Below are positions 1 through 64,000 of a stretch of 64,000 nucleotides of DNA, in pieces. Source of the stretch: Tubulanus polymorphus (Eukaryota > Animalia > Nemertea); NCBI RefSeq assembly GCF_964204645.1, contig NW_027437430.1, forward strand, positions 62,001 through 126,000, in the 5' to 3' direction. The notes under the pieces are model-generated. The model was not told the origin of the DNA and ran no database searches. It was given only the letters and a program-made list of their open reading frames with translations. A program made the position numbers and the translations under genes. Position 1 is the stretch's first letter. Each line of letters starts with the position of its first letter.

Positions 1-49
1 GTGCGCCATCTATCATGAATTGTCAAAATACATATTCAGTGGTACTCAC

Positions 50-1956
50 CCCTCATAACTAGAGAGCTTTCAATCTTATCCTGTGATGTATTGTTTTTAC
101 CGTTGGTTACAGTAGAGCGAACGTACTTCCCTTCTTTTACATCTTCAAATACGTTGAATAGATCAGCGACACGACTTGTATACCCGGCTAATTCAGTCAC
201 CTGAACAATCATTTAAAAAATCACCACTCATAAATTTATAATCCAAGGCCATTATTCGTTTAGATAAATATCAATATTTACTGACATCTTTGTAAGAAGA
301 AATGATGCGTTCAACCGCATCAGCTGAATTTATTAGTAAATTTCGAGCAGTTGTGAATGCCTTTGTTCGTTCGCTCACTCCGCCATCAGGATCATCATCT
401 ACGTATGAACCTACAATAAAATTCACACAGTTTATAGGCCTAATCCCGTTTCAAGATCCTGGAAAAAACTGTGGGCCTACGCCTAAGAACTCCCAATTTT
501 CAGTTTTCAACTATAAACCATTTTCATCAAAATTAAGTCAAAAACCGAAAATTCAGAGTTCATTATAAATTCATTCATTATTCATTATTATTATTATCAT
601 TATCATTATTATCATTAGATTCCAAAATCATTTTGATGGATGGGTTTGACACTTGTGTCCTTATTTGTAACGCATTGCGAATATCTGCCTCTTCTAGTAA
701 CAAAGTTACACACCATCAGCTTTAACAGCTTTAGCAGTAATTACAGGTACTGCAATTATCATCATTCCAGCTGTACTCCAGATATACTTCATCAGAAACT
801 GCTCCAACATTATGTACCAAAGTTTCTTCGAAAATATCAAATTCATTTGTTCTGCCAGTAATTTGAAACCTTTAAACAACAAATTCATTTCAACCTGGAA
901 CAAAATTAAATCGTTAACAGTAAGAATAATCATTAATGTTCTTTCACTAAATGATCGCAAGCGATGAGGTTTGTTAGGTTTTACCTCATGTCCAGCATAA
1001 AAGGCAATCTCTTCAGCATTAGCGATGATCCTCGAATGTAAATAACGCAGATATCCTTTTCTATTTGCTTCTTCAGCGACCAGTTTACCAAATGTTGGAG
1101 AAACAAATTTCAGTATTTGTCCAGTACATAAGACGACAGAAGTAGCTATAACTGCTGGTATTTTAGAACTAGCCCCACGACTACGCGCTAATTGAAACAA
1201 GGCAAAGTTAATAAGAGCTACATCTAATATGGGTTTTGTTAGATGGGAATACAAATGAGACAGAGTTGAGGTAAACATAGTAATATCCTCTGTAAGACAT
1301 TGATCAACATTGGCTAAACGTCCATCTAAATTGCTAACTCTATAATACGTCTGCTCTTTAAAATAAGCTCTATACGCATGTTTTACTAGTTTTGAACGTA
1401 AAGCAAGCGCTAGTTTGTTTTCAAAGAAGCGTATAAGACTGTTGATAAATGTTGCAGGAACAGCAATAAGTAACCATTTCATAACTTCAATAGCAAACTT
1501 CATCACATTTTTCTGGACAATAGCTTTCACAATTCTACCGTCCAATTTGGCAACGTAAATGGACAGAAAGGTGCGGGTAATTAATGAGGTGGTGTGGAGA
1601 ACCAGGATCCCAAATTCCTTTGACAGCGGTCCAGGTATCATTATCTTAATCAATTTCTTCAGCTGCTTTAAGAATAATTTATTGACAGCTGGTGAATTCT
1701 TCTTTTGTAGATTATTGGAAATAATTTGACAGTCATTTTTGTTTTCCGTTCGTTTGACGTTGTTTTGAATCGACGGCGAAGATGAAGATGTGATCTGATG
1801 ATTGTCGATGTCATCGCGTGACTTCCGGGTTCCAGACAGCAGGATCGGATATAGCTTTTTAACGCTGTATACCGCAAATATCGCTACCGCAGCACCCCCA
1901 GCCAGCTTCCCACAAGCGGCTTTATTTTTCTGACTCATTTGAAGCAGTCTAGACAT
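50..1956 (-). CDS. ABCD2: Peroxisomal ABC half-transporter, ABCD1/ABCD2-like; 5' part (TMD exons), gene continues past the left edge
   Basis: Exons ~1956-985, 894-714, 410-286, 200-50 joined by GT-AG introns in frame. Family motifs [44 protein letters not shown] motif ([17 protein letters not shown]), SSYKD|[11 protein letters not shown]. Likely start ATG at 1956; the track's 1986 start is a TTG. Confidence 0.93.
566..617. repeat. Low-complexity (ATT/ATC)n tract in an ABCD intron
   Basis: Directly visible. Confidence 0.8.
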
Positions 1957-2124
1957 CTTTGGAAGGGCAGAAGGACACAATTTCAAACATAATTTGACAG
2001 ATTTCGTCGTTGTTGATGACAGGACGCCGCCATCTTTACCGACCGGCTTATAGCGCCAACTAGTGACGATATAGTGAACTACTGATTCTTCCTGTTGCAG
2101 ATTTTAATTGTTTTTCGTTGAGAT
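1957..2124. promoter_or_regulatory. Bidirectional promoter ABCD/REDIC1 with YY1-like and CTCF-like motifs
   Basis: 168 bp between divergent ATGs; CCGCCATCTT at 2027-2036; TAGCGCCAACTAGTG at 2051-2065. Confidence 0.65.
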
Positions 2125-8617
<6,493 letters not shown>

Positions 8618-10620
8618 ATAATTACCGAATGTTATGTTAGACGCAGTTCCGAATTCCATTGTTTATTGTTAGTTACTTTATCGGTGGTTTTTTTTAAGGA
8701 TCTGCTGAAGAGTTATCCATGAAACAATTGTATGGTTGTTTTTACTCAATTATATCCTGTACCACATAGATAATTCATATTTTAGATATTTCTAAGCGAA
8801 GCAGTAGATAATTTGATTTATTTAGTATCTCTTGTCAACTGTAGGTCTGAGGTCCGCTCTGCGTTTTTCCAATGACAGACAACATGCATTCATCAATTAG
8901 TATTCCACCATTCATTCATTATCCAGGAAACAGTTAATTTACGAGTTTCGTTTGTGCTCTGAATACTGATACTAAGCTTATTCTCCGTCAATATTATCTA
9001 AAATGCGCTTTCACAGTGATATTCGTTTTTCTCTGTTCTGAATTATATGTTTTGTATTGATCGTTAGAAAGATTCTCTTGTAATTTTCCTTTCTGTCTCA
9101 GTAGTGGGAGTCATGTTGGTTTTTTGCTTCAGCGAGGTTCCTTCACAGATTACGGTGATATGGGTGAACGTTTTTCGTGCCACGGAGTAATGCACAGTTC
9201 ACCGAGATGGTTGTTTCAGTGAAGAATTTATAGGATGAAAAGTTTTGCCAAAACGAAAATATTTGAAGAGGGTTTTCTCTTTAATTCAGAGGATATCACG
9301 AGTCGATTTGTCCAGTAAAGTTCGATGAGGTTCAATCAAGGTTTCATTACTCGCAATCATTCGGAAAGATGATCAACATCCTTACAAAATACAAAATGAA
9401 AAAGACTACCAGCTTTATTCACGAACGACGAAATAGGAAATAACAAAAATGAGAACCACTGCGTATGGATTGTTTCATTGCACACATTTATTTGTCAACT
9501 TAAGAGACAGAGTTTTGATTGTATATGAGCTGACAAGAACATTATACATGTATTATTTATCATATATTAGACTTTATAAGGATAATCACCAGTCAAAATA
9601 AAATTCGACAGGGAAAATAGGAACAACTCGCAACATTCTAAAAAGAGCAACAATACGATATTAACATAAATACTGCTAGATCAAATGTACGTATAACAAT
9701 CTGAATTTTCTTCGAAAACTCTTCATTTGGAATGAACAATGGTTGAGTGGATACGATGATTTACTTTAACAGATTTTTACATAATTTACTATTTTCTCGA
9801 GATCCAACTATTATAATACACAAACTACCAGAACCGAGTAGAATCAGAGAAAGAGAGAAAAAGAAAGAGATAGAGTTCTTCCTCTTTATACCCAGTGAAC
9901 ATAATAATATCAGCAGCAGAAACAGAGATAATTTTACACAGAATGTAAATTATTTGGGAATCGAATCTCGCAGCATCTACAAAGATCAAAATACACAATA
10001 GTCTAAAGGAATAAAACGAGTTCCCTCACAATCATCTACATATCATACACGAATTCTTTAGAAACATGATATATTCAATTAAACCTGCACCAGAGTTGTT
10101 ACACCCAAACCTCATGGCAAATAATGCATATTGATCCTAACGGCACATTTTCATAGGAGCAACGCAATTGTTTCCCAGGCATGAATAAACAAATCGAAGA
10201 AAAATTCTTCGTACTAAGTCGGTGGGTCTGAATACGTATCTGGTGTTCGGAAATCTCTCGGGGAATATATGTGTTAGGCACAAGACAACATTCTATGTCT
10301 TAATGGAATTATAGATATCGGGCATTGAGTAATCTATTTATAAACCTAATCGGCAGCGAATGCACTCATGGTCATCACATGCCTTCTATTGTGGATTTCT
10401 CTATAGCCTAAGCGTGTTTCTAGAATCTTAACAAATCATGTCTTAATTTTGGCCTATAAAGACTGATAATTTCATGAACACGTAAATCTAGTCTATTTTC
10501 TATTCTAATCAATATGAAAATATTGTATATATTTTGGAAGAATATTTGAGATAAAAGGCAGCACAAAGAAAGATATTATCATGTTCATATCATATATATA
10601 TATAAATTTCTTTCCTAGCC

Positions 10621-11166
10621 TATTGACCTTATTCACCGACATTACGCGTACTGTTCACGCGTGTCATGATTGCCGTCAAAAAACAGGGACTTCAAGTCAA
10701 AAGTAACAAGACAACTAACTTGAAAGGTTATTGACGTTTTGGTTGCTTAATATTGTCGACAATAATAATATGATATAAATTATATAACATTCAGCATCAA
10801 TAAATTTATTTTGGATTTAAACATATCGATGATTGAATTGACCGGCAACCAGTCTAGTCCCGATATATCAATAACGGAGTGCACAGTATCGTCTCATAAA
10901 TTATTATTAAGATTTATCAAAAATAAGATAAGAGTTACCGGTACGAAATATATCTAATTACAAAATAAACGCCAAAACTCCCAATTGTAGCATGTTTTAA
11001 AACGCCAATATTGATGACGTAGTACACATTGACTCACACGCATGTATAAAAGAATAATTGTTGTAACCGTTTTTACGGCGTCAAAAAAGATTTTTTTACT
11101 TCAGTTAGCAGCTTGCGCTTGACGGACATCATGACGCATTGTGACGTCACGCGAATAAGGTCTATA
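10621..11166. mobile_element. MITE / non-autonomous DNA transposon (~545 bp)
   Basis: Terminal inverted repeats TATTGACCTTATTCAC...GCGAATAAGGTCTATA, a shared subterminal GTCATGAT..CCGTCAA, TA at both ends, no ORF. Confidence 0.65.
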
Positions 11167-12208
11167 AGAGTCTACCACATTATTACCACTTTAAATACAT
11201 TTTATAAAAAAATATTCCCACCAAGTTTTCATAAGACTTGGAATATACACTTATTATTAAGTTAGTACAGTTGATATGTATATACGGTTTATATGCCTAT
11301 CACTAAACTACAAGGCCAGCTAAAATGAGTGGATTATTATAGATGATTGTTTATTCACACGTTAACTCTACCCCTAAAAAGCTATATCTAATCTAAATCA
11401 CTGTTGATTGCCAGTAATTCCGTCTCCGATTGAGTCGAACATTCAAAGTAGAGGTACGGTAAACTTCAAACTGGGTTTACCTCCATGACACATCAAGGTG
11501 TTTCTCAAAAAATAGTGACAATTCTTTTCGTAAGCAGACCAATCATTAGTTACCAGCAGGATCATGACTAGATGATATATTCTATGGTTAATGAGATATG
11601 ATAGCGTCCTCTCTCTATAGTTATCTGCTCATTCAGTCAAATGTTTTGCTTTCACGCTGAAAACATCTTATTCAACCATGAAAGGTCTAAATAAATCTAT
11701 ACATATCACCATTCGTGTTTGCCATAATCGCAAAAATAAATTTTATTTCTTTTTTCAGATCATGTTTTCCTTAATATCACAAATTTCACAATGATAATGA
11801 TAATCATTGGAGTTTTGAATTTGAAATAAAATAATTTTCATTCCTCATCACATATAATTGTGGCACACAAGTTCTCAAGGCAAATCTTGTAACTATCACA
11901 GATCTATCCGTTAGCCAGGCGATGGAATATTACCGGCATTTTTTCTTAAACCCATATATATAAGAGATGGTTCTGAACAAATCACACCACCCAATTATAC
12001 TGAAGGTCATTGATTGATTTGGTTTAAACAAAAGTCTCTTCCTCATCAATACACGTTAGGCCTACTTCGCCCATGGACACCGAGTCTATTATGTCAATGA
12101 TAGTTGAAAGAAGGTTGACGAATGATGTAGTTGTTTCACATATTTCCGCAATTGTCTGTAATTGTGCTAAATATGTTTGAATATTCATACGTTTATATAT
12201 GAATATAT

Positions 12209-15200
12209 CTATTCGGGAGAGTCGAGTTCTGAATCTCTTCCATCGCGGTTTAAGCCGCGGATATGTACGTATTGAATACTTTTTTCTGCATAAGACGTAA
12301 GCTTTGAAGAACCTTTTCCGAACCACGGTCGAGCGAAGAGGCCTTCGACCTCTTCCAGGGTCTTTCCTTTTGTTTCGGGCAACAGGAAGAAGAGAACTGA
12401 AAAGCCAACCATGGCCAGACAGGCATACAACCAGAATGTACCTGAAAAATAAACGATGATTTTAAGACATCTGCTATCGCTATGTTGGATAGTAAGGTAG
12501 GATATAGTCTCTTCTCTGTGACGAAATGTAGTTCATTTTCAAATTGAATCAGTTATCACTAAATCTACCACTTTAGTTAATGATACAAGTTTCTCAGGCA
12601 AGATGCCACTTATAGAGGGATTTTTACCATGTCGAGTTAAGGCTTCTGTGGATGTGAGGAATGTCATTGAGACTATCAGATTAAACAACCAGTTAGTGAA
12701 TGTAGATACAGCATTACCAGTACTCCTAGCCCATAGTGGATAGATCTCTGAGTTGATAGTCCATGGCATAGGACCCATACCTGAAATATACATGTCATTA
12801 TTGTTATGCGATTCCTTCACGAAAAAAGGTCCTACCTTTTCAACAATTTCTATAATTACCTGGGGCAAAGAAGACTAGATAAAGTACCAGGCCAACCATA
12901 GCCATCCATGAGTATGCGGTAGGACAATACTCGTATGCCCATGTGAGATCCCCAGGTAAATATGTGCTGTTACAACGTCCACTAGTAGCTTTCAGGGGAT
13001 CGTCATAAGTTGTGGGCAGACATGAAGCATTCACAGGACCGCGATTCTCATCCATGTAACAATACCCACAATATAGGTCCCTCATACAGTCATCACAGGT
13101 ACTGAAATTCAAAATTCATTATGGTACTAGTAATATGCAGATAAATTGTGCGCTCCTGATTACAATTAAAGACAAGAACATAACAGCTCAACCATATGTG
13201 GCCTCAACTTGACGACCGATATGACGATTTCGACAGCCAACTAATAGAATTTATTCAACCACTTCAATTGCAATGGCTTGATCAACATCCATACGTTCAT
13301 GTATATACATTAGTAGCAGTCATCTAATTCAGTAGTGATGCGCACAAGCTTTCGTAATTGTCACAACTGAATGTGATAAACCATTAGACTAACTTGTGTG
13401 CGAAGAAACTGGCAGTGATGGATAAGGACCGTGTAACCTACATTCTAATGCAAATCTTAATCGATCACCAGGAAATTTCAATCTCAGAGCACACGAATCA
13501 TTTATCACGGTGTAAAATTGAAAAATACTCATATTGTATCCGCAGTATCATGTAATAATGATTCCACAAAATGTGGATTAGAACACCTCGGAATAAATAA
13601 GGGTATCACAGCTTTTTGTTTATCCGAAATTTCATGAAGCCCGGTGTTCGATCAGACACTAGCTAGCTGACGAAAGTTCATCTATATTCTAATTATGTGT
13701 AGACGCATTGTTTGCTTTTCTCATGAGAAATTCTTTTCCCTCAGATCACAGTTAACTACAAAAACTAATCAAGCCTTCCAGATTAAAGAAAAAGTACCGA
13801 TGATGAAGCAGTTACCATAGATAGAATACGTAGCTCGACAAAATATCGCTAATCAAGCTTGAAAGAGATGTGATCTGAATTCATGAAAATGACGGTTCCC
13901 CTCGGAGAATAAACATTGCCTTTATTACCCTTTTTTCTATATATTTCTATTAGGATGACTGAGACTGAATGGGAAAACCATTACGACTACTACAAGCTTA
14001 AGTAGGATGTGCCTTCTTAGATCTTAACTAAGCAGACCTTTTTAGAATTTAACATACCTGTACGCACCGCACTGGCTTCCTTCTATATTTTCCCACGAGT
14101 TGATTCTAGGTGAATTAAAGGCGGCTAGTTGGAATCCTACGGCTAACCATATCAAACTTATAATGGCTCCTGAGAAAGACAAATTCGATTAGAGATGATC
14201 ATATAGGTATAGGTTGAACAAACCCCATTTAAAGCCGGTATTTCGTTCCGATTGAAGGCGATGTAGAGAAAATCTTGAAAAGATCCGACAACATCGATGC
14301 AAACTAAGAAAATTACGAGGTAATGTATTTGGCTACCATAAGACATATATCACCCACAATGACCATATGCATAACAATAGCCCACTGATTCCGTGTGGTA
14401 TCAGATAAATCGTCATCGGTCAGATATACGTCGATGGCACCCATAACGTATCCCATCTAAAGTGAAGATTACTAACCCATTAAACTGCCTAATGTCAGAA
14501 GTCTACGGCCAATCTTTTCAACCAAGTAAAGCCCAACAAATGTAAACATGAAATTGACAGCGGCAGTCACTGCTGATAACCAAATTGCTGTCATTTCACT
14601 TTTAACACCAGACATCTTGATAATTGTAGCGCTATAATACCTACAAATATATATACAACAAATGGATACATTACAATTGGGATGGATGGAATAAAGACAC
14701 AATTCAGAGTTGAGATATAGAACCCGGAATTAATGATAACAACGCGTAAAATATTACCCATTAAAACACAAATTAGAACTGTCACGTATAATATGATTCA
14801 TATAGTTTCCATGAATATGGAGGTGCCATTTGATGGGCATATTTTCATTAACATTGCCGAAAGACTTGTCGAAGTTCGAATTGTATTTTAAAAGCTAAAT
14901 TTTGCATATGATGCAAAATTTCATTCTTATCAAATTCTTATTAAATAGAAATGCTACGACGAAAATACGCAGTGCATATGCATCAAGAAATGATGAAGTA
15001 ATTCGCCGGAATAGTTGACTATGCAGTACGGGGCTGATTGAAGGCACACGACGAGAGCAGTGTAAATATACCAGTAGTCATTCAACCGTTGAGAAGATGA
15101 GAGTGTCATTTACCCTCAGTCTGGAAAAAGAGGTTTCCACTTTTACACAGTGGTAACTATTGCATACGCATATCAGCCGTTATCAATCGTTAGAATTGGA

Positions 15201-18200
15201 GGAAGGTTACCTCAGCAAGGATGAAATTGACATAAACTATAGGATCGCGTGAAACCATTTCTGAATTCTAGATATTTCCAATTTTTTACTGTATTGGTAT
15301 ATTCTTGATTATCAGACAAACCACACCCAGTCTGATTTAGTAAAAATCGTTTTGTGGCAAGACATTGTCAACATATAATTGGATTCTCTGATGAATCTGG
15401 ACAAAAAGCTTATTGACTGCAAATATGAACCATCACTTTCCTACACCAAGCTGAGGCCCTTAAGCTAAAATACCGCAACCAAATTATAATAATTGAAAGT
15501 ACTACTATATATTTATTGATCTTGCCTTCAGAGTCTAGTAGATGTGGCTCAGTAACTTCACCATCATCAGTTTTCATATTGAAATAAAAAGTACAAAACC
15601 AGCCATGATTATTTAAGCAGTACGGTACATTTCCAGGAAATGATACTATTTAATTTGATGATAGTAAATTGTCGCATGAATTTCAGGTGGCTTTAGGCTA
15701 AAAGTGTCAAGTTTCTCTTTGCCAAGCGATGACGCTGTCTACATGTACATTGACAGTCCTACGGCAAATGTCTGAATACTCGTTTCAATTTCCTTAAACA
15801 GAAAATCAAATTGTAAAATGGAAACCAAGCTGATCACGAATTACAGATAAGGCTGCTTCATTTCAGGGGAAAATAGTTTACAGGCCCGCAGTTACAACAC
15901 GTATTCGTGTTCCTTGCAGAAAAGATCGAGGCTAAAATAAATGTCAGAAGATGAAACAATTGACAAATTCAAATTTTTCATTCCCGAAGAAGAATCAATA
16001 ATGGGTAGGTGCTCCAATGATGAGCATTTCAATTGCAGATTCAATAATGAAAATATCCAAGTTCAATATAACAGCGTGTACATGGTACCACTTTAACAGC
16101 CTAGAGCGTTCATTCCAACTAACATTCACTCGCTCATCAATCTTAAATTTGACACCTTGAAATTGATTTTCTCAAATACATTTCATAATAAACATTTAAT
16201 ATTAGATAATAGGTTGTGTGAAATACTCACATGACAGTGTTGATACCGGCTAATTGTTGAAACATTTGTAAACTACATCCTATCACTAGAGATCGACGTA
16301 TTGATGGGGTCAATATCATCTGTACTATAATAGGTGACTTCATACCTTAAAATAACAGTGAATCATTTATAGCGAAGCTGAAATGAGAAGCAGTTTTGAA
16401 TGATATGGTTTTATTTCCCGAATCAACTGTCTTCGTCCTGTACAACAGTTTGGTCACAGTTCTTTGAAATCTTCTCATGACGCATTGTTGCAAATTACAA
16501 AAGTAAACTCACAAAATGGCGGCTAGCAATGGTGTATTCTAGAACCTATGTTGGTTTCAGTGACGTAGAGTGTTATAGAAAATAACTGTCATTAGATCAA
16601 ATGCCTTTTTCAAAACAGAATCAGATGGTTTTGAAGAAATGGGTGACATTTTTGTTTGTCAAGAAGCAAAGCGATCGAAGCCCGATGCCTGGCTAGTTAG
16701 ATCATCTGTTACCAGTCATATCTCCTGAGTAATTGCTTGCCACTGTCTTTAATAATTTCCTGTCCGCGCCAGTAAAATCAGCCAAAGCAGACGCATGGTA
16801 GAAATATGGTACAAAATCGAAATTTTCCCGTTGAATAATTTATGTTATTGATGGCTTATTCTGAAGTAATGCACGAGACGTACTGCGCTAATATGTAAAT
16901 AAAGTCTTTAGTGATATTAATGTTAGCAATATTCGTACTTGCGATACTAAATCAATAGTCGAATTTTGTCGCTGCGAAAATGATTATGAATGAGCATAGA
17001 ACATTTCTTCTTATGGCTAAATCATACAAAACACCACGAAAATCATACATGGTTAACATCAGACCGGGCTGTACCGGAAGATTTCACATCTCACAAAACA
17101 TTGTTTCCTGTAGCATTTAACATAGTTATAGGTGTCAATTGAATTCACCCTTTGTTGTATTATTGGATTAGTGTATCAGTTCTCAGTAACACAGAGCCTA
17201 ATTGACAACGCTATTTTTTAGATGAACTTCGGATGCACGGACATAACTGCATCAACAATTGAATCGGCTTTGAATTGAAACGAGTGAGGCCTCAGGATCG
17301 TTGGATCAGGCGACGGAATTATTTTGGGTCATATCATGTCGTGTTAAATGATGTTGCGAAATATGTCAAACTCAATAGATCGCAACAGTAACCAAAAGAT
17401 AAACTGATAAAAATGTGATATCAACTGGCTGCAATCACTGTGCATGGTACACTTGACCAATTTCATTTAGAACCATTACCGATTTATTGCTATGCAAAGC
17501 GACTAAAAGCAGTCGGATGCCAGGATTAATCGGTCAGCGGGGAGACATTTTATCAATGCATTAATTGATTAACATGCAATGACATTAAACCTACGTAAGT
17601 ACACTATCATCCACATGCATGAAAATGTGCTAAAGTAAAGCTTAATTAGGTAAATGTTAAAGGTTTTTGAAAATTCGTATGGTTTGACAGTAATCGCTAT
17701 GAAATACAGTACGGGGTACATCTCCCAAATATCGCCCTGCAGCTTTTGAGCAACTTTAGTGATTATTTGTTTATTTGGCAACGATCATGCCTGTATTTCA
17801 CTAGTGATATCATTCTGGCTGCTGTAAGAGAAGCGTATATCACAGTAATGATTTATGAGCTAATCCCAAGAGCTCTTTCTTGTGAGCTTTTTAAGTACAT
17901 GCATAGCCAGATTATTGTTAGAAACGTCGAGATTGGAACTGCATTGGTCTAGGGACCCGGCACGCGACACAATCACGTTTAAACAGACGAACAATACAAA
18001 TAATTTTTGTCTTGGATCAGGGGGAATCGGTCAGTGAATTTCAAGTCCATAACACTATTACAAAATATATCTCTTCAAAACGAGAGTGGACTTCAAATGG
18101 TACCAAAGATTTAACCGGCTATTTAACATACATACTTCGTTCTCGCCTTTCTCTTTCTGCCTCCAGACAATTGTTTTTAATACTCTCAAATTCTTCCTCG

Positions 18201-21200
18201 ATGTCTTCTTCTCCGCGAATTTCGTGCAGTACTCGACGCGCCTTATCTTCTTTATCCTGAATTATCAACCATCGTGGACTCTCGGGCAAAAACAGGAACC
18301 CAATGAACTGAGCTGCAGATGGTAACGCCGCTAGACCCAACATGTACCTATATGAAATAAACATCACATTTTACTTGACAATTTAGCAATGACGATAATT
18401 ACCCTCAAAAAGTGAAAGAGGTCCTAGAACAGCCATTTGTATGTCAAATATCATTTTGTCAAAGATAAGATCCCGTGAAAGAAAACAAATTTCCTTGAGT
18501 TATTCTATTTAACTAAGTATCCCTGAAAATTATATATAAAAGTCTTTTTTCGTTTGTATTTTGGGATTTTATCTTATATGATTATCGTTACAACACGATG
18601 TAGGTGTTTCATCAAGATCATGTTCACTCCCGCAGACGTTACCGACGTCTGATGATGATATAGGATAACTGTGCGAGGTTGGAATATGAATCCGCGTGGT
18701 TTAAAACGACAAACGGCAGAAGGAATCACAATATTTCATTATCATCAGTAACAAATATTGCTTCAAGGAAACAAACAGCGGATAATTCACAAATTGCGAG
18801 TCTCAATTTGTCCTGGTGCTAATTAACACCCAGGGGATTGTGAATTACTTCTGAATTACTTCATTACTGATGTTACTATCCAATCTAGATGCATCTCAAC
18901 TATGCAGCAAACATGGAATAATGCTGCAATCGGTTTGTCGATTAAAGGAACTTTTACGGCTATGATAGATTTCCAGTAGTCGTGGTATGCTGGAAAGCCA
19001 AACGCAAACAATGTTTCTCGTTTCTCTTCACACGTCACAGACAGGGAAACGCTCGCAAACATGTTTCCGTCTCCTGTTTCCGCATTTCCCTGCATCGTGT
19101 TCAATTCGTATTAATTTAAAATTTTGAGTTATATGCTTCAAGTTTCCACGCATAATTCAATGCTGGTCATATTTTAACTATAGGCTGCCATGGTGACCAT
19201 GCAGAGTCCTCAGTTATCATTTCTATGATCAAAGTAATATCGACCACATGGAACAAAAATGCTGTGGAAACTGTACAATTCCTGCCATTCATCCATCTCA
19301 CTACTGAGAGAATCAATCTAGTATGAAGCAGCTAGTTGGTCAATACCAGTGCTGGACAATGCCTGGTAAAGCTAAAAAATTCTCGTAGATCTGGATTCAA
19401 GTTCACTTCATTTATCAATAACGCCAACAATATTGCTTCCATCTCGGCTTATATTTGCGTCAAGTAGCTCAGTGACTACTGCTTTAATTTCATTCCCAGA
19501 GCTTGAGCCATTGACAGGAAATCTATAAATCCGTCATATCCTAGTCTGACCTCAATCAATTTCATTCTATTATGAGATTAACCGCGAATAAAATCAGTTC
19601 AGCTCTTCAGTTTTTTTTTGGCAGAACCATCCAGGGGACGGAATCTATGGACCCGGCATTGTATATTAGAACGATCAAGTTGCACGTATAAGTTACACAT
19701 TTCTGATCAGTGATTCTTATCATTTGTTTTCTGAAGAAAAATGCCACTTCTATATGGCTCATTGACTCTGAGGGAAAGGTGACTTAATGATGCAGCTACA
19801 ATGATTAGATTTTCTAATCTGATAAATGGCCGTCTAGACTGGAATCGCTGCAGACGATTCACGCAGTAGAAGGCGACTGGACCAGTTGAGATGAATTCCC
19901 TCCATGTTCCCAATATATACATGTATTCATTGATTTTCTGAAATGAAAGCGGTTGAAGTAATATCTGCATCTCAAGTAGCGATAATAACGTTACAAAAAT
20001 GGTAACATCGTATCCTCGTAGAATCAACTTCAATACAACTAATCATTTCTGGCCCTTAAAAACTTAATGCTTATATTGTTGTCCTTTTGTTGAAACATCT
20101 ATAAATATTTCATATGCTTTCACGCCGGAGCAATCCTTTCATTCATAATTATTAGTCTCATTGGTGAATTGAATAATTCAAGGTGTTTCAGAAATGTACT
20201 GAAAAGGTGGATTTGAAATTTGAATAATGAAAGAGACACGTTCTCTTTCAATGTCTTCCAATGTCTTCCTCGGTCGTTTATCGGATATAAAGCAAGAGGA
20301 AATCGATAGCCCCCAGTGTCAAATATTTTTTCTGCATAGAACCAGCCTCGGAGTAGACCAAAGACGTAAGTACCGTACGCCTACAAACCTAATACTCGAA
20401 TAAACCATAGGCTCAACAGAACGGATCTTTTTATAGTGGCCAGCCAACATGCAAATCATTACTGAAATGACATGTCCGTCCAGTGTTGTAAATGCCATCC
20501 AGGTTACAACAGCAGAACAACACTAATCCATTATTCTAGCTTTATGGCAATATTGTTTTTCATCCCACATAACCGCTTGAGGTATTCCACTTAGCGAGAG
20601 AATGCCCCTAAATCAGATTTTTTCAGGAAAAAAGAAAGCTGAGCTGAATTGGAGATCGATCGCGCAATATTCATCAAAAACGATGAAGACACCGATCTCA
20701 TCATCGAAAAATCTGAGTTAATCTAAGTTAAAGATAACTCTTCACTGAGTCTGTATGCCTTATATGCATGTCTAATTATTCCAATTCAAATATCTCATTC
20801 ATCAAAATGAAAACATGATTACCCTTAATCAAGTTTCAGTTTATCAGAAATTAAGAATTACACTTGAATCATAAAAAAACGTTAACTCCGCACTCGCAAT
20901 GAAAGATGCTTTTAATAGAATGCGAGGGATACGTGTAATGAACTCATTTTATTGATTTGAATTCGAACCTCGGAAAACATGGAATTTTCGATTCCCATTA
21001 GAAATCAGCTAAAACTTTAAGAATTACGAGTGTTACTCTTCTTCCCTTCAGCGATAACGTGAACCACTTCAACGATCCATACGTCACCGCACACAGATTA
21101 AACCTGGTAATTTCACACGATCTAGTACAGAAAATAATTGCGTCAGGAGACGATAATTTTCTTATTTGAAATGGCCGCCGCGCTGCGACATCATTGTTTA

Positions 21201-24200
21201 TGACGAACAGTTTTACGAGGCGTTATTGCTTCAGTTGTAAATGAGATATTCGAGTGGAAGTCATCAAAATGTGATACACACACACAGGTCAAACTCCTGA
21301 CAATACAGGCTGTCTTTTAATGTCAGTAATCTCAGAATTGCGAAAAGTGTATACACTAGAATGTTCGACTTTTGATTTTGGTGAGAAACTAAGAATTCTG
21401 AATATAAGATCAGAACAATTCCGATAACACTTAATGCAGGTTAAGACACGGCTAATAATCATAAGCAACAGTATCGGATCGACAAGGCTTTAGATGATGA
21501 ATTAAGGCGGAATACGAATCATCGACAAGACAAGAGATGCGTGGGAGGAAGACGAGAAGCAATTACTGCAAACAATGAAATTCACATATCTGAGCCTCTC
21601 ACAAATTGATCTCAACTTCAGCGACCGATAAAACATTCAAACTCTCTGAGATTCGGAATCACGTCTTTGATCCCAAATCATTCAGCGACACAAAGTTTGC
21701 CGAGAAGGAGTGGTTCCTGTCTAGATTTTCTGTGAGCTCAACTACTGTATTTTTGCTTGGTTTACTAATCAAGAGAACAATTACAATCGAAATTTCATAA
21801 ATTGATAATTGTTAAAGTAACTACCGCACCTCTATTCGCACATGTGCAAGTACCATTGACATTTCTGTAATTGATTAAACTAGTTCTGTGTAAAACCATG
21901 CAGTCCGACCAGAAACCACCGGAGTTTTCATTACAATTCAAAACATTTCTTCAATTAAAGACAAAGAAATGATGAAATCCACATATACATATCTTTAGGC
22001 ATCGGTAGAATTAATAAGCATGTCAATTCGTCAATTCGTCAATTGCCCGATGACCCGTCTGGAATATGGTGAGAAATACTTGTAATGAAATTTACTCTAA
22101 TTGAGGGGAACATGCGTCAGAAATGATCTCGGTATAAAATCAATCAACAGGACTGGCGGTAATCATGGGTACAGTTGATTCATGCCTCCATGATTAACCA
22201 ACATGTGTGTGTATATACAGTCACCTAACAGTTATCTTTCTGATTCATACGACAAAATTCTGTGTCATTCTACAGAATGTGCGCACGACTGCAACTCTGA
22301 TGCTTCTGGGGGAAGTTAGTCGCATGAAAATACTTCCTGCGATTCTCAATATGATTCAGCCACTTGTGTAAGCTTACGATAGAGTGGTTCTACATCTATC
22401 TTCTGGCTAAAAGGATGTGATCATTCTACCAGAGAGCAACGGTAAAGATAGTCCGTGGGATGGCATTGCGAATATTTATCTTAGGTTCTCCATTGGGAAA
22501 CTATATAGTCAAATAAATCAATACCAGAATAACCCATTGATTGGGTATTTGTTTACAGAATACCTGTAATAATTTCTAGTCAGAGCACGCAATGCCAAGC
22601 AATATATAAAACACTGAAGAAACATAAAGCATGATGTCGATTTCTTGTTGCTTGGCAATAATGCCCCGGGTGTCCCGACCAGGCGCCGATGATGATATTT
22701 TTCCCAAAATGAAAAATTACACCAAGAATTTGTGTAGATATTGTGCTCTATGAATTAAGTGAGTCAATGAACTTGATACAAAGGCCTATATCACGCGAGT
22801 GCCGTACAATGATTTGCGACGAAACACATAAACCTCAAATTATTTTTCATGTAAGGAAATAATTGCATCAGTATTTCATAATTACTGCAAAATCAATACA
22901 GAGCAGGTCGCATTTTAGATGCCGGTACCACTCCTTTTAGTATTTTATCATTGGTTCTGCATGGTTTCATTTGCATTCGTAAATCGATGTTCTAGTACTA
23001 CATAGTCAATGCTCCGTATCAAATGCTAATAAACCCAGTCAGCTTTCATTGGTTGCATTTTCCTGTCAACTAAATAACGACGATAATGTGAAATAGTTTG
23101 AAGCTGCAGTGAGGAAACGCTCTGTCCGTGCTGTGACGATTAAAAACTCCACACCCTGAACATGACTAGTCGAAACGTTGAATAAACCATACTAGCTCAA
23201 GGAAACACTTCGAACTTTCTAAGTGTGGGATTTCTATTTGCTATTCGCGAGACCTACGAAACACTTAACAGCAACAAATAATTTTTTAACAATCCAAGAT
23301 TTGGTGATTGTGCCAACGTTGGTGATTGGCACTTTAAACGAACGCGTAATTCTAAAATAACAAAATGTCCATTAATATTTCAAATAGATACTTGTTCACT
23401 ATAGATTTCCTGATTTAACAACTGACGATCTCATAGCTCAGGAGATCTTTTTCTTCAAGCCCCTAAAGGGCCCCGAAAAGTATAATACGGAAGCACAATA
23501 ACGACATGATCATCGATTACGGTAACAAAGGCTGGGAGGTTTTCGGGAGGAGACTCTGCTAACTGGTACCTACAGATTCGTGATTTATGTAAAAAACATC
23601 ACAAAGTAGTCAACATTTTTATCATAATGTAAAGGCACAACTGAATTCAACTGAATTTGGCACAGTGTTCTCCCAAACAGAAAACTGATCAGGTAATATG
23701 AGATGAGAATATACGGTTTTCATACCTCCATCCAGTTTCTTTGTTGAAACTGAAAATACCATCAATGACATTGGCAACAAACTGACCACAAGCAATCATA
23801 GCTACATTACAGGACACCAGCCGACCTCTGATCTGCGGGGGTGCTGATTCTGCTATATAAATTGGCACAGTCATCGATGACAAACCTATAAAAAAACAAA
23901 CAAATACACATGTCACTATTACAATTTTACACCAACTCTCAATAGTCTCTACCACTAGCTGAGAATATTAACCCGAGTCGCGTCTGGCAAACAACATCTC
24001 CATCCAACACAACGCTGCATCTAAATTAAATGTCAGTCTGCATTAATAATATTGATTTGGGAAGATCAGGGCGATTTCAGAAATTTCCAGCTATTATAGG
24101 ATGAGATCGAAAAGACTGGCGTAATTTGCCGAAGATTTATGACCCGAATGCGATGAAAAGTCGAGATAATTGAGATGAACATTATATTCGAGGAGTATTA

Positions 24201-26868
24201 CTGTCTGGACAATTAATAAAGCACCACGAGGCGGATGCCACGGAAAATGGCAAGGATTAATACGTATAACATCACACAAGTCAGATTTAACGACTCTTGG
24301 AATGTGTTGGAATCTATGAAACCTCTAAACCTTCAAGAGCCAAATCAGAACGAGACCTCAAGGGACCATACAGCCTACATCCAATTCCATGGAACATGTT
24401 CAGAAATACCGATGAAAAATTGTAGATTCAGCGCATGCCCGGTAGTCTAGATTCTCGTGAAGGTGTCTTGGGTAACATGATGTATGATCTTTCTATCTGA
24501 ATGACACCAATAGCATGCTTACCGGCATCCTAGCAAACTATAGATATGATGATAAATGAACTAACATGGAATCAAGTGAAATGCACCGCCCGTGGTTAAT
24601 AAATGTAAAACACTTCTAGAAGACTAGAGAACTGAAAGCTGAAAAAACATCCGATCGATTGGAATATCATCAGTCTTTGTTTAGACGGGTATCAAGATGA
24701 TATTAGTAGCACAGATTTTATATTTCAGGTTCTTGAAGTATCTGGCTATATATGATGGATAGGGAACGTGGATAGGGATAAGTCGGTGGACAGACTGGCA
24801 GTCAAAATACATGCCGAAGGTAAATGATGTATATATATACATACATAGAACAAAGTAATTTGATTAATTAGTCCCCTCGGATATTTTATTATATCAGTAA
24901 ACGCAGAGCATGCATGATAACCTTCTCGAAGAAAACAGTTGAATAAGCTCTTTACTGCAGGGTATATATGATAGGAAAACTAATCCGCTCAATTCAATTT
25001 GACATTTTGAATAGAGACATTAGATATTGTCACTGACTTGAAGATCGTTTGCTGAGATTTGTGGTAATACGTCGCGAGAAAAAATTGGCTCGCATCGGAT
25101 ACGATCGTTACGGATTTAATGTTCACGAATGCATGAGAATTTCTCCACATGGATGGATCCGGATTGCCCGATCTCCCCTCAAACACGCGCAAAACCGATA
25201 TAAGTACCATCGTAACAAATAGCACTGCAGTAGATATCGAATGCGAAATATTCAGCCACAATTACTGCACTGTATGACCACCAGTGTAAATGTCTCATAT
25301 ACGACCATCTCTCTACAGATTGGTCAATATTTCATTATGGTACTTTGCTACATTTGTAAAATTGTTATTTTGTAAAAGAATAAAAAAGTGAGCTAATCGT
25401 GAAATCAAATGATATATGGTCGCTTATTCATTTTCATCGGGCTGGTGATATTTCTCCAAGTTTTGAGACAGAGGGAAAGCGGACAAAATAATCAGATAGA
25501 TCACATTTCCACCTGCTCTGCGGTATTCACCTTTCACAACATGGACATCAGCCTCCAAGAATCATTGATGAAACCGCCTACTCAAAAAGCTACGTGAAAA
25601 TAATTAGTTTTTTTTTGCAGAATTACTAAAATGCAAAGCCTAGGCCTAATCGGTACAAGTTCGTCGGCGAGAGCTCAACTGAAAGAGGATATTTCTGTGA
25701 ATGAAGTGGACGCGTAATCCAGACTAATCTAATGGCCGGTTTACGCTTTGGTTTCATGGATTTACAGTCGAACTCATATCGATTGGGAATCTGATTAAAT
25801 GCGCATTGATTTATTCACACAGAATGACGATTTGTCTAGCTAGAAGAGCGCAAACGTCTGGATTGTCTAAGACATCTGCCACAGCAATTTGGGAATGATC
25901 CCACTAGAGAAGTTGACTGACTGGAATCCAATAAGAATATCGCTGTCACTCGAACCTCGTTCAATTGTCATCTTATACCTCGAGAAAGCAACTAGCTATT
26001 TCCATGCAAATTGGCTAGATATATCTTGGATAATAAGCAGGCAAGCAGAATCTATGTTTACTGATCAACTTGACAAAAAATGACACATAGACCTAGACTC
26101 AAGATAACCCTGAAAGCAATAACACCCGCACCGAGAAAGTATTATTTCAATTTATCAATGCATTTCGATCATGATGAAATGAAATAAAACATACGTGGAA
26201 GACATAAAAGGCTAAAAAGAATTAGAATTCATTGATTACCGGTAAAAAATCCTACAAAAATGTAAGAAAGGTGAAAACACGCTCAACACGGCCTAATGAT
26301 GATTAAAAATGTTTACAATGATGAGGGTTAACAGACTCAAAATTAACTAAATATGTGATAATTCGAATTTCTGAATATATGGGTTAACAAAATAAAAGAC
26401 CCATTTCTATATCAATAACATACCAATAGCTGCTCCAATAATAATCCGACCAGCTAGAAGCAAATATCTATCCTTAGAAATTGACAAGCAAATGGCGCCG
26501 GCTGTGAATATTATGCTTGCCATCAAAATAACAGGTTTCCGGCCAATGCGATCGTTTAATAATCCTCCTAAAATAGCGAATACAGCGGCGGCTCCGATTG
26601 TCATACTGACTATCATTTCTTGCCAAACCGAATTTAAAACAAATTCATCCCTCAACAAGATAATAGCTCCTGATATAACGCCAGTATCGTAGCCGAAAAG
26701 AAATCCCCCGAGTCCAGAGAGGACTGTTAAAACGTAAACAAATGTTGGAGTTTTCGGATAGCGTTTTATTTGATCCATCTTGAATTGATAATCCTCGTCG
26801 TATTGTTGAGTGTGTTCATTATTAGCAGTCACAGGTGTGACAGGTTTTGTTTCGGAATTGGGCTGCAT
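12209..26868 (-). CDS. SLC2A13: Proton myo-inositol cotransporter HMIT/GLUT13 (MFS sugar porter)
   Basis: Exons ~26868-26424, 23885-23726, 18347-18136, 16346-16231, 14641-14477, 14169-14058, 13102-12860, 12780-12628, 12441-12209. Motifs [41 protein letters not shown], Cys-rich loop [40 protein letters not shown]-terminal IQYVHIRG. Confidence 0.95.
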
Positions 26869-26899
26869 GGTTTCGGATATGATAATGTTCTTATGATGT

Positions 26900-27240
26900 A
26901 TAGTGAAAAGTGTGTGATAGAAGCCACGAAGCTTGTGGCCGAATGAACACGCACACGTGCTCGCCGGCGAATCGCGCCAAAATATTGTGATACTCCTGAG
27001 CCAATCAGAGACGATTAAATATCTACGTCATCAAGATTCATGATGAACCATATTAAATTCAATGCATTTTTACTTCATTCACCATCATCGTCATAAAATT
27101 AACAATATTCAGTTAGGGCCTACAACAGATAACTTTAAAGATAGGAAATAAAGTGTATAGTTAATGTACAGCAAAAAACATAGAATAGAAATGACAAGAT
27201 AGAACCTTATTAAACATAGATGGCGCCACCAGACGCATTA
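26900..27240. promoter_or_regulatory. Bidirectional promoter SLC2A13 / ZZ-EF gene
   Basis: CACGTG ~26954, E2F-like TCGCGCCAAAA ~26972, GCCAATCAG at 27000, CRE-like TACGTCA ~27024, CTCF-like CATAGATGGCGCCAC at 27215. Confidence 0.55.
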
Positions 27241-27501
27241 TGTATTGAATTGAATGAGTATCTCGGCAAAAAATATATAAAAAGTGTCTTAATTCCATAT
27301 TCATGGATCATTTATAGTATGTATATATGTAGTCGTCTCTCCTCTTACTAAATTACAATTTCCGAATGAATGCAGACAGTTATTTATATATGAATTAATT
27401 TAAAAAGGGAAAGGAAGAAAGACTGATGATGATGAAAATTTGTTATCAATTCAATCAAACCAAATCCCATTTAACCTGTAACCCACTTGACTTGGTTTCA
27501 G

Positions 27502-29776
27502 ATGCCGAATCGCAAAGAAATACTGAGTTTTGTGCTCGGAGCGTCAATTGGGGCTGCTACTACATTCCTTGTTTACAAAGCTTTAAAGATCAGGAGCAAA
27601 CAAAATAAAACTGATCATAAGCAGCAAAATTCACCAGGTAAATTAGACATTAGTGGATGTGGCTGCAGTGTAGTCAAGCCAGCAGTGATCGCTCAGTTAT
27701 ATGTAATGTAATGGATTTAACAAAAATTTATTTCAGAAAACACAGCATCACCTCGAATTCAAGTAGCAATACCTGATTTAGCATTGCGTCGCTCGCAATC
27801 TCGTGAAGATCCTCCACGACGTTTCCATAGATTAGTGTCATCCGGTAACAGTGGATATATTGATACCTCCAGTATTATAGTCGACGATGGCAAGAATATC
27901 GACACTCAGAGCATGATGAATTTGTTGTTTTGTATCGCAGAAAATCAAGCTAAAAGAAGTAAGCATCAGTGAATGAGTCCTCCACTATATCTAACCACGG
28001 TGTAGGGGACCGTAATAACGTCTGGTATTCAGACTAAAGCCATACTCCTGAGTGGGGTGACGCGTAAGATCATCTGATATTCAGACTAAAGTCTTCCTCA
28101 AGATTGCCTCATTAGTATCTGTGTAGTAATTTGCTAATTGATAAATTTTTCAGTGGGACTAATGCATCGTGGAATTACTTGCAATATTTGCCATCAAACA
28201 CCTCTCTGTGGAATCAGATACAAGGTAAATGTATGGATAATGAATATCCATGTTACACCTGAAGAATGTTTGAATATTTCTGTCGGATGTTTGTTTTCAG
28301 TGTGCTAACTGCTCAGATTATGACGTATGCGATAAATGTGAACCTAAGGATGAGCACAACAGTACACATGTATTCTTAAAGATTAATACTCCTCTTCCAC
28401 CACTCGCTAGTCCACGTATTGGTTTGTCTAAAACTTTATATCCAGGTACGGTAATAGGCCTCTCGAGTAACAAATTCTTAAGCTGTATATGTGCCATGTT
28501 TAATTAGATGTCTATTTGATTCGTTTATAGGTAAAATAAATAATCATATTTCCTTATCTATTGATGATACACTTCGATTGATAAAGGAAACTAATTGTAA
28601 GTTTCAGTTTCAATCTTTCAAAGGAATTTCTAGATTTCTGCAAATATTAATGCATGTCTCTGATGTTTTACAGATGATCAGTTTGAATTAGAGGCTTTAC
28701 ATCAGGAATATCGGTCCTTAACACAAAATTCCCGCGGTATTTCTCGCGAAGTATTCAATTACTGTTTAGGGCCTCTTGCATTAGAAAGTAATCTTCTGTT
28801 AGAACAGTTATTTAAGGTATAGTGATAATAATTTCTCGGATTAATTTAAACATTTGTTTAATAGGGTGGGAGAAATAATGTTTTATTTCATGTATCGTTT
28901 CAGTTTTATGACAGAAACAATGACAGATTTATCGATTTTGAGGAAATGGTAAAAGGACTGTCAATCTTATGTAAAGGAACGATACAAGACAAACTACCTT
29001 GTAAGTTTAGGAGTGAGCCTAGTAATCTTAAACCTGTGGTCTATTCTTACATAAAACTTTTTCTATTTTTAGATGCATTTGCAGCCTATGATATTGAAAA
29101 CAAAAAGTCCATAAGTCGTGACAACATGCAACGTATGTTTAGGGCTTACTATGATATCACTATTGAATTAGTACGTGATGTAGTGACAGCCTGTGAGGAA
29201 GAAATGGTACATGATTTACTAAGAAATCATATCAACCAAATATCAAATTAACTTGCTTAATATCAGCTTATGTTTGACATGTATTATTTAAGATGGCAAA
29301 CTTCGATGACAGTTCTGGTCGACCAGTCTCTTCCATATTTAGCGCTCCTATACCTCAAGATAACTTCAACCCTGCCATAAAAGTGACTGTTCCAGATAAT
29401 CCCGGAGGGAGGTAAGAAAATATCAAAATCCTATCTGCGTTTAGCCACGGACAATGTTTTACTGAATTTTGAATTAGGGTTTTCCAAAACTAAAAATGTT
29501 ACGTATTATGTTGAAGGGAGAATACTTTGCCTGTTTTGGAAGCCATGTCACAAGATGCTATCAAAGAAATGGTGGACCATACATTCAGTATTGCTCAGTT
29601 GAAAGACCATGATAGGTACCGTATATAAACATTGTCTCAATGGCTGTAGACTTAAAAACAATAACTGATTGTTGGGTTTTATATATTTCAGAATGTCTTA
29701 TGAGAAATTCGTTGAAGTGACTACAATTGATAACTCTCTGGTTGTATGGTTTGATGCTCTAGGTTCAGTATTCTAA
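27502..29776 (+). CDS. Uncharacterised protein: N-terminal TM segment + ZZ-type zinc finger + NCS/recoverin-like EF-hands
   Basis: Exons ~27502-27637, 27737-27958, 28154-28223, 28301-28445, 28531-28597, 28674-28816, 28904-29000, 29073-29206, 29293-29411, 29517-29615, 29693-29776. HRGITCNICHQTPLCGIRYKCANCSDYDVCDKCE...HVFLKI is a ZZ finger; FYDRNNDRFIDFEEMVKGLS and AFAAYDIENKKSISRDNM are EF-hand loops; ends WFDALGSVF*. Confidence 0.85.
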
Positions 29777-31147
29777 TTGAGGAGGAAATGTTTTATATAT
29801 GGTGCTACTGCGTTTTAAACAATGATGAGGTATTTTTACACCGCTGGGCTGAAATAACTGTCTGAAAATAAGTCATATTATACAATCAAACTTGTCTACC
29901 AGTAGTAGATTACTTACTACAAAAATTGTGTGCTAATATAGATTGTCTTCTAAAAAACCGTTGTTTATTTTCTGTGAAAATTGTAGTAAATAGAATGATG
30001 ATTTATTCGTAATCTTTGAACTGTTGAGTAAATTGCTTCATGGAAGTGACTTACAATAGAGGTTCTCTAAGTATTGGAATATGAGAAAATGATGACAAGA
30101 CGATTGATGTAAAGTGTACACATTAATGAATTTTACATTCATTTATTGACATAAATTAAGATAAAACAATACATGCCGATACATTAAATATACTGTATAT
30201 AACATTCAATTTACCCCTGATATGTATCATTATTTATTAACAACATTTACAGTAGTTTAAAACATACAAAATCATATACTGTCATATTTATGTTTATATT
30301 TTCAATACATCTTTGGTGGACAGCAGTAACGTACTGGAAGATATATTTCATCACAATTAAGTAGGGCAAGCGTACTGATTCAGTGTACATGAAATGTAAT
30401 AAATTAAGTAATTTTTAAAGTATAATATATAACGTATATATTTTCATAAAATCGAGTTATATTTATCAGTTCACTTTATCGTTACATTCTGCGGAAATAT
30501 TGCTCATTCACATTCTTTTATGGGCTGAAGAATCCTCCGTCTAGTTTGCGCGAATATCCACCATTTGTTGCAGCACTGTGGTGGCTCGCTGTGAAAAGTT
30601 AGCATAAATAAATATATAAGCATAGAAAGATGAGCTATTGTAGGTGTGGGTAAAAAAACGACAGTCAATGCCAATGTTATAATGCCATCCTTTAAAATGC
30701 CACTGCTAAAACGTTTTTCAGAGAAATTTGCCAAATCTACGGTAACTCTAATTCAACGGAAATACCATTCTTCATGACTGACAAAACTCCAGGTTTTATA
30801 TTAGTCCCAACAGTGGCATTATAAAGAATTATTTACTGTACATGCATCCCCTCATCTTCGTATTAAACTCAGTGATTTTTTATGGTCCCATGCATGGAGA
30901 CTGTTATGTATCTAGGCTATGTTCGAACTTCTGTCCTGTTCGAGTATTATTAAGGAATTTAGCATGGCCAAATGTTCGAAATTAATCTATCTAGAATCAA
31001 AGATTTCTTCTGGTTATGTACACTAGAAGTAGAAGATCGTTGAAAGCATGATAGGAAAATCAATTTAAAAAGGCAGTAGAAGGTATAGGGCATAGAGGGG
31101 GATAGCAAGGGAATATCAGTATAATTACAAGCGAAAATGCTGCCATG

Positions 31148-31985
31148 CTAAGCAGTGAATAAACCACCATCTGGCTTTCGCGAGTATCCTTTGTTCGTAA
31201 TTTGTGAATGGTGGCCCTCTAGAAAAGAACGCCAACACTTCTTAATGAAATATGTAAGATGAAGATGATTGAATTACTAAAACTCTAACGATGGGTGAAA
31301 AAAGTGAACTTACGAATAGCATTGTGAATGTTATCGATGCTCTCTTTCTTCGGTGATATATAAACTCTTTCAGGACTCTCAGCCTGTGAAGGAGCTTCTA
31401 CTTGTACGCCTATTCTGTTCTTGAGAATTCGTCTTGAAAAGAAATACGGCATAGATTTGAGTAAATACTTGCCACATAAATGAACGGTGTGATAATGTTT
31501 CTCGCTTACCCGTGTTGTAATCCTAGCGTCTCCGGTTGAAGTAGCGTTTCATTTGATGCTTTTAGAAATTCACGATGATGATCATACTGAGCTTTCAATA
31601 CAAAGTCTAGACTGTCATTTGGAGCCTGAGGGTCGTAATAACAGACTTCTCTTCTCGCGCTGGAAAGAGTACAGCGACTATTCAGTCTATACCATGGATC
31701 CTGTTTCTGAGCTATATGCACCGGCGTTGAATAAGCCTCATGCTGAAAGAACATTTTCAAATGACAATCAGTAGATAAATACAATAGCCCAAATAACATT
31801 CACGTCAAGTTTCTTTCATGTAGTAGGCCTTTTCAATTGTTTGTTTCTTAAAAATGTAGTGTTGAAAATTTCCAATTGCCAAATGTTCAATGTTCAAGAC
31901 TTACCTTCTGAGATATCATTCCTGTAAAGTCACTATCATTTTGAAGCTGAGGAAAAGGATATGGATCTCTCGTCGACACGTCCAT
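31148..31985 (-). CDS. CFAP276: Cilia- and flagella-associated protein 276 (C1orf194), axonemal microtubule inner protein
   Basis: Exons ~31985-31905 (MDVSTRDPYPFPQLQND), 31742-31511 (HIAQKQDPWYRLNS...YYDPQAPNDSLDFVLKAQYDHH), ~31433-31314 (SPKKESIDNIHNAI), ~31218-31148 (GHHSQITNKGYSRKPDGGLFTA*), matching recalled C1orf194 motifs. Confidence 0.88.
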
Positions 31986-32039
31986 GTTTCTGAATTGTTT
32001 CGAACGAAAGTGATGACAATCAAATCTCTCCAAGATTGA

Positions 32040-32110
32040 AGTGTTGTTGTGTCAAACAAACACTTCCGGGTTTAGTAACATTGTTTAGGATATCCATGGA
32101 AACGATGCAC
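32040..32110. promoter_or_regulatory. Bidirectional promoter CFAP276/ZNF with forkhead, ETS and RFX X-box-like motifs
   Basis: CAAACAAACA at 32053-32062, ACTTCCGGGT at 32062, GTTTAGTAAC at 32070, TATCCATGGAAAC at 32091-32103. Confidence 0.55.
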
Positions 32111-32512
32111 CCTTGGTGTTCGAACTTCAGACCTGGTGATATTCACGGAGCCATCCCTTGTATGGCAGTTCAAGTTCAGGGTAGTAGTGACTAGATCGTA
32201 AGCTGTGGAACCATTTAAATATTCAATGAAATAAATTATGTTTCAAATAGATTTTGTAAATAGTAAGTGACTACTGTATGAATTTCGGCAGTTATGTTGC
32301 TCTAATATGTGAATCATTATTATTGTTGTAAGTGAACCGAATGACCTGTAGTTCTTTAACGTAGTTGTTTAAGACATATTTAAACCAGTAATGATTTTTA
32401 ACCAAGATCAATTTCAATTCAAAGATATTCCGACTATTATATTATATTTATTCAGAAAGATTGTGATAATTGAGTTTTTTTACAGAGTTCTATCGGCGTA
32501 AATGACAACAAA

Positions 32513-35199
32513 ATGAATGTTGATGAAGATCTCAACTTGGATGACTTCACAGATGTCGTCACGTTATTCAAGTGCAAATTCTGTCAATATACCGATAGCT
32601 CGAAGAGAGGTATAGCAACGCATATAAAGAGCACTCATCTAGTTGATAGAGCTGCGGTTCAAACTGGAAAATCAGAGGTGGCTGTTACCGGTATACAGGT
32701 AGATGTCGACCAGTCAACTGAAAATAGTAGGGAACATTCATCTAGTATCAATGGTGAAAAGGTTTCTTCTGACCTCGTAATTCAAACCGCCGCTCAAGAT
32801 GTACAGCCAGATGTGAATAATGATCCTGCCAGTGCTGTTTGTGTTGTAAATAGTGATCCCGATCTTATTGAGTTGAATAATTCCACCAGTGCGGTTAATA
32901 CTTCATGGGATACAGTCGAACAGGCAGCAGTAGCGGCTTTAGAAGGATATCTGAATGCTACTCATTCAAACACTACAGATAATGGTCTGATCTCTCCCGA
33001 TGATAAAGGCTCGAGCGTCAACTCGAATGTTAGCGATCTCGAGCGACGGCGAATTCAAAATACGAGTGAATCAATTTCTTCAGAGCATGCAGTCGTTACC
33101 GAAGAACTGACTTTTCAGAATTTAGAAGTAAGTCATCCTCAACATATCGTAATAAGTGATAGTCTCGCCGATCCGACGAATAATCAGGTTACGAATACTG
33201 ATAGTAGTTTAGACGGTAGTGCTGCTGCTACGAAAGAACTTTATTTGTGTGGTCAGTGTAATGATGTATTCTCGTCTATAGACGAATGTAAACAGCACAT
33301 GATTGACGATCATGAGCTCGTATTAAGCGATGATGTTTGTCTAACTCCGAAAGTAAACGCCACTGGTAAAATGATGGTTGACGCTTCCATTCAGACGCAA
33401 ACGAAAAAAGCGGGGCGTAAACGCAAAACGGCGGCGGTCGAATGTGCTGAAACGGAAGAGACTCAGTTCCTCGATAGCGATAACGAGTTTAATGACGACA
33501 AGATGGCCAACGACGAACCACCGGAGGGCAGCGTCGCTCGTAAGAAACGTAAAATCAAAACTCCGCACGCGCTGAAAGCAGATTATCAATTCAGTCGAAG
33601 CATGTTACGAATCGCGAGACGAACGAATACCGAACGATTTCGAAAAAATCGCGAAGTTTTATCAAAATATACAATTGCGTGTAACATCGGCAAATGCAGC
33701 GCTAAATTTTTCCTCGACGAAAGCCTGAAAATGCACAGAGCTTGTCACATCGAGGCGTCCAATGATTTTCGGTGCCATGTTTGCGATGACGAGACGTTTA
33801 AAACGTGGAAAACCTGTCAAATTCATCTGTATCGAAAACACAACATCGACACCGATCTGTTTACATGTACCGAGTGCGAATATAAGTGTAATACATTGTC
33901 GAAACTACTAACGCATATAGAAATACATGGAGACGCTCGAAATTATCAGTGCCACGTTTGCGGTTATCAGTTTAAACAATTAGCCGGATTACGAGTGCAT
34001 CATTCCAAAGAGCATTCACTGAATGATGTCGATGTCGCTGACATTCCGGTAGTCTCCACCGATGCAAAATCACCCGCGGCGAAACAGTGCTCTATTTGTC
34101 AACGAACTTTCGTCAACCGTCAATGTTTGAGTAAACACATGCAAGAGGTGCATAAAACGAACAAACTGTTTTCGTGTGAATTATGTGATTATACGTGTAG
34201 CCGCAAACCGATGCTTAGACTCCACATGCGTACACATACCGGTGAAAAACCACACAAGTTAGTATCTAAAATTTAACAATGTAATATTCTTTCTTTATTG
34301 AAGGTAGTAATGAATTGTATTGTTTTGTCTTATAGGTGTGATCAGTGTACATTCGCATCGGCTGATCATAACTCATTACGTCGACATAAAATGCGTCACT
34401 CGGGAAAGCGTCCTTATGTTTGTCCGCACTGTCCGTATAGCTGCATACAGAGCGTATCGTTCAAAGGTCACATGTTAAGCAAACATCCCGGGCGCGAGGG
34501 TCTGTACGCTTGTCACCTGTGCAGTTTTCAGTCCGTGAAGAAAGAATCTCTCGATAATCATTTGAATGATCACAGCAACGGAATCGTTAAACAAGTTTCT
34601 CGGAAGACAACTCAGAAACGACAAGAAGAGAAACAGCAATCTATAATACATTTTCAGCAGGTTAGTTTTCATCTGTCGAGCGAAATGTTCTCAAGATTCA
34701 CGTACCGTATATTGTAAAACTGATCGTTTTTTATTTCCAGGGTCAGAACCCACCTTCGATCCCGGGATTATCAGATGCAGATGCAGCTCAACTGATTTAT
34801 TCTGCTTTAAATGTCATACAGGAAAAGGCAGCTCAAGGTGATGACACTGCGCAAAGTTTTACGTTACAAATTCCCTGTTCTGGAGGGGGCAACAGTCAGG
34901 AACAAACTGTTTATTTTGCTGTACATCCTACAGATGGGACAGATATAGCGACTGAGGACAATAATACTCGGATAATAAATGAGAACAATGCTGCAGAAAC
35001 GGCTTCAAACAAGAATAACGATTCGAGTGCCACGGCACTTCAACAATCTGAAAACATTTATGTGCAAAATGTTGAATCGTTATCTGAAGTGATAGCAGAA
35101 AGTGGTAAAAATGGAACTGTTCTAATAAAGGTAGAAGGGACGGGAAATAATCGGCAGCAGTTTCATATGATTGAATTACAAGAAGGGTCATCTGCCTAG
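32513..35199 (+). CDS. Multi-C2H2 zinc-finger transcription factor
   Basis: Exons 32513-34257, 34336-34660, 34741-35199. Dispersed and tandem CxxC...HxxxH fingers with HTGEKPH and HSGKRPY linkers; basic KKAGRKRK patch; AATAAA near 35255. Confidence 0.88.
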
Positions 35200-35565
35200 T
35201 CATCCATAATTCATTCCTGAAATTATTGTATAGGATCACAGTTGTTTGTGAAAAAATAAATGTATTGATTGAATTAAAAGCTTGTTCCAATTTTTTCATC
35301 GTTTGCAATAAAGTTGTTGACCATCAAATATTAGATTGTTTTTCCTCATTACTATACATAAAGGATCAAAGGTACTTCATTCCTCATCAGCATCCTTTTC
35401 TTCCTCCTGAAGTTCTCAATCACCGCAGAACCTAGTTCCTTTGAATTTCAGGCTTCATCAGAATGAAAATCAACAATTTGAGAGGAAGAATTACATAAAA
35501 ACAACTGATATTTCTATTTTTCGAAAGACTAACTAAATCCGTGCAAAAATTGATGACTAAGACAA

Positions 35566-35907
35566 TCAATCTTCACGATAAAGTTTACTCTTATCGATTT
35601 TTTCCATTTGTTTGTGCCTTCGTTTATCTCTGCATTCCACGTACAATCGACCTTTCCTTCGCACAAAGTAACACGAGTCGCATCTTTTTCGTAGAATTGT
35701 TTTTACTTTATACGACGCCACTTGGGATAAGTTTGAGTTCAATGGCTGTAAGAAACGTGCTGGTTGTGGAGTTTCTGTGTTTCGTGGAGCCACAGCAACC
35801 TGGGGAAGAAAGCTGGAACACGATGGAGTAAAAAGTCTTCGAATATTTGTGGTCCATGTACCACTCACATTTCTCTGAGCAAGCTGAATAAACCCACGCA
35901 ATAGCAT
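35566..35907 (-). CDS. MRPL36: Mitochondrial ribosomal protein bL36m
   Basis: Single coding exon: presequence-like MLLRGFIQLAQRNV followed by YKVKTILRKRCDSCYFVRRKGRLYVECRDKRRHKQ (L36 zinc ribbon). 5'UTR intron with acceptor ~35947 and candidate donor ~36156. Confidence 0.93.
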   Translation of the reverse strand: MLLRGFIQLAQRNVSGTWTTNIRRLFTPSCSSFLPQVAVAPRNTETPQPARFLQPLNSNLSQVASYKVKTILRKRCDSCYFVRRKGRLYVECRDKRRHKQMEKIDKSKLYRED

Positions 35908-36214
35908 CTCCTCCTCAGTTTGGATTTTCTGCAATGTCAATGAAACCTAAAAGAAAAAAATACAGTTTTCAATGTATCGTTGACTAAGTCTGTTCAATAT
36001 ACTCAAATTTGAATTTGTTAGTTACGACAATTTTGGGCCGACGTTAGTAGGCTGTTTAAATTAGTATAATTCACTGAATCGTTCAAAAATTTCATCAAAG
36101 TTGAGTTTATCATTATTTTCTTTCATATAAAAGTCATTTCGATAAAGCTTAAATACCTAGAAATGAGAATTATCGATGATATCAAATGTTTTTAATTCCT
36201 TTTCCCATATATTC

Positions 36215-36370
36215 GTTTTCAGCTAGTGCCACCTGGCGGTGCTTATTTTACTTCCGGGTTTTAGACCAATCAGAGGTGACGATACAATCAAAACCTGAAA
36301 GGAATGATTTGATTGGTTAAACTCTAGGCGGTCTAACTCGAATGAAGAAATCTGAAAAACTTGAAACGGA
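36215..36370. promoter_or_regulatory. Bidirectional promoter MRPL36/TPX2
   Basis: Near-consensus CTCF motif TAGTGCCACCTGGCGG at 36224-36239; ETS ACTTCCGGGT at 36250; CCAAT at 36266 and ATTGG at 36312. Confidence 0.65.
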
Positions 36371-36474
36371 GGAAGTCTTCATCTAAATTGTGGGTATTCA
36401 GCCCGAAAATAAGACGAATATCTGTATTTTATTGAACTGAAGGAGAGTAGAGTAGGCATAGTTATTAATTCAAG

Positions 36475-37587
36475 ATGACTGCAGCTACCGTCAACACAGA
36501 TTGGGAATTCCACGCTCCGCAATTTTTCGATTTTGCCAACCCGGAAGAATACGAAAATGACGAGGCCGATGCTTGGTTTGGTACGTTGATATACATTTAC
36601 AATCATAGGTCCTTACTCTTCCATGGAAGACACACTGGTGGTACTAACCTTGGTTTGGTATATCTAGTTTTTAAGTTACCTTTGCCAGTTGTTTAATAAT
36701 TGTTACCCATTTCTGCTGTAAAAAATCATTATTAGGCCCTACATTCTGCACACTTTTTATACACTGCGCAGTTCAACCAAGCATATTTCTTCATTCATTA
36801 CGTAAAGAAATATATAGGTCTGAATTATCTGTAATCTATAGTAATAATAATACGTCACAGTATCAGATATCGGCATTACGACGGGTAGGGGGTCTGCATT
36901 ATATGATTTCATCCTGCATTTTTTTCAAAATAATGTTCTGTGTTTCTTCTTTCAGATGTACAAGAAACTACTGGTAACATCGATGATGAGTCTGGCTTTT
37001 GCGATGAAAGTCATCGAGAAGGACAAGGTAAACTGATAAAAACTGAACCTATGCAGAGGGGAGTGACTATAATTTAGGCTACATGGCGCGAGACCGATTA
37101 TCTATTATATTTCTAGAAAATCAATCGAAGAGGGGAGAAAAACGTCAAAGAACAACTGAATCAGTGTCGTCTATTCCTGAAGAGAGGTATTTCACAGTTT
37201 TTGACAATTAACCATTTGACTTACAGATTTTTTTTGTTGCACACCAAGATAATTTGCTACAAGCAACATTTATGACATTAAATGTGATGCACGGACATAA
37301 ACATCTTCACCCGTCAAGGGATTCGAACCCACTCTGCTAAAGCCGTTCCCCGAACCCCTTGACCTCACGAGTCGTTGGAGTCGTTACTAGCCGACCAGAA
37401 TCAGGTCGGGCCAATCACAGCGCTTGTTACAAACGACATTAGGCATCTATGGAATTTCCTGGTAAATGGACCAATCAGCGAATGCAGAAGTATTGTCGCG
37501 TGTTGATATATGACGTCATGCGCAAAAGCGCCAGTAATGAAATTGCGCGTCGTGAGGCCAGGGGGCTGGTGGAAGCGAGTTCGGGAG

Positions 37588-37659
<72 letters not shown>

Positions 37660-40600
37660 CCTAGAGTTAAACCAATCAAATCATTCCATAACAGATATTT
37701 ATCTGTTAATGCTTATACAGGGTTCGTAGCGGGTCTTGTAATCCTTGAATATCCTTGAATTTTGGTTGATCTTGAGGCTATCTATGAACCCTGTGATAAT
37801 TTGAGTTTTTTACTGTAAGACTATTTGACTTTTGATTGATTTGCGATAGAAATAAGACCTAGGCCCAAGAATTATTGTTTAAACATATTTGTCATTTGTA
37901 TCCCATGCCTTTTGTCATTAAAGCCCGAGTGCTAAACGGAGGCGAGGCACTCCGCATACACGCAGCACCTCTGTGAAGAAGGCCGTCAGGCGGGCAGTTC
38001 CATCGACAGGAAAACGTGCTACTCCAGTGGTACGAAGACCTCTGCGACCGAACAATCTGCCGACTGGTAAACCACCGATGACAATTAATAAATCAGCTGC
38101 TTCTCGCGTTAAAGTTCCAACCATTCCGGTTACACCAGCGTTTATGAGGTAGGGTCTAATATTATTGTTATTGTTCTAAAGGATCTGTGAGAGGCTCATA
38201 AGAGTCTGTGGTTATCCTCTGAGTAGATGAGTTCATATAAACATTGACTAATTTGATACTCTTCGTTTAGACAAATTGATGAAGCAAATTATTGATTTTG
38301 ATGAATTGAGTCTTACAATTATGCGTCCCGTTTGATATGTTTCAACAGGCGGAAACAAATGAAGACGACAACTGCAAAAACTACGGAACAGATTGAAATG
38401 GCGAAGATCGAAGAAAGTCGTCGTCAGGCTGAACAACAAAGAATTCTTGCGAAAAAATCATACGAACAATTGAACACGGCTAAAGGTCATATGCCTGCGT
38501 ATTCGGCTAAACCGTTAACAAAACCTGATGAGTTTAACTTTCACACCGACACGCGTGTAAAAAGCCACGCGATGGAAACACGAAATGACATCAAGTCACA
38601 AGACTTCACGAGTATGCTTCGAAAACCAGACGTAGCAACAGTAAGTATTTGACTACTGTTAATAGTTATGTTATTGATACAGGAACTAAAGTGAACTGTG
38701 TTTATAGTTCTCATGTCATTATCATTATAAACGTGTTTATTTTTGTTATGAATTTCAACTATTGAATAGATACAATAAACAGTTAAATCTTTTAGAAATA
38801 GAAAAAAACTTGTACCAAGTATTTGTGCATTAATTATTTATTAATGCAATTAATATAATTCAGAGCGAGAGAACTTTTATAAACTCTTTAAATTGATAGT
38901 CACCAAACGAGCTGGATACCAATAGACGTCTGCCAGGCCTCCATCCATCTGATATTGAAGATGATGATGAGTTAGTCGAAACCGGCATCACGATGATTTC
39001 CAGATCTCTCCACGACTGAGATATCTCTGTTAAACCACTTACGGATAATACAAAATCTGTTAAATTATGGTTCCACTGTATAAAAGATTTATATTGCATT
39101 ATTTGAACTTCAAAACAATCTCCATTTTTAGACATATCAAACGAAGGGTCCTACGGTGCCTAAGCCATTCTCTCTGCATGACAACAGACCTGCAGAACAG
39201 GGATACAAATTTGTGTCCGATGCTCAAAAATTGATAGCGTTTCAAAAGAATACTCCAGATAGATTCCATACGCGAGCTAGAAATAAAGGTAATTATAATT
39301 TCACTTTCTAATATATGCGTCGAGCCATTTTCTTATATTCCTTGAGATGCATTTTCTCTCCTGTGTTAACAGCGGCGACACCTCGTAGACACAGTCCTCG
39401 TTTGAATAAACTCACCGTAGCACGAACACCGAATTTAGAGACAAGATGTCGAAAAAGAAATATTCACATAGTTAGTCAAGCCGAGATGGAAGAAAAGGAA
39501 GTCGATGATATTAAACGGTAAGTACCGCTCGCTATAGTGATATGCTAGTACGTTATTCCATTTGTGATAAAATTTTGAATTACTTGATTTGCTTCGAATG
39601 AATTAGGTTTAAATTCCGTGCGAAACCTGTCAATAAGAAGGTATTAGATCAACCAGAAACATTGCCGGAAGTGACGGTGAAAGAGCCGACTGTACCACAA
39701 CCTTTTAATCTTCACGCCGAACGTAGTCATGAACAAAAGTCTGTTGATGAGGAAAGATACGAATTTCATGCTCAGCCCGTTCCAAAAAATATCCTAGGAG
39801 GAGTCGTAGTAAGTAATGGATTTAGTTCTGCTAATTCCTTCAATCAAAATGTAATGGATTTACTGGTATAGGCTCTGTTTGAATATGTTTTTAGGGTGTC
39901 AAACCGGCTAAAGAAATCCAATGTACAGTTCCTGAATCGCCAGCATTCGCTCTGAAAAACAGGGTGCGATCCATAATGGATAAAACTAAAGTTCAGGTCG
40001 GTAAATTGCTTATAGTGTCCATCAAAATTGCTGTTAAATCCATGAGTTTATCTGTACCAAAAAATGATAAATTTGTTTACTTTCACTATAGGAGGAGCCT
40101 GACCAGATAACCGTTAAAGCTAACCCTGTTCCCCACTACGGTTTAGCATTCCAACCAAAATTGAATCATCGAAAAACTGTTCCGCAACCGTTTAGTTTTG
40201 AAGTTCGAGATAAAGATAAAATCCACGCGAAAGAAGAAAAAATAAAACATGTTCTCGAAGAGGAGAAAAAGGTAAACATTTGATGAATTTATGTTGAAAT
40301 CAAAAGTTACGGTAGATAATTGACTATTGATTTGTTTTGATTTCAAGATGCATGTATTCCACGCAAACCCTCTGCCTAGTTCATCACCAGATGATTTACC
40401 TGAGAAGAAAGTTAAGCCTAACACAAATCCAAAACCTTTCAATCTGGAAAGCGAAGTACGCGGCGCTTATAAAACTGGGGAGTGGACAAGAAAGGTTTGT
40501 ATACAAAAGAATCATGAATCAGCTCAAACTTCAAATGATGTAAGTTATTCATCATATCTATATATGTCTTAATTTTTGATATAGATGGAAGATGAAATAA

Positions 40601-41668
40601 AACATCAGCGTCATCAAGCATCCAGTTTTAAAGCTAGACCCAACCGCGTCACTTGTATGAAACCTTTCGAACCAAAGAAAAGTGAGAGATCAGCTTTGGG
40701 TGAGTAGTTAATTCGAGGTCTGACGATCAATTGGTGGTCATGCGATATAACATTCTTCCTGTTAGATAACCAACCATTTGGCAGTAGGTTATGGATGCCT
40801 AAATAAACGTTTAAGCTAATGGCACAATCCAAAATCACTAACTGATCTAATTGATTTTAACATTGAAGTCTTATAATGTGTTTGTGTTACACGTGGTCTT
40901 CAACTTCAGTTAATCTGTCCCCTTTAAATTTCTATGTCTGTTTTGTATTTTCACTCTGTCATTCTGTCGAGCAAACATGGTCCCATTGTCCAAATTTCCA
41001 TGTAAAACCTTATGTGTTATCATCCCCATCTCCTGTCAGGAACATACATTTGTAGTGAAAATAAATGCTGTTTAGATAGAACAGTATAACAGTATAACAG
41101 TAGAACAGTATAAGAATTAAAACTGGCTATTATATGGGATCTGCACGTAATGCGTAGTTCAATTCACAACACAGTTCATAGAACTACGGATTATCTATTA
41201 TCCACCTACACCATTTTAATGTACCAAAAAGCTGGGTCCCGACTGATACGGATTAACCGAGGTTGACTATATTCTTTAATGCCACTTCGTGTTTAAGGTG
41301 AATGTGTTTCATATTTATATTTATGGATTTAACGTAACAACTTTCCGTCATTCTCAGGGAAGGATGAATCTATTTCAGAGGTGTGCGAGATTGAATTGAA
41401 CACGGATCGTCGCGCGGCAGAACGCAGAGATTTCGAACGTCGCAAACGAGAGAAAAAGCAGGAACTCGACGCCGTACTGGACGAGGTGCGTAAACGCAAG
41501 GACACCGAAGAACAAGAAGAAATCGCGAGACTTCGCGCCGAAGCTGTTCATAAGTCGAAACCGATTCGACATTATAAACCAGTCGTTATTCATGGTAGTG
41601 AGAAGACATTAACTACACCTATGTCGCCTAGATTCTCCGAACGTTTAGCTTTCAATAAGAAACAGTGA
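36475..41668 (+). CDS. TPX2: Targeting protein for Xklp2 (spindle assembly factor, Aurora A activator)
   Basis: N-terminal Aurora-A-binding motif WEFHAPQFFDF...ADAWF; repeated T.P.PF motifs, FHAQP, FKARP; C-terminal LNTDRRAAERRDFE...LRAEAVHKSKPIRHYKP...LTTPMSPRFS. About 13 GT-AG exons between 36475 and 41668. Confidence 0.93.
37285..37402 (-). mobile_element. tRNA-derived SINE or tRNA pseudogene fragment in a TPX2 intron
   Basis: Perfect B-box GGGTTCGAATCCC on the minus strand (37318-37330) preceded by GGCTTTAGCAGAGT; no complete cloverleaf found. Confidence 0.45.
37590..37657. repeat. (TA)n microsatellite in a TPX2 intron
   Basis: Directly visible; flanked by GCGA...TCGC. Confidence 0.97.
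38900..39019 (+). CDS. Candidate alternative terminal exon of TPX2 (39 aa then stop)
   Basis: ttgatag acceptor ending at 38899, phase 0 like the upstream donor at 38641; reads SPNELDTNRRLPGLHPSDIEDDDELVETGITMISRSLHD*; less AT-rich than the flanking intron. Confidence 0.45.
   Translation, partial: SPNELDTNRRLPGLHPSDIEDDDELVETGITMISRSLHD
41080..41112 (+). repeat. 8-bp tandem repeat (AACAGTAT, ~4 copies)
   Basis: Directly visible in the last TPX2 intron. Confidence 0.75.
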
Positions 41669-43849
41669 TGCGCAGTGTAGCTATTAATTTTCACAGTAGC
41701 GGGGTAGATAATTCATTGTTATGGAAATAATTTAGGTCTTTGCGTGAAAAACTGTGTGTGATATATCGAAGACATTGTGTAGAATGTATTTGAATCTATT
41801 TCTAACTTACGTATTACTGTTGATTTCGTTTTAAGGGGTATATTCCATTTCGAATCTCTATTTATCTCTAATCAGCTCCTGAAGGGCGCGTAGGATATCG
41901 CTTGAATTTACTGTGACTAGTTTTATCGGGGACTTCTGTCATGAAAAATTTACCAGACATTGAGCATAACAAGTCTTACATTATTTCTCTTGGGATTAAG
42001 ATTTTTCATGGTTAAAAACCACGTTGCCAATATTGCTTCCTAATTGTATCTTGTGAGCAGTTCTTTTATTATTTGTTGCAATTGTATGATATATCGTATG
42101 TTTTATCATTAATAAATTGAGTATGTGTAAATATGTAAATTGTCGTTTTAATTTTGATTTACTGAATCTCGGATCTGTTGAAGTTAGTAAGCATTTTATA
42201 AGGAGTCAATTAGCGAGTTGAGTGCGAACAGTGAGGAACAGTCGCATGTTTGCAGCAGAAGACGAAGTACTACTTTCTTTTGCTGCCACCATATTTGCTT
42301 TCGAAATACACAGGTGTAATTGAAAAATTCATCCAGCATTCGAGATTTTCCAGATAATAGGGCAAGCATGGCATCTTCAGTATTCTCTCTCGTCGTATAA
42401 GGCTAATGATATATCAGATTATGAAGACTAATATAAATGAATCTTTTTCAACTATTTTGCTGGGATCTGATGCATTTTATTTGGAAAAATTTAACAGTCC
42501 ACTGTGTTTATACAATACATATTAACGGAAAAACAGGATCTCGTGGCATAATTGAATTTATTGATTGATATCTACATATCTGTTAAAATCAAACAAAATG
42601 AACGAGAATACGAAAGTCAAATGAAATTTTACTAAATGCCATGTTTAAGTCTGTATTTACAATGAGGCTATGACAACGGCATAATTGAAAACCTTACCAG
42701 AACATTGCTATATACTTACTGCATCATCTTAGCAATTCATACTAAATTTGAACAATATGTCTTCAATGAAAAACCTTCATTTCGAGGAAAAATGTCAATG
42801 TAAATGTCTATGCTAGTTCAATTTTCAAACTAACACAAAGAATGAGTTCTTGCCAACTAAAATGATTTAACGATCTTTCATAATCATATTTTGTTAATTT
42901 AACAATTTCATGACCAAGCATTAAGAGCTTTTGTTTGCCTACATTATGAAACCGATTGATACTAATTGCAGTCTATTATCTATAAATGTCTATAGCGATG
43001 AATAACTACTTTTCAATTATATATCATTCATAGTAAAATGATTTGCATCACATCATTAGCAGTTTGTACAGAAAAAGTGATTTCGAGTACTCGTAGTTTT
43101 AACAAATAGAAATTTGTAAAACTCAACAATTTTGGGACAACAATATACAAAAAAATTATTACGAATCACGGTTAGAATTTTTGAAACATCCCTCACTTTC
43201 AAATTCTCATTTATGTACATGTACTAAGATTTGCGCTCAACTAAGTATCATTATATAGCATACGGTAGAATACCTAGGTAGGTGAAGCTGTGACTACAAA
43301 AATGATGACTGATTCTTTTTTTTAACAACAGAATCCATCCTTATCAAATGTCTAGCATGAAAATTGCCTAATGTTGCTAATTGAACAAACATATATCCAT
43401 GTTAAATTGACTAAGCACATACGGTACATTTTGTACACATATATTTAACACAGATTTTCTGTGGACTTAATGATGTGATTCGGATACGTAGCTACAATAG
43501 TCACACACAAATAAATAGTAAATAGATCGTATCACAAATTTTAGTACTAGAAGATAAAACGGTCTTCAAATTAAACTCATCAATATTCAAGGAAAGATTA
43601 GTCAGTAATATAAGTAAAATACATATCATTGGGATCGAATAAAATATGATTTCTTCACTGAACTATTTCGGGTTAACTTTCCCCTTATATCCATGGTAAG
43701 GATTATCAGTACTTCTGAATTTAGTCTATCAATCCAAGAGCACAAGCTCACTTTCCTATTGACCCTTCAGCAAGCTGAAGATCAGCCACATCTTAGGTCA
43801 CGAAAAATCAATTCCGGGTAAACCCATTTCGAAGTAGTTCCATCTACTT

Positions 43850-46800
43850 TCATTTATACATCATGACTTCTGTACTCTGATACATACACAAGTATGCATC
43901 ACACAAAACCCGACGTGCATACGAAGGCAGCTGGCGATCTTCTTTCAGAGACAATATTCGCTCATGGTTATCATCAGCCAACCATTCCGGAAGCTCTTGA
44001 CAAGGTTGAACTTCGGGAATATTATAGCCATGTTCTTGCCCTATAAGAACAAATGAGACACTTTATATGCATGTTACAATCTTTATTTGTATCGTCATAT
44101 GCTCAGTTATTTCTAGCCAGTCTTAGTTAATTTTTTCTTAACGCGGTATTTACCCATGCGATCAGCCATGCTGTCAAAGAAAACCCACGGTGCTTTTCTT
44201 CCTGGTCCACATTTAACAAACGCTACGTAGTGACTAGTCTCAATACAAACAACGGCAAAGAGCTCCATCATTTCATGGTCAATCTGTACATTACCATCCC
44301 CTAACAGTTCCTTCTGCTGGTTGAGAAAATCTTTGTAAGTTTCCGGTACTATTATTGGCCGAGAAATGTGTTTAGTACGTTCTGCATGCCGGCTGTGGGT
44401 CTGGAAAAAATAGCACAAGTCTAATAATTGAAATCTGAAAGAGAGTTCAATTATCCTGGTACATGAAAATTCTTACCAGATTGAAACATTTTCCACAAAA
44501 AGATGTCTTCCCTGAAAAGTGATTGTAACACTGCTTGCATTCACATTCAGCCAGACATCCACAGACTGCACACTCTCTAGGAGCTAGAATGAATGATAGA
44601 TGACTTTATTACTTAGAATGCCTATTCCATATGTCATAATACTAGAAACCAGTATCATGAAACTCACCATTCATCAGTATATCGGTGATATCCAAATACA
44701 AACTGGGGACAATACGCTGATACATTTTGTAATCCTTGCCAAATCTAGGCATCTGCAGTATCAAACAAGATGGTATCTGAAATATGAAAGTCATAATTTC
44801 TTAACTAAGCAAATTCGATGAATCACCTTTCATTGTAGAGCATTGCATAAAAACCTCTCATCATACCTCAGCTAATTTGATATCAGATTGCAGAAAAGAC
44901 AAATTCAGAAGTTGCTGTGTTGTAGGCAGGACAATTTTCTCATCTTTTTCAATGAATAACTGGTAGAAATACGATTCCTGTCCAGAGCTGGAAATAATCA
45001 CTAAAATCAGATACACACAAAGAAGAATGGCACATGTATCACCTTATTAAGTTATTCATCAGTACCTCAGTTTTATCAAAGGATCTGCTTTCAATGTCTG
45101 TTGCAATAGTGAATTGAGAAATTCTTCTGGATCTGCATGAGAGACACATACATACAAAACATGTTTCCTTAATTCATTAATTGAACGATATATTAAATTT
45201 GTCTGACTGCTCACCTTTTTCCTCACCCATCATGCCATTGACTGAACTGAGTTTGTCAAGAAATGTCCTCAGTTTTAACAATTTGTCGGCTCTTACATAG
45301 AAAAACCTATAATACGTAATGTAACGGTGTAAAGAGAGAGACTAAGCTGGTGAGGTCACCTGTTGATCAGAAAATGAACTATTAGTACACTCCCATTAGT
45401 AATGGGGAATGAATAATGGTGTGGATTTCATCTGTTCCACTCAGTGAAGACATCAATTTTCCGTATCAAGCGAAATATTGGCAACTGAATCTATCGGTGT
45501 AAAAACTCACTTTCTTAAAGGATTCACAATCGACTCTCGGAGAACCTTTTGTATTTCTTCATACTCGTCTAAATCAGTAGCCTTCTTTGGTCGATGAAGA
45601 ATTGTATCAAATACTTGCGTAAATGCAAACATACTAAACAATGTTGCATCCAAGTAACACGAGTTATGGTGACCCTGTAGACCTTTATTCTTCCCACAAA
45701 TATTTGGCAGGTTTTTTTCAACTGTTGGTGGTGAAACATTACCCGGTATGTCTGGACTTTCTTCACTACCAAAGGCTGTAATAAATTTTATATTCTCAAT
45801 TTTACACATAGCAGTAAATGACACCTGAGACAGCAAACAGAAGGCGTAATTCCTTACTTGGTTCTCCAGTTCCATTCAGGTTTTTTGTTTCCTGGAAGCG
45901 TGGGTCCTTGCGCACTTTATTTAGATAAACAAAAAATCCTTTCTTCGAAGGACAGCTAAAAATACGTCGGCCATTGAATGTTCCATCTAAACATGCAGCG
46001 CATTCTTCTTCCTATCAAAGACATTCAATTCAGTTCACTAATCCTAATACATATATAAGTCATGTAAATAGCGACATTATCAAACACAACTCACCATTTC
46101 TAGTCCAGCCACTAGTTTATTACGATCCTTCGCCTCTGGTAAACAACCGATCCATCGAATAACCCCGTAACGCGGAGGATTCTCTAAAACCTCGACCACT
46201 GATCCAATCTCTAAGTCCGCAGTATTCGAATTCAGTGATGTATTTTTTGGGGCCGATGAATCTGAATTTTTACGCGATCGCTCTGATCTACCGTTATAAA
46301 CGCTGTTACCATTATTTGTGACGTAGCTGCCCGCTACAGAATGTTCAGAACGGTTTCTATTAGTCGACGTATTATTACCATTCGACTTTTTATCTGTACT
46401 TTCACTGCTACAACTACTACTGCTACTACAAGAAGGTTCTACAATTTGCGGTACGTCTTTTAACAGCTTCGGTTTGTAATGTTCTGAATTTGGGGGATAA
46501 ACCGGACTTGTATTCTCGGGACTGGAAGAATCTGTGAGATCACTCAAATTGCTAATTCCACTAATATTACTAATGTTACTTGGACTTTGCGATATTCCTG
46601 AAAGTCTACACATTCCATTTTCATGTTCCAACGTGTCGCTGCAGGTGTCTGAAAAATATACACATAAACATAAGTAAATGTAAATATAATTTTTCACTGT
46701 AATGATGAGCCCAATACAAACAAGACGCGAGAAATATCTTTTTACTGGTACTTACCATGGTTCATATCTATGTATGAAGGTCTAACTGGTTCAATATCAG

Positions 46801-49800
46801 CTGTCACAGTGTGAACATTTTTGGAATTGGAATTTTTCAGAACTGACGGTCGAGTGGCATTGGGCGATAATGGAGAACGTAGCATCGGTTCATTTGTCTC
46901 TGGTAATCCGTCATTACTAAACGAAATCGCCTTTTTCTTTTCAGTTTTGATATGTCCACTTCGTGTAGGTGGCAAACCTTTACTGTTACTGCTGCTGCTG
47001 CTGGAAGACTGAGCAGAACTAGTTTTACTATGAGAATCAAGTGAACTAGCGCGTGTTTGTTGCAATGACCTTTTCTGATCTCGCAGCACATCAGTTTCCT
47101 CTTTGCCCGTCTGTTTGCTAGCCATTTTAACAGCTAACGTAGGACTCATAGCATTAGTGTCATTATGATCTGAAAATGGATACCATTTAGAAGTAGTCTT
47201 GTAAAAATTAATAACTAAATTGCATAGACTTCATTTTTAGAAAAAAACACCCAAAATCGGAAGAACAGGTAGCATATATGTTTCTAAAGTTTCTGATTTA
47301 TATAAATCGGGGGTGGGTCTAAAAAATTGGAAAGCAGGTCCAAAAGAAGTGGGAGAGCATTCCTTGGATGAAGCAGCCATGCCGATAGATCCCCTTGGTG
47401 CTAGTAAAGAAATATACACCTGAAAAGATGCAATTTCTTAAACGATAAGTGTCATATTTACAGGTTATCATGATCTTTGTCTTGACAAAAAGGGCAACTT
47501 AATGGGAAGGTAGAGAACCAGACCTCCGAACGTACTCAGAAGTATTATGCCTGAAACATCAGAACGATATGCTAGCTGAACCAATGTGCTTCTTCTGTCC
47601 AATTGTGGATATTTAATTCTGCTACCAGCTTAAGATTGGTATTGGTCTAATTACAATCTCAGCCTTTGACTATCAAATACGTATATTTACAGGTTTTTTC
47701 AGATTTTTGCCGTCTGTCATTCGGCTTGTGTACAGAAGAATAAGTATTAAATCCACTGGTGCCCGAATCAGAACTAGAGCTTTTGTCATCACGTTTCAGT
47801 TTTGGACGCGTTCGAGGTCTCTCAAAATCTGAATGAAAAAAATATCATAAATATCTTCTGTTAAGAATAAATACATGTATTAGAAACACCTCAGTAAAAT
47901 GGAAGACTTTTTCCACTAAGTTTTCTTTTTAATGCTCAGAGGCTTGTGTGAAGCTCATATTACACGTACAATGAATGATTATCAACAGGTTTAACTCAGT
48001 AAATTGTCACCAGGTATAACTATAATTTTTCCATACCACAGAAAGAAATACTGTAGTCCATGAAGGAAATAAACAATGCGAACCTACTAGTGATCTGAAT
48101 AAGGCTCTGTGGGTTGAGGGACATACATAGGAAGTTGTAGAGTAAGACTACTCAACTTTCTATATATGTTCCTCAACCCACAGAGCCCTATTCAGATCAT
48201 TGGTAGGTTCACAGTGTTTATTTCCCTCATGCAGGAGGGAAGTCAGAGCACTCTACCACCACTAACATTGGAACGCGTTGATGAGAACAGTGACATGACT
48301 TCAAACCCATATGCCGTGACACTTCAATGAAAGTGAAAGTATATTTTTTAAATTTTATGAGCATTTTGAAAATCTATAGCACAAAACTATGTATAATGTA
48401 CGTCACTCGGGGTGGACTTTGAGCGCTATATTTGACATTCAAACCTGATAAAGGCTCGTCAGTCAACTGTTGATCCTTCATATTACCAGTTTCTTCCTCT
48501 CCAATAACAACATAATCATCAATGCTTTGTGGTCCTATAGCGTAGGTACTGGTGCTTGTATCGAAAGTCTTGTCTTCAAAATGTGTCGAGGTAAAAGAAT
48601 CAGGAGACCTATAGCTTCTAGATAGATAATTCGTGATCTTTCTATTATTCATATCTTCATCTTGGTGTCTGCTTCTATGTTTCATATCTTCATCTTGGTG
48701 TTTGTTTCCATGTTTCATATCTTCATCTTGGTGTTTGTTTCTATATTTCATATCTTCATCTTGGTGTTTGTTTCTATGTTTCATATCTTCATCTTGGTGT
48801 TTGTTTCTATGTTTCATATCTTCATCTTGGTGTTTGTTTCTATGTTTCATATCTTCATCTTGGTGTTTGTTTCTATGTTTCATATCTTCATCTTGGTGTT
48901 TGTTTCTATGTTTCATATCTTCATCTTGGTGTTTGTTTCTATGTTTCATATCTTCATCTTGGTGTTTGTTTCTATGTTTCATATCTTCATCTTGGTGTTT
49001 GTTTCTATATTTCATATCTTCATCTCGGTGTCCATCAGCTTTTCCATCCAAATGATCCTGACTTCCATTGTATTCTGAATGTCCATCCATCTTGTTTTTA
49101 CTGCCTGATGAATTGCTGGATCTTTTAGTCAAATGAATGCTAGGCGAAATGTCTTCAGATCTTCTACTCTGATGTTTGTCACCGAAGTGATCATGTTGAA
49201 ATCTAAGATCCGATTTGTCACTGTCACAATTCGAGTCATACTGATTTCCTATTCCATTTTGTTTCAAATCCATGGTTAGAAATTTCACAACTTTTTCAAA
49301 GGAGTTACTCATAAACATAAACACAAATCCGATATAGATAATGAATTTCAGGTATAAATAGAGAATATTCCAAACAGTAAGTACGAGAAATGAATTCCAG
49401 TTCCAAAAGATTTTGATAATCCCAGCTACAATATTACAAAGTAATATGTAGACACGCCAGAAAGGACTTATAAAGAAGTAGTCCACAATTAACATAGCCA
49501 GCACTGAGTGTTTCACCACTGACGACTGAATAACTGTCATGTGAATATTCGCCGTATTCCTAGTGTACAGGCAAATAATGCAAGTGAAAATCAATACGGG
49601 GTAAAACCCAAGGTTATTTATGTTCAAAGGCTGCATTATCTAAGTATTCACAATGAATATTATTAAACGCAGTCATTCAGGATTATTATGTGGGTTGAAC
49701 AAGACCCATTTCATGAACTGATACTTTTCATCAACCACGGTAAGCTAATAACACATAGAATCAAGATATATACGTTACCGATGAGAGGCATTTTCACATG

Positions 49801-52800
49801 AGTGGGTGGATTTAAAAATTCCTCTTCTTTCATTAATCCCATGATTGGTACGAGCGATGCATGATCAGACTTAGTTTTAAACAGTTGTTGATCTTTGTAT
49901 TTTCCGGTTCCCGACCCGACCGGGTTGTCCTAAAATATCGAAATGATAAATACCCAAGTCTTATTCATTTCCATAAATTACATGATATACATTTATTCAG
50001 ATATAACAGATATATGGAACAGATAGAACAGATATATATTAAAAAAATATTTAAAAAACATTCATTTGGAAAAACCTTCTATTTCCCTGATTCTCAACTC
50101 GGTGAAATAATTTCAGTCCTAACAGATTGGGTTTACTGTATGAAAACTTGTATACTTACAAATTCGACACCGACTGTGACTTCATCGGGTACATCAGGCA
50201 GGTATCCGATCCAGCGGACTGTACCGTATTCCGGGCCTCTATCGCTCAGCCAAACAACGCGTTCATTTTCAACTAACTGATGCTGTCCAGTTGACCGCAT
50301 TGCCATCGCCATAATTGGTGATGTAGCCGATGGTGGAGTTGCTATTGATGTAGTTGAACTGATACTAGAATACTGAGGAGTAGAAGGTGATGGTGTATAC
50401 ACAGGAGGAGGTACCGATGGCACAGCTGTATGATGATGATGATGGTGACTGTGCTGGTTTTGTCCGGGTCCACGGAAACGCCGGATTTTTGAGATATTCA
50501 CGAATATTCCACTGTCCGGTTCACACATGAAATAACGTTGACTCGACAATGTTCCATCAGTCGTTCCTCTACCTTTATTTTCCTGAAATGAGAAATTCAA
50601 AATTACTGTGTAACTCAAGGGTTTTTTTCATAGATAGGGGATGACCCATTCCGCGGTATCGCTGCCTTAGCTTTGAAAGATAGAAAACCACTCGCAATTA
50701 TTCAATCTATTAAATGTTGTTTATTCAATGTCTTACTGGAAATGATATTATTGCAGAGAGAATGAATACACGCTGAGTATCTGCGTTATGCTACTGATAA
50801 TAATTCAGGCAGGAATTGATTAATCAATGAAACACTACTGGATCATCGAAATAACAAGAATAGATTGAAACATCCAATAGTCCGTTCCCTGACAAAAATG
50901 TTATCACTCCAGTTGGGGGCTGGGCATTAATTGATAAGTTTTGTTTGCAGAAATATTGGCAGCCACAATAATCCAACCTCCATCTTAATTGATAAATGTA
51001 TCGACTGTTGACTTTCTTGCCTGGCATTTTCCTATCGTTTTTGCCCGTTCGCCACATTTTAGTAGCCATAGTGAACGTTATAAGTATTACACTCCTTTAA
51101 CTGATCAGGTGATAAAACCCAGATCAGAGCATTTGCCAGTTGTATTAGGCGAGGCAATTAATTACCAGAAAACAAATGTGTTAGAAACAGCAGTAAGAAT
51201 TTTACGAAATACTCAATCACTGTAATTACGAAGATTATTGAAGGGAATGAACATACCGCTACGCGAATACCATTGCACCAAACTATCACCCTGCTGGATT
51301 CTAATCTAAACTGTAGAATGGCATCAACAAAAATGTCATGTCAGACTTTGATGAAATCGTGTTTCTATCCCAGATTCATGTTTACATTTATGCTCCTAAG
51401 AAAGGTTAACCATTTCCAATACAGCAAAATCATCAAAAGAAGGCTGATAATACAGTACCAGCTGTCAGTATGGATGAGAGTTGAAATTTAACCTTGATGG
51501 GAATAAATGCCTATAAACTCTTCTTCAGTTAAGTTTCCTGGATACAATAAAAAAAGAATATATCACCATTATCCGAATATCCGAATAAGACGTGGATTTC
51601 GTTCCATTGCGACGCTAAGACTTTATAACGTTACCATAAAGAATCTACCAAAGATGACAAGAAAAGTTTTTTCAAAGAAAATAATTGTTTTGATGAGTGT
51701 ATGCGAGTACTCTACAGAATAAATGAATCTATTCAACTCTACGAGATATGACGAGGTAGAAATTTGGATAAGAAGAGCTGAATGAAGCTAGAATCGACAT
51801 TCCACAGATAAAGCTGCAGCTGTGCCAGAATAATTCCAACAAACAGTTCGTTCTCATCAGTGTGAGAAATATGGAAAAATACAACAAAGATTAAATGTTA
51901 CAAAGACTCTGACATGACTGTCACAACCCAGTCACAACCCAGTACGGTACAGCATTTTCTCCTACAACAACAAAGGTGTTATAATGAATAACCTATTCAA
52001 TCAAAGATCATATTTTGGAAGGTACTTGGAAGGTCTGATGAAGAATTTTGGGATGGAGAAATCTCAATCAGAGTGTACAAATACCAAAAATACCACAAGG
52101 TATGGCATAAGGGGGTTTGAATTTGTGCTGCAACTCGGTAGAATACTGTCATCTGATATTAATCAGCTGCCGGAAAAACATCTTCAGTGCGTATTCTTCC
52201 GCCTGGATTTCGTAACAGAATGAAAACAAGCTAAAGCAAACAACAAGCACGCTGCGCAACAGAACATCCTACATTATACTCTCCGCTCCTACTTAGGTAG
52301 GTACTTCAACCTTTCCTTTACTCATGAATTCATATCCTTTGACCTCAGCGCGAGGATGTAATAAATAAAACATTATGACCTCTCTACCTCGCTTTTCACT
52401 CTACCTTGAAGGTAAATACAGTCTGTTTATATGGACATATATTAAAGGTTGCCCGTGCTGATGTTGGAATGATACTTCCAGCTGGTGGAAATGCTGAGAA
52501 ATCATACCGCAATGGATTCCACCGACGCAAACTTTTTGACGTCAGATGCAAGGTGCATTTCAGAATTCTATTGGGTGAGAATGATTCAACCTTAGTGAAT
52601 TCTGCCAGATGTTCATTTTAATACTGTGTGGCCTACCGTAAAGCACATAGCTAGCCTTTATAGGAAGATGGCAATACGTCTAATAAAGTATCTATGACAT
52701 TATGTATGTTACTGAGCCTTCACCTCAAATATTATTCCAGAAAATATATATTTATATATATATACAACAGATATAGATTTTAAAAACTTATTAGTTTATA

Positions 52801-55800
52801 GCTCATCCTACATTTTCCATAAAATCCTTCCTGATATAAACTCTGATCATGTACGGAATCCCACAGCTCTGCTGTGAATAGGGACTACTCAGTGGGTTGA
52901 TGAGATATCATGTAGCCGAGACATTTCAAATAAAAGGTCGACGAAAGATTTCTAAATAGACTTTAAGACATTTAAGCGAATGTGACAGTTAATTTGGTGA
53001 GAGTATCCGGTATGCCTGGTCAGCTCAACGGTGGCTTATCACCGCATTAGTTCTGTCAACAAACCCTCGTCAGGACTTTCTCTTAATGGAATTTGCGATG
53101 GTTGAGACAGCATTCATACAGCATTTGATTTTGCACTTCAAAGAGAAGGCAAAACTAGCAATTAATCATTAATCATCATTGGCATATTCCTTTGAGCACT
53201 CCAGTCAATGTGCTACCTTAACTAATATCAATATTTCTAGCTAACTGCGGTTTGTCATTCTTGTAAAAAATTGAAAATATTGATGCCACTATTGATGCTA
53301 TTGTGTTATAGAGGATCCCGATGATGAAATCGAACAAAACCTTCATAAACCACAAACATTATCAGCAAACTGAGTCAGAGAAAACCACAAAGGTATGGTA
53401 AGGATCAGACCCAGACATCATTAGTAATATATGATATATTTTTAACCTGGGCCAGATTTGGCCCGTGCCCAATTAGGCCGCGACCGTCCGTTCACAGTGG
53501 TGCCAAATGGGGCCGTGTGTGTTTGATAGACTAAATTATGCCCGACAAAACCGTCGGACCAGGCCTGTGCCACATTTATTGGTAGAATTATTCTGTGTGT
53601 ATGCAACTTGGTTCTGGAAGTGACTTTTCCGCGCTTCTAATTACATCTATTTGATAGCATTTATGAGTTGAGTGATTTATAGGTGAACGCATTCTCTTAT
53701 TACGCATGGGTCAAATTTGACTCGGGCCTGGTGCAGGCCAGTTTGACCCGGGCCAAATAGTTTCCGTGTGATCGTGATAGCATACATTCATTAGCACGTA
53801 AGCAAGATAATTAACACGCCAATCAGGTCTCGTAAGTAATTATCGAAGAACCATAGGGATTGAAGAAATAATTAAAAACAAATTATCTTATCAAACTGTC
53901 TTGGTTTGATATGAAAGCTAGGGACCTTTTAATCTAAGAGAAATCATCTTTGACTTACGCTTAATCAATAACGAGTTCAGAAATGTTCAGCAAGTACTAG
54001 TCATTACATTTCCTAACTGGAAGCATTATATAATGAACATCATCTGTAGGAATATTCCTAATTATAAACTGTACAAAGATTCAATTAGTAAAGTAAGAAG
54101 CGCATCTGATACCCAGATGATTCCTACCAATCTAAAGCTGTAATTCTACCATCCTTTACTGAGCCTGGCCATAATCCACAGCCACTCATATATTGAATAT
54201 ATGACAACTGGAAATTTGCCATAGTTCGATGTTTTTAGCAGAAACAGAATCAAGTCATTGCCTGAACCGCTGTAGTTAACGCCTACACACAGACAGGCCT
54301 ACATCTTTACATATCAATGACACGATAATTTTTAAACCGGTTGTCGTATCATGGAAACCATGCCATAATTCGAAATTGGTGATCGGCATTAAACAAACAA
54401 TATGGCTGTTTGATGAAAACAGATGATTTTGAGATGTACGTAATTTGTATGCAGAGGAGATAGATTACGCTTTAATGACTGCAAATCAAATCTCATTGCA
54501 TCCGTAATGATAAATAGCCACATGAATATTTGAACACAACCAGCAGAGGAGACTCTTAAAATAGAGGCTTATGGCAAAAATCATGATATATGTCTAAATC
54601 AGAAAACTTTGATTCTTATGATAAAAGTTGTTTTAGGTGGAGTGCTCGGTGCTAAAAGCAATTATTTTCAGCTGCTTGGGGAAAAACTAATGATAGACTT
54701 AAACTCAAAATAAATTGGGGAATAGTGAAAATTTATCGTTAAATTCATTATAAATCAGTTTAATAATTTCTTAGGTGTAATCCACACTAGCGAATGTTGC
54801 TTCCATGCTGGTTTTACAATGAAGCGATGAACAAGAATTCTGTACAACAAAACGCCAGCAGTAAACTATGTTATCCTTGGCACACACAGATCTGTAAGTT
54901 ATATACAGCCTATACCTAAGTAACGAATGTTCAGCACCGAAGCTTATACCTTCCTCGTATTTATATATACCTGACGTACTGCTGTATAGGAACGGTACAT
55001 AAAGGTATTTGAGAAATTGTGTTACTGAATAAAATGTATGATGCACATAGCATATTTGCATGTACAACATATGTAACTAAAAATACAATCAAACTCTGAA
55101 TTAAATCATGCACTTAGCCAAGGTTATACCCAGCAATATCAAATTATGTATTGGCTTTTGAATATCTTATTTTCATCGGTAAGATCTTCCGAAATAGCAT
55201 AATCAGGGGTAACCCCGAGAACTTAAACTCATCACAATCTACTTCTGAATTTGATGTCAGACTTTCAATATTTTTTGATATGGTACCACACTAGCCATAA
55301 AACTATTAGCAAAGCAAAAACTGTTCCCGTTATCATAAACCATCGCTTAAACTGTTGATGAAATGATAGATGGTACAGGATTCAAAAACAATTCAAGCAT
55401 CATGCAGCATGGAAATCATAAGCTATAGGCTACAGCCATATAATTAAGAAATAATGTTTTTGAAACAGAAAGGTTCTACACCTTAAAACTCACCAATAGT
55501 TCAACACCAAACCATAAACCCCTTATTCCTGTCAAACATCCTTTGTATCGAATGATGCCCGAAGCGCGATCTGGTAGGTTTGGGTAATGTAATATTGAAA
55601 CAAAATCCGAAACCAGTAAATTCAGTCCTTCGTCGAGCCATTGCTGGTCATCAAACACTTTCACTCTATCTGCACATGTACTGATAGATGCCAATAATAA
55701 ATACTGTTCAAATGTTATCTTCGACACATCGTTTGGTGGACAACTTAATATAAGATTATCAAAATCTAATGACGCGAAGTATGAAAATCCGATCTTCTCG

Positions 55801-55967
55801 TGTTTCTTGGTTTGTTTATCCTCGTAATCTTTCCATAACGTTCCCGGTAGTACGGTTATTTCATCGCCGGCTTTTTGTCGTGATAAAAATCCAGTTTTTT
55901 CCTTCTTGTTCGCGATGTGTTCTTTTTTAAGAATATAACGAGGTCTCTGTTGTGTGTCTGATGCCAT
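43850..55967 (-). CDS. CYLD: CYLD deubiquitinase (three CAP-Gly domains + USP domain with zinc-binding insert)
   Basis: Exons ~55967-55494, 50582-50160, 49929-49779, 47828-47691, 47169-46756, 46648-46095, 46011-45858, 45775-45511, then short exons to the stop at 43850. CAP-Gly motifs GIIRYKG..WFGVEL, GTVRWIG..VGVEF, GVIRWIG..AGLEM; catalytic motifs [35 protein letters not shown]. Confidence 0.95.
48059..48231. repeat. Long fold-back inverted repeat (~85-bp arms) in a CYLD intron
   Basis: Left arm CATGAAGGAAATAAACAATGCGAACCTAC...GTGGGTTGAGG is the reverse complement of the right arm with about 10 mismatches; loop of a few nt near 48145. Confidence 0.9.
48374..49636 (-). CDS. Intronic 420-aa ORF in CYLD (hydrophobic N-terminus + 11-aa repeats); candidate alternative first exon
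   Basis: Same strand as CYLD, between exons 49929-49779 and 47828-47691. Internal phase-1 donors (TG|GTAATA at 48486, CAG|GTTTGA at 48444) match the phase-1 acceptor at 47828. Confidence 0.55.
   Translation of the reverse strand: MQPLNINNLGFYPVLIFTCIICLYTRNTANIHMTVIQSSVVKHSVLAMLIVDYFFISPFWRVYILLCNIVAGIIKIFWNWNSFLVLTVWNILYLYLKFIIYIGFVFMFMSNSFEKVVKFLTMDLKQNGIGNQYDSNCDSDKSDLRFQHDHFGDKHQSRRSEDISPSIHLTKRSSNSSGSKNKMDGHSEYNGSQDHLDGKADGHRDEDMKYRNKHQDEDMKHRNKHQDEDMKHRNKHQDEDMKHRNKHQDEDMKHRNKHQDEDMKHRNKHQDEDMKHRNKHQDEDMKHRNKHQDEDMKYRNKHQDEDMKHGNKHQDEDMKHRSRHQDEDMNNRKITNYLSRSYRSPDSFTSTHFEDKTFDTSTSTYAIGPQSIDDYVVIGEEETGNMKDQQLTDEPLSGLNVKYSAQSPPRVTYIIHSFVL
48648..49030 (-). repeat. 33-nt tandem repeat, ~12 copies ([11 protein letters not shown])
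   Basis: Unit CTTGGTGTTTGTTTCTATGTTTCATATCTTCAT on + repeated near-perfectly. Confidence 0.97.
53445..53775. mobile_element. Degenerate non-autonomous DNA-transposon-like element in CYLD intron 1
   Basis: GC-rich island of repeated GGGCCA.ATTTG.CCC palindromic units with CGTTCACA...TGTGATCG ends. Confidence 0.45.
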
Positions 55968-56319
55968 TTTGAGGGTAAACTATGAACAGCCATAAGATTA
56001 ATATCCTGATTAAAGTAAAGCGGTGTACTAATAGTGAGTGTGGGAGTGAGTTCGGCTATCAGACTGAGTGCTTTATCAGAGTTCTACATCTGAATGAAGT
56101 GCAAGACGTGTGTCGTAGACAATCCTCTGCCTGGTTCGTGTGTAGCTCCTTACTTTTTTATAGTTAATTAACACCGGTCTAATTACTCCTGACACTAATC
56201 AATTATTTGTAAGCAGTAAGTGAAAATAATATATCTAAACACGATAGTACACACCTTTACACCACTGCATCAACGTGAGCACTCATCCGTAGACAACATC
56301 AACATCATCAGCTGCTGCC

Positions 56320-56343
56320 GGGGTATCCCGATCGGGGATTCCC
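56320..56343. promoter_or_regulatory. Tandem NF-kB (kB) sites upstream of CYLD
   Basis: GGGGTATCCC (56320-56329) and GGGGATTCCC (56334-56343) both fit GGGRNWYYCC. Confidence 0.6.
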
Positions 56344-56849
56344 TTCAGCCTTGGTATCATTTATCACCTACAGAGGCAGCACCTGACGGTGTCTATGAAT
56401 ACAGTTTAATAATCTATTTCGATGTTTAAAAACCTGTATTTTGTAATTTTTGTGTTGTCCCTCTTACCTGCTTACTTACGCAGAGGGTTGCTCGTGGAGT
56501 AATCATTTGAAATGATTACTCCAAGGTTCAAATGATTACTCTAAGGTTTAATGTAGATAAAAGAAAACCAATCACACCAACCATTTGGTAATGATTACCT
56601 GCAGCTTTCCCACACTAAGAACATTTCACAATTTTTCCAACAAAACTATTTATTACATATCATGTATATATAATAAGTTCATAAATCATATTACAATAAT
56701 TTCAAATCTAGTTTCATACAATATCTTTGACCGTTTATATCCAAATATCTAATCAAGATTTTGATGTAATCTGAATCTTTGAAGAATTTGTTAAACTACA
56801 TTTCAAGCGAGCACAACTACGTATGTACAAGATCACAGAGCGATGAAAA

Positions 56850-57697
56850 CTAATGTCCATGGCTTCCATCTAGATAGAACCTCAAACCACAGTATCCACA
56901 AGTATGATTACCAGGTTGATCCTGAAAACAGTAATATACCATATGAAGCAATACTCAACGCTTATTATATAATTTCAGTGGATTTCAATAATCATTCAGT
57001 GGTCTTATAACATACCAGGTTGATAAAAACTTTAGGATGACCAAGTGGGCCGCCACCACCATCGCAATGCACTACTCTCTCTGTGCATGCCTTTGGAGGA
57101 ACCTCAGCAATTAAATCTATAGCAAAATTCTTATTGACCTAATGATTATGAAAAAAAAGAAGAAAAATGAACAATATATCTAAAATAAAAATTTAACAAA
57201 CAAAAGTATTGCAGCAGTTTGTTGTCGGTCTAAGATGTTCAATCAGCTCAACTTAAAAAGGCATCCTTTTAACTTACCACTTTGCTCTTTCCATCATTGA
57301 ATCTTGCTAGTCTCCAATCATTCTGCTCAAATTTCTAAAACAGATTACTTATTGTCTTTATACATTGCATAAACAAATTGTCACTAAATCAAGAAAGGCC
57401 CCGAGAATTTTCACTTTTCCTCCACTCCAGACAGACGTAAAAGTCCAACAACCAGAGCAGGACAAAACTGTCGGTCAAGAGAGACAGGAAGAAAACTCCA
57501 CCACCAGATCCCATTCCCCAAAACTATTTGATAGATTAATCTCATTTCATGTATTTTATTACCTGTCCAGTGTGTATTTGGAAATCTTCCCCTGACTGTG
57601 ACTGTGTAGAGTATAGTAATTTGGACCCTCTGTTGATCATAGGCCCGAATCTAGAAAAATATCGAGATTTTGTAACGATGTTGCCTAAGGTCGCCAT
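56850..57697 (-). CDS. NDUFS6: NADH:ubiquinone oxidoreductase subunit S6 (zinc-binding)
   Basis: Exons ~57697-57563 (presequence...HTGQ), 57334-57279 ([11 protein letters not shown]), 57138-57016 ([15 protein letters not shown]...[17 protein letters not shown]), 56921-56850 (CGYCGLRF). Confidence 0.95.
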
Positions 57698-57699
57698 TT

Positions 57700-57880
57700 T
57701 AGGAATCGCTAATTGTAGGAGCCGGACAACTGGAGTCTCCGAATAGCGGAGGGCTCCGACTATTCCCACATCCACTACTGCCAACTTCCGCTCCCTTCCA
57801 AGGTCACGTGGACATCGAGAATCGTTTTCTCGAATTTCTAAGCTTTTTTCGGCTTAAAATCATTATTGAAAATAGATAGG
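57700..57880. promoter_or_regulatory. Bidirectional promoter NDUFS6/CIAPIN1
   Basis: GC-richer island; ACTTCCG at 57784; GGTCACGTGG E-box at 57802; 5'UTR donor ~57880. Confidence 0.55.
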
Positions 57881-57962
57881 TAAATTAAATTTATCAAATA
57901 AATACAACCATCCTAGACGTGGTCGTTACGGTAGTGAAACCACTCAGAGAGAATGACTCTAT

Positions 57963-57965
<3 letters not shown>

Positions 57966-58042
<77 letters not shown>
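57966..58042. repeat. (TA)n microsatellite in the CIAPIN1 5'UTR intron
   Basis: Directly visible. Confidence 0.97.
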
Positions 58043-58046
<4 letters not shown>

Positions 58047-58161
58047 GTTAGAATAAATACATTTTACTACACTAAGTATCGACATAAACCGTTCTAAATT
58101 ATGTTCGCGATCCGCTGATTGTTTTGTTTTCCAGAATATTTGATTTCTTGAATCATCTAAG

Positions 58162-59578
58162 ATGGTAGCGTCAGTTGATATAAAGAGTGGGCAGACTGTC
58201 TTGCTGTTGTGGGGTGGAAAGGAATCTCCGCCAGAATCGATTAATTCAGTTGTGTCTGAGCTAAACAAGAAGGTTGCCGCAACTGGTAAAGTACAAGTCG
58301 AGCATGTCGAACGGTTACACCTTTGTAAGTTTAAAGCACAGACTAGTTTTCATATAAATGAACTGTTGAATGAAGGAGTCATTGATTTATAAAATAATGT
58401 TTGAATATTTTAGCCGCTCATAAAGACTCATCATTTGACGTCGCCCTGTCCGGCTTTTTACACCCTGCATCTGTGATACATGATTCGGATGTTCTTGTTG
58501 AAGTTGCACGTATTCTCAAACCTAGCGGATGTTTTTATTTGAGGGAACCTACCACTGATACGGATGGTGACAAATTGAGATCTGCTGAAAAGTTAGCTTC
58601 TTCGTTAAAGCTAGCCGGCTTTGTCAATGTATCCAATGTAAGTGAACAGGCATTCAATCATATATATATATTAACAGTAAGAAGTGTCTTGTAGATATGC
58701 ATTTATGACATCCAATTTTATAGTTGTATTGGTTTAGAAATATTTGGGTATGCTTAAGGTAAAGAATCTATTAATAATTTAGTTAAGTCTTAAGAATCTA
58801 TTTATAATTTACTTAAGGCCAGCCGCTTATCACTTACACCAGCAGAACTGAAGGATATTCAACAGGCTTTAGCATTAACATTAGATGTATGTTTAACTCA
58901 AATAAGTGGTCAAAAGCCCGCGTATGAGGTTGGAGCGCAGACTCGGTTGAAATTGTCGTTTGGTGCCAAAAGTAAGTTCATCATCATTGAGAGATACACA
59001 TTGGTTTACTTAACTACATCATTCAACTTACTAATTGATACATGTTTTTGTAGAACCTAAAGATGTTGTAAAGACTGCCGCAGTTTGGTCACTTTCCGCT
59101 AATGATGTCCTTGATGATGATATTATTGATTCTGATGCACTATTGGACGAGGAAGATCTTAAGAAGCCTGACCCAAAATCTCTAAAAGGTTCGGAATAAT
59201 TTCCAAAGACCTAACCGTGACTTTTTGTACCATATATTGTATTATCGTCTTAATCACAGCTGAATGCGGTCCAAATTCTGGTCGTAAGAAAGCATGCAAG
59301 AACTGTAACTGTGGTTTGGCTGATGAATTAGATGCAGGAGGAACGCCTACACAAAAAACACCTCAACAAGCATCTGCTTGCGGAAGTGTAAGTTCATGTT
59401 CCAATATGTGATGATCTGACTGATATTTCATTTTGATAACACAAATCTTTAAATTTTGTTTCAGTGCTATCTCGGTGATGCATTCCGTTGCGCGAGTTGT
59501 CCTTATCTTGGGATGCCGGCTTTTAAACCTGGAGATAAGGTTACACTCAGTGAAAGGCAACTGAAAGCTGACACATGA
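58162..59578 (+). CDS. CIAPIN1: Anamorsin / Dre2, cytosolic Fe-S assembly factor
   Basis: Methyltransferase-like N-domain (SSFDVALSG...ARILKPSG), KPAYEVGA, acidic linker [17 protein letters not shown], Fe-S motifs C...[11 protein letters not shown] and [26 protein letters not shown]. Exons ~58162-58324, 58434-58637, 58818-58971, 59054-59188, 59260-59386, 59465-59578. Confidence 0.96.
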
Positions 59579-60558
59579 ACAAAACCATATTGGTTCATTT
59601 ACGATGTAATTTGAATAGCCTTAATAACTGTGATCCATAGAACTGATGATTTTAATGTATGAATTACGCTTTGATGTGTCGAATAAAATTATTATACACA
59701 GACTCCTACTTTAACTGTACACGGTACTTGTCACTTGTTAAACTGCTCAAATCGATGAATTTTACTATAATTCATTCGGAAAAACCATAGAAATTTCATG
59801 TTTCTCAACACGAATATTCTGTTCATCTCAGTGAAATATTTGCAGTCCCAATAAAGCAGTCTACTGTTATAAACGGCATTTCTTATGCCAAGAAAAATGA
59901 CAATATTCGCGTATTACCTGGTTATGCTGGTACTCATTACTGTATGAACGTACATCTAGTCATATTTGATCCTTGAATTTTCAAATTCAGAAATTGAACT
60001 GTTTAATTATTGAATACAAAGTACTTTTTTGTACTAGTATGGAAAAGTTTCCGTAAAATTATAATAATAAATGATCCTTCATTTATCATGACTGACCAAT
60101 TTGTGTTTAGTAGAGATTTTGTAAATCCTTTGCACGTGGATAATAAATTTAGTACATGTGTCAAATTAATTACTTGTCATTACTCGGTTTTTTTCATAAA
60201 AGATGCTAGATTTGATCAAGTTTTCCTCTCACTGATGATCCCAATATCAAAGCATTAAAAGCGGCCATTTCTTTCAATCCTCTGAGCAGATCTGTTCTGG
60301 AGTCCCTTCAAGGTTAGCCATAGAGATAAAACGAGAAGTATTCAAATAGGTGGGAATTGAAAACATTTAATACAATAAATTTTAGATGAACTGTTATAGC
60401 TGATTATAATTCTAATAAATTGAAAAGCACAATACGATATAAACTTAGTTAGATACGGAATAATAAAAGGTGATATAAGCCTACTGATATGGACATTAAA
60501 TTAAATTAAATAGCTCGAGGAGCTTTTTAGGTGAAATCCAAGATAGAAGTAATTAGGT

Positions 60559-63500
60559 TTACTCATTAATACCATACTGTCCAGCAGAAAGCTGAGTCAA
60601 AAGTTCGATAGCCATGCTTTCTTGACGTGACATGTCACCGAGTTGTAACGATTCAGTTATCTGCTGCAGCGTGTCACCACGCCCTGACAGACCTGAATTC
60701 TGAATATTTGATACTTGGCCTATTTGCTGCTGCGAGTTTGTAAATTGTTTTAGATGGGCTTGACCGTTCGCTGAGACGTAGATCTCTAAAACATCAGCAG
60801 GAGCAATTGGCGGTGATGAAGACACCGTTATATCATTAACCGGTACTGGAATACATGCTTCGCTATTTACATTATCTTGAAATTCCAAATTTGATTTTTG
60901 TGCTTCCAAAACTGGTGTTGGGATGGCACTTGAAAATTGAATAGGGTATCCATGTATAGATTGCATGGAGATACTTGGCTGATTCAGTATATCGCCGCTT
61001 GAAGTTAGTATACTCGATTGATCCCGAAAGCTAACTATTCCAGTCTTATCATCACTAGTTGATTGTTCAGTTGTTAGAATGTACTGACTCGTACTGTGAT
61101 CGACATCAGTATATTCAACAGTCATTTGTTCGTAAACAGTTTCTGGAATAGGAGTTGTACATGTGGTCGCATCTACTTTCATTTTTCGTGTCTTCGGATC
61201 GATTGAAAGTATAACTAATTCTGATGGACTTTCTTCAGGAAACATCTGCTTAATGTGTGTCTCTACAACATGATCTATACGTCCGGTGTCCTGTACGCTT
61301 TCATTAAAGTTATTCCGATTGCATTTCTTTTTTGAACTTTTCACATCCGATTCACCGCTGGCTTTTCGCTTTTCTTTTATGGGAATAATACGAGCTCCTT
61401 CGGGTGGGCTTTTCAAGTCGGAATCACGTTCATACAAACCGGCAAACACCGACATGGCGTTCAAATCCTTATTCTTCACATCATTACTGTGTTCGCTCAG
61501 CAAATGCTTTTTGAGTTCTTTAGCATCATTAGTACCGTAGCTACAATCCTTTATCTGACACGGATATATTTTCATTCCGGCATGTTTACGGGTGTTCAAT
61601 ATGTGTTTTCGCAGATTTTCATGCGTGTTGCAGGCGAATGTGCAGTAAGGACATTTAAACGGTTTACTGCCGATGTGTATACGCATGTGACGCTGTAGAT
61701 GTGTACTATTTTGTGCTTTGTACGGACAAAACTGGCAACTATACTTCCTTTCACCTGTATGAGTACGCATATGTCGAGTCAACTGATTTTGACTTTTACC
61801 CGCGTAGCAGCATTGATCGCACAAAAATGGACGCTCATTGGTATGAACGCGTTGATGAATAGTCAAATCGCTGACGGCTCGAAAACGCAGTTCACAACCT
61901 TCGTAAGGGCATTCGAGCTCCTTCATACTGTGTATTTTCATATGATGATTCAGTTGCCAGACATGGATGAATTTAGCGTCGCATTTTGTGCACTGTTTCG
62001 TACGCGGTACTTTCTTATGTACGAGATCCTGATGACATTTCAGAGTCCACGCTTTAGAGAATGTCTTTCCGCAGTCTTCGCAGATCAGGTGCGTCAAACC
62101 GAGATGTATTTCAAGATGGCGTCGTAATGACGCGGCCGAGGAAAACGTTTTCGCGCAGAACAGACAACTGAATGGCTTGCGTTTTTCATGGCTACGTAGA
62201 TGTGGAATTATGTTAACCTTTGCCATCGTTTTTCCACACTCGGGACACGTACATTTTGTAGCCGATCCTTTCGGTAGATTAGCTATGAATTCCTCGTATT
62301 TACTTCCAGTATCAATAGTCGCCGTTTCGTAAATTTGACTTTCATGCGATAAATTATGCATCATATATTGTTGTTTACTGCCAAGTTTTTTCCCACACGT
62401 TTCGCAAACGTACAATTTTCCATTCCTCTGAATGCATTCTAGTAAGTGTTTATGTCCTCTAGAGTTGGAGTGGGCGTCGATTTCCTTTTTCCCGAACAAG
62501 AGGATGTCGCAAACATCGCACTTTTCGCTAATATCCACATGACTAGTCAGTAAATGCGGACGAAGGTTTGAATATTTAGGAGTAATAAAATTACAATACG
62601 GACATTTATGCTTGGTAAGTGTGTTAGGTCTCGTGCTCGTATCTGCTTCTACTTGTTCTTCATTATCTTCAGCCTCGACCGGTTCGTTCTCGTCACCTCG
62701 ATAAAGCTTACGCAAAGACAACACGGCCGCTGTTTTTGAAATATGCTTCTTCGTTTTCTCGTGAATTTTCAACGTGAATTTATCGCAGTACGATTTCTTG
62801 CAGTAAATACATTTATACGGACGTTCTTTCGTGTGGCGACGCCTCATGTGAATCGCCAGCGACGATCGCGAACTGAACTTTTTTCCGCCGCACGGAATAC
62901 AAACGTTCTGACGTTGCGCGTTCAACAGCATCATCCGAACGTGCGAGTGTTTCGAAAGCAGGTGTCGTTTTAATTGCGTCACCGAATGAAGTTTCAAACG
63001 ACACATCGAACACGCGACATCCTTACGTCGCTCGCGAATTATGACGCATCGTTTCTTCGAAGTGACCGCGTTGATGTGCGCGTCGGTTTGAACGTGCGCC
63101 AACATTTCGTCGTTATTTTTCGTCTGGAATTGACAAACCGTGCACATCTGCGGTCCGATCAGTTTCGACGCGTTATCCACGTGTTGTTTACTTTGTAAAT
63201 GCGTCGTGAATTCGATCGAATGATTCGAAAACGATGTACAAATCATACAACGAAACGGCTTCGTCACTTGAATGAGATAATCATACGTTTGAAATAGCTT
63301 TTCGTTTTCCTGCTTTTTCATGACGGCTCGATTCGTATGATATTGACTGACTAAATGAGCGCCCATTGACCTCTCGCTGCACATCGTACGATTACAAACG
63401 CTACAGAAAAATTGACGCGCTTTCTTTTTAACGGTCTCTGATTGTCGTTTCGTCGCACTTTCTTCTGCGTCATAAGTTTGTGCAACTTCTTCTAACACAA

Positions 63501-64000
63501 CCTCATCATCTCCCTCATCATCATCATCAACATTATCATCTTCATCAGTTCTGAAATCATAACCGTACAATAAATAAGAATTGATAACAGAGGTTAGATC
63601 CACGACTACCTTGGATTTAATGTAACGTAATAGTCATTTCGAACCTAGAATTTCATTCCAAATCGGACAATCTATTAAAGTCATGCAAACAAACATATTT
63701 TTGGTCACCTGAAGTTCATTGGTGGAAGGTTCCACAGTCCGAATTTAAAAATTGGATGTTACTAATTCAGTAATTTTAGAGGAAACTTTCAATCAATTAT
63801 GAAAAGTTGGTGAATACAATGAACAAGAGTTCTTTCTAATATAAATTAAAACTCACTCCGCTGGTATTTTTCCACTCGATGCTCTCAGGCTCATTCCTGG
63901 CTTCCATTTTCCACCAGTATGTGCTACAGAGAAAGACAAAATGTTCATAGCAAGAGATGTTAAGTGTATAAATCACAGGGTGGTGGCCACTTCTGTTTAA
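60559..64000 (-). CDS. Large zinc-finger protein (matrin/U1-like + C2H2 fingers), ZNF407-like; 5' end lies beyond the window
   Basis: 1014-aa ORF with H..S..H-type fingers (HLVSQYH, HLQSKQH, HEKTKKH) followed by an HTNERPF/HTGERKY/HIGSKPF array and NLRKHILNTRKHAGMKIY. Likely acceptor tttcag at ~63552, with small upstream exons toward 64000. Confidence 0.85.

What the first reader, a model, noticed from the sequence alone, without database searches (positions are those of the whole stretch)
48374..49636. Hidden intronic exon that could encode a membrane-anchored CYLD isoform
Seen: a 420-codon sense-strand ORF inside the intron after the exon completing CAP-Gly 2. Its first ~120 aa hold several hydrophobic stretches (e.g. 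[40 protein letters not shown]), followed by a charged region and ~12 [11 protein letters not shown] repeats. Two phase-1 donors (48486, 48444) fit the phase-1 acceptor at 47828. Established: CYLD is known as a soluble K63/M1 deubiquitinase whose CAP-Gly 1 and 2 bind microtubules. Inference: an internal promoter could yield TM + repeats + CAP-Gly 3 + USP, moving the enzyme from microtubules to a membrane. I know of no described isoform like this.
Basis: partly seen in the sequence, partly recalled or inferred. Interest (0 to 1): 0.82.

Follow-up and report, generated by a model that had tools for sequence, protein, structure and literature searches.

The report
Alternative hydrophobic first exon of CYLD
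In the ribbon worm Tubulanus polymorphus, an exon inside an intron of the deubiquitinase gene CYLD is transcribed and spliced to give an isoform that swaps the two microtubule-binding domains for a greasy, possibly membrane-spanning head and a charged repeat; this isoform is already a public gene model, but nobody has described or tested it.

Summary
A 420-codon sense ORF (48374-49636, minus strand) lies in the CYLD intron between exon 49779-49929 and exon 47691-47828. It contains 12 units of a 33-bp minisatellite encoding [11 protein letters not shown].

Spliced RNA contigs from two independent studies carry the predicted junction 48487->47828 and cover the ORF up to 49519 or 49528, but not its first ATG.

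The organism is Tubulanus polymorphus (Nemertea). RefSeq already models the proposed isoforms:
- X3 (XP_074645067.1, 1155 aa) and X1 (1169 aa) start at ATG 49495, which is Met48 of the ORF. They use donors 48487 and 48445 and continue into CAP-Gly 3 and the USP domain.
- X2 (1168 aa) is canonical CYLD and skips the exon.

Its first ~62-80 residues are strongly hydrophobic and predicted helical, and one segment passes membrane-insertion thresholds. Membrane anchoring remains untested.

The exon has no detectable relative in 252 CYLD-family proteins, in the protein databases searched or elsewhere in its own genome, and it looks young. No close relative was available to test conservation.

I found no paper describing a transmembrane CYLD isoform. 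The nearest analogues are the USP19 and USP30 membrane anchors. Interest is moderate.

The parts
48487..49528 (-). Alternative first exon as seen in RNA (isoform X3). The upper edge is the end of an RNA contig, not a mapped 5' end.
   Evidence: RNA contigs lie at 48979-49528 (run X2) and at 49058-49219 and 49364-49519 (run X5). The joint 48487->47828 appears in both. P0001 residues 1-336 map to 49495-48488 at 100% identity.
48445..48486 (-). Extension of the exon to the second donor (isoform X1). It adds [14 protein letters not shown].
   Evidence: P0151 residues 1-350 map to 49495-48446. GT lies at 48444-48443.
49493..49495 (-). It is the first ATG downstream of the RNA edge and is in frame.
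49310..49495 (-). Coding for the hydrophobic head, residues 1-62 of P0001 ([62 protein letters not shown]).
   Evidence: hydropathy peaks of 1.6-2.1. T at codon position 2 is 55%, against 35% and 37% at positions 1 and 3; helix 3-82, with pLDDT above 90 for residues 11-60.
49031..49309 (-). Charged, Ser/Asp/His-rich region predicted to be disordered.
   Evidence: codon log-ratio +0.23 in the ORF frame and negative in the other frames; pLDDT below 50 for residues 85-123.
48639..49031 (-). 33-bp minisatellite, 12 units encoding [11 protein letters not shown].
   Evidence: seven consecutive identical units; unique to this locus.
49529..49636 (-). It is open but lies outside the RNA contigs.
   Evidence: no run-X5 contig lies in 49537-49733, and run X2 has only a low-depth contig there; the CDS starts at 49495.
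49524..49529 (-). TCAGTC, an initiator-like motif at the RNA contig edge. Candidate transcription start.
   Evidence: the motif occurs about once per 1160 nt per strand in the window. Reading it as an initiator is inference from arthropod promoters.
47691..47828 (-). First shared downstream exon ([16 protein letters not shown]...), with a phase-1 acceptor AG at 47830-47829.
   Evidence: joints 48487->47828 and 47691->47169..
49779..49929 (-). Canonical exon 3, which completes CAP-Gly 2. Its phase-1 donor GT is at 49778-49777, and it joins 47828 in isoform X2.
   Evidence: joint 50159->49928..
50160..50582 (-). Canonical exon 2 (end of CAP-Gly 1, His run, start of CAP-Gly 2).
55494..55967 (-). 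Canonical first coding exon (MASDTQQ..., start of CAP-Gly 1).
43853..47169 (-). Shared 3' part of the gene: Ser-rich linker, CAP-Gly 3, and the USP domain with its B-box. Exons include 46756-47169, 46094-46648, 45858-46010 and 45509-45775.
   Evidence: joints. E 5.9e-117 to human CYLD USP, PDB 2VHF..

Best explanation
The stretch is an alternative first exon of the Tubulanus polymorphus CYLD gene, driven by a start site inside intron 3.

Proposed mechanism:
- Transcription begins at about 49527-49530.
- The first AUG (49495) opens a frame that runs 336 or 350 codons to one of two phase-1 donors (48487 or 48445).
- The frame is then spliced to the shared exon at 47828.

The product is 1155 or 1169 aa. 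It lacks CAP-Gly 1 and 2. In their place it carries:
- a hydrophobic helical head of about 62-80 residues,
- a disordered charged region,
- twelve [11 protein letters not shown] repeats.

The common Ser-rich linker, CAP-Gly 3 and the USP catalytic domain follow.

Shown: the exon, its 3' junction, the frame, and the public models.

Inferred: the internal promoter, use of Met 49495, and that the head tethers the enzyme to a membrane with the catalytic domain in the cytosol. That tether would be either one anchor helix at about residues 37-62 or a hairpin.

The exon appears to be a young, lineage-specific sequence.
For: RNA:
- Canonical CT..AC joints match the gene model in runs X2 and X5, which come from two studies. 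They include 48487->47828.
- Unspliced RNA contigs cover 48979-49528 and 49364-49519. Neither run shows a listed joint into the exon's upper edge.
- The deeper run reaches further 5' (49528 against 49519), as expected at a transcript end rather than at a fixed acceptor.

Public models:
- P0001 and P0151 (XP_074645067.1 and XP_074645065.1) start at 49495, and P0152 skips the exon.
- All three map at 100% identity on the window.

Start site and start codon:
- TCAGTC lies at the contig edge.
- The first ATG after the edge is in frame with G at -3, and there is no out-of-frame ATG before 49257.

Coding character:
- The exon is stop-free in the one frame that fits the downstream exon.
- The hydrophobic part has T-at-position-2 periodicity.
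- Open intron windows are rare (0.55%) and never this hydrophobic.

Hydropathy and helix prediction.

The catalytic domain is intact: E 5.9e-117 to 2VHF, with the Cys and His boxes aligned.
Against: - No read-level 5' end data exist. Contigs cannot show starts, and my one reads call is spent.
- The exon is symmetric (phase 1 at both ends), and two AG sites (exon start 49518 or 49533) would join it in frame to exon 3. An internal-exon form is therefore not excluded.
- The canonical skip junction 49779->47828 was also not listed in the contigs, so absence of a joint in that table is weak evidence.
The first hydrophobic stretch carries D, R, N, P and K.
- The codon log-ratio of the hydrophobic part is intron-like (-0.35). 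However, the training set held no membrane proteins and one out-of-frame piece.
- The repeat units differ only by non-synonymous changes (0 synonymous, 11 non-synonymous).
- The single SNP seen in the exon is non-synonymous, while four in shared exons are synonymous. This points to little constraint.
- No relative of the exon was found anywhere.
Confidence: 0.6

Rival explanations
1. The transcript is real, but the hydrophobic head is not a functional anchor. Two versions are possible. In one, translation effectively starts at the strong-context ATG 49273 (ACCATGG), just after the hydrophobic part, and gives a soluble CYLD without CAP-Gly 1-2. In the other, the RNA is the by-product of a young cryptic intronic promoter and its protein is of no consequence.
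For: - ATG 49273 has the best Kozak context and lies right after the hydrophobic part.
- The exon has no relatives.
- The repeat array is very young and its variants are all non-synonymous.
- The only exon SNP is non-synonymous.
- The codon score of the hydrophobic part is intron-like.
Against: - A scanning ribosome meets ATG 49495 first, with G at -3.
- The 76 hydrophobic codons are stop-free with T2 periodicity, unlike any open intron window.
- RNA contigs with this exon were assembled in two independent data sets, while the skip form was not.
Confidence: 0.22
2. The exon is an internal, in-frame cassette exon. Exon 3 (donor 49779, phase 1) would join an acceptor giving exon start 49518 or 49533 (both phase 1). 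The result would be a full-length CYLD of about 1510 aa with a 344-349-residue insert carrying hydrophobic helices between CAP-Gly 2 and CAP-Gly 3. The RefSeq X1 and X3 models would then be 5'-truncated.
For: - The exon is symmetric: 1032 nt from 49518 to 48487.
- AG dinucleotides lie at 49520-19 and 49535-34 in the right phase.
- The run-X5 contig ends at 49519, exactly where an exon starting at 49518 would share one letter with exon 3.
- The ORF stays open above the RNA edge.
Against: - No joint from 49779 to about 495xx is listed in either RNA run. The run-X2 contig runs past both 49518 and 49525, to 49528, without loose letters.
- RefSeq, built on RNA alignments, starts X1 and X3 in the exon and gives no model of about 1510 aa. 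The longest isoform is 1169 aa.
- An odd number of membrane helices in mid-protein would put the catalytic domain on the wrong side of the membrane.
Confidence: 0.12
3. The ORF is a chance open frame in an AT-rich intron, kept open by a frame-neutral minisatellite. It is neither transcribed as an exon nor coding.
For: - A third of the ORF is a 33-bp repeat that is also open in two frames of the opposite strand.
- There is no Pfam match.
Against: - The spliced junction 48487->47828 appears in two RNA studies.
- RefSeq coding models exist.
- About 206 non-repeat codons have no stop, whereas only 0.55% of 76-codon intron windows are open.
Confidence: 0.02

Closest known systems
Canonical CYLD (human CYLD, USP domain PDB 2VHF; T. 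polymorphus isoform X2, XP 'CYLD-like', P0152)
   Same: Same gene. The last 818 residues are identical to isoform X2: Ser-rich linker, CAP-Gly 3, and a USP domain with B-box and Cys/His boxes.
   Different: CAP-Gly 1 and 2 (350 residues) are replaced by a hydrophobic head, a charged region and 12 tandem repeats that no other CYLD-family protein shows.
Mouse short CYLD (sCYLD, skipping of exons 7 and 8; PMC2118471, PMC10320722)
   Same: A natural isoform that changes the non-catalytic part of CYLD and so its partners, while leaving the USP domain intact.
   Different: sCYLD is an internal deletion made from the same promoter. It keeps CAP-Gly 1-2 and gains no new sequence. The 2023 CYLD review lists three protein isoforms, and the word 'transmembrane' occurs nowhere in it.
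USP19 ER-anchored isoform (PMC4755399)
   Same: A USP-family deubiquitinase with two isoforms, one cytoplasmic and one with a transmembrane segment chosen by an alternative exon. The catalytic domain faces the cytosol.
   Different: The USP19 anchor is a C-terminal tail anchor from an alternative last exon. Here the candidate anchor is N-terminal, from an alternative first exon, and unproven.
USP30 (mitochondrial outer membrane; PMC4755399)
   Same: A short N-terminal segment, a hydrophobic helix, basic residues after it, and then a cytosolic USP domain. This comparison is from my own knowledge.
   Different: USP30's anchor is constitutive and conserved, and USP30 is a different USP subfamily. 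There is no sequence similarity to this exon.

Membership tests
CYLD family (USP-type deubiquitinase) | USP catalytic domain of the CYLD type, with Cys box, His box and B-box insertion | tested here: met
   P0001 residues 740-1155 against human CYLD 2VHF, E 5.9e-117, aligned end to end, including [14 protein letters not shown] and the Cys-rich insert; the USP-box exon finds 502 relatives.
CYLD family (USP-type deubiquitinase) | Three CAP-Gly domains ahead of the USP domain | tested here: not met
   the canonical isoform P0152 has 3 CAP-Gly stretches, while the alternative isoform P0001 has only one (residues 669-738). The gene is a CYLD, but this isoform lacks the two microtubule-binding domains.
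Alternative first exon from an internal promoter | The exon is present in mature RNA and spliced to shared downstream exons | tested here: met
   joint 48487->47828 with CT..AC ends in runs X2 and X5; both donors are used in public models.
Alternative first exon from an internal promoter | Transcripts begin at the exon and are not joined to upstream exons | tested here: inconclusive
   contig edges at 49528 and 49519, and no listed joint into the exon. Contigs cannot show starts, however; the public CDS starts at 49495. TCAGTC at 49529-49524.
Alternative first exon from an internal promoter | Capped 5' ends or promoter activity at the site | not testable with these tools
   Needs CAGE, 5' RACE or long-read cDNA.
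Membrane-anchored deubiquitinase (USP19/USP30-like) | A hydrophobic segment long and hydrophobic enough to span a bilayer | tested here: met
   19-residue windows up to KD 2.13. The first stretch is marginal, with sums of 4.3-5.7.
Membrane-anchored deubiquitinase (USP19/USP30-like) | Predicted helix followed by a cytosolic catalytic domain | tested here: inconclusive
   the single-sequence AlphaFold2 model gives one helix over residues 3-82 (pLDDT above 90 for 11-60) and disorder after residue 85. Topology is not resolved, and no dedicated topology predictor was available.
Membrane-anchored deubiquitinase (USP19/USP30-like) | Conservation of the anchor in relatives, or experimental membrane association | not testable with these tools
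   No close relative is in the databases: the best non-self CYLD is about 60% identical in the USP part. There is no match to the exon.

The most novel reading that the evidence does not exclude
A ribbon worm makes, perhaps as its main adult form, a CYLD deubiquitinase whose two microtubule-binding CAP-Gly domains are replaced by a newly evolved membrane anchor and an expanding minisatellite-encoded charged spacer. An internal promoter drives this form. It would be the first membrane-tethered CYLD, and a case of a de novo first exon relocating a conserved signalling enzyme.
Probability: 0.3. Interest if true: 0.55.

Novelty: new variant of a known kind. Interest (0 to 1): 0.4.

Why it matters
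CYLD is treated as a soluble K63/M1 deubiquitinase whose location is set by its CAP-Gly domains. In USP19 and USP30, a membrane anchor decides which substrates the enzyme sees.

A natural CYLD isoform that trades microtubule binding for a membrane tether would show that the same relocation has been reached in another USP lineage. It would also offer a clean example of a young, lineage-specific exon, with a still-expanding coding minisatellite, being grafted onto an old gene.

The finding is limited to one species. It is already present as an unnamed model in RefSeq, and it rests on prediction for the membrane part.

Tried and rejected
- Word-index protein searches with the exon (343 aa) and its non-repeat N-part (161 aa) gave no hit. 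They are length-limited, so they could not see the 1155-aa models.
- Pfam on the ORF gave nothing.
- The ESM Atlas feature search of residues 1-160 gave no usable hit.
- A local phmmer of the exon against 252 CYLD-family proteins gave nothing below E 0.16.
- A six-frame search of the worm's own genome with the N-part found only the locus and its duplicate contig. I therefore dropped origin from a paralogue, a transposon family or a mitochondrial insert. The minisatellite is likewise unique to the locus.
- The codon log-likelihood test is weak. It was trained on a few soluble proteins of the window, one piece was out of frame, and it is biased against membrane segments. I do not lean on it.
- The AlphaFold2 single-sequence model gave one 80-residue helix and cannot settle hairpin against single span.
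- The look-up of encoding contigs on P0001 returned nothing, because records of the window's own genome are left out.
- I considered that the RefSeq models might hide a frame-shifting inclusion through AG 49527-26 (exon start 49525). The run-X2 contig runs 3 letters past that point without matching exon 3, so I rate this low.
- The depth figures are per contig, and I did not use them to rank isoforms.
- I built no joined exon model of my own. Exons were searched by reference one at a time, and the only spliced proteins used are those the databases returned (P0001, P0151, P0152).

Full report
**What is there**

The window carries a CYLD gene on the minus strand. The 420-codon ORF at 48374-49636 is real. 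It lies in the intron between exon 49779-49929, which completes CAP-Gly 2, and exon 47691-47828.

About a third of the ORF is a 33-bp minisatellite: 11.9 copies, 96% matches, at 48639-49031. It reads as twelve [11 protein letters not shown] units. Only one of the three sense frames of the unit is open, while two frames of the opposite strand are also open.

ORF residues 55-110 give 19-residue Kyte-Doolittle peaks of 1.7-2.1. Pfam finds nothing in the ORF. The flanking ORFs carry CAP-Gly.

**Is it more than chance?**

Yes. Only 0.55% of 76-codon windows in sense-strand introns of this gene are open. None has a mean hydropathy above 0.21, whereas the hydrophobic part scores 1.23. That part has T at 55% of second codon positions, against 35% and 37% at positions 1 and 3. 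The other two frames carry 6 and 3 stops. The charged part and the repeat have exon-like codon scores in the ORF frame only (this is a weak test, see Tried and rejected).

**RNA evidence**

I laid four public runs of the same species on 45400-51300.

- Runs X2 and X5 come from different studies and behave as RNA. Their contigs carry canonical CT..AC joints, which are GT..AG on the minus strand.
- The joints are 50159->49928, 48487->47828, 47691->47169, 46756->46648, 46094->46010 and 45858->45775.
- Runs X3 and X4 lie across introns and behave as DNA.
- Unspliced RNA contigs cover 48979-49528 (X2) and 49058-49219 and 49364-49519 (X5).
- Above 49537, X5 has nothing and X2 has only a low-depth contig.
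- No joint into the upper edge of the exon is listed. The canonical skip joint 49779->47828 is not listed either.
- Contigs cannot prove starts or absence.

**Identity and public models**

A search of 1.84 billion representatives with the USP-box exon (window:45510-45773:-) returned P0001, 100% identical and 1155 aa. It runs through the hydrophobic part and the repeats, reads ...GEEET|DFERPRT across the 48487->47828 junction, and continues into CAP-Gly 3 and the USP domain.

| Protein | RefSeq record | Length | Structure |
|---|---|---|---|
| P0001 | XP_074645067.1 / XP_074661745.1, 'uncharacterized protein LOC141914449 isoform X3' | 1155 aa | Starts at 49495, donor 48487 |
| P0151 | isoform X1 | 1169 aa | Same start, second donor 48445 |
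| P0152 | 'ubiquitin carboxyl-terminal hydrolase CYLD-like isoform X2' | 1168 aa | Canonical protein, reads ...KMPLI|DFERP, skips the exon |

The organism is Tubulanus polymorphus, a palaeonemertean. All three proteins map at 100% identity on the window.

Pfam sees three CAP-Gly stretches in X2 and one in X3. The USP part aligns end to end with human CYLD 2VHF at E 5.9e-117.

The exon is therefore not hidden.

**The 5' edge**

The donor of exon 3 is phase 1. Two AG sites (exon start 49518 or 49533) would join the exon in frame, so an internal cassette form is formally possible.

Four observations argue against it:
- The deeper RNA run reaches further up (49528) than the shallower one (49519), and it ends without loose letters.
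- RefSeq has no model of about 1510 aa.
- The public CDS starts at Met48 rather than Met33. This puts the modelled 5' end below 49538.
- A TCAGTC motif sits at 49529-49524, at the contig edge. The motif occurs about once per 1160 nt per strand in the window. Reading it as an initiator is my inference from arthropod promoters.

The first ATG below the edge is 49495, in frame, with G at -3. The next well-placed ATG (49273, ACCATGG) lies just after the hydrophobic part. I put an internal start site at about 0.7-0.75.

**The membrane claim**

The head is hydrophobic. A single-sequence AlphaFold2 model folds it as one helix over residues 3-82, with pLDDT above 90 for residues 11-60 and disorder after residue 85.

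The first stretch carries D, R, N, P and K. Two arrangements would leave the catalytic domain in the cytosol, as in USP30 and USP19:
- one anchor helix at about residues 37-62, followed by K68, K71 and K77;
- a hairpin.

This is inference only.

**Age and constraint**

The exon has no match in any of these searches:
- 252 CYLD-family proteins;
- the word-index searches;
- the ESM Atlas;
- elsewhere in its own genome.

The minisatellite is unique to the locus. Seven repeat units in a row are identical, and all 11 unit differences are non-synonymous.

Against the reference, the X5 individual shows four synonymous changes in shared CYLD exons and one non-synonymous change (S>L, 49146) in this exon. 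The numbers are tiny, but they fit a young, weakly constrained sequence.

The best non-self CYLD is only about 60% identical in the USP part. No close relative was therefore available, and conservation could not be tested.

**Literature**

A 2023 CYLD review lists three protein isoforms: 956 aa, 953 aa and mouse sCYLD of 770 aa. It never uses the word 'transmembrane'. Searches for a transmembrane or alternative-first-exon CYLD found nothing relevant. [quoted passage not shown]

**Verdict**

- Membrane anchoring is plausible but untested.
- It is a new, undescribed variant of a known kind, namely a USP relocated by an alternative exon. It is seen in one species and is of moderate interest.

Exons were searched by reference, and the spliced proteins used are database records.

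Noticed in passing
window 48059-48231 (minus-strand intron 47829-48486): A single-copy hairpin with 79-nt arms, 89% complementary and 15 nt apart. The RNA run X2 reads C instead of T (+ strand) at 48128 and 48192, one site in each arm. The DNA-like runs X3 and X4 from the same sample read only T. On the transcribed strand this is A>G, the signature of ADAR A-to-I editing of an intronic double-stranded RNA.
   Followed up: partly
window = G000:C13:62001-126000; copy at G000:C3:3533281-3537543 (L001 against L002): The locus is present twice in the assembly, identical over all 4263 bases compared. RefSeq accordingly has two gene ids (LOC141914449 and LOC141901615) with identical proteins. This is probably a redundant contig rather than a real duplication.
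   Followed up: partly
window 37302-37594: A dispersed repeat of about 300 bp with at least 38 copies at 86-98% identity on many contigs of the genome. It sits next to a (TA)n-type microsatellite that reads IYIYIY in ORF lists. It looks like a SINE-type element.
   Followed up: no
window 50060-50124 (intron 49930-50159): Many contigs of all four runs end or branch here with loose ends, and depth is very high (tables 2, 5c, 7). This suggests a short high-copy repeat inside intron 2 of CYLD.
   Followed up: no
window 56062-56067 (minus strand): The same TCAGTC motif that lies at the edge of the alternative exon also lies about 95 nt upstream of the canonical CYLD start codon at 55967. It may mark the canonical transcription start. 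This was not checked with reads.
   Followed up: no
window 49271-49273 (minus strand): An in-frame ATG in a strong ACCATGG context lies directly after the hydrophobic part. No out-of-frame ATG lies between 49495 and 49257. This could give a second, soluble product by leaky scanning.
   Followed up: partly
window 50430-50448 (minus strand, exon 2): A run of six histidines (HSHHHHHH) lies in the linker between CAP-Gly 1 and CAP-Gly 2 of the canonical protein.
   Followed up: no
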